A DNA stretch of 64,000 bases from Fimbriosthenelais zetlandica (taxonomy: Eukaryota), in NCBI GenBank assembly GCA_977030845.1, contig OZ365116.1, positions 20,646,001 through 20,710,000 of the forward strand. Direction: 5' to 3'. The translations under genes and the position numbers were made by a program. The stretch's first letter is position 1; every line of letters begins with the position of its first letter. Below, one piece after another: positions 1 through 64,000 of this stretch. The notes beneath the pieces were generated by a model. The model searched no databases. It had not been told where the DNA came from and saw only the letters and a program-made list of their open reading frames with translations.

Positions 1-278
1 CCTGTCACCAGGGAGGGGCTATCAATGGATGAATCTTGTAGTATTATCCCAAAAAATAAGACCCCACAATGATAGGGGAGATTGGTCTCATGGTTCATGA
101 CCATCAAGCAATAGGGCTTATGTTCTGATTGTCTGACCAGATAACGATATGAAATGTACAATGGTTTAATCAGATGATTGTTCAAAATACTTCATACACC
201 CCCAACCACCCACAAAGATTATGAGTGGGTAGGTTAATGTATAGATAATTCATTTCAGTCCATGTCACAGGTGCCTAC

Positions 279-326
279 CTTTTCACAGAGGCCCTTGTAT
301 TTCCAAATCTGTTGATCCTCGACTTG
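279..326 (-). CDS. rdgA: 48-nt symmetric (phase 2-2) internal exon, KSRINRFGNTRASVK(R)
   Basis: Acceptor ...tataacgttacag|C, donor AAG|gtaggc, length a multiple of 3, open in the phase set by upstream exons. It is also open in phase 0. Confidence 0.55.
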
Positions 327-2345
327 CTGTAACGTTATATACGAGGTTAATAAAACAGCAATATAAACTACATCTCTGTCCAATTTAGGTATTTTAAATT
401 CAGATCATTATAGGAAATAGAGTATGAACATTTTGAATAAATATATTTGAATACATTTTGATATCAAACTGAAGGAATCGGATATATAATCATGTTTTAC
501 TATTGTATGGTAGGTACAGAATTTTATCTTGAAATTGAAGATTCATTTAGGTATAATATGCAATTAAAACTTTAGGATACCAGTTAGTCATCCAATTAAT
601 AATATACCCAATTAATAAATTTCCAAAGCCACCCATCAGCATTGTTATGTTAGATGTGAGATATTATTTGTGACCCCGATCACCATTTAGATGGTAATAC
701 AAGTCAAGAGAATTGGAAAATTAAACTCAAATTCGATTCACCAGGTTATAATATTCAGATTAAAATAATTGGTTGCTAATCCTATGTGATTTGGATTGTT
801 TCTTAGCAAGATTCCATTTGCATTTTCTTGAGGTAAAAGTGGGGTCAAAATGCTCCATATTATGTACAAGTAGTTTCAATAGTTGATGTGCAAAACTCCA
901 GGGCAATTATGGTATAAGAGAGGCTTATTGCATCAGCAGGCAAAGATTAAAAGCAAAGAAAACCCTGCCAGCACAGAAATCTCCGGTACTTGCGGTTCAA
1001 GTCAGAATATACATTAAGAGCCAGTGTTTAAATATGCCGGACATGAACTGGTCAAGAACTGGGCTAGGACTCAACAGGACCAGCAGCTCAAATGCTCAAA
1101 TTTATAAAGAACCCATACTCCATGACACTGGTATATCCATCAGCAATTAGCCGCCTTGTTGAAGCTTTTAACTTCAGGCCTTCATACAAACAATGACCAC
1201 ACTGCCCCCTTGATGACCTCAGAAGAGCAGTCAAATTAGTAGTAGTTTGGCAGGTGTTGTCAGCGGCTAGGTATGGCACTATAATTACTGGAGGTGCTAA
1301 CTTGGCGGTCAGTCTTAGTCAAAATACGTGGTTGTAATCAGCAGGAGAAGGGAAAGGATCAATCAATAAGCCTACACGGAATCTGAGTCAGTGCCCAGTT
1401 CACTGTTATATGAACTGTCCACATAAATCATCGTGTTTTAAGCATGGCTGACTCAGTAGAACTTTCTGGTAGTAAAGATTGATTACATGTCGTTGGCATA
1501 TATGGATCCCAGAATGGTACGAGGCTATCAAGGGAATGGTATCCATCTAATATCCTGTAATTTTGGGTTTGGATAAAACCAATATATCAGACGAAATGAT
1601 CAGTTTAACAATGATTGAAAAGATTTTCAGGAAAAAGCGGAGAGAGGGACGGCAAGATAATATGAAAGGGGCAATAGATACCCGAATGGCTTAAGGATTT
1701 AAAGGAAAAGAACATTTATTTGTTCTTATATGCTGGAAGAATCAATATAACAGATCTCCGGGAAGTAGAGTAACCTCCTTCAGAAATAGAAGAGGATAGA
1801 AAAGTAAGAACAAGGAGAATGAGCAACTCATAGCAGGTCTACACAAAAGACTTTCATCTTCCAATTAGTGAACCTCGATAGACCGGCTCACAGATACACT
1901 GTATACTCTAGTCAGGGGAGCACGGCTTTGATATCTAAGCCCATCTCTACAGAGCTTTAATAAGGAGAATGCTCACAGTCTGACAGTCACTATGTCAGCC
2001 CGCTGTTTAACACCTTAACAATATTAATATATATCATCCCAGGCCAACGTTAACTTTGAAGACCAACTGAGGAAGTGTACACCAAAGACAATGTGACCAA
2101 AAGAGTGAAAGGCATTCCAGTCAGAAGCATACTGATATGAAGAGCATTCTGCTTTATACCTAGATATGGAAAATAAATAACCAGCGCAATGTTGTCAGCA
2201 ATTATCTCATGCACATGTACATATCCGGTGCTGAATCATTAACTGAATGGCAAGGCAAGAAGTGTTGATTAGTAAAGCATCATCAGCAAAATAAGACAAA
2301 TCACCACCTGGCTACCACAAGCAAGACCTCGGGAGAGTTACTCAC

Positions 2346-2408
2346 CCATCCAGGAGTGGACGGCTCAAATCGGAGACCGAATTCTTGCGTCCGGTCGGGA
2401 AGCGTGCA
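2346..2408 (-). CDS. rdgA: 63-nt symmetric (phase 2-2) internal exon, (S)ARFPTGRKNSVSDLSRPLLD(G)
   Basis: Acceptor ...gttgttgacgtttgtag|T, strong donor GG|gtgagt, CpG-richer than flanks, open frame with an RKxS basophilic site. Confidence 0.6.
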
Positions 2409-3308
2409 CTACAAACGTCAACAACACAAATATCTAAGTATTATAACCCAAAATAATAACAAGCTTGAGGGAAGGTTTGTGTGAAGCAGAGTTTCTTTAG
2501 GTATATTTAGGTGCGGGTTTGGCAAGAGGATAGGGGAAAGGATGAGGTGGACACTCAAAAAACTGTTTCATTATACTTTCCAAAAATTGTCATTGGAAGG
2601 GAAACACTAGGAAGCATGGTATTTTAATGGTCAAAAGGGCCGAAATAGGACACGGGGAATTCGGCTGTGTGAGGGCTATGAAAACATTAGGGAAAAAATG
2701 CATAAAAATATCTATTTAAAAGCATTGGTACTACAAACTAATCTATTAAGAATATATTTAAAATTTGATATTCAATACAATCTATAAAGCATTTACCGGA
2801 TATCGCTCTATGACATTTAACATTTCCAACCGTTTTAACCATTAAAATTACACGAAATACTCAACAATCCACAAGTGAATGTGAAGGGTTAAGATGCAGG
2901 AGTCATACTCAACACCTACATCCAGAAAGAGTGCAAGTCAATAGGACAAGACTAATGTTGCAAATGATGAGGAAAACATGTTGCAACATCAAATAGAAAG
3001 TCTAGTAAGGCATTTCTACGACTGTGGAGAATAAGCCGATATGGAGTAAACAATGAGGCAACTGAAGCCTTCCTATTTGCCATACAGTTTATATATTCAT
3101 TACCTTTGTTTGCATGACAGGTTCAAAGAGGCTGCTGTCAAGGTTAAGATTAGATTTCTGACGTGCCTAATGTATAGATTGTATAATCGCTACCCTGGAT
3201 GAGGCATAAATAAACATGGACATCATTTCCAACGTTGGTTTGCACCGATGAATACTCATACATACGTATACATCAGAGAAGGCTGTGCCCTATGTTGGAA
3301 ACCTGCCA

Positions 3309-3349
3309 CCCAACCCCCACAAGCACCCCCAACCCCCACCAGCACCCCC
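3309..3349 (+). repeat. C-rich imperfect tandem repeat, about 19-bp period, two copies
   Basis: cccaacccccacaagcac is followed by cccaacccccaccagcac. This explains the Pro/Thr-rich spurious plus-strand ORFs here. Confidence 0.7.
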
Positions 3350-3549
3350 ATCCCTCTGTCAAACACAGGTATAACCCACCTCAATCTACCCCAGTCTTTT
3401 CCCAATCCATCTCACCCACCCTCAATACACATACACAATTCCTTCAGGTGGGGGCAATCAATATTTTTCCTTCAGTCTATAGCAACTGCTGACAATAGGC
3501 CATAGTGGAGGGTAAACACCGCCCCAGCTATAGTCCAATGCGTCCCTAC

Positions 3550-3806
3550 ATAGACAGGTGGCCAACAAAGGCCCATGGTGTCAATGGAACGCACCCACTC
3601 TCTCTCCCATAGCTCAGACCTAAGCTGCTGTCAATGAAGGCTGAAGCGGGACCTGGGGCGGGTTTTGTGTGCAGGGATAAAGCTGGTATCAACTGGTCAA
3701 TGAATGGCTGTACTGGAGGCAATAGTGGCATACATGTATGTTGCTGGAGGTGTGAGTAGTGTATAGGAATGCACATTTGCCACTGGCCATTCCACAAAAA
3801 GGACAT
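3550..3806 (-). CDS. weak candidate alternative first exon (MSFLWNGQWQMCIPIH...VGHLS, phase 2)
   Basis: agccATG context and 85 open codons ending in AT|gtaggg in phase 2. The donor is weak and I recognise no homology. Confidence 0.25.
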
Positions 3807-6800
3807 GGCTTCAGGAGTAGATTAAAAATTTACAATATCATTAAAAACGTATATAAAACGAGGCGAAACATGAAGAACATTATGTGTCTAAAATGAGATT
3901 GGTAGAGAGAGTGCCAAAATGCCCTAATAGATGAAGTAATTTCTTCCGTCTATTACCCCTACCCCCTATCACCCTTACTACCAACACCTCACACTCGACA
4001 TCAAACCTACCAGGTACACAAAGTAAGGAAACCCTATCATAAATAGCACTGTACTCTATTGATGACCCATCGATTTGCCTCCATGGATGAGGGCAGGAAT
4101 AGCCCTCAAAGGGTCACTTGGTTGGCTTAGGGGGCAAGACACGCAAGCATCTTCAGTCGATACTGATTGAAGTAGACCTTGATGTGGAAAAGCGAGCCAC
4201 ATACGGAAAAAGTGGTATGCCCAAGTAAACACTTGCCCTTAGTAGAGCTCTCAGTGTGCGAGTGGAGCAGCTCAGGATGTGAGCATTGCATGAAGAGAGT
4301 CGCTCCCAACCATATCTCTTAATGGTGGCAATAGATAGTTAACATGGGGAGTAGAGTTGAGGAGCTGGAGCCCAGCTAAGTGCTCCCTCTAGTCAGTCAG
4401 ATCTATTTTCTCCGTCTTTACTCAGTGTCAGCTTGTGAGAAGGATCTCCAGCTCGGGGTTCAGAGAACGGGCACAAGCCTGCTCCTATACCAGACCTCGT
4501 CAATGCTTCTCATCAAGTGGATATTGAATGGTTTAACATTCAGCTATAGAAGGTTAACATGTTCATTCGATCAGGTTATCCATGTTTTCCTCTCAATCAA
4601 ATTCTTAAAAGAAAAGCAAATTACATGGGGAAAACATTCCCTGATTTAAGAATGTTGTAAGCAGGACAATGTAGGATGTTTGATAGTTTGGAGCACTGTT
4701 TTACAGTTACATGATTATGTAACACTGCAAATTACTCCAGGCCATTGATTCCACAAATTAATCGTACCAAGTAGTTCATCCTAGTGCCATCCCTGATTGG
4801 GATGGGCATACATGAGGTGTCTATAAATAGAAGGTAGGCAGTGACTTTTTAGCTGGGTGGGTAGCCAAGGTTGTGCTTGACAGCTTCTTGACCTAATCTG
4901 GCGGTTAGTGGCAAACTAATTGGTGTTTGATCCTGCCGTTAATTCCAACAAACACCTTCAGGAAATGTGAGCTAAATTTAGCAGGAATTCCAGACTATAA
5001 TTACTACTAACATAGACAGTTATCAGTTCTGATGTGAGGTAAGAGGCATTGACAACCAGTAAACTTCTCAACAACTCAATTTGTGCTAGATTAGAGATTG
5101 GGAAGCCACCATGAAAATATCGTACGCTGCTTTAAGTCTTCAGTATAGGAGGCAGCTAGGGTAGTCTAAACATTAATAAAGATCCCAAATAAGCACATAC
5201 TCATTAGCAACATATGTCGGTGATTAGTAAATTTAGTGGGGAAGCTCATGGGCAGACATGATTGAGACCACCCCTCTCTATAGAGTTATAAATACCAGCC
5301 AAGATAATCCCCACTACAGTCAGAAACTTAAGCCGGGATAATCTGTGCTGTAACAGTTAAACTTTAAAGACATTACACATTCAATCTGACTTGATTATCT
5401 ACCTTAAAACTGGGTGTATATTCCATTTATACATACAATCAGTGAACAGCTATCATTTTTTTCATACATGTACTCTAAAGCATCTGCTACGCTTGGGCCA
5501 TGACAAAAATAATACCAACAGCTTTACACAATCCATAATAGATGTAAATGATATTTCTTGCAGGGCAATGACCATATTTTTGTGCGCTGATGGGGCAAGA
5601 TGAAGGTTTAGATGTTTTATGTAACAGAATGTGCTATCACAGATGCACCTCATGTATGTAGATACTGTAATTGCGTGAGAGGAGCAGAAAGTAAAAGACA
5701 TGCAAGAGCACACTACATGGAGATCACCAGCACAATCATACACACCAGGGATTTCTTTCATCTTATAAATGATACATTCCATCTGCCTTTAATAGGCAGG
5801 AGCAGGCAGTGAGACGTGAATCCAGCCACACATGCCGTGTGTAGATTCTTTTTCTCCACATCATTAAATTTCCATGTGGACGGGGGCATCCTGATGGCAT
5901 CTCCCCGCCTTTGGAGTCAGACAGACGGAATCTCCTTCAATGGAATCTCCCTTTCATAGATGAAACAGATCATCACAGATAAAAAAATGTAGGTTCATGT
6001 CCCGTGGAAAAATAATGACACAACAAGGACCGTATAGCATCACTATATTAAGTTTTCACTTAATAATATTGTAAGAGATAGTCTCTCGTCGTGGAGGGTG
6101 AGATGGTTGTTTCAATGTTTCATCTAGGTGTCAGCAGACTGACAATCCGCCTAGAGCTGGTAATCAATGACAGGGACTCATTTATTGATCCGCTAAGTTT
6201 ATTAGATCTCAGTCAGAAATGGTGGCCTCAGTTTGTGGACTCCTCTCAAATATTTACTACCTGTGACGGAGGACTAACAAATGCTTTTCAACTCTGACTT
6301 TGAGGAAATTTGTCAAAGGGAGCAAGACGGCAATGTTCTGGCAATGCATGTAGCAATACAATAGACTTTTAAACGGTTACACTCAAATGTGAGCCTCCAC
6401 TTGGCACGCCTCTCAAAGCAAACTGTTTCTTTGAGATTCCATTTCAGCTACCAGTGGAAAAAGGGTTGCTCTGTTCAAAATGGGTGCCATGCATACAAAT
6501 GGTACATTGTAGAACATGTTAAATGGGTTGTAGACTGGCAGGCTTTTAGTCCCTCTGTCATGAATAATTCTTAAAATTGCTCAATTATTCACTTCATTCG
6601 GGCCGACACCAATTGGCGGGAGGAATGGCCTCATCGATTTCCCGTGGTTAATTTGATCAATCAGCAGCAGAACCTTAGTGGCTTGCTTCATGCCACGTAA
6701 AGCCAATTCTCACTGGTTAAATTTGTCATCATATCGGATGAGATGTGTGCAACTCATCACCAACTCTACCTTCTCTTGCTTTGTTCTGCTTCTTTTCTCC

Positions 6801-6902
6801 ATTGCTTATGATGGCAATGGTAAAGAGCATCCGTCCTCATGGTTTCTCTCACATGTTGGTCTCCATCACCAATGTGTGAAAGAAATAATATGTATAGGTT
6901 AC

Positions 6903-6964
6903 CTGCCCCAGGCATTCAGGGATAAAACTCCCCATATCAAAGTACATGCTATGTGATCCGTCAT
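6903..6964 (-). CDS. candidate alternative first exon MTDHIACTLIWGVLSLNAWG (phase 2)
   Basis: aaATG, 20 codons plus AG, good donor CAG|gtaacc, phase matches the downstream exons. Confidence 0.3.
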
Positions 6965-7991
6965 TTACTGTCGACTAGTCTTCTGTACGCACACTTTCAA
7001 CATAAAAACATTGTACACAAAAACTACCCCAGCCATATAAGAAACTGTGTTGGTAATGACACCTTTGCCTCACAGCTAGCATTTGCATTATTTTATAAAA
7101 TACAAAGTGATCATCGTGGTATTAGATATCCGTTAGAGAGACGTGCTTCATCAGTAAAAATGAAGTGAAGCTGCACAGTCTTAAAATACAATCATGGCGT
7201 ATCAATAATGTAGCATTGTGTCATCTGATACTGGCGTAAAATGACATGTGGGACATAAAACTACATTACACCGCTATACGTCCTCAACAACATCGATTAT
7301 AGATGAGATGGAAGAAAAATACAGATGGTATAGAATAGTAAGGAAGACTTTATGTTAGGACTTAGAGAAGTTAGATCAATGTGAATGAGGAGCAATAGAT
7401 CTATCTGGTTAGTACTGACAAAAATGTAACAAATGTCTTGTATTAAGCAGACTCCTCTCCACCCGATCAATCACACCACTTTCAATCCTCTCAGTTACTT
7501 GACTCTGATGTTTTGCAGAACTCTCATCCAGAAGAGTTTTGAGGTATACACCAAGCATATTTGCTTCCTGTATCATAATGAAAAAATAAACGAATGGAGC
7601 ATGTTTTAGTCTTGAGAGGATTAGAAACCTGTCATATTATGAGCTACCATTGGATTTTGACAAGCCCCAGGTTTCAATCAGATGATATGGCGTTAATAAA
7701 TGAGTGAAAACATCCGCCAGGACTAAGAAGCCAAACTAAGGCCATCCAGGAAGGTTATCTCCTCTCTTCATTTCCACTAATTGATGGTATTCGATTAAGA
7801 CAGAAACTAAACATCAGGCTGACTGCGAATAAACAGGACGAGCCAGTCCACAGTCTGAATGAGGAGCCAAGAATGAAGGTATAAAATCTGGGCCACATCA
7901 TGGATAGCCCTGTGCCCGTCAGTCTCCGTCTTATAGATAACAACATGAGGGTCAGCTTGAGCGCAGGTCTAATATATATCATCATAAAGCA

Positions 7992-8164
7992 GGGGAATAA
8001 TCCACTTTATTCCCCCCTCGCGTATCACTGAAGGGAGGGGAAATAAGCCCTTATAAAAGCTTCCTGCCCGGGAATCAGCGCAACAATAAAGATTGATAAC
8101 GCCCGTCCCGCAACCAATCACCCCAAATCGTATTGATTTTCAAGCAATATGGGTTGTGACGTGG
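7992..8164. promoter_or_regulatory. promoter/enhancer-like motif cluster
   Basis: TGACGTGG at 8157-8164, CCAAT at 8114-8118, TATA-like ttataaaa at 8051-8058, and a 9-bp hairpin ggggaataa/ttattcccc at 7992-8015, in a locally CpG-rich stretch. Confidence 0.3.
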
Positions 8165-9920
8165 CAAGGGTGGGGATTGTGTTTTTTTCTGGCCTGGGTT
8201 TGTTTTTTCCCAGGGAAGCATCTTACACGGTAGCTTCTTCACCACACTAGGAGTGTCACACGGTTGCCGATGGTGGCATGAAACAGAGGGTGATGGATGT
8301 AATCAAGGTGGCTGATGCCAACTTGGCAAGTGATTAATCCTGTGGTAGGGGCTGAAGCATAGCTTGTCGGAACAATGATCAGAGTGGGTGTGGCAAGTAA
8401 GATGGATAGTGGCGAGCTAGTAAGTGGCTCCACTCTCCCTCCCAGCTACTGTCCTTGTTAAGGGAATACAACCTCATTTGTTGATCCATCTGCTCAGAAT
8501 CTCAATGGGGCATAATGGTAAGGGATAGATAAGATGTAAGAGTAGGGGGTGATTCAATGTCCCTAACCTACAAACTTTCTTCAGTTACTTACAGTAACTC
8601 CTTAGAGACAGGAAATTAACCCGGTTAAGTATATAATATGCCAGCTGATATGAGAAATCAATTGAAGTCGTCGAGGATGAGGCATTCATGGCAAGGGAAA
8701 TGAGCCACAAATTGGCATATATTCACAGCATATCTAGCTGGTGTTAAAAGCCATCTTGTGTTGCCTTTCATGATACAATACTAGCTATGACACAGCTAGT
8801 ATTGTAACAGGAAGGCCAACAGTGAAAGGGATGTGCGTCTTCCGCCCACCTCTACTCAAGGCAGGACCCTGGATCACCTGGCAGCTTCCTGTGGCCCTCC
8901 ACACATCATTCTCCTGTCATTAGTCCAGTTATCCACCTCGCTCTCATGCCATGTCATCATCAAAGACAGGCAGTGCAGGCTGGTAAAGGGCGGGCTTTAT
9001 ACCAGTCTCAGCTTCCAATTAACTGCCACCGGATCACTGTCAAGCGTATCTCTGGTGTGAAGGGGAATCTATTAGCGGGCACTTTCTCACTGACTAACCC
9101 TGATGAGCATTTAATCCCTGTGTGCAATCTCCCATAGGTGACGCACATCTACCTCTTTGAGCTTTTATATTATATAATAAACCTCACAACACTCCAATTA
9201 TAATGTCATCACATGACATAATGAATAGAGAAGTCCATGACATAGGTCACTAAAGGTCTGGATAAAGAACAACCTACATTGAGGATGGCCTGGGAACTTC
9301 ATGGTAGCAAACACTCGGAGCTCATGGGATGAAGATAAATTGTGATGTAAACAGTGGCGAGAGTTATCCCAATGCTCTCAGTAGATTGTACATCGCCAAC
9401 TTCTCAGGTGCTTTTAGGCTAAATGAGAAGTGAAGCTCATATAGGTTATAAAGTGATTTATCAGACGATGGCCTCGTACCAGACCCTCGTACAAGCCTAT
9501 AGAAAGCTTGATATAGAGATGGATACTGCACTAAAGGCTCCAATGAATTGCCCATTCCTTAGTCTATTTGCCACAAATTGCTCCACCAATTGATTATTTG
9601 TCCAGTGAAGATTAATATTGCAGTCAGGCAACGGAAGAGATGTGTTTCTACTGGGCGAGCCTTGCCTGAGGCCTGCGTGGATGAACATCGACCGAGTCAA
9701 TCTCCCCTGAGCTAGATTCACTACATCTCTCCACAGGCAGGCTACTCTTCTCAGCCTATTTTGACATCATTCAACGAAATCTTCCTGCATCTACTGAACC
9801 TACTATACTTCCCATGTCTCATATCTCTATGTCTAAACCTTTCCTTCCTGCTCTGCTTCCCAGCTCACCTCACACCTATCACCATCACCTCTTTGTCCTT
9901 CAAGCTATACATGTATGTAC

Positions 9921-9937
9921 TATATATATATATATAT
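9921..9937 (+). repeat. (TA)8 microsatellite
   Basis: tatatatatatatatat. Confidence 0.85.
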
Positions 9938-10197
9938 GCTTATGTCGGCAAGGGACCAAATTTTGCTAAGGTAGAAGGCCAACAGCAAGCTATATACCTG
10001 TCAAAAATCCAATTTGAGCAGGTATATAACCTAGTCTAATTAAAAAACGTAGAAACCAGTGTTCTTAAATGTGGCAATTCAATATTGTGAATCACAAATA
10101 CAATATATGAACACAAAGCATGGACAATAGACAACAATAAGACAATGTTAATGAAAGGTAAAAAAAGATGTCAACATGAGGGTGAGCATGAGTTTAC

Positions 10198-11332
10198 CTG
10201 TCCTCTGCTTTGGTAGTTGTAATTGCTTTATAATGTGATGTTTCTGGGGTAGGAAGGGCAACATCCACTGATGAAGACCGGGGTTGTTTAGGTACGTCCA
10301 ACATACCAGGGTCAAAGGAACCCCGGCGCTCTTCCATGATGTTTCCACCAACAGAGAGATATGCGGCATCCATGGAAGATGAGCGCGGTTTCCATAGAGG
10401 CACTGTTAGGGTGACAACACTACAGCCTTCTTCCTCACTGGGGTCTCTAGATAACTCAGCTGGTGATAACACACCTGAATCCCGGTCAGGAGGTGGGGTC
10501 AAGGCCAGCTTTACATGACACCCACTAACACCAGCTTCTGAATCATCGTCATCCGAATCCTCGCTGCTCAGGTCATCATCCAGCGAGTCGTACGTGAAAC
10601 TTGAAATGCGCATTTTGTTCAGGTCAAATTTATTGTCCCCCGGAGATGTGGGTGAGGTCTCCTGGCTGGAGGCATTCAACGCCTCGAGGTGAACACAGTG
10701 TATGCACAACCGGGGGATCTCCAGCGACTTCCTCCGGTAGTACTTGGGTAAGGCGAGGAAGAATGAAGAGGATGTCTCCTTATCAGAAACATACTCCTCA
10801 GAACTGTATGAAGCATCAAATGACTTGGAACGATACGTTTCAGGCACAGCCAAAGTACAATCTACCTCTCCAGGTCCATCGTGGTGAAGTGTGCTGGTGT
10901 CGAAGCTGGAGGATCGTATCCGGGGTAGATGGGGCACCTCTAGGCTGTTGGAAGATGACATTGGGGGTGCTCTATGTTTGGGGGTTGGGGGTAGCTGCGG
11001 ACCACCCTCCATGGTTATACAGGGCTCGTGGTAGGACCGGTTACTACTACCAGTACTACTGGCAGGACTGTCGGCCGGTGTGGAGGTGGAGGGACTGGGT
11101 TGTTGGGGAGAAGGCCCTCCAGGGTAGGTGTCCATGCACGTTCCCGTGCTAGTGACTGTCACAACAGTTCCCTCTGACTCCTGCTGCCCACCCAGGCTGA
11201 GGCTGGAGTCTACAGGTGGAACCTCGGTCCTCTTCTGTCGTGACAGACACAGCTTTGGAATGTCGAATGACGGGGAGCGGGAGCGGGCCTTCTTGAAGAG
11301 ATTCATCTTGGAGTTGGACGCAACCATGTAGG
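10198..11332 (-). CDS. rdgA: large 1135-nt exon encoding the rdgA-like disordered N-terminal regulatory region of the DGK (phase 1 to phase 2)
   Basis: 377-aa ORF 11327-10194. Acceptor tcttttcactttttaag|CCTACATG at 11333/11332. Donor GACAG|gtaaac at 10198/10197, and the ORF stop lies inside the donor. rdgA-like motifs: CIHC, RSSSVD, YKAI. Confidence 0.9.
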
Positions 11333-12299
11333 CTTAAAAAAGTGAAAAGACATGTTATAGTTATCATCATCATAAACTGACTGTATACCCTGAACTGTAA
11401 TGGAAGTGGTGGCTTCAAAGGAATATGAATACCTGTGGACTAATCACCATGTGAATGATGGTGGACCCAGAAAGAAAGATTCAAAACAATCTGTAACAAA
11501 AACACTTCATCCTCACTCTAACATTCCCGGTCAAATAAACCTGACAAGGAGGACAAGTGGTCATCTATTCTTCCAGTGAGCAGCTGATCCAGAAATAATT
11601 GTATTGTGAATGTTGGGATTAGTGTGATCGAGCCTTCACAACCACTATGCATGTTGAGTAAATCCCCTATCAATGTACTATCCCCGCAACTCTTTACAAT
11701 CACTCAACTAAGCTCTTATGATTTACTGGACCAGCGACTGACCAAATAAAGCCGTATTCTGGTCAGAGTAATAAAGCCAAGGCCATATAAAACTGAATAC
11801 AAATATCGACCCTTGGGATGCATATTAGGAACTACAACAATTGCAACAAAACTTTCCTCGCTCAGGGCTTTGAATCGAGCATATTCAGGGGTCTTGCGTA
11901 GGATGTTTTTTGTTTGGTGCATACATACTTGTCATGTCACAGCGAGAATTGACAATTCTGACATACCCCAGGGAGGCTGCAGCCTTATACATTGTTAGTA
12001 GTGAATCAATACTGATATGGGAGATTGGTCCTTCTAAGCCTAGAGCCAGATTGGTGCATACTCTGACTGACTATATACATGTCAGCTGATATTGAGACAG
12101 GCTATTACGTCTAGAGTTACTATGTCTTCAGCTTAGGCAGGACAACACGAGAGGACCAGCCTTCAAAAGATAGCTGGTATAGGGTCCATGGCAAATGGAA
12201 GTAGGGCTAAGTAATACAAAAATATAGTCTTTGCTGAAAACAATGGGTATGCTAAAAATGGCAATGGTTTAACAAGTTCAACCAAAGCAGACTGCTTAC

Positions 12300-12373
12300 C
12301 ACTACACCGACTAGAACTTTCAAAAGTCAGAAATAAATATCTGGGATCAGAGGTCAATGGTCTGGGACACATA
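12300..12373 (-). CDS. rdgA: 74-nt phase 2-to-1 exon, (S)MCPRPLTSDPRYLFLTFESSSRCS(A), feeding in frame into the large exon
   Basis: Acceptor ttctgcttgttttaatag|T-ATG and strong donor GTG|gtaagc. 74+1135=1209 nt=403 codons. Confidence 0.6.
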
Positions 12374-13558
12374 CTATTAAAACAAGCAGAACTTCTTGGC
12401 TAACCTATTCAGATTCCAGCAGCAATTATCCAAATCAAGCTAAGTATAAATAGGGGAAAAACATTTAAAGGACTCAGTTCTAAGGTGGATGCGGAAAAAG
12501 CATCGAGCAAGGAGCAGCCAGTGTCTGTCCACTGCGCCTTTCTCATCGTTTGGAGAAAGTTCTAGACTTGAAGATAAAATGATTGTAGGGTGACGGCATG
12601 CCCTGGGCAGGTGGAATGTTTTACTCAATTAACAACACTCATCCAGGGGGGATCAAACTCTCTACGGGGGGCGCTCACAACCTTGTCTTCTTCCACTTCT
12701 CTTGCTTAAGCATTCCTAGGGAAAACTTCCAAGGCAAAGCAGGAGGAGAGAGTGAGGGACATTTCCAGCGGCTTCATTGCCGAGGAGTGGAAGGACATCA
12801 ATGAGTTTTCAAGGAGAGGCAAATCATGTTTTTGATTCCTTCATTAGTGGAAATGTCTCCTGCGAGTTGATGTTACATTAATTATAAAAGATTTGCCTGG
12901 ATCCTGAACGTGTCAGAGATCTTGTTCTTGTTCTCTTGGTGTGTGTGATGATGCTTTCTCAGTCCATGTCTATCAATGCATTTGCTCTGTCAGCAACAAC
13001 AATTCCCAGTATAGACCCGTGCATGTGAGACAGACCATTCTCCTTAAACTGTTATGTCGTTCATACAGCAATTAACAGAGAGAATCATCACCCATAGAAA
13101 GTCTACTTCACGCCACGACTGATGAGCTAACTTGGTCATTCCATTCAGTGGGTTCCCTTTTGATCATTACAAACGTCTGTAGAATTTTCAATATAGTGAT
13201 TAACAAAGATAGATCGATAAAATAGTAATAAAAATGTGCTTCCTACTGATCTGCATATATTTTCTGTTGTAAGTCAGGAAAGGGAATAGGCAGGATTTAC
13301 ACCTCGAAATAAAAAATGCCTCCTTCCAATAAAGTGGCAACTAAAAGCTTAACCAGCTTAGAGGAACACACATTGTCTGACCGACTTCAGCTGGGTGGAA
13401 ACAGTGAATAGAAACAGAAGGTCAGCTATACTGCCTGCTACCATCAGGGGCAAAATATTTATCATTCAACTTAAAAAATATTATCGTTCTCCGCACGGTA
13501 CAAAAGTTCAAACTAAACATTTAAATAGCCAGCTTCAGCTGTAGAAACACCGACTCGC

Positions 13559-13566
13559 CTGTCCAT
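13559..13566 (-). CDS. candidate 8-nt coding end of a first exon (ATG GAC AG) with a GC-type donor
   Basis: ttATGGACAG|gcgagt matches the donor consensus except GC for GT. It is phase 2 and lies about 60 nt downstream of the TATA-like box. Confidence 0.35.
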
Positions 13567-13625
13567 AATATTTCACCCCCTTCAACTCCCGCCTCCCCAA
13601 ACCATCAGCTTCCACTACTAAGCTT

Positions 13626-13658
13626 CTTATACGTCACGCTCACGTCATCCAAACGTCA
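13626..13658 (-). promoter_or_regulatory. three TGACGT (CRE/ATF-type) elements at 11-bp spacing abutting TATAAG
   Basis: Plus-strand acgtca at 13631-13636, 13642-13647 and 13653-13658; cttata at 13626-13631. Confidence 0.55.
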
Positions 13659-15820
13659 TGACCTTAGCCAGGAACGCAGGCCTGGCTCAGCTGGGCTGTA
13701 AAAGGCCATCTTGGGTGTCAAGGGAGAAGAGAGGGGGAGTGGGTGACAGGAGAAGTCTGGGGATGGGATAACTGTCCTATGTGTTTAGAAAGAGGAAGTC
13801 ACATCCTACTTGAGCTTGAATGAGCACCACAGATTGTCCCGAGCAGTTCCTCAGAAAGCTCAGAAGAAAGTTGAGGTTTGCTCATCAGTTAGGTAATTTG
13901 TTTCTAAGATGCAAACTAACTCCGGTAAAATGTATTTGGCATGGACAGATGTAGGTAAATATTCAGATACAGGTGAATCGCGATATATTATTGTGTTAAG
14001 CTCGTGATATTTATAAGCATTTGAAAGGAAGTAATGTGTTTTCTCAGTGAGGCCTATCATAGAAGGGAGAAGATAGACGGGGGATCAGAGACATTGGAGC
14101 AGGGACACCATGCTTGAATACAGGCATTTCTAGCGGATGCACCCAATAAAAAGTCAGTAAGGCCGAGGAAGCCACCTACAAATCATACCAGCAACCTTAA
14201 CCTGTAGAAGAGAATACGCCAACTGACACCAGACAAAACGTGGACAATTTTGTTCTCGCTGCTTTTGAGCCACTGAACTGCACGGTTTTGTTCAACCCTT
14301 TTCCACTCCCCGGGCTGGATTCAATGGCCGGGTTTCCAGCCATTCGTCCACAGAAATGCCCGGCGGGCTCAGCCTCTTATAGCACTAAAACCCCGGCGTT
14401 CTGGGGGCAATGAAGGTGAGCTGGATGGGCGAGATGAGCAGGATTGGAAGCAGCTCTTCTCTAAAGGTGTTTGTCAATGTAGAAAGCAGAAATGTGTGTG
14501 CAGGAACACGGCACAAGTGCAATGAAAAGGTGGCTTGGAAGACACGCTGCAAGGGACTTTGACCGAGATGGGTTTTTTAACATGAGAGTTGGGATCTGGG
14601 TTGATCTGGCTTCAGGGTAGAAAGATGGAATCCATGGATCTATAGATGGTACATAGATGTCTGTAGATCTATAGGAGAGGGATGGCAGTTATGGTGAAAA
14701 AAAGAGGAGGAGAAATATGTAAAAGGGGGCCACAGGAAGAAGTGGCAGATATGATGTTGTCGAAAAAATCAGTAGTAGAAGGAAGGAGCAATAACAAATG
14801 ACAATATAGAAACAAGAATATACAAGGGGAAGGAAATGGGTGGAACTCTAAGAGGACTAGACGAGGAATCGATTGGACGGAAAAGCCAAAGCAATATACA
14901 GATTGGGGGTGTCTTGGCATTTCTATGTACACCTTCTTGATCAGACACTGTGGGTACCATTCCTCTAGGACTTTTCTATCGATAGTCTGAATGATGAAGA
15001 AAAACAAAGATCTTGTCTACAATTTCTCAGCCATTCTTCTATGTCTGATAACAGGAGATTGTGGCCTGAAGCATTTGCCGATTACCTCAATCCAGTACCT
15101 TACATATATATATTATTTATATGAAAGGACATTGTTTGCTACGGAGGGAGAATGATTGTAAGGGTCAGTGAACACTTCGTTAGTAGAATTGTAAGCCTTC
15201 CCTTTGACTCTGAAAGAACACTCCGGGATGGTGGAGGCAAGTTGGGGAAGGACATAGCTGGATTCTTAACCCAAAGTCTGCTCTTCCAGGCCCTCTAGAA
15301 TATCAAAAGTTTTCACTTCGTGTCTATTTCTAAAGTCAGTCCCCAAAGTGAAGAAAGGTTTCCTTTTCATGATTGAGCAGCTGCTGCTTGAGCCAGCTCT
15401 TTTTACTGCACATATCTCCAGCAAGAGAGAAATCTATGAGTATGAGCCAGAAGATTGATTAAACCACAGCATTCCCTAATGACAAAAATGTCTGAACAAA
15501 CGACAGAATTAACTTTAGACCTTTAAACTCTCATAGGGTTGCTGCATCTCCTTGAGTACATTTATTAATGTCACTTTACCAAGAAAGGTAAAGGCTACCG
15601 AAATATGCCTTAAAAATATGTCCTCATTAATCAGCCCAACTACTCTGCTAATTGTTCAAATTTTCACAAGTCCAACCTCCTAATAATTGAGGAAGAAAAG
15701 CAGCGTGATTGTTTATTCATGTGAATGTGTGGTTCTGACATTTAAAGGCAGCCAATGTCTCCTCCACCTTCATTCATAAACCGTTAAGAAAGGCGGGTAT
15801 AATGTGATGCAGACTTTCAC

Positions 15821-16020
15821 CACCCTGTCTCACACTGAGATCTGTAGACGGGCATTTTGAAGGCGGTTGCTATTGCGGCTGGGGTGCTAGGTGCAGCGTG
15901 CTGATATGCACAGATCACTGCTTCAACTCTCATTGAGGCGAGAACCTGCCACAGATATGAAGACAGAGGTGCAGGAGTAGTTTTAGACGAGATTCTGGGA
16001 AATGGCTCAATGATTATCAT
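15821..16020 (-). CDS. weak candidate alternative first exon (MIIIEPFPRISSKTTPAP...YRSQCETG, phase 2)
   Basis: ATG plus 65 further open codons ending TG|gtgaaa in phase 2. The donor is weak and I recognise no homology. Confidence 0.2.
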
Positions 16021-18995
16021 CACTTACATTCTTCATACACTCAGGCTACCCATTAAAGAGTCGCATTTCTAAAGCCTTCCCAGTTCAGTACCACAGTCTG
16101 ACCAGCATTCATTGAAGCGCTCATTTGTTTCCCTCAAGGATGGTATCAAACCGACTCCGCCTAACCAAGTAAGCAATGAGGGGTCAATATCTCCGGAAAA
16201 AACACTTGCAGATAGCAGTTTTATTCCCTCCACTCATACCCCAAGAAATCTTCCTCATGTAATCATTTATGGAAAGAGTGCTGCAATGAGCGGCTCGCCA
16301 TTTGCTCACGGAAATTATCTCATTTCCCCGAGGCACAGCCCTGAGCTTCAGCCGAGAGTGAGTTACTCGTCCAAGGGACAAGATATAATGTAAAGACAAG
16401 AGCAGATCTAGATGAGGACTGACAGTAAGCACCTGGGATTTCACTCCATGAAAGGTAATAGCATTCGGTGATCAGTGGCCAAAGAGGTGTTAGCCAATGA
16501 CATCCAACCCAAATGGCTACTTTTAGAAGACAGTGAAAAATGAATGCGTGAACAGGCGGGCATTGACATAGAGATGTATAGATTTTAATGTAACTCCAAT
16601 ATTCTATTAGATTCGGTAAGTGCCCAGCCAAAATAATGTCTTGGGGCTACAGGGCACTCATTCTTTATGCCCAGTAAATACTTGAGTCCCATTACCATGG
16701 CAAAATTCCTGGCACTAGTAAGCAACACTGGACCTGAATCAAGATTATCTCTTTTTCTTTAGAAAGAAATGATGTTTAGACTTTCTGGCAGTTCTCCCAC
16801 TTGGTTCTGGCATATAATGTATGAGTACATGTAAATAGAGTTAGGGTCAAGTATTCAAGTGCTTTTACCCCAAGCTTACCTATAAGAAGGCAAGACAGTT
16901 CAGTTCGGCCAACTAATTCTCCATATAGCCAAAGAAAATGGATCGTTTTAAACAGATATATATTACCCCTTTGGTCCACCTTGAAGCTTAAGGCCTGATA
17001 AGCATAGTACTTGCTTAAGGGGGCTACGGCGTAGATATCACAGATTGCTTATATCGCTGAGTATATTCCTTCCATCTTAAATATAAATATATAAAATGTA
17101 TTAAAATGAGTGTAAGATGAGGAATAAGATGAAGAGCGGGCCAGAGGCGTGCGTTGAAGTGATGCAGGCTTCACAGCACCGTCTATTCCCCTGATTAAAT
17201 ACCGAGGCTCTGTCTTCACTCGTTTATTTCTAAAGTCTCTTAAAATAAACCAACTGAAGCACTGATGCCATTATAAAAGGCACGCTCCAGTATATCCTAG
17301 ACGCCTCCCACGTGCTGCTATTGTGTGATCTCATCAAAATCATAACCAATATTTCAAACCATATTAAAATGAATTGCTCAAGAAGACTTCAAACTTTCTT
17401 TCCTTCCTCAAACTACCTAACACATCGTCATTCTCGCGGTAATCCGAAGCAAATTAGTGTGACGCATTTACACATTAATTATGCATAGGATATTCAAATA
17501 TAAGATGGTGGAATGCTATTGGTAGGAGACCATGTGTCTAGCGTCACATGAGTGGAAACCGACCAGCTCTGTACGGGGAGCATATGTTCCCATTTTAAGT
17601 ACATTTTATCCTGGTGGCCACGCAATCTGATCAGCCGTAAGGAGCAGCTCATTTTGACACCGTTGACCCATGAGTAACTCCGGCTAATTCCCCTCCAACA
17701 TCTGATCCACTAGTACTGGTCCCAGTCCCTTCATGCTCCATCATGGTCATGCCTTCCAATCCTATATACAAAACAGTGCACAGCCGTTTTCCAGACCATA
17801 TTTTTAACAGTGAAATTGCAATAACTCTCAGAGTCATATACGTAATATCCCATTATCACATACATTGGGTATTAGGCAACATCTTTCCTTCAAGTTCCAA
17901 TATTTGCTCACAAATAATTTACTTCTCAAAGCTCATCAGAGCACAGAAAGGTAGCCGCTAAATGTGCTCATAAGTCAGCAAAGGCCAGACATTACCACAA
18001 TAACAAGGGTCACACATTTTAAAGAAGGCCTCACGAGGAAGCCATTCCAGATGCCATGCGGTATACAATGGGAGGGGTGCTTTGCCATGGCTTCCCTGCC
18101 AGCAGGGCTCATAGAATGCCAGCCTAGAATGACCGACTTGTCAGACACATGGCACCGCCCAGGCATTCCGCACAAGATCCCGAGTGCATGTACAGCCATG
18201 TACAGGTCTTGTTAGAAACAACAACAAATGTTTGGGTTAAGGATGAGTGGACCGGGGTATGGGTGATGTGGGACGTTGATCATTAGCATGCAGCCATATG
18301 GCAAGAAATACGAGTTACTCATAAAATATAAAAGTGGAAGCCATTCACAAAAGATTGAGAGACTGGACAATAGAGTGGACTGTAGGGACATTACTCAGTG
18401 AGGGGCTCATGTGTGGAGACCTTTCATGGTATGTTAAAGGCTATTACACTGTGATAGAGAAGCTGTCTTAAATCACACCAGTATGGTGCTGGCTTTGATA
18501 GGTTTATGTCATATAGTCATGTTCTTCCTGCCTTCCCAGCTTCTCCCCTGCCCCAGGCAGAACTGAATTCAGCCTTCTGCTACACACGCACAACATGCTA
18601 TCTGCTTCTTTCACAGAATGATGGAGTGGATTTGAATACAGATTTGTCAAAAACACCTTAGTGTATGGCATGAATGGCAACTACTCCCGCAACAATACTG
18701 TTATCAAATCCCACCAGTATGAAAACGACAAAGTATATTGATAATTCAAGAGATATGGTTAACCTTAAAGTGAACATAATGTTCCAAGATGATTCACCAT
18801 AATTTGAAGCCACCACAACCATGTACATAACTAAATTTGCGACTGACACTAGACTACTGTATTTAGAACAATTCTGTATAGCAATCTATCTCTTTATAGA
18901 TTAAATATTAAGCTAAATTTCGAAATCGATGAAAAATATCAGTATGACTGCCATTGAATTCGGGTTAGTGTAAGGTGATTGGTAGTATACCATAC

Positions 18996-19102
18996 CTGTG
19001 CAGGTAGGGCCTGGCCTGAGGTGGGAGGAGGCCGGCGAGGCACTCCTGCATTGGAGGCCAGACAATTCGCTCCACCTTGACAATGTCACTAAAACAGGGC
19101 AT
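18996..19102 (-). CDS. rdgA: alternative first coding exon MPCFSDIVKVERIVWPPMQECLAGLLPPQARPYLH (phase 2)
   Basis: ATG at 19102, 35 codons plus AG, donor CAG|gtatgg, GC-rich, with a GC-rich promoter-like region at about 19450-19580. Confidence 0.6.
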
Positions 19103-19457
19103 TGAGTCTACCTAGTAATAAATCGCCCACATCAACCAGTTGTAGCACTACTAGGTCCTGAGCTCCTCTCTCTCCTCTATCTCCACCTAGTCTTGTCTCC
19201 TCAGTCGCAGCATCATGATCATCTATCCACACAGACTACCAGCACAAGAACAATGTATTGTCAAATAAAATGACCTCTTTGTCCATCAAACGGTTAATGC
19301 GAACTTGCAAAGTTGATATATAAAATGAAGGTTTCGGGCGGGTGTCGGCAGGTTGTTTTGGATGAATATCTGCCTGTTTGAATATATCCAGGTAGAGTGC
19401 AGGGAGCCATTGCTTCAGCACTCCTCTCCTCCTGTTCTTCCTCTACCTCCGCCTCAG

Positions 19458-19478
19458 CCTCCTCCTCCTCCTCCTCCT
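19458..19478 (+). repeat. (CCT)7 trinucleotide repeat
   Basis: Read directly. It lies in the putative 5' region of the 19.1-kb exon. Confidence 0.85.
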
Positions 19479-19740
19479 GCTTCTGTTGCTGCGACTAATG
19501 ACACAGCGGGCAGGTAAGCGGCAGGTGAGAAGTATAGCTCAGCATCGGTCAGGTGCCGGCCACACCGCCCGCTAGATGCTCCACTCACTCATCAAAAGCA
19601 CTGCTTCAAAACAACATGCTACATCCTCCCACTCCCTACACTTACCCCCGAGATCTGCGAGGTGCAAGGGGCATCTGTATAGTGGTGATGAAACTTCAAC
19701 AGTAGCCCAGTGCTAAACACCTGCATAGGTGTGTATGTAT

Positions 19741-19788
19741 ACAGGCCAGCCTATAGGGATAAACAGGCCAGCCTATAGGGATAAACAG
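19741..19788 (+). repeat. perfect 22-bp direct tandem duplication plus 4 nt
   Basis: acaggccagcctatagggataa x2 followed by acag. Confidence 0.9.
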
Positions 19789-22700
19789 CTCACCCCTTCT
19801 CCTATATCCAAGCAGTGGTATACTGACCACTGACTATATATACATATGCATACAAACAAACTGACCACAGCCTTTGGTTTCCATGTATACATTAGATAAT
19901 CCATGTTGAGGGATAAGCCAGGGGGTGAAGACTTGTGAGTAAATACACGATTCCATGTATAAATAGGGGGAAAATAATATCAGCAAGAGGTAATGGACCG
20001 GTCAGGGTTCACATATCCTTAGCTCTAAGGCATGGATGGAAGTTAGCGATCTTCCAATAAGCTAACTGAAGCTTTGAGTCCAGGTAATGAATAAAGCTTA
20101 GTGAGCAGCGATTATAGTTTACAGGGTCAGCTAGGTTTACTTCATCCAGGTGGCTGGTGGTAAATTATAGGAAAGGCTGTAGCATGAGGAGGAGCATTAG
20201 GTATTTATCATACAAGTTCTTGTACGAGCAGCTCAACCAGACCAATTGGGACTGGAGGAGCAGGTGGTCCAACTCAGGTTCAAATCAAACAGAGGGATTG
20301 ATGTAAAACCTAATTTAAATTTCTCTAACACGCACTCGGCTCCAATCGACCAACACATTTATATTGCTTATGATTGATGTGGAGGGGAAGTGATCATAGG
20401 ATCCGGGTGTTACTAAGGCAAAATCATTACAGAGATATAGATGGCTGGTACAGGCATATAATTATCCCTTCATCTCATTACTGCACATCTCAAAAGTTGA
20501 TGCGCCTTTTCATTTGTGGTTCGCCAAAGAGATGGGAATTCCGGATCGATAAGGCAATCCATACCATTGATTAGAGGGAGTTATATATTGCAGGCAAGAT
20601 AACTGATTTCTAATTTCCTTAGATGAACAGGCTCTTTACAAAGAGAGCAATTACCATTCATACATCTAGAGGATGGTATCGTCTATTATGCTGCAGTACT
20701 TTTCGTCCTTTTTGCTGCAGTTCTCTGTGACAAGCATTTAATCAGTAATAAGTACAATACAGGATTCTTCCTCCTCTCCTGGCCCCTTTTCCTAGTGCTT
20801 CTTCCCGTTTGTCTTCACTTGCCTTGGCATCACAACAACAAAAAACAGCATGGCAAGCTGACCCTTTATCCTTTCCTCTATCTCTCTCTTCACTGATTCA
20901 ATCTCTGTCAGTCCTTATCACTGGCGATCACTTGGTGAGACTTGGTGGAAATGCTTTGAGCGCCGCATCGATATAGAGCGCATGGCGAGCCAAGGCGGGT
21001 GCACTACTCCCAGCAGTGGGTATCAGAGGCTCCCTACAGTCAAAAGGCAAGCCCTCTTCTCTCCTCTCTCTTCTCAATCACTACCCCTCTCCCTCCCTCA
21101 ACATCTGGCTACCCCTGAGTTGTTGAGTGGAAAGAAGACAGGTGGCAGCACAGTATACTGACCATCAAAACCAAGAGGGCAAAACATTTTACCTATAAAA
21201 TTAATCAATGGAAGTTAGCTGTATAAAAGATACCATTCCTCTGGAACTTAGTGGAGTTTCCCCTATCTATCTAAAGGGTAAAACTAATCGTTACCGTGGC
21301 ATGTCTCTAGACATTTTTATCCAACAATTAATCATTTCTCCAACTCATGAAATTCAATATCCCCGATCAGCAATCGATACAAAAACCCCTCCGGAATTCC
21401 ACCCACTCTAGCCCAGTCAACATAACCATCCATTCCAATACTTTCGACAAACAAACTGAAGTTTTCCTTCCAAATCCCCAAGCTGTCCTACGTCATATCC
21501 TGTACCATGTTTGCACGTGGGAATTTGTCTCCATTGCTTTGCCAAGCATGGAGCGGGAGGTAAAAGCAAACACTGGGCTGAGATGATAATGCAATTGCTG
21601 AAAGCATTTGGTGATGCATCATTCACGTCTAGGCGTCTTACACAACACAGAGCTGATGGTCAATGGCAGGCTAGATTACATAATCCAACTATGGCAGCAA
21701 GATGCCCACAATCACTTTACTTCAAAATAATTACAAAGAGAGGAAACATGGAGGATACATTTAAGAGGCTATATTACTGCTTATTTGAGCATACATGCAG
21801 CTCTCCTCGGTCACAAACATGGCTGAGGCAAAAGTGCATGTAAAACTATTCCACTAAGCTGTCTGATATTTTTTCCAGACCCCCCTATATTGCTATATTA
21901 TATTCTAGAAATAGAATAATTATTGGAACTAGCGATACTTCCAGGGTACACCCTGGATGTTTAGTACATCACTGTTAACCCCTGGCCTTTGATAAGCACA
22001 GGTAACAAAAGGATAAGCTACCATTCCTCAAGGGTATCAGCCTGGGGGCTACAGGTAGCAGTATATGTACAGCCTTCCACTGCCAGAGCAAAGCAAGCAT
22101 CTATTTTGTGGCTGCACATAATATTCAACCTTTGATATATGTCCAAGTTACAATAAAAATACAAAAGAAAAAGGTCAGATGAGTACTGCAGTGTTTTCTT
22201 ATCTAACCCTCCAGCGTTATGCCTATATGGCTTTGTAGACATTCATAACTGAATCCCGAGTGCATCTACTATGGTTTAAAAGGAATGGTAATGGAGATGG
22301 GGTGGTTTGATCTTGCATTACTCTTCTCAGGTTATACCTTTGTTATGGCAGCATGTTCAGCTTTGCGTGAGTAGTGAACATATACGACTAAACCTCTGTG
22401 GGCTTGTCATAATATTTGACATGCTTATGACGCGTTTACTTTGACCATATTCCATATAATATAAATTACATTATTCCAAGCAGAAACATTGACATTTGAA
22501 TCATAGTATGGGAGATGTATTCATATACATGATTATGTGCTAGAAGCAAAGCAGGAGGGAATGTAGCATTCCCCTTAACATTCCCCTCCTCGTTTAAATG
22601 CAATAGCTTAGCTTCTACTTTCTTGACAAAGTGGAAGGGAATCCATACATCTTTGTCTAAACCCTCCCTTCTCAGTAAAAGTGAGTGGTTTTGATTACGA

Positions 22701-24471
22701 TGTAAACTAGACTATGTAGAAGTTCTGCTTTGGATGGATCTATATATGGATCAGTCAACAGAATGGAAGCAAGCCTGCTAATCGATATAAAGATTATAAG
22801 CCATGTCGGAGAAGACTCCCAATGAACATGATGTGCTTAAAAAGCATTTATCCACCTTTCCAATACTACTCTTTACACCCTTTCCCTTCGTCCATATCCC
22901 CTGGTTCCCAGTTCCATATTACTCCTACATTTACCTTCAACCTTATACCTTCCCTTCTCAGTTTTCTTCCCTTCCTCCTGTTCTCATTGTGTTGCCGCCT
23001 CTACACCTCTATGCATTGCTCTTCCATTCCTGCTATACTCCGACGGGATAAATTCTTTCCCGTTGCTGTTGAGACTACCTGTCTAGTCTCATTCATAAAT
23101 CCATGGTCTTTATGGGGGTGGGGGAGCTCTTAGAAAAAGTGCCTTGCTTTAGCATTTAAGTCTGAAGGCAAGTCATGACTCGCCTAGTGATATCAATACC
23201 TATATATACAGGTAGTACATACATATCTATAAAACCTGCAAACACTTGCAGCTGCTTTCATCGATCCCATTGTGTGCACACATATTTACAGGGGAACATG
23301 GATAAAGAAAGATATTGACTCCTTTTCTGTGCACATTGTTTGTATAGTCCAAGGTAGAAGTTTGTATGGGCGAGCTGATTACACAGGGTGTAACTCACAA
23401 TTACCCGGGCTATTCACCAGGGGGTCATAGATGATCCAAATTAAGAGAACAATTGCACTCCATGAATGCCGACTATGGATCTGTGGGGAGTGCATATATT
23501 ACAATAATAATTGCTTCCTTATTAACCTCACATTTTATGGACAGGGAAGTCAATTTCAACCATATTCATGCTGCAACATTGACGCCCCAACCATGAACAT
23601 ACATTGCCTTTTGGAGTATAAACAGTTCAGTTTTTGGGGATGTGCCAAGTGCTAGATTATAACATTATTTAAAGGGTTTTTATTTGAGGGTTTTAGATCA
23701 AGGTTGGGGTTGGGGTCATTATCACGCATTCCTGCGTATGTAAGTGATAAGACTAGAGATAGTTCACATGTATAGATAACAGTAAATAATACTCTTGAAG
23801 CTCATCTAAGTCTTTCGGTCTTACATAATGACAAAGGTAATGGAAGTGTAATTAAAACTTGCCCATCAGACAGGATGTCTGCTACCATTGGACTTCACAT
23901 GGCTGCTGGACGATTCTAAATGGTAATCTTATTTTATTTACCAGTTGCCATAAAATGTAGAAGAACATGGCCAAGATAACCATTAAATAGCGTGGCGACA
24001 ATCTAAGTCGCCAATCACAAATAGAAAATGAAAAAGAAATCAGATTGTCGTTTGTGAATGGAGAACAGAGGATGATATGCTTTCTGCCCTTCAGTCTATA
24101 GTTATATATCCTGCTATAATCTGATCGTGCTAGTAAACTAATTATATTGTACGATCAACTGTAAATGTGATCATTCACTTAGTCAGAATGTAATTAAATT
24201 ATCATGTATATAGTGACTTTAGTCTGTCTAATACACAGGTTTCCAAAGTAATATCCCAGCACACCACTTCCATTGCAAGTAGGTCTACATGTATTGGCTA
24301 CACGACAAGGTAATTACATCTATAGATACATAGTAAAGTGCACATTAACAGGTCTCAACAATTAATATGCTGTGTATCTTACAAAAACTATCAAAGGGGA
24401 GTTTGATATGGTGGCACTTATTTCAAAAAGAATAATTGAATGAACCAACCAAGACAAACAGAGATCCATAC

Positions 24472-24532
24472 CTGAATCTGAATCCTCCAAGTCCACTTTA
24501 TGGTCCACTGTGAATTTTTTTCTCCTGAACAT
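24472..24532 (-). CDS. rdgA: alternative first coding exon MFRRKKFTVDHKVDLEDSDS (phase 1), in frame with the large exon
   Basis: ATG with an in-frame upstream stop, 20 codons plus G, donor CAG|gtatgg. Joining to 11332 gives ...EDSDS-A-YMVASNSK. Confidence 0.65.
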
Positions 24533-24554
24533 AGTTTTAGTTGTTCCTTGATCT

Positions 24555-24650
24555 TCAATGTAACAACTCTCGGTGTAACTTTAACTTTTCACCGGGTCCT
24601 AACAGATGGAACGTATTTAAACCCGGCGTAAGTACGCAGGCCTTATCCAT
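24555..24650 (-). other. putative uORF (31 aa) upstream of the 24532 ATG
   Basis: ATG at 24650 to TGA at 24557-24555, ending shortly before the main ATG. Confidence 0.3.
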
Positions 24651-24962
24651 GAAGAGTCGTGAGAGGAGAAAGCGTGGAGTGAGTGGTGGGAGTGGTTAGA
24701 GAGTGAGTGACACAATGGATCATTGGTGGGCAATTGTTACCGTCCAGGTGTCTTGTACTGTTATGGTTGAGGTGGAGCTTCATCATTGTGGCATCAGGCT
24801 TGTATACTAACTAGTGTTAGGCCTGGAGTAAAACAAACGTGGAGGAGAGGGAGGGAAGAGGTGGGATGAGGAATAAGGGTGGATGCTGTTAGAGTGAGTA
24901 TAAGTATTCATGTGGGGGTAACGGTAGAGGCGGTAGAGGTAGAATGACACGGCGGTGTGGTT

Positions 24963-24980
24963 GGGGGGGGGGGGGGGGGG
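24963..24980 (+). repeat. poly-G18 within a G-rich tract (G-quadruplex potential)
   Basis: G18 followed by tggggggtggggg. Confidence 0.85.
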
Positions 24981-26882
24981 TGGGGGGTGGGGGAGGATGG
25001 AGCTGCTTCGTATGCTGCTCTATGTATATAATGTGAGATGGTATCTTGACATAGATGCTGGATACAGCCACGTCTGTAGGTGGAGAGAGCGCGGGTGTGT
25101 GTGAGTACATGCGTGCATGTCAGCATACCTTCATACATCTGTGTGAGTATAGGTATGACAAATCTGAATGATCTGTGAGGTGAGAACTGACGGGGAAGGG
25201 TTAGGATAATGCTGGTACCATCGTCTAATAAATGTGATCTATATATTAATCATACTTCAGATGTATTTTTAGGAATGATCCCTCATGGGATGAACAAGTA
25301 TTTGTTGGGATCCGTTTGGGTCGAGTAAGAGTTTAAGATCAGACCTTGGGGCCTTCCACCTATAGGTGCTAATCTCACATTGTATGGCCGTTAATCCACA
25401 CGAGCCCACGACCCGCTACAGGCAGCAAACCACGCGCCTCATTCAGACATGGCCTCGGTATTAGCGGACAGCTATAATACACTAATGTAATGCTAGTCCC
25501 GAGCTAATGTTTCAAAGAGCTATCATTATCATAAACCCCCGGTATCCCCCTAATACCTGGCTCATCCTCCACCTGGACAACCTCCATATAAAGGTTCATC
25601 TAATTACCCTTCCTCTCTTATTCTACATGGTATCAAAGCCATTTATCAGCCATGTTCCCTATCCAAACAGCCAAGAAAAATGCACAACCTTTCATCAACA
25701 AATATTTTCCATATTTTCGAGAAGAATTATATCGAAAATAATAGCTCAATAAACATGGAGGCATGCAATAAATGAATGTACGTCAACAAAGCTCACATAT
25801 TATTTTATCATTTCCATCCAAGAGAGAATATATGTGGACTAAAATTGAGGTTGTTAGCTTGGAGTAGTAATGATATGTAATAAGTGGAGACAGCCCTCCC
25901 ACTCGTCGCCTGATATCAATTCACCTGGGAATTAACGAGATTTGGCTGGAATCACCCATAAGCCAAGGCCGTATAGGCGAATATCAGCTTCACTTTAATA
26001 TTCACATCCCCTGCCTTACGCCAGCTGGCAACAGGATAGATGCTGATTTGAGGGCTATTTTTCCTCATTAAGGTTAGATCAAAACCTAATAGAGCATATA
26101 AATGATTATACAGACCTATTCAACATACCTTAATATTTCATTTGAAACAAGTATTTTTCGTTTCATTTTTAGATTAAAGCAATCCAATTTGAATATGCAT
26201 GCTACTGGGAAACATACTCCGACAACTGCTGTTTTGGGGAGAGATTGATTTCATTGAATATAAAAGGCGTTTATTAATGCATCCTATTTGTTTAAGGTGC
26301 ATATTAAGGTTGAAATGTTAGGAGGTGTATAGGTGGGGTAGCGGCAGTGAGGAGGCATGGATGCTGATGAACAATAGGTTATGGTGAGTAGTTGAGACAG
26401 GTCTGTGCCTCCAGGGAAAAGGGTAGTGATCACGCAAAGGTGTAGGTGATGATAAAACACTGCCATATAAGGCCAAACCCTGGAGCAGAGACACGGGAGG
26501 AGGAGAAGGAGTAGGAGGAGGGGGAGGATACGGGTTGCTTACAGCTCTGATTTATAGAGAGGGGACTGAAAAGGTTACAGCCATTCTTTACTAAAGAGAG
26601 TTAATATTTCAGTCGACGCTCAAGGAAAGACTTCAGACTCTGGTCTTTCATGTTACGGCCAGTAAGTATAATGGCTGATTGTGGATCAGTTCAGAGTTCA
26701 TCTCGTTATAACAAGTGGGCAGTTCAAAGGAGTTCAAATCCTTCAACTCGTGCATGTACCAAAACTCATCAACAAGGTACAGCTCACGTGATGTTGACGG
26801 ATGTATTTAATGACACACCTGTTTTAATTTAATATCATTGTATGAACAGTAAAGAGAGAGAAATGTCCTGTCATTTTTGTAC

Positions 26883-26935
26883 CTGTCTATAGGTATACTT
26901 GTATACGGCTCCACCAAGCTCAGGTGGGGGAGCAT
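26883..26935 (-). CDS. weak candidate first exon MLPHLSLVEPYTSIPID (phase 2)
   Basis: ATG with an upstream in-frame TAG, donor CAG|gtacaa (weak), downstream of a CpG-rich region. Confidence 0.18.
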
Positions 26936-27379
26936 TGAGGTTAGCACGAGCAGAGAGGAGCCAATAGATGGAGCCACCTGCAGCTAGTGTGAGCCTGCAG
27001 GGCCTCCATGAGCAGCTCCCCAACTCAGCCCTAAGCCCAGCTCGATTACTACCTGACCGACTCAACCCCTATAACCTTCACCTCCAACCCCCAACATCTC
27101 CACCCACTGCCCGGTACACAGCTCCCTGTCCACGCCCCCCACCACACTGACCCCGGGCAGCGCGAGATGAGTTGTGTGGATGATGATAACTGAGCACAAC
27201 AAAAGCCGAGATATGATGAACATCTGGTGCGTGTCCTCACAAGATGTAAGGTCACCCAGAGTCACATTCCCACGATATGTTATGTATCAAAACAAGTCTC
27301 AATCTTAGTCTCTCTCTTTGATCATATCAAAGAAGAGAATTTTAAAATAAGAGAGAAGCTCAAATACAAGCAGCACGAT

Positions 27380-27900
27380 AGCTTGAACAGACCTGAGCGT
27401 TTTTGCAGTCGCGCTTATAGCACAAGCGAATTTCTATAATTATACGCACTCGCTTTGGCCTATCTCTGTAAGTCAATTCGGAATTAAAATAATCGCGCTA
27501 GATAACTGTTTTTTTCCTGAAGTTGCATTACAAGAAAAACGCAAGCAAACAGAAGCATTCGCAGTCTGTTCCAGCCATAAAGCTTAGCATCACTCCGGTC
27601 TTTTCAGGGAGAGATAACATGGAGGTACTCGATAATATAGTACAAAATTCTATAAGTAGTATATAAAGACTAGAAATTGTATATGGGAGCCTTGATGAAA
27701 ATTATTCCTCGATTTATAGCCTTCGCTTAGCAGTGGAACTTGCACTTTACTTGCTAAAATATATGACTAAAATGATGAACATATTCAGCAGTAATCTCCC
27801 AAAGAGCTGAATCCAACGCGCGAATCCCCGCTGGAATCCCACGTCATTCAATCATTTAAAGAAAGCAATACAAAGAGCAGAACTTGAACAAACGCAGATG
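27380..27900. promoter_or_regulatory. CpG-enriched promoter-like region with TGACGTGG (ccacgtca 27839-27846)
   Basis: Visibly more CpG than the flanks, plus the ATF/CRE-type motif. No TSS data. Confidence 0.3.
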
Positions 27901-28138
27901 GGACCATTTCTAGCATCTCCGTTTGTCAAACCTTTATAAAGTATCGTTTTATAACCTGAACCAGGTGTTGATGGCAGAATGCAAGCTCAAGCACTTCACT
28001 TGATCTGGGAATCATGGTGATGGGGAACAGTTTTGGGCTGGGGAAGAATGGGGGAAGTTTTGTTGTTGTGGTTGTTGTAGTTGTTGCAGTGTGTCGCTTG
28101 TATTGTAATAAAACTTTGTCAGTGTTTCCATGTCTTAC

Positions 28139-28186
28139 CTGACATGTTTCCCAGCACCTGTACCCGTAGTGGGAGATGTTACATAC
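28139..28186 (-). CDS. rdgA: 48-nt symmetric exon, (R)YVTSPTTGTGAGKHV(R) in phase 2-2
   Basis: Strong acceptor tctgatcatatttctttctttcttttgtag|, strong donor CAG|gtaaga, multiple of 3. Confidence 0.5.
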
Positions 28187-31100
28187 CTACAAAAGAAAGA
28201 AAGAAATATGATCAGATAATGCTCCAGGCTACTACATTAAACCAATCTCGATACACAGAAACTGTATTATATAATATTACAAGCTAGTATTACAGTAGAC
28301 AAACAGTAGATCATCTTTATTTGGGTGAACTTTCCGGTATTGCGGACACCAAAATTATACATTCATGTCCTGAAAATTGCACCTATATTGAAGGCATAGA
28401 AATAAGTCATGAATGGCAAGCAGTATGTGAGCGGATCAAACAAGCTGGTTGAGTGTATGTGTCTGTAAGTATGAAGTAATCAATAATTCATTAGACAATT
28501 CACGCCAGTAATGGTTGGCTTTATATAATGGCCATCTAATAGTAGCGTGGGTGTTAGACAATTACTGCCTGTAAAGACTTACATGTCACCTGGGAAGGTC
28601 AGAGAGTATGTGTTGTTAGGGTATACCATAGAAAAGATCAAATGCTACAAAACCTGTATTAACACAGCTAAATTAGAGAACACCTGTCAGACTTAAGTTT
28701 AATTCCACCATACCATATACATGCTATACCCTTCACCAAATCCACCAAATGGAGATTTATACCAATACAATATTACATGGACGTCTGTCAATTGGAATTA
28801 AAGGGACAATAAAACTGCAGGGATTCACATTATGTTCCAGAATGAATTGGATATAATCAAGATGTCCTTGAAAGTACATTTATTCTTCCATGTAGTGTTG
28901 AATCAATGAAATGAATTGAGGAATAAAATGAACCTTCAATTAACGGAGTAGGCATTGTTAACTCAAAGTCGAGTACGTGTACATCTGACAAAGAAACTTA
29001 GCTAACAATACCGCAGCGGTTTGTGCCTTTTATATAACCTCTTCCTGCCTTGAGAGGAATAGATGGATTATCAGACCGAACAACGCTGATCCACAACAAA
29101 GCATTCCACCATCCAAGCCTTTATCCCCACAAGCTGTGTGGCCTAATTAACGAGGCCACATTACACAGACGACAATGGCCAGCCAGCAGATAACCACTGA
29201 CTGGGTGAGAAGGAAAATCTTTAATCACATTTTTCCAGGGGTAGGGGGTGTTCATAGATCCAAGATTCCAGGAGGGGTGCGGTGAGGTGGAGGGTGAGCA
29301 GGGGCGCAACTGCAGCAAGGGTATAATTATATAACCACTGATAATAGGGTCTAATCTCATGGGAATTAGATATATGATAGGAGAGGGACTTGGTTGAAGT
29401 CGCCCCCTGGTGCCAGGGTTCTGGACTCACCCCATATATTAGAGCCAGTAACATCGCCCAACTGTTTGACTAGATACGGTCATATCTCCCCGACAGCCTA
29501 GTACCATTGATAACTGCAGGAAGCAAAGCCACGAGACAGCTTGGAAAAACTCCGACTCATGTCAAATGTACATTTATGGTTGTTATGACACGTTTATATG
29601 TAACTGTGGCATGAGCAGAGATATCAGTCTATCAGCGTAATGATCATATTGACTGAGAGACAGATATACATCCCTTACATTGACATCTCCATGCCTATAG
29701 TCCTCTACTTCCCTTCACCAAGTACATGTAGATCTAGAGACTTCTCTACACGTACCAGAGATGGTAATGGTAGAAAGTAGTTGGTTTCAGCCAGACATGC
29801 CATGAGGCCCACTGTTAGCAGGCAAAAAGCTGTAATTACCAGAACAGCTAACAATATAACATAGAAGGGGCGTGACATCTCATTATACTACTTCACTGGC
29901 TATAATCCGCCACTTCCCTAAATCCACCTTCCTATATAGGAGTCTACCATTAACATCCCCACCATGCCTCCTAATTATACATCCCATTAAAGTCATGATG
30001 TCATATACAAAACCCAATTTCTGACGGAGGGAAATTTAATATTTCCGATTATTGATTTATCAAAATAAATTGTACGGTACTGCTCGTACATGGACCTGGC
30101 AGGGAGGATGGGAAATAATGAAATGAATGTTTGCCATGTAATTTACTATAAATATGTTTAATTTAATCAGCAAAGCCTGATTACAGAAGACAAAGTAACA
30201 CGCTATGGTGTTTTATAGATGAGGGACATGGGCGACAGGCAGGCGGAGAAGCGAGAAATACACGCACTTTAACTAAAGAGCGACTGAGAACCTTTTTAAA
30301 CGAGTAAGCATGCCTCTGCTTCACACCTTTAAACTCAGCAAATATTACAATTCACTGATAGGTCCTCAGCTAGTAAATTTAACCTTGAAATTTAATTCAA
30401 ATAATATAAATTACTAAAGAAAGTTAATTATCAAATGGCTTCATGATAAAGTAGAGGATTTTATCTACACCACCCAGCAATCTATATCAAGGACTCACAG
30501 CTGCACAAAAATTAAGCTGTGTAAAATTTATCAAACTTTAAGCACTGCATGTTGGGCACATCTGGCACACCAGTGCCAGTCTTGTGTTCGTGTGCATGCA
30601 GTTCCTCCATGAAATACATTTGCAGTGAAGACAACTTGTATAAGAGTCTAAACAAATAATATTCTTCTCTCATGTCGTCATGGTTTTGTGAATTGTAGAG
30701 AATTTGAATATAGTGGTCTAGCTTATGTTAAACATGCCGCACAAAAATATTTCTTTTATTCATATATGTTGAAACGTATTAAGACAACAGATTCCAGACA
30801 TCTGATCATATCCAAGTCATGCTGCTTCGACTGTTTCTCTAATCATTAATTTCACTTTTAGCCAGAGTAACAGTCCATTTTCAGATTTCTTTAGAAGATA
30901 TAGGCCCATGAATCACTTAAAGAGCCTCTCAAACACCTGGCAGAAATCAATTCCTAATGATAAATACTCAAGTGGACACCTGCAGAGATTGCCAAGTGTT
31001 ATATTAGAGATATGTCAGAGTTTTGGTGGCTGAAGGTTACCAGTAACAGCCTGATGTTACTGGGTACCTTAATGCTGGTGGTGCTCCCCTGTGGAAATAC

Positions 31101-32852
31101 CACGCACTATTGATGGTAACGCCAGCCTGCAAACCCTAGCGATAATACTGGTATTCCTGGGATTTCATTTTACAATATTACAATGACACAGAACATCTTC
31201 ATATCGGAAGAAATAAACAAAATTAAGTCACAAGAATAGGAATATTTTATCGTGAAAAATAATCTGGCTGGCATACTGCCTATTCTTAAAAGTACATACA
31301 TGTATGTATGTAAGGGATAAGTAAATTTCAATGGTGGAATGCATGGAATTCACATTTTAGTACCCAGTACATAAATACTGAGGTCACCACGTTAAATCCC
31401 GAGAACACTCCCAGACTACCACCTTCACATGGCATAGAAGGAACAAGTTTTTTGTAGCATTATTTTTTTTTTAAATTGCCATCACTTTGCCAAGATCATA
31501 GGTCATGCCAAATTTATACACTTCCCGTTCCACCTGAGGAATGATGATGATCTATTATGTAGAAGTGACGGTACAGAAAAACTTCCGTAATTTGGTAGCA
31601 TGCGGAATAAGGTCATACACGAGGTGCCATTTCGGTGTAGAGCACTATGATTTGGGTTGGGTAAACTAAGAATCGTGGCCTTGGAGGACCTTCATTTGGC
31701 AACAAATCCAGGCCAATCAGAGCGTGACAAATTCACGATTTATTATAACTGCGTCCTTCTTCCTGGCCTACAGATCCAGGATAAGGAAATTAGGTATAAG
31801 AAAGATTATTTCATTTAGCATTTCCTAAGCCTATGAGGACAAAAAGGATGAATATTTAAAAGAGATTGAGGGGTCATTGACTACTAACATGTATACATAC
31901 TCTTTCAGTGCTTTCAAAAGAACCTTATACTATAGGTATCAAATATCGTGTACACACACGAAGTCGGACAGTTCTATTCAAAAGCATTCCGGGGACCAGC
32001 CTTATGCACAAAGAAGAAGGGCAGTTTTAATAGTAAAATGATAAATGCAGTACAGAACCAATTAAACCAGGAATAGGGATGAATCGAGGCATGAAGGTTG
32101 AATGAATCGATATAATCAAGGACATAATCATTCCCCCAAGATCATGTAAGATATATTGGATATATTTAGGTTATATATGAAGGGGAAACCATTGCATCTT
32201 ATTAACAACCTCAGATCTTCAGGAGGTAAAATATGCAGAGATCAATATGTGTCCATGGAGGCGCATGAAGATGTAATTGTATATGAGAGTACATAATGAC
32301 GGTATTGTAGGCTGGATACACAGAGATAGGAGATAAATAATCATGTAATCTGGTGACTCGTGACTGACCCACAATGTATACAAACCACAGAACCAAACAC
32401 CCGGCATATAGAAACCGCTGTGTGCTCACAAATTGTCACCCACAATCAGGTCAGGTCCGTTTTTCACTGCCAGGAATATATGGAAATTTATCAACTTTTG
32501 TATTATGCATACAAAGCTAGAAATCACCTTTCCTTCAAGCCATTTTCCTTTCCAGGTCACTCTCTTCTCCAGCCACCATTTGCACAGCCCCCAAGGCAAA
32601 CTTTCATTGTTGGTAACACACATTTATCATCTTCACTTTTTGTCATTAGGTTTTCTTCTAACCTGTCGACATCACTCCTCATTGCTTTCCTTTGGCCTAT
32701 TTTATTGCATCCAGATCTAGAGCTTCTCATTCCTCCTCTCTCTACCCTCATGGGGAATCACAACCTCATCATGCTCATACTGGGGTCCTTGCCCTTTCCT
32801 ATCCACCTTCTCTGTACACCTTAAACCATTGACTCTCTGTAACTGGACTTAC

Positions 32853-32935
32853 CGTCTATTCTTTCCGTTTTTCATTTGTGTCTTCTCCTCCTCTAGATCC
32901 ACATAGAAAACCGTGTCATTTGTCTCAGAATTCAT
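32853..32935 (-). CDS. rdgA: alternative first coding exon MNSETNDTVFYVDLEEEKTQMKNGKNR (phase 2)
   Basis: ATG with an in-frame upstream TAA, 27 codons plus CG, consensus donor CG|gtaagt. Confidence 0.6.
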
Positions 32936-34020
32936 GTTTTGGTAGCATTGGTGATAAGCAGACACCAATTACAGGCACACCGGTCATTGACAGTCACTAG
33001 GGTTGAGGTCTGTGTATATGCTATGTCTCTATATGTAGAAGTCTCTAACAGTTGTGTCTGCATTTGCAACTTACGTTGCATATGAGATGTGGATCAGAGA
33101 GTCTATGCAAAGTATCTAGGTGATAACCCCACACACTCTACTTCCTTCACCGTAGCCTAGTTAATATACAGTCCATAGAGAACACAGTCACACACTAACA
33201 CACCCACAGTCATACACACAACACCAGCCAATGTGGGTGTGTGCTCAAAGCAATGACAATATTCACACATGAACACTAATCCAAACCAAATCATTTTTAC
33301 TCTGAAATCAGTGGAGGGAAAAGTAAAATAAATTTCAAATTAATTCACCACGAGTTCATTTTCCCCAAATCAGCATATAAATCAACGTGTATAGAATGAA
33401 GTTCTATACTCGTTGATATAGCAGAATATACTTACTGTGAACGAGTTCTGTGCAAAGAGGATTAATAATATTTAAGAGAAGAGAAAATTGGGCAAAGCAC
33501 AAAAAAAGAACCTGCATGAACAAAGGAAGTGATTGGGAAAATGAGGAAGGCCAACATGTCTAAAAATAGTAACAGATGACAACATGGCAAATAGGGACAA
33601 GGCACGACGTGACGATCATTAGCAATAAGAACACAGGATCTTGAGTACAAAGAGAACTGTGACATGATAAGTGACAAGGTCGAGGGACCAGACATGCTAA
33701 TTACTTTACTATAATATATAAGATGAGTCAGTGTCAATAGATGATATGCATCAGTTAATCCGGCCAACATGAGTAAGCCACTGGTCTTGGGAAGATGCTC
33801 CCAATACAAGACTTTCCTTAAAAAAATGCTTCTAAGGAATGAAACTATGTATGTCTGGCCAGTCCTATAATTTCACATCCTATTTCCGGAATTCCCCAAT
33901 TCCAGGAACTACCATATCATTTGGACTCGCTTTCTATTAACTGTTACTACTGTATGTCTCTTCATGACATTTTTATATCGCTTTTTGCTTAAATCAGCAG
34001 ACTTGGCTGCTGGTATGGGT

Positions 34021-34028
34021 TGACGTCA
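34021..34028. promoter_or_regulatory. full palindromic CRE TGACGTCA
   Basis: Exact match about 1.1 kb upstream of the 32.9-kb exon, with TATAAA on the minus strand adjacent at 34030-34035. Confidence 0.35.
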
Positions 34029-36681
34029 CTTTTATACTTTTAGTGTAGAGAAATAAAGCCAACAAAACCATGGTCCATTTCTGTGCGTACATCTATGGAC
34101 ATATATATGGGAGTGCAGTCACGCATTACTAGGTTAGGTTTACCCATCTTGTGGCATTTAAATAGCTTTAGGACACTCATTCGTAAAGTCGTGATAATGA
34201 CTTAGTTATTCCATGGTATCAATTAGTCCACACATTTGAATGTTATCGTGCAATCATGGAGGAGGCGTGGGTGAAAATGAATCCAAATTAAATGGAGATA
34301 ACTCAAAGTAGATTTCTAAATTCAGTATAAAGTAGATGGATGCTCGGATAATAAGATAGATACCGCCCATGTAAATGCTTTATATCATCAAAAGGAATCT
34401 GACATGACTAAATATAGTAATAATAGTATAAACCTTCACTGAATAGACAGTTTGAATGAGCAGGCAATATATATACGAGAATATAATGCACTTGCAACGA
34501 GTCTTTTTAACTGAAAAAGGAGTTGAATATAAAAGGTTTACCTGACGAATATATCCTGACATAAATCCATTAACGTATTTCCTACCATCCCTAGGTAACT
34601 CATGATGGGATAAGGGATATGTGATGACTAGTGGAAGAAAATCTAAGTCTACCTGCATAGTAAACCACGCTCGTGAGGTACCATGATACGACTAAAAGAA
34701 CAAGGTGAATATCATATATGGGGGGTCGTGATAGCTTGCTGACTATGTATCTCACTCACGCCTTGTCGTGCTGATCCAGTACACGTTACTTCAGACTAAT
34801 CATAATATACTCCCATATACCTGAAGCGGGGGGGTAGGGAGGGGCGGACTAATACACTGAGGTCGGAGTGATGTCATAAAGTCAGGGGATTTTAGAGACA
34901 CAAGACATCATCCGAGGCGAGATTTATTTATGGCTGCTGGTAGCAACAATGGTCATCTTCTAAAATGACTCTTTTAAAAATCCCCTACAATAGTTCTGAC
35001 AAAGAAATATCCCTGACAATATTTATGACAAAGAGATATCCCTGAAAGAAAGGAAATCCTGAGAATCGAGATAGGGTGACAAAATCAAATGTGAAGCTTG
35101 ATAAATTGTAAATATGTCTAATTTTATCATAACACCTGCATGTATATCAATATGTCAGAAGGCAGAAATATAAGGAATGGAAAAGTGGTTATCATAATTT
35201 GGCACGTGCAGCCCAAGAGAAAGTTGACATTGTATGAGCGATAAGTTCAAGTGGAAAGCAAGAGCTTACAGCTGTGTAGTAAAATTAACGATGATTTACT
35301 ATCATCTCCATACACAGGTGCTCACAGTTGATTAAATCTAATATGTACATCTCTTTGCCAAATCATTCATACATATGTTTTAGAGCATTCTTTGAGTCAC
35401 GATTATAAGTTCATGTTTGGTAATGAAGTTTCATAATCATAAACGGTATAAGTCAATAAAAGAATAGACTGCCAATATCTAATAGTGTACCATTTAATAC
35501 TGAGGCGTAGCTTATGGATCAAAATGTGAGCCAACCAGTATATATCTAATTCGTAAGGTTGACGAATCAAGATAATTATCAGAAAAAGACACCCTCAGTG
35601 TGTTGTGCTAGGTGCACATGCATGCCACGCCCGACCACACCTGAATGTTTTAATGAAATTAGAGAACTTAACATTAAAAGTTCGTGTTGGGTGTAGGCGG
35701 ACTGGCGTTTTTAAAGATTGGAGTTCTCGTATTTGTCTGCTAACATATGAGGTCATATTGGACAGCAATGTTACCTTTTATCCTGCCTACATGAGTCAGA
35801 ATGCGTTCAGAATAGTATGGAGGAGATTAAAGTACAAAGAGAGAAATTGAGCTATATTCGGTACGGTACCGGTATATAGTCAATATAAAGCAGTGGCCGA
35901 AATATCCATACATAATTAATGTAACTAGCTCCGTAACGGCTGGTGGGTGCGTGGCTAGTTAGTGTCCGTTTGCAAATTTGCTATATTTTTTGGGCAGCAT
36001 TGGGAAGAGAAGGGTAAAATGAAAGAAATGTGAAGAATGCAAACTTTTCAGAGGCTTTACAGTTTACCTAACTTTAGCTAAAATTGACATGATTCCAGAT
36101 ATATTTTTCCCGGGATTTTCAAGGATTTTATATAACCATGAAAACCGTGTTAAATAGTAGGCCTAGGCCTATTATAATCAACTAATCTCGTTGTTATAAT
36201 ATAGTAGAACCTTTGATAGGACCCAGAAGCAAACCAGTCATGAGCCTGTTGCTTCTAGCAGGTTAGTGCTGCCGCCTGGAGTTTTCATGCGCATTTCATT
36301 TCCCCTTCAAATACTGGGACCTGGGAAAGGTTGGAAACAGAACTCAAGAAATTTGAGAACCCATTGACTTTGTGAGAGGCAATAAAATAGAAGCGCGCGT
36401 GACAAGAATCACATTATGAACTTGTTATCCCATACTAATTTCCAATCACAATATTGTACTTTGTTAAATAATAGGCCATGGGTGATTGGTCCAAAACCAA
36501 ATTGTTATGTTATACAAGTATGTTATAACATATGAGCTTCGACGTCTTCGTGAGCTACTCAAGTGTCTGAGTTACTCAATCTCTCCGTCGGAGCCGGTAA
36601 TTAATGGTTGGAATTACTGTTATCATAGGGCTTAAAATGTTGTAATATGTATCAACAGTTTGACAAATGTGTTATCTTTAC

Positions 36682-36763
36682 CTTCATTACTTCGTTTGCA
36701 TCGAAAAAGCCTGTTTTGTCTCTTCATTTTCACTGAATTCGGTAGAGGAATTCGACGCACCAT
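36682..36763 (-). CDS. candidate first exon MVRRIPLPNSVKMKRQNRLFRCKRSNE (phase 1), directly downstream of the ETS pair
   Basis: agcATGG context, 27 codons plus G, donor AAG|gtaaag. It is phase-compatible with the 11332 acceptor but could be non-coding or belong to another transcript. Confidence 0.3.
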
Positions 36764-36782
36764 GCTGCTAAACACGCGGACG

Positions 36783-36807
36783 ACCGGAAGTAACGTTTTC
36801 CGGAAGT
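36783..36807. promoter_or_regulatory. tandem ETS/GABP sites (CCGGAAGT x2) in a CpG-rich island
   Basis: accggaagt at 36783-36791 and ccggaagt at 36800-36807. YY1-like caagatgg at about 37021. Confidence 0.55.
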
Positions 36808-39578
36808 CTGCCGCGTGTCTAACTAATATGGTCCGTCCACAATGGGGCGTTTAGGTTTAAAATGTCCTAAATCTATCTAATTACTAACCAAAACGTGTTT
36901 TCGTTATACCATATATACTGTTCCTCCAGAAATACAAAGATTGTGATAAACTAAACAGGTACAGAAGTTTTTAAAGTCAGTTTCATCTTTATGAACGCAC
37001 TGCGGACGGACTAGACAAAGCAAGATGGTGGACGAGATCAGAAAAAATCCGATTTTCAGTCTTATGCACTTCAAAAAATCGTCTAATTCTCTGCTATATG
37101 GTTAATGAGTAAGCTTATTTTACCCATGTATACTGGTTATGGTAAAATACAGCCTTAGCATGAGATAAATATGGCGATAATACCAAGTAAATGAGCAAAA
37201 CATCACATGGAATGGAACGTAATGTCGTCGGCGTATCCTCGTAGTATATGGAAATATCGCCCCTATTCGGGCATAGTAGATCCTAACATTTCTGCGGAAG
37301 AAAACTAGGTAGGCCTATGGGTTGGATTCAGGATTTTGTGAAGGGAGATGTCACGGGGCCTACATGCACACTAAACAAATTATGACAATCACATCGTATT
37401 GTTTTAGCCTACTCAGGCTACTGCCTCGCAAGCTTCTCAACTTAGATATTGTCTTCTATTTCTCATCACCTGCTACCTATATTTAATTCAACAATCCAGC
37501 CACTCTGTCTGTAAGCCCTCGTCCCTACCTTAAATCGATCAGTCTACATCCACTCCTGTCCATCACCCCCACACTTCCTCTTCCAGGTGAGGCCATCAAA
37601 GCTCCACATCCATCGCTTTCAACACCCCCTCTCTTTCTCTCATTTCTTTCCGTTTCTGTCACTAAGCCCAGTGATTGTCATCCATTATAAAGAATTATTC
37701 ATTGCTGACTGAGAGCTTTATCTGCAGACTTACTAATCTGTGTAGCTTGGACAAAGGGGGAGTTTCTGAGGCAGTGCGGGGATAAAACACCATGCAAGTT
37801 AAGCCTACCGATCGATTAATAATATTGCTCTCTGAACGGAGACATCACTGCCGAGACAAGATGCATTGAACTCAAGACCCCGGAGAACAATGGTCATTTA
37901 AACAGCTGTCCAAGTTATCAGAACAAGAGTCTCCTACCCACCAATAGCGCCAGCTATACGATTAGAAAGCAACACTGGTAGAACAAAAGGGGACTGGTAA
38001 AATATAATGGACATGAACTAATGAGAGAGAAAAGGTGATTAACAGCTTAAGATACCACATAGGCTTGTCTGATGTTTCTTCTTACTGGAAAAGGCCAATT
38101 GTTCACCACTGCTTATAGTACCGTATAAAGTATAGATTTGAATGGATGTACGACCAAAGATTTGCTACCGGTACTGGTACATTATGGAGACATCCATACA
38201 AATGATTAAAAAATGTGCCTTCCTCTCCCCTGCCAGTCCACTTCCCCTTTGGTCCGCCTTGTGGAGGGTCTGTTAATATCAGTGTAAATGTGCCCCTCTG
38301 TCCCCGCCTGTTGACTAAGCTGTTAGGACCGGTTTAACCGTGAGGTGGCGAGCTGCTCGCCTCTTCAATACCGAGCAGCTATGAGCATTTCTATACACGC
38401 CTTACAAATTTGCGCGAGCAGTCAGAGTGGCCAGATATGGACGTGTGACCAAAGCACAATGAATCACCAAACGTACCGTATATATGCTCCAGAATAACCA
38501 GTACAGATAGAGTAGGATTGTAAAAGGCAAAAATTCTATCTTTTTCGTTGATTTTTATACTATTATAGACAGATTGAGAGCCCTTATTGGCTTACTCCGT
38601 CACCAACCAATTCCTTTATTCTACTTTTCTATTATTTATTTGGCAATATTTAATGGAATTAACAATAGAATCCATGTGGATTTTGTATCCATGAAGGGCT
38701 AGAAGGGTCAATGTTTTCTCTCAATTGTCAAAGCAAAAAAAGTATTGGAGAATGGGGGTGGTTGTCATGAGGGTATACGGCAGCCCCCCTGGAGAAGTGA
38801 CCCATGGTTGTCTCCATGGTATGCTGTACGGTAGAATCAGCCCCTCACAGCACTGGAGCGAGTTATTGGCGGGCCATGCATAGCTTTAGCTGTACAACTG
38901 CTATACACTACTAATGGAATTGGCCACAAATATATTTTCAAATCTGTAGCATTATATATGAATATATTGGGCATGTAACTTGACCATCCCTTTTGTGAAA
39001 GCTACCCATTGTGCCCAGTATCCCGCCACTGGTTTTTCCACGCATATGCACACTTTGAATCAGTATATGATATATATATGTGGCTCCAAGGACCAAGCCA
39101 TATTCAAAAACACTTCATGAATATGGATAGAGGGAAAGAAAAGGCAGATAGATTGTCACTCAGTGGCTTGAATTTGCTCCCAGTTGGGGTCTGGAATACA
39201 AGGCAGAATCCAATGATATATCGTAACAGGGTTCTTTCTTGTATAAAGCTTTTGTTCTAAAAGATTTATTTCTCTCATATCTGATTTGATGGAAATAGAA
39301 GAGGAAGTAAAAACCTTAACGTACATATTATAAGTTGATGGGGGATCTAGTTCTAAAGGACTTTAAGTAGATCAAAGTAAAACATTAGAAATGAATCGAG
39401 AAACTAAGTAGAGATATTTTAGAATTAACACACTCATAAAAACTACACAGAATGCCTGTTACGTTTACTATGAGAACTGTGTCTCATTTTTGGGGACATC
39501 GATGCAGAAGCATACCAACATGATGTCAGTGCCACTGTAGATGATGACAAGGTAGCCTAATGCCAATTACATAGAGAC

Positions 39579-39994
39579 AATAAATATCTAATTTTGATCT
39601 GATGTTTGCGACACAAAGCACTAAGCAAGGGCACAAATTAGAAGACAGGTTCAACCCAGAGCAAGTGAACATGGTTTTTCCTGCCCGTGCTCAATCCACT
39701 GGAATATTGAACGTGATAGTACAACTACAACACGGGGTAGCTCTCACTGCAATTGTAAGGAAGGCAAATATGGGATCATATAAATATCTATATAATAAAT
39801 ATCTAATTTTGATCTGATGTTTGCGACACAAAGCACTAAGCAAGGGCACAAATTAGAAGACAGGTTCAACCCAGAGCAAGTGAACATGGTTTTTCCTGCC
39901 CGTGCTCAATCCACTGGAATATTGAACGTGATAGTACAACTACAACACGGGGTAGCTCTCACTGCAATTGTAAGGAAGGCAAATATGGGATCAT
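39579..39994 (+). repeat. tandem duplication of 201 bp (39579-39779 and 39794-39994) with a 14-bp junction insert
   Basis: The two copies read as identical, and the ORF track shows the same peptide starting at 39602 and 39817 (period 215). Confidence 0.95.
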
Positions 39995-40419
39995 TTTTAC
40001 TTTTCCCTTTTTCTATCGTGGGTCAAATATCACTAGGTAGAAATGCTACTTCAACGTTACAAGATGATAAACAATTTTCAGTTTACCCTTCACAGCAAAA
40101 TATTATTCAATCACCAATAAGTAGTAAAACAGTGATAATGGCAACAAATACGCAGAGAGGAAATTTGAAAGAGTCGCCGGAAAGTCAACTTGTGCAGGCC
40201 TGAGGGGAGCAGACATAGAAATAGACAGGAAATTCCATTTATAAATTAAGCTGTAGAGGACTGGAGGGTATGGATGTAGTGATCTCTGTTAGGATTCAGC
40301 TTGTGTAGCTGGCTTAAGCTGATTTGTGGGAATCAGCGTGTAATCTCCTTCTCCCCTTGTCACAATGGACTAACAATCAACATCCCTGGAAGTGGGAAAC
40401 AAAGTTAATATCTACTCAC

Positions 40420-40426
40420 CGACCAT
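40420..40426 (-). CDS. very weak candidate micro first exon ATG GTC G (phase 1)
   Basis: Strong donor CG|gtgagt preceded by ATG. It could equally be a non-coding exon end or chance. Confidence 0.15.
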
Positions 40427-41669
40427 TAAATAATGACCATTTGATAGAACCCTATCACACTAGCATCAATATACTTTTAATGATAATATAGATATACATT
40501 CTTCTTTCTATGTACATAGCTCTGAATATATTAAAGCATATTTCACCTATGTATATACCAAGAGGGAGGGAAGGAGGGAGAGAGAGAAATTGAAGCTGAG
40601 GATTTGCAGCATCAGCTAAATACCCTTTATCGCTGAAGGAATGATTAGCTGCTATGGAGTCAGCAGTTCAATATAAAACAATCTATAAAAGGTCAACATC
40701 ATATAGAGACAAAGGTCAGGGGCTGGTGCCTCTTTAACGATGCGTCTCTGGGCAGTTTATAAAGCAAATACATTCTACACGAGGCTGAATAGTCCCTGGA
40801 CATGTTTTTCAATTGAGCAAAATAGAACCATTTCTAAATATAGAACTGTGTACGTAGGTAATAGTTTAAAGTTGCCTCTAAATAGACAGGAAAATAAAAG
40901 TGATTATTCCCTCCTCGATATAACCAACAAGACGAAAAATTAACCCAGAAACTATATAAGAATGAAAGATAAGGATTGTAAATGGAGCATCAACTGCCGC
41001 CATAAGCCTCTCATAAGCACCTGTAGCTCCAACTATAGCTGCTCTAGATCCTCCCACTAGTGAAAGCTATTTCCCTTTTTCTCAGAGAATGCAATTAAAG
41101 TCGGTTCCTCCTCCTCCCTTGAGAGGCAATTCAAGCAAAATTGTCCAAAGTGTTTCCAATTTCCCTCCCTTTTTACACCTGGCTACGTGTCGATTAAGAG
41201 CAGGAATAGCAGGATACTTAAGACATTTTAAAGGAGAGTCAGGTTTGATTTTCTCCATAGATGGGGAAATCAAAGGATGTTTTTAATATTTTGGCTTCAA
41301 AGAGGACGTAATGGCAATGGACGCTAAAATCTATACCTAGACACAAAAAGACTATCTTCATTAAAGTGTACGGCTTGATAGACTATGAATTGGAGTCTTG
41401 AGATCATGAGTCACAAGTGAGGGTATATTCCCAAGTTTGTACCAGCCAGTGTGAACAGTTTAATCGATGAACAGCTCCAATTTTGGAAACGTATGAATGT
41501 CAAGCCTTGCTCACTTCATACATAACAAAGGTGCTTATATTCCATCCTACTCTCATGGGCTTTAAAGGTCCGTGGATCTAGGATTAAACCGAGCTAGTAC
41601 AGAAGAAATATATGCTCAGAGAGACTCATTAAGTTATAATGAGCAGATGGAGGGTGGGATCTTCAAGGT

Positions 41670-41686
41670 GGGGGGGGGGGGGGGGG
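41670..41686 (+). repeat. poly-G17
   Basis: Read directly. Confidence 0.85.
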
Positions 41687-44600
41687 TATGGGATGCACGC
41701 GGAATCTCTTGATAGGAGAGGCTCGTGGTGTGGCAAGAGAAGAGCAGGCAGCTCAGCTTGTTTTATTTTTAGAGACAAACATTCCAGGCATTTGAAGTGC
41801 TTGCCTGAGAGTTGAAGTGCTTGTCACTGAGGCTAAGGGGAGAAATGTCAGGCATTTGAGGTGGTCAGCGTAAGAACCGCGTACCATTCACATAGAGCTT
41901 GATTGGCAGTAGCCGGGGCGGGAGGCCAGTTGGTCAGGCTTTTTGACCTCCCAGTGCAATCCCGAAATAATCCCAAATCGATTAGCTTAATCCATTTAAA
42001 AACACAGCTAGGCATGCGGGCAGTCAGTGCATTTTTAGCTAGCGTCACTTTGCCCCTAAAAACTTCTGTTCAGGGTATCAAGACGTTTTTTCTGCTCTTA
42101 ATACTGACTGCCTGTGGCATCAGATCTGTCTTCTTTTTCCTGCATGCACAGCGTGGGTCAGTGTAATGAGCATTTAAGAATGACTCAGAGGCACTCAGTC
42201 TCCCTCATTGAGGAGGGATCTGCCCGCCTAGCGCTGCTGTCTTTTACCACCTGAACATCATCACTCACCCACTCCTTCATATGTGATCCGTGGGCGTCAC
42301 CACGAACAGAAGTACAGCTCCTTTAATTAGGGTAATGGCAGAGACAAGAACTTGTCCATACCCAACTTTACTTTTACACATAAATACCAACATTATAGAA
42401 TATATCAAATTAAGTGACCAATGGCTTTAGAACTACCAGCCATAACAAGACACGTCACTGAGCAATGATAATTGATTATATGCCTTGATATATTACCATG
42501 GGCCTGTACAATGATTCATAGGCCAGCAATCTAAATAGTACCGAAGCAACATATTTCATTCATTCTGCAAGGGCACACAAATAAGCCACAATTCATCTTG
42601 AATAATATGGAAGCTTTGAACCGCAAATTCAATTAGAATTCTGCGTAACTGTATGCGAGCAGAGACCTGACATTTTTAACCGAATACATCTATAATATAT
42701 GTAAAATGGCTACGGTTCTATAGATATGAATTCTCTCGTTTCAGAGACAAAGAAACAATATGGCTTCCAGAGACTTTGATATAAGGAACTACGACTACTA
42801 ATGTAGGCTGTAATTGAGGGATAGCAATGAAACTATCACAAAACACACGGATAGTTCATCTAATGCATTATGAGATCTTCGACATCAAAACAACTGCAGA
42901 ATGGCTGACTGTACTAACGAAAGTAAACCTAACCCCATTCATTTCATTCATCTGGAAACAGACTCAAAGTACAAAATATCAGACCAAAATGACTGAATCT
43001 TGAATGATCTATCAGAACAAAAATAACTTCGTAATACCATTGGATCTATATACAAGGATCAAGATACACCAAGCTGGTTTTTGCCAGCCAGTTGCTAGTT
43101 ACCTGAAAATGATATTCCAAAATATACACTCTCACTAATTGTTGTTTACTCCATTAAGTTATAGACAGCCAATTGATGAAACTAGATAATATGATTAAAA
43201 GAAGTATAATTGCTGTCAACCGCTATAAGATCCACCAAGTAGAACCAAAACTTAAGCACTGACAGCAGCTGCCAAAAGAAAGACAGACATTTAATGATTG
43301 GTACCTAAGGGAAGTCTTACATTGGAAGGAAGCCTCCAACTTGTAACCATATGAAGACATCATATAGTGCAGCCACTCGTCATGACTGTCAGACCTGCAG
43401 GCTCCTCACTCACTCATTCCCTGCATTATTAGCTTAATATCAGTAACTTAGCTGACACAATATCTATAACCATAGATAACCATATCAACATGGGCCTAGT
43501 CTGTCATCTCCTCCTCCATACTATTCTGAACAATACATTAATTATCCTCAGCATTCATTCAATAAAAATGAAAGAGGATCCTTGCTGTTTGTGCTTTTGT
43601 TAAGTTGGTCTTATTTCGACTTTTCCTTGATTATCTATTTCCCTGATTAAATCTATCACCTGTTGAGGCCACATAGGAAAGAGACAGATAGTAATAAATA
43701 TGGTTGGGAGCAGGAACAGAAGCTAGATGTGACAAGAACAGGAGCTACATGTGGCAGGGACAAGGGGAGCTGGATCTGACAGGAGCAGAAAAAACATGGA
43801 AACTACACATGATTGTATGTACACACATATTATACCGCCACATGAGAAGCTCAAGATACAGTCCACATTGTTGCAAAGGTGTGATATTAAATAATACAGA
43901 GATATGTGATATAAAGGAGAGACTGGGCCATAGTAAGATTATGAGTTGAGGTGTAATGAGGAGTTGGGTGCAGCTTATTAACGTTAGTAGAGGTGATAAT
44001 GAGGGAAGTCCTCACACTTACATCACAGCCTCATAACGCCATTATTACTCTCACAACTTAATTGGATCTCAACTCTGCTAAAACAGAAAAGCATTAGCTC
44101 AATAGCATGGACTGATAAACTCAAAGGCCAAATGAGCCAGGAATCCTTTGCCCTTTAAAGGGAAGGTTTCCCCAAGATAAGGCATTAAATAATTTAACGT
44201 AGTTCAAGCCTTCAAAAGGTTTGGCCTTTTCTGCGCGTCTAGTTTTTTCTCAACTTCCTCTCACACGGCTGAGTGTTTCTGTTGTTTCTTCATGTGCAGC
44301 TGTCAGGGATGTTTGTTTCTCATTTATTATTAAGGGAGATGTCATCCATACCCTCCAGGCTGCCTCCTCTTTATTTTCAGACACAGACTGAACATCCAGG
44401 CGACCTATAGTCATGGCCTTAACACCAGCATTAAGTGAGGGATCGTAGCTCATCTCCCAGACCCACTTTCCCAACCAGGACTGATATTGAATGGACTTAC
44501 CAACATTAAGTCCTTATTGGTACAGATTTTAGTACATTCCTTAAGTGGGTCTTATTACACCTCATCCTGAAGAACCTGAGGAAATGAGACAAGCCACAAT

Positions 44601-47600
44601 TTACGTCTACTCACCATATGAGTTGACAATGAGAGAAGCTGAGACATGTTAAGGCCAGCTGGAGGCAGTGAGGTGAATGGTGCTATAGTGAGGGTAGTGG
44701 GATTACAGCCGTGTGTACTAGGGAACAACCTGTTGTTGAGGGTTGATAGGAGTGAGGCTGGGAAAGTGAGTCATTGGATTCACACGACCTTCATGTCAAC
44801 AGGTGTATGCCTATACCCACTCCCTGATCATTAAAACAGGCATCCTATGACATTTTCGCTGATGCAGGGAAATAATTATTTCATAATGATTCGGGAATGT
44901 CGTCATTCATCTCTAATTAGATAAAGGGGGATATATTTAAGTCTTATTAAGTAAAGCTACTGGGGGCAAGGACGAATAGAACGAAGCTCAAAGGAATAGT
45001 AAACAAGGGGTTTCCTTGGGAAAGATATAGATTATAGATCTGTACCTTTGACTGTCTTCTGCCATAAGAAAAAATAAAAGATCTATTTCTGGCTCTATCA
45101 GTCTTCCTTCAGGGACAGTGCTAGATGGTAACGGATTACCCCGGGAAGATTTATTTTCGCCCTAATATAATTATGAAACCATTAATATCCCTAATCATAT
45201 CCATCATTAGTCCCTTAAGCAAAGGATTGAGGAAGAAGGTATTGCATTACAATGTATCGCTTCACGAACATAGTTTGTTCCTTGATGGATGTGGGAGGTG
45301 TGTATTTTCCCCTTATAGTGCAAAAATTACGAGGGCGCGAAAATAAAAAACGATCAGCAATGGGTACATATAGCAGCTGGTGCCAGCGGCAATGTTTCCA
45401 CGCTTCCCCGGAGTCTTTGTACCCACCAGGGTCCATCAATTATACAGCAGATATAACACTTCTAAAGCACACACCGGCCAGTTTTCACAGGAACACGGAT
45501 GCATTTGATGCTTTGTGTGGATAAAGCTTTTCAGTTCGTCAACAAAAAATTGTTCTGGTCAGAATCAATGAGATGGATAAAGCATGGACTGATTTAACCA
45601 GAGTGGGCCTGTGAACATTGAGCTATCAATACATGTTCATATTTACATGGCCATTTTTACCTTTTTACCCAGAGTGAAACGTCTAGTGCAAATGGTATTT
45701 TCAGCAACATCTTTCAACAATTTATGTCTCTGCAATGACAAACGAGTGCAACGTTTGCTTGGTCTAGAATTCAAGCCCTTCTAATGACGTTCTGGTTTCT
45801 TACAATCTAGGGGAAAACATTGAGTACGTTTAGCACTTAGTCACAGCATGTAGGCGTTGTGGTGGGAGAAGGCACCGTAAAGAAACTCGTGTGAAGATTC
45901 TGTCTTTGATTTCACTCTTCTCATGTATCAAATGTAATTATAAAAGCATCCTTCTTAAAGCTAAGGAAGAGAACAAAGCGCTTAACTTTCATTAGGAAGC
46001 TTTTAAGGCATTTTTAATGCATCAGATAGCTTCCATATAGATCTGAATAGTCAGGCTGGCCATCTGAAAAACGTTCATCCCCATATCCAGAATAGTCTAA
46101 TACATGATGCATATGAAACAGGCAGATGTTAAGCTATTTCTAGGCAGTTCTTGTTTTCACCAGAATGTTTATAATTGAGTTAATATAACAATACATAATA
46201 TAATTTGCAAATTATATAATACATGTACTCTTCCATGTTTGCATATGGAAGTGAAGGGTAAGAGAGTGGTGAGCACACCCACCTGATGCCCCGGTAACCC
46301 GAGCCTACATGACAGCTCAGCACTGAATAGAGGCAAACAGTCCTAAAATATGAGAGGATCAACTCAACAATTGTACACGACAGAGAATGTTCAGCGCACC
46401 TGGTACCCTACAAGAGTTAACATTCATAAATGACAACCACAGCCTACCTATAGCCTAATCATTGTTTTATTAATAATCATCCATATTTCTGGATGATATC
46501 TGGTAGTAAGATAGATGGCATGCATCATTGAAACCTCTGCATTATGAGGTAGAATCCAATCTAACACCTTCATAAAAAGCTAGTAGGATTCACTTGTTCC
46601 AGTATTTGCAGCCATGGTGAAATATTGACGGGAAAGCCACGCGGCATGCCGCCTGCCTGCACAGCGAGCACAATAGGCCAGACAATATTATAATTCCACG
46701 ACTACATAATATCCGCGGGAGTACATAAAAAACGCTCAGGAAGAGGTTAATTGTATGCGAGAGGTTATATTGCATGTAAAATGATACACAATTCTGTTCC
46801 AATTCCATAACTTCATCTAAAATCGATAAGGGATACTGAGACTCATACATGTATGTGAGTATATAAGACTGTATTTTGAAGGCTATGTCTGAGGGTAGGG
46901 TAGTATGAGATGTAGCGTCTCAGGAGAGCTGATGCTCCACCCTCACACAACAAGTTGAGGTCTGGCAGAACAATCTCTGCTTCTCCCTCACTGCCTGCAG
47001 AAGATTGAGCTGCCTTTGGAATAAGCTCAGTCATAGATCTTAATGCTGAGACTCACTCAGGCTTTGTTTCTATCAACAATCTGACTCGAGCTGTAATTAT
47101 ATACCAGATAATCCCTTTAGATATAATTGTTTTTTCACAAATGTTTCATAAAAGTTTTTTTCACAAGCCATATATGATTTGAATCATCAACACAATATGC
47201 AATGACCTTTAAATCAAATGCATTGGCGGTCCTTCACAAAGGTTCGGGGTGATATCAATTTCATATCATTATATTGGAAATGTCACCGATATAGAGTAAA
47301 ACTGTGAGATTAAATTTTGATATCAAGGGATGTATGAGTCAACATCTCGTCTATAAACATAACCAGGTGGAGTTGGGAATGGTTTTAGAAGCAGGAGGCC
47401 TGCATCTGCCCCCTCCACCTATATGACCTTTCCAAGGGATGAAGAAGGTGTCCAAGGATTGGCCAATCACACTGCCTTCTTCCCATCCTTTTGTAACCTT
47501 GCAAAGTCTCGCATGTTAATGCTGTCACGAGGTTGACATTTCCGACTGGAATTACAAACAAAAAAGCTAACATTGGGCGCTAGGGGGTTATTTCTAGATT

Positions 47601-49342
47601 CCTGTATGAGTCCGCTTCTAAGCCTATCACAAGCTGAAGACAAAATACTCTTTAACTGGAGAGAATACTGATAGCTTGTTATTTTTAGCTAGGTACCATT
47701 TCCTTGCCAGTTCTGGCTTCATTTATTATTGTCTTAAAGATAATCACAAGTATATTGAAATGTTACACATATTTCAGTATTTAATTAGGCATTGAAATAT
47801 ACTCCGGTCAGTTACGACACACTGTATCATTTGTCTGCAGTGATCACTGAATCCAAGCCATTTCAATTGTTTAAAAATAAAGGACGATGGAGATTGATCC
47901 CATGGGATGTCTCAGTGAAGTCTGAGGAAAAATCAGAAAGTGGGACAAAGAAAGTCGTACCTATAAATAAATCAATGCAATGATTTTGCCTTCACAACAT
48001 AGGCCTACTGTTATTCATGCATTTGTGAGTTGACAATCTGTGCCACACCCATACTTGCTGCAAGAACTGGTCCCAGCATGCTTCATTTGATGTCTGGCAG
48101 CATGAACAGATTCTAGTTTTAAGGACAGAGTTGCTGAGGAACTGTGAATCTCCATCAAGAAATTCAAGTGTAAGCCTTGCCAAATCCAACAACTAAACAA
48201 AGCGACAGTTTAAACAGACTAAGAGCCAGGAGATGAATTAAAATCTGACGTGAGCCAGCGTTCCTTTCATGACAATGACAAATGGCGTCCCTTGAGAGGG
48301 AATCTTTGCAGGACAACACAGTGAACCCTCCAGGGCATCCCTCCTAGTAATGAACAGGTCTCCTGGTGGTAAGAGCTAAAACAAACTCTTTATTTACTTA
48401 AACCCGGAGCGATCAAAAAATGGCGGAGAAAATCGCATCAGCCCGCTAAAGCTCAGGAGTGCAGTCCTTCAGTCAGGAATTCAGGTCACAGGATGCTAAT
48501 TGTTATTTGATGAGCATTGCAATTTAATCATTGAGAGATGGGGGTGCTTGTCTACAGGGCAAATAAGGTATACATGCCTCCAAGCCCTGTAATGTATGAC
48601 AGCCCAGAGTGTAGTAGCAGGGTGATGGTGATAATGGTTGGTTGTAGTAACGATGGTTAACAGGATGTATACTGGGTCACCTTTATGACTCACTTATCTT
48701 CAGGTAATAGTAATCACCAGGCAGATTTCCATGATTAATAATTTTTGGTAGAGAAGAATTGCACCACTTGGTACACGGAAAACACCATGAAACCTGGCCT
48801 CGTCTGACCTAAGTTTATTGCTCCATTAGCCTACTGTATACATGGATGTGAGAGTGTCTATTTTCAGCTTAATGGGGTCTTTAGTTCCTGACTTCTACCA
48901 TTCACTCTGAATCATTTATGGCATCCCTGCGTAACGCAGTCTCCTACTTCAGATATTAAAATTTTCAGCCTGGCTTTTGCTTCAATACCTTAGATTTGAA
49001 CTCTACAAATTTGATAACCCAAAAGGCTTGCTGCATGTAACTGAACATATACAGCAGGGGAGATGAAGCATGTTTTAGAATTGGAATGTTAATAAATTAT
49101 ATTAGAAATGCATATACATGTATTGGATAAATGATATAACTTCAGAAAATCCAATATAATATCAGGCAACATGTCGTGCCAAATCTTTGACAATGAATCT
49201 AATGACAGGAGATGTGGCACCATACAAGACAAAAATAACTATGCAGACAGCGCCGCAGTTAGAAGGCTGGGTATTTTTAAATTGTGAATGTCTGTGTGCA
49301 GACATAGCCTCTATTGCTAGAGGGGTTGAGTTATTGGGGGTC

Positions 49343-49356
49343 GGGGGGGGGGGGGG
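49343..49356 (+). repeat. poly-G14
   Basis: Read directly. Confidence 0.85.
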
Positions 49357-50888
49357 TAGGATGGCATGGAGTCTGGTTTCATGTGGTAAGCCAACCACAT
49401 GTTTATGCTATCATGGCTAACCCTGGTCTAAAATAGCGATAATTAGTGCTGTCCACAGAATGAGCAGGCTAGCGACGAGTCACATTGACATTTACCTGGG
49501 TGTAAATATAGTCAGGGCTGGCCCAAAACATGGCAGGAGGCAGAATTCTGGCTCATCCAGGAAAACCAGGAAACACCACAAATTATAGTGACAGAGTATG
49601 CTGCCAGCCTGCTGCAGCCAAAATACCTGTTATACCACCAGTCATATCAACCCCCCATAGAATCATCCGTGCTTAAAGAATAGATTTAAAAATTTAAAGT
49701 CACTGTACCGACATACGTCAGAATATTTTAAAGCATTGCTCATACATACAGAGAATTTCATTTTGCTACCAATCCGATATAGCTTAATATAGAACAGATC
49801 TTTCTTGAACTCCAAGTCCATTTGATTACTCATCCCCAAACTCTTTCCTACAATCCATTTGCTTCCTGATCGCCCTGTCTTTGCCTTCTCTAGCCAGTCG
49901 GCTGATTGAATGAGATTTGTTATTTGCTGCTTTCCCCTCTCTCCACCTGCCACACATACAAGACAGCGTGCAAACATTCATTAGACTGTCCGTGCAGTCC
50001 AGGCTGCTTGTCCCTTCATATGAAAAATCATGGAGGAAGCTAGATAGTGGACCTGACAACGCATCTCCCACTCCTACCTGGCTTATAAATACCCCACTAC
50101 CCGAAATAGCAGACTTCACGACGTAAAAGAAACCAACATCTCTAAATACATTATGATAGAAAGGAATACATTTTGCTGTGCACAGTTTCAATGGTCTAAC
50201 ACTTGAGAATATAGCCTCTATACCTTCTTAAAGTTTGGTGCCTATATATGCAATATCCTAAGAGAAATATCTAGAAAACCACTGCTATAAAATTTAAATT
50301 GATGGCTGCCATGTTTGTAAAAAAAAAAATCGGACTATATATATTATATATCTTTAGATAGATAGGTATCTTGGGATAGAGAAACTTTCCGTTTATAGCG
50401 ATGGACAATGACCTTTATTTAGGGCTCAGGTGAGACACTGACTGGTAAATGACCAGGAGTTGTCACATAGAGCAAAAACGCAGATGAATGGCGACCATTA
50501 GTGAAACATAAGAGGGATCAATGACAGGCATTAGTGAACTTAGCCCGGGGGTAAAGAGGATGTGGCATGTGAGTATACAACATCTAACCCCATCTGACTA
50601 GTATTGTTTTCACCCCATTATTGCTCTCTTCCAGCCACAATCTCTTTACCAAGAAGAGAGATAAAAAGTCATTAGGGAAAAGATAAATGTAAGTGGATAA
50701 AAACCGGGATTCCTATTAAAACATGGTTTGGTAATCCATAAAAATAAGATTAGGATCGTGAAGGATTTCCCAGGGAGGCCTTGCCATGTTGTTGCGCATT
50801 TCTCATCGTAAAACATGTGTAAGTGAAGTGTTTTCAATATAATGAAAATTCTAGGAAATGAATAAAAAATAAGGTATTTTAAACTGAC

Positions 50889-51079
50889 CTGTAGGATGTT
50901 TGTTTCCTGATGTTACAGTGGCTCAGCTTGTCTGATAAATCCCAGCTTTCATCGTCATCCGTCATGGAGTAGTTGTCAGGGGGACAGAGTAGGGTGGGGG
51001 TAGGAGTAGTGGATCCCTGACCCCCCAGTCCTCCCCCACCCCCTCTTCCTCCTCCCCCCTCTCCGCTGCAGGTCGCCAT
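50889..51079 (-). CDS. rdgA: DGKI-like first coding exon MATCSGEGGGGRGGGGGLGG...SHCNIRKQTSY(R) (phase 2)
   Basis: gaggATGG context with an in-frame upstream stop and donor TACAG|gtcagt. The C-terminal RKQTSYR resembles recalled DGKI RKQVSYR at the same phase-2 junction. Confidence 0.8.
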
Positions 51080-51152
51080 CCTCCTCGCGCCTGCTGCTCG
51101 CCCACAACTTCATATACTACTAGACTTCATTGAATTCCAGAGACAAAACGTG
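51080..51152 (-). other. 5'UTR part of the DGKI-like exon, with acceptor and a short in-frame uORF (MKSSSI*, 51130-51110)
   Basis: Acceptor tttctgttcttcttttttcag|CACG at 51153/51152 implies a further non-coding exon upstream. Confidence 0.6.
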
Positions 51153-54100
51153 CTGAAAAAAGAAGAACAGAAACTTAAGAAAATAATTCATTTCATATGG
51201 AAAATTCATAAGCAATTCACAGGCTCTAATGAAAGGGAGTCTGCCTCATTAAATGTACTTATATAGAAGACAGACCAGGACTCAACCTAAGCAATTATAT
51301 TATAAATGTCTCCAATACACACACAACACAGCCTGAGCCAGCCTGGCAAGCCAAGCAAGTGCAGATCACACAGTAGATCAGGAAGAAGGTCAATAAGTAT
51401 TGATAAACGCCTCCTAGAGCAATTCAGAATTAGACTGGACCAAGAGCTTCTACAAGTCCACAAAAACTGCTTCAGTCGCCAGACAACACCCCACCCACAC
51501 ATACACCCGTATCAGGACTAGCTGGTCAATTGCCTGGGTCCTGCTGGACCCTACATCTCCCAGAGACAAAGTCCGTACCACACATAATACAGGGTGTACT
51601 GGTCCATTGTAAACAATACCAATATTGTTTATCACACTTTATGGATAATAAAAACAGTAATCTTGTAATATTAGATGTCCAAAACAGATCACTGTATGTT
51701 CTTGAGCAGTACAGTAGATTCTAGGGCAGAAAATAGGAGAATAAATTTTTCGTGGCCACCACGCAGATAATTTACGTCTACCGCACCGCTCAATGCATTG
51801 AGTGGTTGAGTTGGTAAGGCTGAAGTTCGAGTCACATGCATGAAGAGGTCTCGTTCAATAATTTAAATGGGAAATGCTGACCTGGCACACATGAGTGTAT
51901 ATAATTCAGATGATAGGGAGGTAGAGGATTTCTAATATATAAGTCATGAGAGGAGATTGTGCGGCAGGTGACCTGCCTCGTCTATATCACATACTTGTCT
52001 CATACGCCGTCCTTACTTCCTCATTCTCCTTATATCGACAGATGTTACCTACTCCCATCATCTCTCCACTTCTCAATATGACAACCCATTACTCCTTGAC
52101 CTTGCCTCATCATTGCCTTTCGTAATTGCGCTCTGCAGGAGGCAATGAACACTGGACAACCACATATACCTTCCACTGAATGGCATATCAATAGCAAGAA
52201 ATAATCACTCCTATTTATAATGAGTACATCTCCTCTAAAAGATGGGCTATTTAATATTTAATGAGAGAATACTTCATCATTATAGGTTGACTAATATTTA
52301 TGATTTTCCAGATATAGCATGGAAATATATTGATATATATGTTGAAGGAATCTAAAATGGCATGTTCCCAATCTATACAAGGGTGTATGAGCCAGCAGTT
52401 GTCCCTGTTATTGCCCACTTCAACAGACTTTAAATAGAAACTGTATTATGTTTACAGGTAATAATTCAGGATGTTTACCACATGAGACTAAACAACATCA
52501 TTCTGTCGTTATATAACTGAAATCTGTAAGTATCAGGTAACTGCATGGCATACAAAACAGACAAATAAAATATTGCTTCTATGCAATAATTATATTGATA
52601 TTAATGTCATCTTTACAGAAGCCTTGTTGGCAAGCATTGATTCTGCCTATCATCAATGAACCAGCTTCAGAGAATGTTTTGGAGCCAAGTCAATTATCAA
52701 AACCTCAATCATCCACCCAATCTAAACCAGGTATTGGTAGTGAGATGGACGTGAGGCGAGGTTACACTCTTCAGCTCACTCATGTTGCTTTCAGTGACAT
52801 GTCCTATAAATTTGATTTTATCAACAGCACAGGAGACCTGCATGCTGACCCGATATCATGAAATTCAAACCATCAGGTTCTTTTGGGGGATCTTGGGTTC
52901 TAAAGTGGATTACCTGATGGCAAAATGGTTAAATCGCTGCAGTGTATCCCAGTGCCGCGGCCACCTCTGAAGATTCCCTTGATGACCTATCTCCCACCCA
53001 AAAAGGTCAGCTATCAGATACCGTGATCCATTGGCCGCTCGATAGCTCATCATACTCGGTTTCACATCAAAGCCATGGCTGGCTTTTGATTGGCTCTGGC
53101 AGGCTGGGAAACGCTGGCTTGACTGACACCGGTGGCCAGCTTGAATTATAACCCTTTCAGCTTCCCCTGGGAGCAAAGAACCTCCTAATGTAATTTACGA
53201 TAGTTCAGCAACATGCAATTATATAATATTATGGCTTTATAATGTCAGAAACAAGTCATCAGATTCCGTCTTTATCATTATAATTGGCTCATATTCTATG
53301 ACAAGGAGTATAATCTTTAACCATTTCTTGTCTTCATTTTCTCCTGGTCTGTGTGCGGTGCTTGGGTCTGCCATGATACAAGAACCAGTAACTATAGATG
53401 CTACAAAACAAGAGTGATTTTAGATAGAGTAACTGGATACCTCACATATAAAAACCAGCCTCTATAGAAGCCTATAATCTCTGTGCTGGAGGATTTATGG
53501 CAGCAAAGATCTCTTTACAGGACTGGTGGTCACCGCCATAAACAGCAGAGTATCATCTGTACCGAAAGACGAGACATGACTAAACTGTAAGAGAAGATAT
53601 CTTACTGGACCTGGACGCCGTCAGTTATTTATATACCTATAATCATAACATATACTTAAGTTGCGTGAGGTGAAGACCCTTATTACGCATTTGAAAATTA
53701 TATATTGGAACTTTCCAGACATTTAAAAAACTAATTATGAAGAAACCTAATATTTCCATCTCCAACTGCAATCAATATGGAGCCATAGGATACTTTTAAA
53801 TTGCTAGGGATCACATTGCCAATTCTTCACAGTTCAGGATGTCACATTTTGTCAGGTCAAAATGTGTTCTGGCTGATGGGAAATCCCCAACACAGCATTC
53901 ACTTAATGATCCTGACCTACAGGTAACCTGCCTTTGAGAAGAGTTTCAAAATTTAATAAAGGGGAAGCACATCCCCTCATTATTAGAAATCCATAGAGGA
54001 TACTATTGCAAATGTCAATTCTCATTCCAAATCCTTTATTATTGGGGATGCAGCATCCGAGTTTGTTAAACGAAATGTTTAAATGACATCTAATCACCAG

Positions 54101-57100
54101 ATGTGACCCTCACCTCAATGTGACCTTGGAGCAGTGGAGGTCATCATTAGAAGGGGTGATGGGCAATGTAATCCGTGCCTGTTATAGAAGAGGTGAGTAA
54201 TTACTACAGGTTCTATACCCATGTATGGTCACCATGGCATGTGTAGCTGCCATGAAGGCCAATCATTGCTACATTATAGCAGAGGAAAGAAAATATTGGA
54301 GATGCAATTAACAAAGACATGGTGCTGTCCTTCCCATGCACCTGGCGGAATTTAATCACCTTCTCACCTGCAGCATGTCAAGATGTGAGAAGCAGGGGGT
54401 CAGCAGGAGGGTGGCTAGAGCCTCGTGAGACCAAGGTTAAGCTCTGGTTATTTACAGCCCGTGGACCTATTGTTAAGTCCCTCCTCCAACAGGCTCATGG
54501 ATGCTCGTGCATCAGGGCGAATTAGTGGTAATTCGACCCTAAACTGAGTGTGCCCAGAGGCAACAGGCACTATTGGTGAGAAGTGGAGGGGAGGGAGAAG
54601 GCTGGAGAATGGAGAAACACCTTTAATACATCAATACTTCAACATCAATTACACAGGGGCTTTCCCTCAATTACAAAATGACAATCAAGAGTAAAAATTG
54701 CAGTGATTTGGTATGTGTTTACCCCAATTCGACATGATTAAAAGTTTACACCATAATATAGAGCAAGCTTGGCACGTATTAAGAGGCCTCGGAATGAAGC
54801 CAAATGATCCTCGCTCCTCATTCATCATTACATTTCCTCTTACAGTGACACTCACAGAGACCTCAAGTTCTTTTGTTCTCATTAACTGAAAGGGAGGGTT
54901 GTGAGTTTTCTGAACACGAAAGGATTGAGTGGTCTTAGGCTGAAGGCGCCTGGCAGTGACACAGATGGAAGGTCAGAGCCATGGTCAACACTAGAAAGGG
55001 AAGACTTCAGTGTGAAGTCTCCCACATGGTCAAAGGTGGTCAGGTTCAAACTATCAAGGCATCAATTTGTACCTTCTATCTATAACTCAAAAGTTGGTGC
55101 AGAGTGAAGAATATTCGTAAACCAAAAATAATTAAATCTTCAAAAAAAGGACCTTTTTGTTGCTGAAGCAGTACATTTTCCACAGTGATGGGAAAAATAC
55201 AACTCCAGGGAAACAGGTGACAGTGGATTGCCACTGTCAGAACATAGTTCATCTTGACAGTGGCCTAACTCCACTTCCTCATTCACATGCTTCCCCAATC
55301 ATATTGACCTTTAACTATCAAGAAGAAAATAATCAAAATCAACCTGACTCTACTCATGCTGACCTTTCCCTAGAGGCATTTCTTTGCCATGTCAAACCGG
55401 GAAATGAGTAGAGAGAAAAGAAAAGAAACTGACACATCTCCTGTGGGTCTTCCAAATGTGTGGTTGGATCGATTTTGTCTGAACTGTTACCTGGGTAAGA
55501 GAGATCCAAACAATAAGTGGAATGAGAAAAGCCACATAGTGAGGAGGAGAGGTCTTATTGATTTCTAGATCCTCCTATTCCCCAGCTGTGTGACTTTACC
55601 CCATCGCAGACACGAACTCAGAAATGCCAAGCCTTGCTGGAACTATTACTGATCTATTTAAGAGAAAAAGTGATCCAGCTAAAAACTTAAAGAAATCAAT
55701 CGGAGAAAAACCACTACATCATATCACAAGTGCAAGAAATTATTCTGCAGTGTGAAGAGCCAGTGAGATCAATAACAGGCCATGCTTGTGCACCACGCCC
55801 TCAGAAGCTTATAGGAATTCACAAATTATATATGCTGCAAATTTATATTCACACAATTCATCCTGAAGTGTTAATTTTGCTAGGCCCAGAGCAATTCTTG
55901 ACAAGGTAAATAGCATGCCTGCAATATCACATATTGATTCAGCCCAAATTGATTTTCAATTCATCCTGAGTGGCCTGCAGGGCATGAAATGCAATTGGCA
56001 TGTTTACAGGCAGAGCAGGCTTTATAACATGTTGTAAAGAGTTTGTATCATTTTACATCACACTGTACCAATATGGCACAGACCTTCCGTGTACAGAGCC
56101 ACCAGAAATGCCAACTCTTCTTATACTACTAACAGCAAAGAGCCGAGTCATACACGATCAGCGCCAACTTTGCCCTATGTTAGCTCCAGTTACTATAGGG
56201 GGGAATCATAGTCATTCTCTGTCTACTTTGAAACAAGGTGCCACGGAGTATAGAGTTAATTGGACAAAAAAACACATGCCACTCCCATGTGCATTGTATC
56301 GTTAATGGCATCCCACTAAAAATCTTTCATCCTGTTTTATGTAGCATTTCTGATGACAGAACAAAAGTGTCCTGCAAGAAAAAAGGGACATTAGCTGTAA
56401 GCCAGAAGCTGTAGATCCCAATAGATGAAAGCAATGTCAAGCGGAGTGCCCGTTAACAATTGATTGTCTGGGTAATGAAGGTGGTGACCATTGTCAATAC
56501 AGCAGCACTGAAGTGAGCAATTTGTGGGGAACAAATGGGGATAAGTAAACAAAGGTGGACATGGACAGTATTCATATTACTGAATCATATCATCTGATGA
56601 GACATAGAAGACAGCATGCAGCAATCACCTCAGTCTATAGCCCCTTGTTTGCCAGCCATATCTGAAGTCTACCATTGAATGATGAAGGGCAATGTCGAAA
56701 TATTACGTGAAGTGGCTGAAAAGCCCAAGGCATCCTTACCATCCTTTTTATCAATTACTGCAAGCCAGGATTCATAAGTACCAAACAAGAATTTTTATAT
56801 ATCTAGCCTAAAGACATAAGATGAAGGCAGGCTGAGAGATTTCATTGGCATTCACGTAATGGCTAGATGGATATTGGATCAGACTGTTGACTCTTTTTGC
56901 CTGTAAGACCCAAGACACGTCCATAAAGTGTTCAACGTCTTCATTTACGTCAACACTTTAAAAGCCGGGATTTGGTCTTAAGAGCCCTTCCAGCTATACA
57001 TGTATGATGGAGGAGTGACAGTCAGATCTGACATCTTGTTATAGTCGAAACTCAGTCTGAGCAACAAGTGTGGAGTTCACTTACTTCACATCCAAACATT

Positions 57101-58486
57101 CTCTTCTCTATAATTGAAGGAATATGGAATCATATAGATTGAGAACAGAGTTAAATTCAGCCCTTGATTATTCTCAAGGGAACATTAGTTGAAAAAGACT
57201 TCTGTCGAACAAGACATGTGTGCTTTCCAAATCTGATTTAATTAATTTCATCTGTTGCAATCCAAGAATGGCAAGTAACTTCTGTGTTTCATTAAAAATG
57301 GCAAACTGTAATTAAGGTACGTGTTTTATGCAGGTTTTTCTACAGGAAAGAGAAGAAAGTGTATGGTGGGAAGAGAACGTGAGAAGAATCTTTCCAGGTT
57401 ACAGATCGGAGAAGAAGACATCGCATGGGCGTTTTCATTTAGGTTTTAACCAGCAATTTCCACTGTCTCTATGATCCCATGATCAAGAGGGATCTCATCA
57501 AAGAGAAGTAAGACGCAGAACCAAAATGGAAACCGTGGACTGGCAACCAAAAAAGGGAATGACCAGACAGGGGCATGTTTTATTTCCTCTGTGGCTGTGG
57601 GGAGGTAACTTGATATATATTCAGGCCAGATCTCATCTTTTTCTTCTAAGGTATTAGTGATGAGGGAAAGGGTGATCTGAGATCAAGTATACCTGTACAT
57701 CTACAAGATTAAAGGCAAATAAATGTCATTGTTAGCAATATTAGATAGCAGAAAGTGTATCACGACTTCCATGAAGCACAGTCTTGGGTACATGGCAGAT
57801 CACTTCCAGTACTGTTTATATATGCAAAGCAGGGATTGAAAGTAAATTCCTTGGGGGCGTTTTTGACAAAAAGGCACACCATCAGCACGGCCTTCCTGGC
57901 ATTGAAGCATCTTATCTCTTAATGGACTCCAAGGAGCCTGCATTAAGTCAGGTGAGGAGGCCTTTCTATGGCAGCATCGGGTTGGATGGAAAGGTGAACT
58001 TCTTGCCAGCACTTGGTGCCTGTATTGTGGGACGTGCTCGGGTCCCACGAAATTAAACAGTGGTTAACCATGCAACGGCCAAAACCAGCTTTTTTGCAAA
58101 ATAAAAGGAAAGTTAAATGAATCAAAACCATGTTTCATCTAACGATTGTCACAGGTTTTAATTATTTCAAGTTCAAATATCATTAATGCAATGAAATGAA
58201 AATGTGGTTCAACATTTCAAATGTAATTGAGCAGATAGTCGAGCATGGCAGGCAAGTCTACTATAATGCATAAGTTATGAGGATGTATTGTGATAAGATG
58301 TGCTGTGCTGTAGGCAGAAAAGAAGCAGATATGGCTGGCTGGTAGTGATGGGAGAAGGCAGTAAGTGGCATTTTAAGCTGGGATCTTCTGTGGTTGGACC
58401 AGTCAGGCAGACACGTCAGCCTTCCACGCACTAATCCCTCCACGTCTCTTCCATTTTCACAAAAATAATAAAATATTTTGCCTCAC

Positions 58487-58560
58487 CCGGTAGTATAGAT
58501 TTATTCTAGATCAATAGCTACTGTCAGAGGATGGTCAGGGCTAAGGGTTTGCATTGTGTT
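58487..58560 (-). other. 3' end of a candidate upstream non-coding exon (5' boundary unknown; end coordinate approximate)
   Basis: Strong donor CGG|gtgagg at 58487/58486. An alternative nearer donor is CAG|gtcagc at 51882/51881. Confidence 0.25.
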
Positions 58561-61500
58561 CCTAAATGATGGCTCCGTAGTTGTAGACCAAACATTTAGT
58601 TGTTCAATAAACCGAATAACCCCGGGTTTTGTTCAATACAATTGTGCGTATGGGATGTTAACCTCGCCCGGGAAGAGAGTGCGAAATGAGGAAGAAAACA
58701 GATCGAGATATAATACAATGACATCAATGTCAAAGTGGAAATGATGCATGAAAACCTGATTACTAATCTTCACATTTCTGACCTTGTCACAAAAACGGTG
58801 CATCGTGCTAGTGCATATCAAATAAAGGCAATTACAATACACCATCGACCATGGTCGATTATGTCACATAAGAGATTAAAGAGGAAAACCACAGGTATGC
58901 ATTCATGAATGCATGGGTCACTAATTCCGTTTTCTTCAGGAGAGATTGTTTTGCTAAGTGTGATTGGGAGCGTTTCCTGTCTGCACAATTTGATTGATTA
59001 AAGTTTGCCTGGTAGGGCTCCGTGATAAAGCTGGGGTAGCAGGAAAGAGCTGGCCATGATTAGGAGGCCCAGCAGGAAGCTAGCTGCCACTTGAGCTGCA
59101 AATGGATTACAGGTGATCACTTCCCTCATTGTCCTCAGTTTCCATGTCTTTTTTCAAATAAGGCTGAGAGCCATTTGTTTTCAGGGAGAAGGGAAAACCG
59201 AGGTGAGAGACAATGCTTTAAAATTAACAAAACCTTTTCTTTGCACAGTGATCAATTCAGGCTTCAAAGGCTCGCCTGTCATCTGTTGCCAGTCTTGCAT
59301 TATTCACCACATCTATCATTGGTAGAGATTGATGGTCGTATAAACCTCAATAGGCCGAGGGACAGAGGGCTGTATATAGAATGAGCAAAACCCGTGAAGC
59401 AAGACAGAGACAGGCCATTTACATGGTGATACAAGCGTAATTATTCCATCATAGACCTGATGTCAATGTTCAAAGCAGGCGAGGTAAAAGAGGTCTGAAC
59501 TCCTCTTTTTTAAGGTAGCAGGTCAATTCACCCTTGCCCTCATCGCTTCCATCCCACCATTTACCACTAGAGGCAATGTACCTATTTTAAGCTAAGGCAG
59601 TGTGAAATATGTATGGAGGTAAAAGTGACTGCAGCCAGCGCACATGGCCGACCCCCTTGGGTAGGGCCTCCACACGTCGATACCCCAACTTTGATTCAGC
59701 GGGGCCGCCTTTGATGTCAGTTGCACCAGGCAATGGCATTTCTCTTCTGTTTGCTTGGTGCCCTGTCCTGTGGCTTGTAAGAGGATGAAGGAAGGAATCC
59801 TCTGCTCAAATTTAACTTCTCCCTGTAATCCATGCCGGCCAATACAAAACAAACTTTCGGCATCAAGTGGCCATGCCATTCAGAGGGGGACCGGAAAGGG
59901 AAGGCTTCATGTATTGCTGGTATCAATGCATGTCATTTTGTTGTTGCTGAAGCCTTAAATACAGATGCTGGCTCACAGTCAACTAACAAAAGCCAAATTC
60001 TGCTCGCAAGGATATGACGTGGGCGTAATATTAAAGCCTTCAACATGCAATATTTGTGCATGAAATAGCCTTTATTGATAAGAATTTATATAGGGACTTG
60101 ATATTGTATGTACGTATTGGGGGCAAGGAAGAAATCATGATAGAATGGTGTGTGGGATATAAGTCCAGGGTGGAAATTAAATTACACTTCTTTATGATGG
60201 AATGAATCTTTCGGAAGAAGGAAATGAAAACGACAGTTGGTCATCAATTCATGGTTTAACTTAGAGGAGGGATGTAATCATCTTAGCATGTGATGATCTG
60301 AAAACATAAGCCACATTGTGTAAATTGCCATCAGCCTATATCAAATGCTCATTGCTTTATTCATCATCACTGCTTCCAATTGCAGACTTCCTGACAGGGC
60401 ATCAATCTGTCTTATGTATAATCAATAAAGCAAGCATTGGTCAGGAGAATACCACAATCCTCTTAGACCAACAGTCAGTATAGCAACATGATTGTTAGCA
60501 GGCAGATCCTATTACAGCCTGACAGCCTTTGGCAGGAGGATGTGGACTAACAGGCAAATCAAACCCCCTAATCCTGGACTTCTAATGCTCCATGTTCCCT
60601 CCGAATCATACCCTCAGAGGGGATTCATCAGGCTTTGTGTCTATTATCATCATTCTCCAGGGCTCTGTCCCTCTCTCCAAGCCTTGGACAGCATGAATAT
60701 GTTATTTTTACACTCGTATTGCCTTGGGTGGTGTGGACGTGGAGACAGATATAAGAGGATTGTTTGGGCTACATTCCTCTATAATACACCAGTTAACACT
60801 CAATTAGTGTGTCAATTTTTACATCGATTTAAAAATATATCGTCACGAACTGTCATTCCCATGCATTATTATAACCCATCTACTTCATTCAATACCAGAG
60901 CAAAAATGCATTGATGATGCAAATCAGATGTGTAACAAAAGCTGCAAAATCATTACTGAAGGAGAAGCAGAATAATAGAACGGCAACAGATAAATAAAAA
61001 AGCCTTGCTTTCCATTCATGGGAATGCAGACCACCACAGGTGGCCATACAGGTGCGCTTCTACTGGAGGAAGATGCCAGGTGAGCATGTACTGAGCAGCT
61101 CTCAGCTCCCTTGTCTGGCCAGCTATAAATAGTAAGGCTGGCTTAAAGCGGGCCTCCTCAGGCACTTCACAGAAGCCAATAAAAATTGAGACAAACAGAC
61201 TCATTTCTTAACACCGCCTCCTTTACGAATCTCATAAAATTCGATTTATTTTGTCTCGACAACAAACCATACTGCATGTATCAGTGATATATGATTCAAT
61301 AGTGAAAACTTAGGATATTTACGAGGTGACAACACTCATTAGTTCCATATGCAATATGCGATTAATTATAGCATATCTGGTAATAAGAACTTATTGCAGA
61401 AAGCTGTTAGCTCATATAATTGCAACTGAACTTGTTCCTCACTCAGTATATAGCTGGTACTTTGACTCACTAATCATGTTAGAGAGTGGGAGAGTGTCAA

Positions 61501-63808
61501 GGTAAGTCAGCTTAATTATTTACTAGCATGCATTGTTAGCCCACACAATGCAATCATTACTGATCCCATCTCCCCATTAAGCATTGTAAGCAAGGTTGTG
61601 AAGGGAAAACACTACTATAATAGGCAAACAATCCATGCAGTTTTTATGAAGTTTTAACACCAGGCTCGGATCTTTTATAGTTCAGGGCTAATTTCACAAT
61701 GACATTGTATTGTTGAATGGTTTGACTGGTCAAGCTTCTGCTTAATTAGCAGACATAAGAGAGGTATAACATTGAAATCAATTTGGAAGCCTTGACTGTC
61801 GACATCAGCCACTAATTGTACTCTAATTCTACACTGTGGTCTGCATGCCAATATATAATATTGTTTAAGTTAAGTCCTTGACATGCAAAGCCACTAGGAG
61901 CTCACTAGCAACTCTGTATAAAATTGACAGAGCGCATGTCTCTATCAAATTTTAATTGATATTTTCCCTTCTGCCACTAGGATAAAAAGTTTGTGATCAT
62001 GACATAATTGGTTTAAATTACTCCAACGATGCAGCGCAAGCAGTAAAAACATCCAGGAAGAGACCTAGACATATATAGATAGGTATTGTTAGAAAGGTAA
62101 AATATATATATAAGAAAAAAAAACGTAAAAAAAGAGATGATACTGCATGGGCTCAGCTAATTTCACTCATTGCCAACTGGGACCATGACTGTCGTGTAAT
62201 GATTCGTACAGAAGCAGTAGCAGTAACACGCCCACCTTTACAATCTATAGTTGGTGAGCAATATGTCTAATGAGGGAAACCTTCAATAGACTCTAATAGA
62301 ACAGATGATCAGAGACTATATTTGATTATCCTTAGCTAGGAGAGGATCCACACAGGGCATCGCCACCCACGTGCAAGTTTAATTCTGATGGGTAGCAGGA
62401 TGGGCACAAGGGGATATAGAGATATAGCATGAAGTAAATGAGGGGAAGATGATTGGTGTCTAAAGTTTCAGGGATGTGGTCATAATGTAAGAAGGTATAC
62501 TTGATGGGGAAACACCTGCTTTTGTTGAACTATCAAGAAGGCTTGTGTACAGGCATACGACTTACACCGCAGGGAATATGTGAAATATATCGTAATTAAT
62601 GGAATGGAATAACGTGGGTAAAATGAAGTTGGCAGAGAAATGACTATAGTTCCAGTGAAAGATATTAGAGACTGGCGTGCAACTTCATTATGGGTGGCAC
62701 GGCTCTGCTCAGTCATACCTGAATAATGGTATGGAATGACCCACCATAACCTATCTTGTAAACTCAGTGGTCCACAGAATAGATCAAACTTAGCATAGCA
62801 AATATAGACAGAGCCTTTACCCCAAAGTTCACAAGTTAAGATTCACTGATTTTCTCATAAAGATCTTGACAGTATCATTTATTCAACTCTGCCGAGCAGA
62901 ACTAATACTGAAGTTTAAAAGGAAGAAGCTCTGAAAGGTACATGGAATAAAACGTATACCTCTGTATGAAAATAAAAGCTGGAAGGCATATATCGGGCCT
63001 ACATCTTATCGAGTGGTGATTACAGCGGATGGGTGGCATTTCTAGTGGAGGGTAAGGCTGGATGCTTTTCCAATAGACTGACCAGCGCTGGAGGGAGTGA
63101 CCACTGCATTAAATGGACAATCACTGGACACCCGTATCGATTACCGCTAGAGCCATATAGCAGCAACCGCTTGAATGAGTTCCCTGGATGTAACTTCAAG
63201 AGTCCTTGACAGCCTTAATGGAACATTAAGCACAGGGTTGGAACTAGCTCATATTTTATGGGTCATCAATGGTTAGGTCATAGGAGCAAATGTACATGCT
63301 TATAGAGTGCAATGCACAGAACAGAAGACAGTATAGGACGATTCAGTAAGGAAACAGTAAAGAACTTCATGACAAGTAACGATTGGAACCAGAGCCACTG
63401 GTAGAGGCTAATGTGAGACAATCGCCTATTAAAATTGCGGTATATATAAGTGCTCGATATAAGAAACTTGACAAACTAAAAGCCATTTACCTATACACGA
63501 CGAGGGAAAGAAAAACACCACTTGAGATGGCTTAAACATGCCAATCATGGCCACTTTTATAGCTGCTTTAATTATGACATGCATATCACACACGTAGGGG
63601 AGAAAAGTCCATGCATATTGTATGCCACCTTTATAGTTCCCATCTACCGAGCCTCAGCATGAGGCAGGGGAGACTATTTATATCATTAAAAGATAGTTGA
63701 TATTTTCTAATCACAGTATAAAGTGCAAAGGCTGCTCAATTATTTATCAGCCTAAGACCAATTAAAGGCAGATTGACAGCAAAATCATTGTTATCTCAGC
63801 AGCGTCTC

Positions 63809-63890
63809 GTTGCCTAGCAGCCGAGTATTGGCTGACAATGATAAGTGCAGTACCAGGAGCGCCGAGGGAACTATTAAACGCCTCCCGCCC
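63809..63890. promoter_or_regulatory. RFX X-box-like GTTGCCTAGCAGC plus CCAAT and GC-box-like motifs
   Basis: 63809-63821 is one mismatch from GTTGCCTAGCAAC. attgg at 63827-63831 and cctcccgccc at 63881-63890, in a CpG-rich stretch. Confidence 0.4.
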
Positions 63891-64000
63891 GTACACACCT
63901 GCTCGCATCAACTCAATAGTGCTCTCACTACTTTATACCTACATTGTATAAGGGTTCTTATATCCCCAGAGGTCTGTATTTACTGAAAATAGCCAGTGAC

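What the first reader, a model, noticed from the sequence alone, without database searches (positions are those of the whole stretch)
10263..10943. Repeated LxVP plus basophilic phosphosite module in the DGK N-terminus: a candidate multivalent calcineurin/kinase switch
Seen: the large exon encodes six copies of one protein-level unit, with no obvious DNA repeat. They are L129EVP..RSSS141FD, L159AVP..RSKS169FD, L191ALP..RRKS201LE, L307TVP..RSSS318MD, L324SVG..RRGS337FD and L343DVP..RSSS353VD. The L-to-serine distance is 12, 10, 10, 11, 13 and 10 residues. Known: LxVP is the calcineurin (PP2B) docking motif, and RxxS-hydrophobic fits PKA/CaMKII/PKC-type sites and possible 14-3-3 sites. As I recall, Drosophila rdgA has similar units (LEVP..RSASFD, LTVP..RSRSVD). 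Inference: each unit couples a phosphatase dock to its own phosphosite, so Ca2+ from PLC signalling could reset DGK activity or localisation. I am not aware of this being described for type IV DGKs, but cannot check.
Basis: partly seen in the sequence, partly recalled or inferred. Interest (0 to 1): 0.75.

Follow-up and report, generated by a model that had tools for sequence, protein, structure and literature searches.

The report
Repeated calcineurin-type phosphosite modules in DGK
The disordered N-terminus of this invertebrate diacylglycerol kinase (the orthologue of fly rdgA) carries a repeated two-part motif, conserved across molluscs, worms and insects, that looks like a docking site for the calcium-activated phosphatase calcineurin placed next to its own phosphorylation site, though binding is untested.

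Summary
The minus-strand exon (window 10198-11332) opens the long isoform of a type IV diacylglycerol kinase (zeta/iota/rdgA class). None of 200,000 shuffles matched this.

Both halves are deeply conserved. In 52 sequences from molluscs, annelids, a nemertean, insects and horseshoe crabs, the LxVP core averages 0.89 identity and the site core 0.88, against 0.28 for the rest of the exon. No sampled deuterostome protein has them.

The region is predicted disordered. Three window units pass the published calcineurin LxVP scoring matrix at the level of the classic RII substrate. The order LxVP, linker, R-x-x-S is that of RII and TAK1, two validated calcineurin substrates.

Caveats:
- The "LSVG" unit is not a conserved LxVP.
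- The linker is short (6-9 residues, against 9 in RII and 13 in TAK1).
- No PxIxIT motif was found.
- Calcineurin binding is untested.

Verdict: a conserved bipartite motif array (near certain) and a plausible multivalent calcineurin/basophilic-kinase switch (about 45%). I found no prior description.

The parts
10198..11332 (-). Large 1135-nt exon that encodes the disordered N-terminal region of the long isoform of a type IV DGK. The ORF ATG is at 11325-11327; the conserved probable start codon M8 is at 11304-11306.
   Evidence: The ORF appears. An AG acceptor lies before 11332 and a GT donor after 10198 (read). Argonauta DGK zeta-like (P0033) maps by tblastn from this exon on to the C1, catalytic and ankyrin exons downstream. 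The DAGK_cat exon is 36 kb downstream. The exon is single copy in the genome.
10899..10943 (-). Unit 1: L129EVPHLPRIRSSS141FD. There are 8 residues between P and S0, and the site has the form RxRxxS.
   Evidence: Residues confirmed. LxVP PSSM score for NSLEVPH is 30.21. In 52 sequences P132, R138, S141 and D143 are invariant, and L129 is 0.98, V131 0.94 and F142 0.98.
10815..10853 (-). Unit 2: L159AVPETYRSKS169FD, with 6 residues between P and S0.
   Evidence: Residues confirmed. PSSM score for CTLAVPE is 27.54, lowered by Cys at -2. L159 and P162 are invariant; V161 is 0.96, S169 0.94 and D171 0.94.
10719..10757 (-). Unit 3: L191ALPKYYRRKS201LE, with 6 intervening residues. It is an L-x-L-P variant, followed directly by IPRLCIHCVHLE.
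   Evidence: Residues confirmed. PSSM score for FFLALPK is 20.02, which is poor. Conservation: L191 0.83, P194 0.88, R198 0.94, R199 0.92, S201 0.98.
10368..10409 (-). Unit 4: L307TVPLWKPRSSS318MD, with 7 intervening residues.
   Evidence: Residues confirmed. PSSM score for VTLTVPL is 31.84, the best in the exon. P310 is invariant. L307, V309, R315, S318 and D320 are 0.98, and K313 is 0.94.
10311..10358 (-). Unit 5: L324SVGGNIMEERRGS337FD. It is a phosphosite with only a degenerate, unconserved LxVP-like half.
   Evidence: Residues confirmed. PSSM score for AYLSVGG is 13.54. Conservation of the LxVP-like half: L324 0.42, V326 0.33, G327 0.35. Conservation of the site: R334 0.62, S337 0.69, D339 0.65.
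10263..10301 (-). Unit 6: L343DVPKQPRSSS353VD, with 6 intervening residues.
   Evidence: Residues confirmed. PSSM score for GMLDVPK is 30.83. Conservation: L343 0.90, P346 0.81, R350 0.96, S351 0.96, S353 0.98, D355 0.94.
11262..11279 (-). Extra N-terminal site R17SPSFD with no LxVP before it, followed by IPKLC.
   Evidence: Found. The block MNxFKK..RSxSPSF[DE]IPKLCLPRQKR is conserved. In several relatives LCLP/LEVP..RQKRSTSID forms a further unit here.
10683..10718 (-). I204PRLCIHCVHLE215. The C-x-H-C is invariant and starts the only confidently predicted helix in the exon (209-222). It is not part of the repeated unit.
   Evidence: C208, H210 and C211 are invariant in 52 sequences. Block-mean pLDDT is 71 for residues 201-210 and 87 for 211-220. 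PxIxIT PSSM score is only about 16.5.

Best explanation
**What it is.** The exon encodes an intrinsically disordered regulatory N-terminus of the long isoform of the protostome type IV diacylglycerol kinase, the orthologue of Drosophila rdgA. The region carries an array of four to six copies of one bipartite short linear motif. Each copy is a hydrophobic/Thr-L-x-V-P element, a 6-9 residue linker, and an R-S-x-S-hydrophobic-D site.

**How it most likely works (inferred).**
- Each R-x-x-S-hydrophobic-D is phosphorylated by a basophilic kinase. The form R-x-x-S/T-V-D matches CaMKII's own substrate sequence MHRQETVD. RxRxxS and RRxS also fit AGC kinases such as PKA.
- The upstream LxVP docks Ca2+/calmodulin-activated calcineurin at the CNA/CNB groove, which presents the nearby phosphoserine to the active site. 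This is how the PKA-RII peptide and TAK1 are handled.
- A Ca2+ rise after PLC activation would then strip several phosphates from the N-terminus and change DGK activity, localisation or partner binding. That would link Ca2+ to removal of diacylglycerol.

**Shown here:** the motif array, its conservation, the coupling and spacing of its halves, the predicted disorder, and the match to published calcineurin motif definitions.

**Not shown:** phosphorylation, calcineurin binding, and any effect on the enzyme.
For: **Not chance.** None of 200,000 shuffles reached the observed count.

**Gene identity.** The downstream exons match the C1, catalytic and ankyrin parts of an Argonauta DGK zeta-like protein that ends in ETAV. 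Relatives are annotated DGK zeta-like, eye-specific DGK or retinal degeneration A.

**Conservation.**
- 60 of the 62 hits carry 1-6 units.
- In alignment A1 (52 sequences) nearly all invariant columns are motif positions.
- Mean identity is 0.89 for the LxVP core, 0.88 for the site core, 0.49 for the linker and 0.28 for the rest of the exon. Mann-Whitney p is 8e-10 and 5e-12.

**Coupling of the halves.** In 105 long isoforms, 89% of 463 sites have L.[VLI]P 9-18 residues upstream of the serine. Random placement gives 11%.

**Linker length.** Over 295 distinct units the linker is 6 residues in 55, 7 in 89, 8 in 107 and 9 in 29.

**Disorder.** AF2 pLDDT is about 40-59 over the units in the exon model and about 30-37 in a full-length Octopus model. 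The units do not dock on the folded domains.

**Calcineurin-specific evidence.**
- The Wigington et al. LxVP PSSM (10.1101/632547) scores units 1, 4 and 6 at 30.2, 31.8 and 30.8. The validated RII motif EDLEVPV scores 30.64 (p = 4.2e-5; the paper's cut-off is p <= 1e-4).
- The five LxVP of D. melanogaster rdgA score 33.5, 33.3, 32.4, 31.0 and 28.9.
- The residue before L is L, T, S, F or Y in 79% of 411 distinct units, and 84% are residues the PSSM favours.
- In RII (LDVP, 9 residues, RRVpS) and TAK1 (LDVP, 13 residues, RRRpS) the same order, LxVP then basophilic site, is used. Both have been crystallised on calcineurin, and Arg at -3 helps (PMC3582496; PMC13022171).

**Kinase.** MHRQETVDCLK is used as a CaMKII substrate (PMC11088445).
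Against: - No binding or phosphorylation data exist for any of these proteins.
- The linker is shorter than in validated examples. It is 6 residues in window units 2, 3 and 6 and in 19% of all units. Grigoriu et al. modelled phosphosites within six or fewer residues of the LxVP as unlikely to reach the active site, and gave 9-15 as the working range.
- None of the six window units meets the stricter Sheftic pi-phi-LxVP expression at both flanking positions. That expression, however, misses 16 of 25 validated peptides according to Wigington et al..
- No PxIxIT motif reaches the published threshold in any full-length relative.
- Asp at +2 and Ser at -2 are almost invariant, and nothing known about calcineurin explains this. 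They point to a kinase or a phospho-reader.
- The LxVP PSSM is dominated by the L, V and P core, so any conserved L-x-V-P would score about 30.
- Human DGKZ and DGKI are absent from the published calcineurin network tables.
Confidence: 0.45

Rival explanations
1. The R-S-x-S-hydrophobic-D sites are mainly phospho-dependent binding sites for a reader such as a 14-3-3 dimer, which needs two sites. That reader would hold the kinase in the cytosol or in an inactive state. In this reading the LxVP half serves something other than calcineurin. This rival can also coexist with calcineurin acting as the eraser.
For: Arg at -3 and Ser at -2 are nearly invariant in units 1, 4 and 6 (S139 0.98, S351 0.96). 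That is the R-S-x-pS core of the 14-3-3 mode I motif (own knowledge). Several sites lie in one disordered chain, which suits a bivalent reader.
Against: Mode I has Pro at +2. Here +2 is Asp in nearly all copies (D143 in 52 of 52, D320 in 51 of 52, D355 in 49 of 52). A 14-3-3 site does not need a conserved L-x-V-P at a fixed 6-9 residue distance, yet 89% of sites have one.
Confidence: 0.2
2. The whole 14-17 residue unit is one bipartite motif read by a single partner that is not calcineurin and is so far unknown. Examples would be a kinase that docks on L-x-V-P and phosphorylates the serine next to it, or a scaffold of the signalling complex.
For: The linker length is tightly bounded (6-9 residues in 95% of 295 units, never 5). 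The linker is more conserved than background (0.49 against 0.28). K313 and the hydrophobic pair after P310 are conserved in unit 4. The spacing is shorter than in validated calcineurin substrates.
Against: To my knowledge, no known docking motif other than calcineurin's has an L-x-V-P core. The preference for F, Y, T or L just before the Leu is the calcineurin preference. The orientation and the Arg at -3 match RII and TAK1.
Confidence: 0.2
3. The units are intramolecular elements that fold back onto the C1, catalytic or ankyrin domains of the same kinase as pseudosubstrate-like autoinhibition, released by phosphorylation.
For: Regulatory N-termini that fold back on the catalytic core are common in lipid kinases (own knowledge). 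The end of the exon (residues 355-369) does form a confident hairpin.
Against: In the full-length AF2 model of the Octopus protein, residues 1-346 stay at pLDDT about 30-37 and no unit docks on a folded domain. The exon alone is also disordered. This is weak evidence, because the alignment has only 52 sequences.
Confidence: 0.07
4. The pattern is a compositional accident of a Ser/Pro/Arg-rich disordered exon and has no function.
For: The exon is 17% Ser and 10% Pro.
Against: None of 200,000 composition-preserving shuffles reaches the observed counts. The motif positions are the most conserved columns across phyla that split more than 500 million years ago.
Confidence: 0.01

Closest known systems
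PKA RII-alpha substrate peptide (81-DLDVPIPGRFDRRVpSVCAE-99), the classic calcineurin substrate
   Same: It has an L-x-V-P N-terminal to an R-x-x-S-hydrophobic site in one short disordered stretch. Arg at -3 and the LxVP are both needed for dephosphorylation (PMC3582496). Its LxVP PSSM score of 30.64 is similar to units 1, 4 and 6.
   Different: RII has one copy, not four to six. Its linker is 9 residues, against 6-9 here (mode 7-8). It has no Asp at +2 and no Ser at -2. RII relies on AKAP79 to bring calcineurin close.
TAK1/MAP3K7 422-LDVP-425 ... 436-RRRpS-439, crystallised on calcineurin (PDB 9NXF; PMC13022171)
   Same: It is a composite of an LxVP and a basophilic PKA-type phosphosite downstream. 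Both parts contact calcineurin, and the basic residues add affinity.
   Different: The linker is 13 residues and partly disordered. There is a single copy. The i-1 Arg that fills the E282 pocket is only sometimes present here (RSRS or RSKS in some units).
NFAT-type calcineurin substrates (PxIxIT plus phi-LxVP)
   Same: They share the phi-L-x-V-P core with F, Y or T before the Leu. Fly rdgA has FLQVP, FLEVP, YLMVP and FLTVP.
   Different: NFAT has a strong PxIxIT and a single LxVP far from, and C-terminal to, its phosphoserines. No PxIxIT above threshold was found here.
Vertebrate DGK zeta: long (muscle-type) N-terminus and MARCKS-like PKC phosphosite region
   Same: It is the same enzyme class, and it also has a disordered segment rich in basophilic serine sites that regulates it (own knowledge). 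Fish and shark long N-termini have many RRRS or RRNSS sites.
   Different: Sampled vertebrate, echinoderm, hemichordate and amphioxus proteins have no L-x-V-P units. The exon profile does not detect them either.
14-3-3 mode I motif R-S-x-pS-x-P
   Same: It shares the R-S-x-S core, and several copies lie in one chain.
   Different: Position +2 is Asp, not Pro, and each site has a coupled upstream LxVP.

Membership tests
Type IV diacylglycerol kinase (DGK zeta / iota / rdgA) | Two C1 domains, DAGK catalytic and accessory domains, C-terminal ankyrin repeats and a PDZ-binding tail. | tested here: met
   The DAGK_cat exon lies on the same strand 36 kb downstream. Argonauta DGK zeta-like, which ends in ETAV, maps by tblastn in order from this exon through C1, catalytic and ankyrin exons. 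Relatives carry PF00130, PF00781, PF00609 and ankyrin Pfam domains. The last exon with the PDZ tail was not located in this genome.
Calcineurin LxVP docking motif | An L-x-[VLI]-P core in an intrinsically disordered, accessible region. | tested here: met
   Units 1, 2, 4 and 6 have L-x-V-P and unit 3 has L-x-L-P. Unit 5 (LSVG) fails. AF2 predicts disorder over all units.
Calcineurin LxVP docking motif | Flanking-residue preferences, scored by the Wigington et al. 7-position PSSM with cut-off p <= 1e-4. | tested here: inconclusive
   Units 1, 4 and 6 score 30.2-31.8, which corresponds to p of about 2e-5 to 5e-5 by the paper's own table. Units 2, 3 and 5 score 27.5, 20.0 and 13.5. Fly rdgA scores 28.9-33.5. 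84% of 411 units have a favoured residue at -1. None of the six window units meets the stricter Sheftic expression [NQDESRTH][YTDFILV]LxVP at both flanking positions.
Calcineurin LxVP docking motif | Evolutionary conservation of the motif relative to its disordered surroundings. | tested here: met
   The L, V and P columns average 0.89 identity against 0.28 for the rest of the exon.
Calcineurin LxVP docking motif | Physical binding to the CNA/CNB groove, lost on LxVP mutation and blocked by cyclosporin or FK506 complexes. | not testable with these tools
   No calcineurin A or B sequence could be obtained. This needs wet-lab work or AF-Multimer.
RII/TAK1-type composite calcineurin substrate | LxVP N-terminal to a basophilic phosphosite with Arg at -3. 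| tested here: met
   All units have this order. R-3 conservation is 0.85-1.00 in units 1-4 and 6.
RII/TAK1-type composite calcineurin substrate | A linker long enough for the phosphoserine to reach the active site (9 in RII, 13 in TAK1; 6 or fewer modelled as unlikely). | tested here: inconclusive
   The window units have 8, 6, 6, 7, 9 and 6 intervening residues. Over 295 units the counts are 55 with 6, 89 with 7, 107 with 8 and 29 with 9, and none with 5. So 81% exceed the modelled exclusion limit, but most are shorter than any validated case.
Calcineurin PxIxIT anchoring motif | P-x-[FILV]-x-[FILV]-x with a PSSM p <= 1e-4 (a score of roughly 19-20 or more). | tested here: not met
   The best scores in 14 full-length relatives are 12.9-18.2. 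IPKLCIHCVH scores about 16.5 and is predicted helical. The insect SPxIE[LF] scores 16-18.
14-3-3 mode I site | R-S-x-pS-x-P. | tested here: not met
   R-3 and S-2 are present, but +2 is Asp or Glu, never Pro.
CaMKII-type basophilic phosphosite | R at -3, a hydrophobic residue at +1 and an acidic residue at +2, as in the substrate MHRQETVD. | tested here: met
   The sequence pattern is met in all seven sites, and the CaMKII substrate sequence is in PMC11088445. Which kinase acts cannot be tested here.

The most novel reading that the evidence does not exclude
The long isoform of the protostome type IV DGK, including Drosophila rdgA, is a direct multivalent calcineurin substrate. Four to six RII-like modules, each an LxVP plus a CaMKII/PKA-type site at near-minimal spacing, would form an ancient Ca2+-decoding switch dating to the protostome ancestor. 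The switch would couple PLC-evoked Ca2+ to removal of diacylglycerol. In fly photoreceptors that would be a missing Ca2+-dependent feedback onto the lipid arm of phototransduction.
Probability: 0.3. Interest if true: 0.8.

Novelty: new variant of a known kind. Interest (0 to 1): 0.62.

Why it matters
rdgA is the DGK whose loss leaves fly TRP channels constitutively active and causes retinal degeneration. How its activity is tuned by the Ca2+ that phototransduction itself generates is, as far as I know, not understood.

A conserved array of calcineurin-type modules gives a concrete, mutable handle. Fly rdgA has five LxVP and four R-x-x-S-hydrophobic-D sites at defined residues: L80, L126, L156, L486 and L524, and S90, S139, S498 and S536 in the 1454-aa protein.

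For calcineurin biology it would be the first tandem, near-minimal-spacing version of the RII/TAK1 composite. The sharp lower limit of 6 linker residues across about 300 natural variants is also a natural experiment on how close a phosphosite can sit to an LxVP.

If calcineurin does not bind, the array is still one of the best-conserved unassigned bipartite linear motifs one could hope to find, and its reader would be worth identifying.

Tried and rejected
**Searches and checks that gave nothing.**
- Literature: no paper holds both "LxVP" and "diacylglycerol kinase".
- The 3 of 6 papers listed for calcineurin plus rdgA do not link them, judged by title and abstract.
- The listed DGK-calcineurin papers are mostly T-cell signalling and NFAT papers, judged by title and abstract. 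In my reading the known link is transcriptional (NFAT to DGK alpha/zeta), and none reports direct docking.
- rdgA plus phosphoproteomics gave nothing useful.
- The remembered CaMKII optimal peptide KRQQSFDLF is not in the library, so I cite only MHRQETVD.
- Human DGKZ, DGKI and DGKQ are not in the Wigington calcineurin tables.
- RNA evidence: no RNA run was listed for the exon.
- The look-up of encoding contigs on P0059 gave a 1.6-kb Logan contig with no taxon.

**Ideas considered and rejected.**
- PxIxIT motif: rejected.
- IPKLCIHC as a PxIxIT: rejected because of the low score, the predicted helix and the invariant Cys/His.
- DNA-level repeats: none.
- Paralogous copies in the genome: none.
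- Deuterostome homologues of the exon: none among the sampled proteins or by the A1 profile. Isoform sampling could hide some.
- Intramolecular docking: not supported by the full-length AF2 model.

**Not run.** Complex prediction with calcineurin was not run. No calcineurin A or B sequence could be obtained as an unaltered session sequence, and I did not type one from memory.
Full report
**1. What is in the sequence**

On the minus strand, window 10194-11327 is a 377-aa open frame. An AG acceptor lies just before 11332 and a GT donor just after 10198 (read). The exon is therefore 1135 nt, window 10198-11332.

A seventh site, R17SPSFD, has no LxVP in front of it.

Shuffling the exon's residues 200,000 times gave these results:
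- R..S[FLMVIY][DE] sites: 0.11 expected, 7 observed, 0 shuffles reach it.
- L.[VL]P: 0.36 expected, 5 observed, 3 shuffles reach it.
- Coupled units: 0.0014 expected, 6 observed, 0 shuffles reach it.

There is no DNA repeat behind the pattern. The exon is single copy in the 447-Mb genome.

**2. Which gene**

The window is C27:20646001-20710000. A DAGK_cat exon lies on the same strand 36 kb downstream.

An annotated Argonauta DGK zeta-like protein (P0033, 1185 aa, ending in ETAV) maps by tblastn in order. It starts in this exon and runs through the C1, catalytic, accessory and ankyrin exons.

Named relatives are DGK zeta-like in molluscs, a nemertean and a brachiopod. In insects they are eye-specific DGK or retinal degeneration A. 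So this is the type IV DGK, the rdgA orthologue.

The animal is a spiralian. Its DGK is about equally distant from nemertean, mollusc, annelid and brachiopod sequences.

Annotated proteins start at the MNxFKK that is M8 of the ORF.

Many annotated isoforms of 930-1000 aa lack this exon. It belongs to an alternative long N-terminus.

**3. Conservation**

An exhaustive profile-free search found 62 relatives of the exon. All but two low-complexity hits carry one to six units of the form L-x-V-P, 2-9 residues, R-x-x-S-hydrophobic-D/E.

In a 52-sequence alignment spanning molluscs, annelid, nemertean, insects and horseshoe crab (A1):
- The invariant columns are P132, R138, S141, D143, L159, P162, P310 and the C208-x-H210-C211 block.
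- The near-invariant list is almost entirely motif positions.

Mean column identity by class:

| Class | Mean identity |
|---|---|
| LxVP core | 0.89 |
| Site core (R-3, S0, +1, +2) | 0.88 |
| Linker | 0.49 |
| All other exon positions | 0.28 |

Mann-Whitney p is 8e-10 for the LxVP core and 5e-12 for the site core against the rest.

It is clearly not met.

Unit 5 is the exception. Its LSVG half is not conserved (0.33-0.42), and only the site is moderately conserved.

**4. Coupling and spacing**

In 105 long isoforms, 89% of 463 sites have an L.[VLI]P 9-18 residues upstream of the serine. Random placement of the LxVP gives 11%. These sequences are related, so this is descriptive rather than a p-value.

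The number of residues between the Pro and the serine, over 295 distinct units:

| Linker residues | Units |
|---|---|
| 5 | 0 (allowed by the search) |
| 6 | 55 |
| 7 | 89 |
| 8 | 107 |
| 9 | 29 |
| 10 or more | 15 |

The linker is thus tightly bounded, with a sharp floor at 6.

**5. Phylogenetic range**

Units occur in molluscs, Capitella, Lineus, Lingula, many insect orders and horseshoe crabs.

D. melanogaster rdgA (P0203, 1454 aa) has these units:
- NSLEVPKQVRSASFD (L80, S90)
- GFLQVPLAAHQQRSHSFD (L126, S139)
- TFLEVPRRLKARRSSS, followed by CIHC (L156)
- IYLMVPDLKRDRAASVD (L486, S498)
- CFLTVPNINATRSRSVD (L524, S536)

Sampled echinoderm, hemichordate, amphioxus and vertebrate type IV DGKs have no units. 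This includes 1218-1346-aa DGK zeta isoforms. A profile of A1 does not detect their N-termini at E <= 10.

The module is therefore protostome-wide, but it is not a general type IV feature. Unsampled isoforms could change this.

**6. Structure**

AF2 on the exon with A1 gives mean pLDDT 52. Every unit lies in a low-confidence coil.

Only a helix at 209-222 (the CIHCVHLE block) and a hairpin at 355-369 are confident.

In a full-length Octopus model, residues 1-346 stay at pLDDT about 30-37 and no unit packs on a folded domain.

The units behave as short linear motifs in a disordered region.

**7. Comparison with calcineurin motifs**

*Published layouts.* Grigoriu et al. (PMC3582496) showed the following:
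- Nine residues separate the Pro from pSer.
- Arg at -3 helps.
- They modelled phosphosites six or fewer residues from the LxVP as unlikely to reach the active site.

A 2026 study (PMC13022171) crystallised TAK1 on calcineurin, with 422-LDVP-425 in the LxVP pocket and 436-RRRpS-439 at the active site. It confirmed RII the same way.

The layout "LxVP, linker, basophilic site" is therefore a validated calcineurin substrate architecture. All units here have that order.

*PSSM scores.* The Wigington et al. LxVP PSSM (10.1101/632547, supplement 2) reproduces their published scores in my hands (NILDVPE 32.43). It gives:

| Unit | Peptide | Score |
|---|---|---|
| 1 | NSLEVPH | 30.21 |
| 2 | CTLAVPE | 27.54 |
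| 3 | FFLALPK | 20.02 |
| 4 | VTLTVPL | 31.84 |
| 5 | AYLSVGG | 13.54 |
| 6 | GMLDVPK | 30.83 |

In their tables a score of 30.2-31.0 corresponds to p of about 3e-5 to 5e-5. The cut-off is 1e-4, and RII scores 30.64.

Fly rdgA scores 33.5, 33.3, 32.4, 31.0 and 28.9. The only other L.[VLI]P in its 1454 residues lies in the folded catalytic domain.

*Flanking residue.* The residue before the Leu is L, T, S, F or Y in 79% of 411 distinct units, and 84% are residues the PSSM favours. That is the calcineurin "phi" preference.

*Points against.*
- None of the six window units meets the stricter Sheftic expression at both flanking positions. That expression misses 16 of 25 validated peptides.
- The PSSM is dominated by the core.
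- No PxIxIT reaches threshold.
- Three window units have only six linker residues.

**8. The phosphosite half**

R-S-x-S-hydrophobic-D has R at -3, a hydrophobic residue at +1 and Asp at +2. This is the form of the CaMKII substrate MHRQETVDCLK (PMC11088445).

Unit 1 is RxRxxS and unit 3 is RRxS, which also suit AGC kinases. That assignment is my own knowledge and is not tested here.

R-S-x-S resembles the 14-3-3 mode I core, but +2 is Asp, never Pro.

**9. Verdict**

It is near certain that this is a functional, ancient, repeated bipartite linear motif.

The best reading is that calcineurin reads the LxVP half. LxVP is, to my knowledge, the only known docking motif with this core, and the flank preferences, orientation and Arg at -3 all fit. 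I put this at about 0.45, because of the short linker, the missing PxIxIT, the unexplained Asp at +2 and the absence of any binding data.

Rivals are a phospho-reader such as 14-3-3, an unknown single partner or docking kinase, and intramolecular autoinhibition.

I found no prior description.

The scan's other note on this stretch (s1-223718) concerns the exon's splicing. I confirmed only the 1135-nt exon bounds.

Noticed in passing
window 10683-10718 (-), residues 204-215: IP[KR]LCIHCVHLE follows unit 3 directly. C208, H210 and C211 are invariant in 52 sequences from molluscs to flies. This block starts the only confident helix in the exon (209-222, block-mean pLDDT 71-87). It may be a metal-binding or acylation element; its function is unknown.
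   Followed up: partly
window 11250-11279 (-) and 10704-10733 (-): Two copies of a second motif, R-x-x-S-hydrophobic-[DE]-I-P-[KR]-L-C (RSPSFDIPKLC at residues 17-27 and RRKSLEIPRLC at 198-208), both conserved in relatives. This is a different repeat from the LxVP unit.
   Followed up: no
window 10221-10265 (-), residues 355-369: The end of the exon (DVALPT...HYKAI) is predicted as a confident beta-hairpin (block-mean pLDDT 85 for residues 351-360 and 92 for 361-370). L358, P359, T360, Y366 and A368 are at least 90% conserved. It probably belongs to the fold that precedes the C1 domains.
   Followed up: partly
window 11304-11327 (-): The ORF's first ATG (M1) is probably not the start. Relatives and annotated proteins begin at MNxFKK, which is M8. 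The first 26 nt of the exon would then be 5' UTR, or be joined to an upstream exon as another first-stage note (s1-223718) proposes.
   Followed up: partly
window 10953-11222 (-), residues 36-125: This species and its closest relative (P0001) carry a Ser/Pro/Thr-rich insertion of about 90 residues between the N-terminal block and unit 1. Most other sequences lack it.
   Followed up: no
P0123, P0133, P0151, P0157 (insect rdgA orthologues), residues about 200-240: Beetles and midges share a PxIxIT-like P-[ST]-S-P-x-I-E-[LF] inside the same N-terminal region. PSSM scores are 16-18, just under the published threshold.
   Followed up: partly
P0154, P0164, P0076 (shark and fish DGK zeta long isoforms), N-terminal 260-450 residues: The vertebrate long N-terminus is also rich in basophilic serine sites (RRRS, RRVS, RRNSS). 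It has no LxVP partner and no detectable homology to this exon. This may be an analogous, independently built regulatory region.
   Followed up: partly
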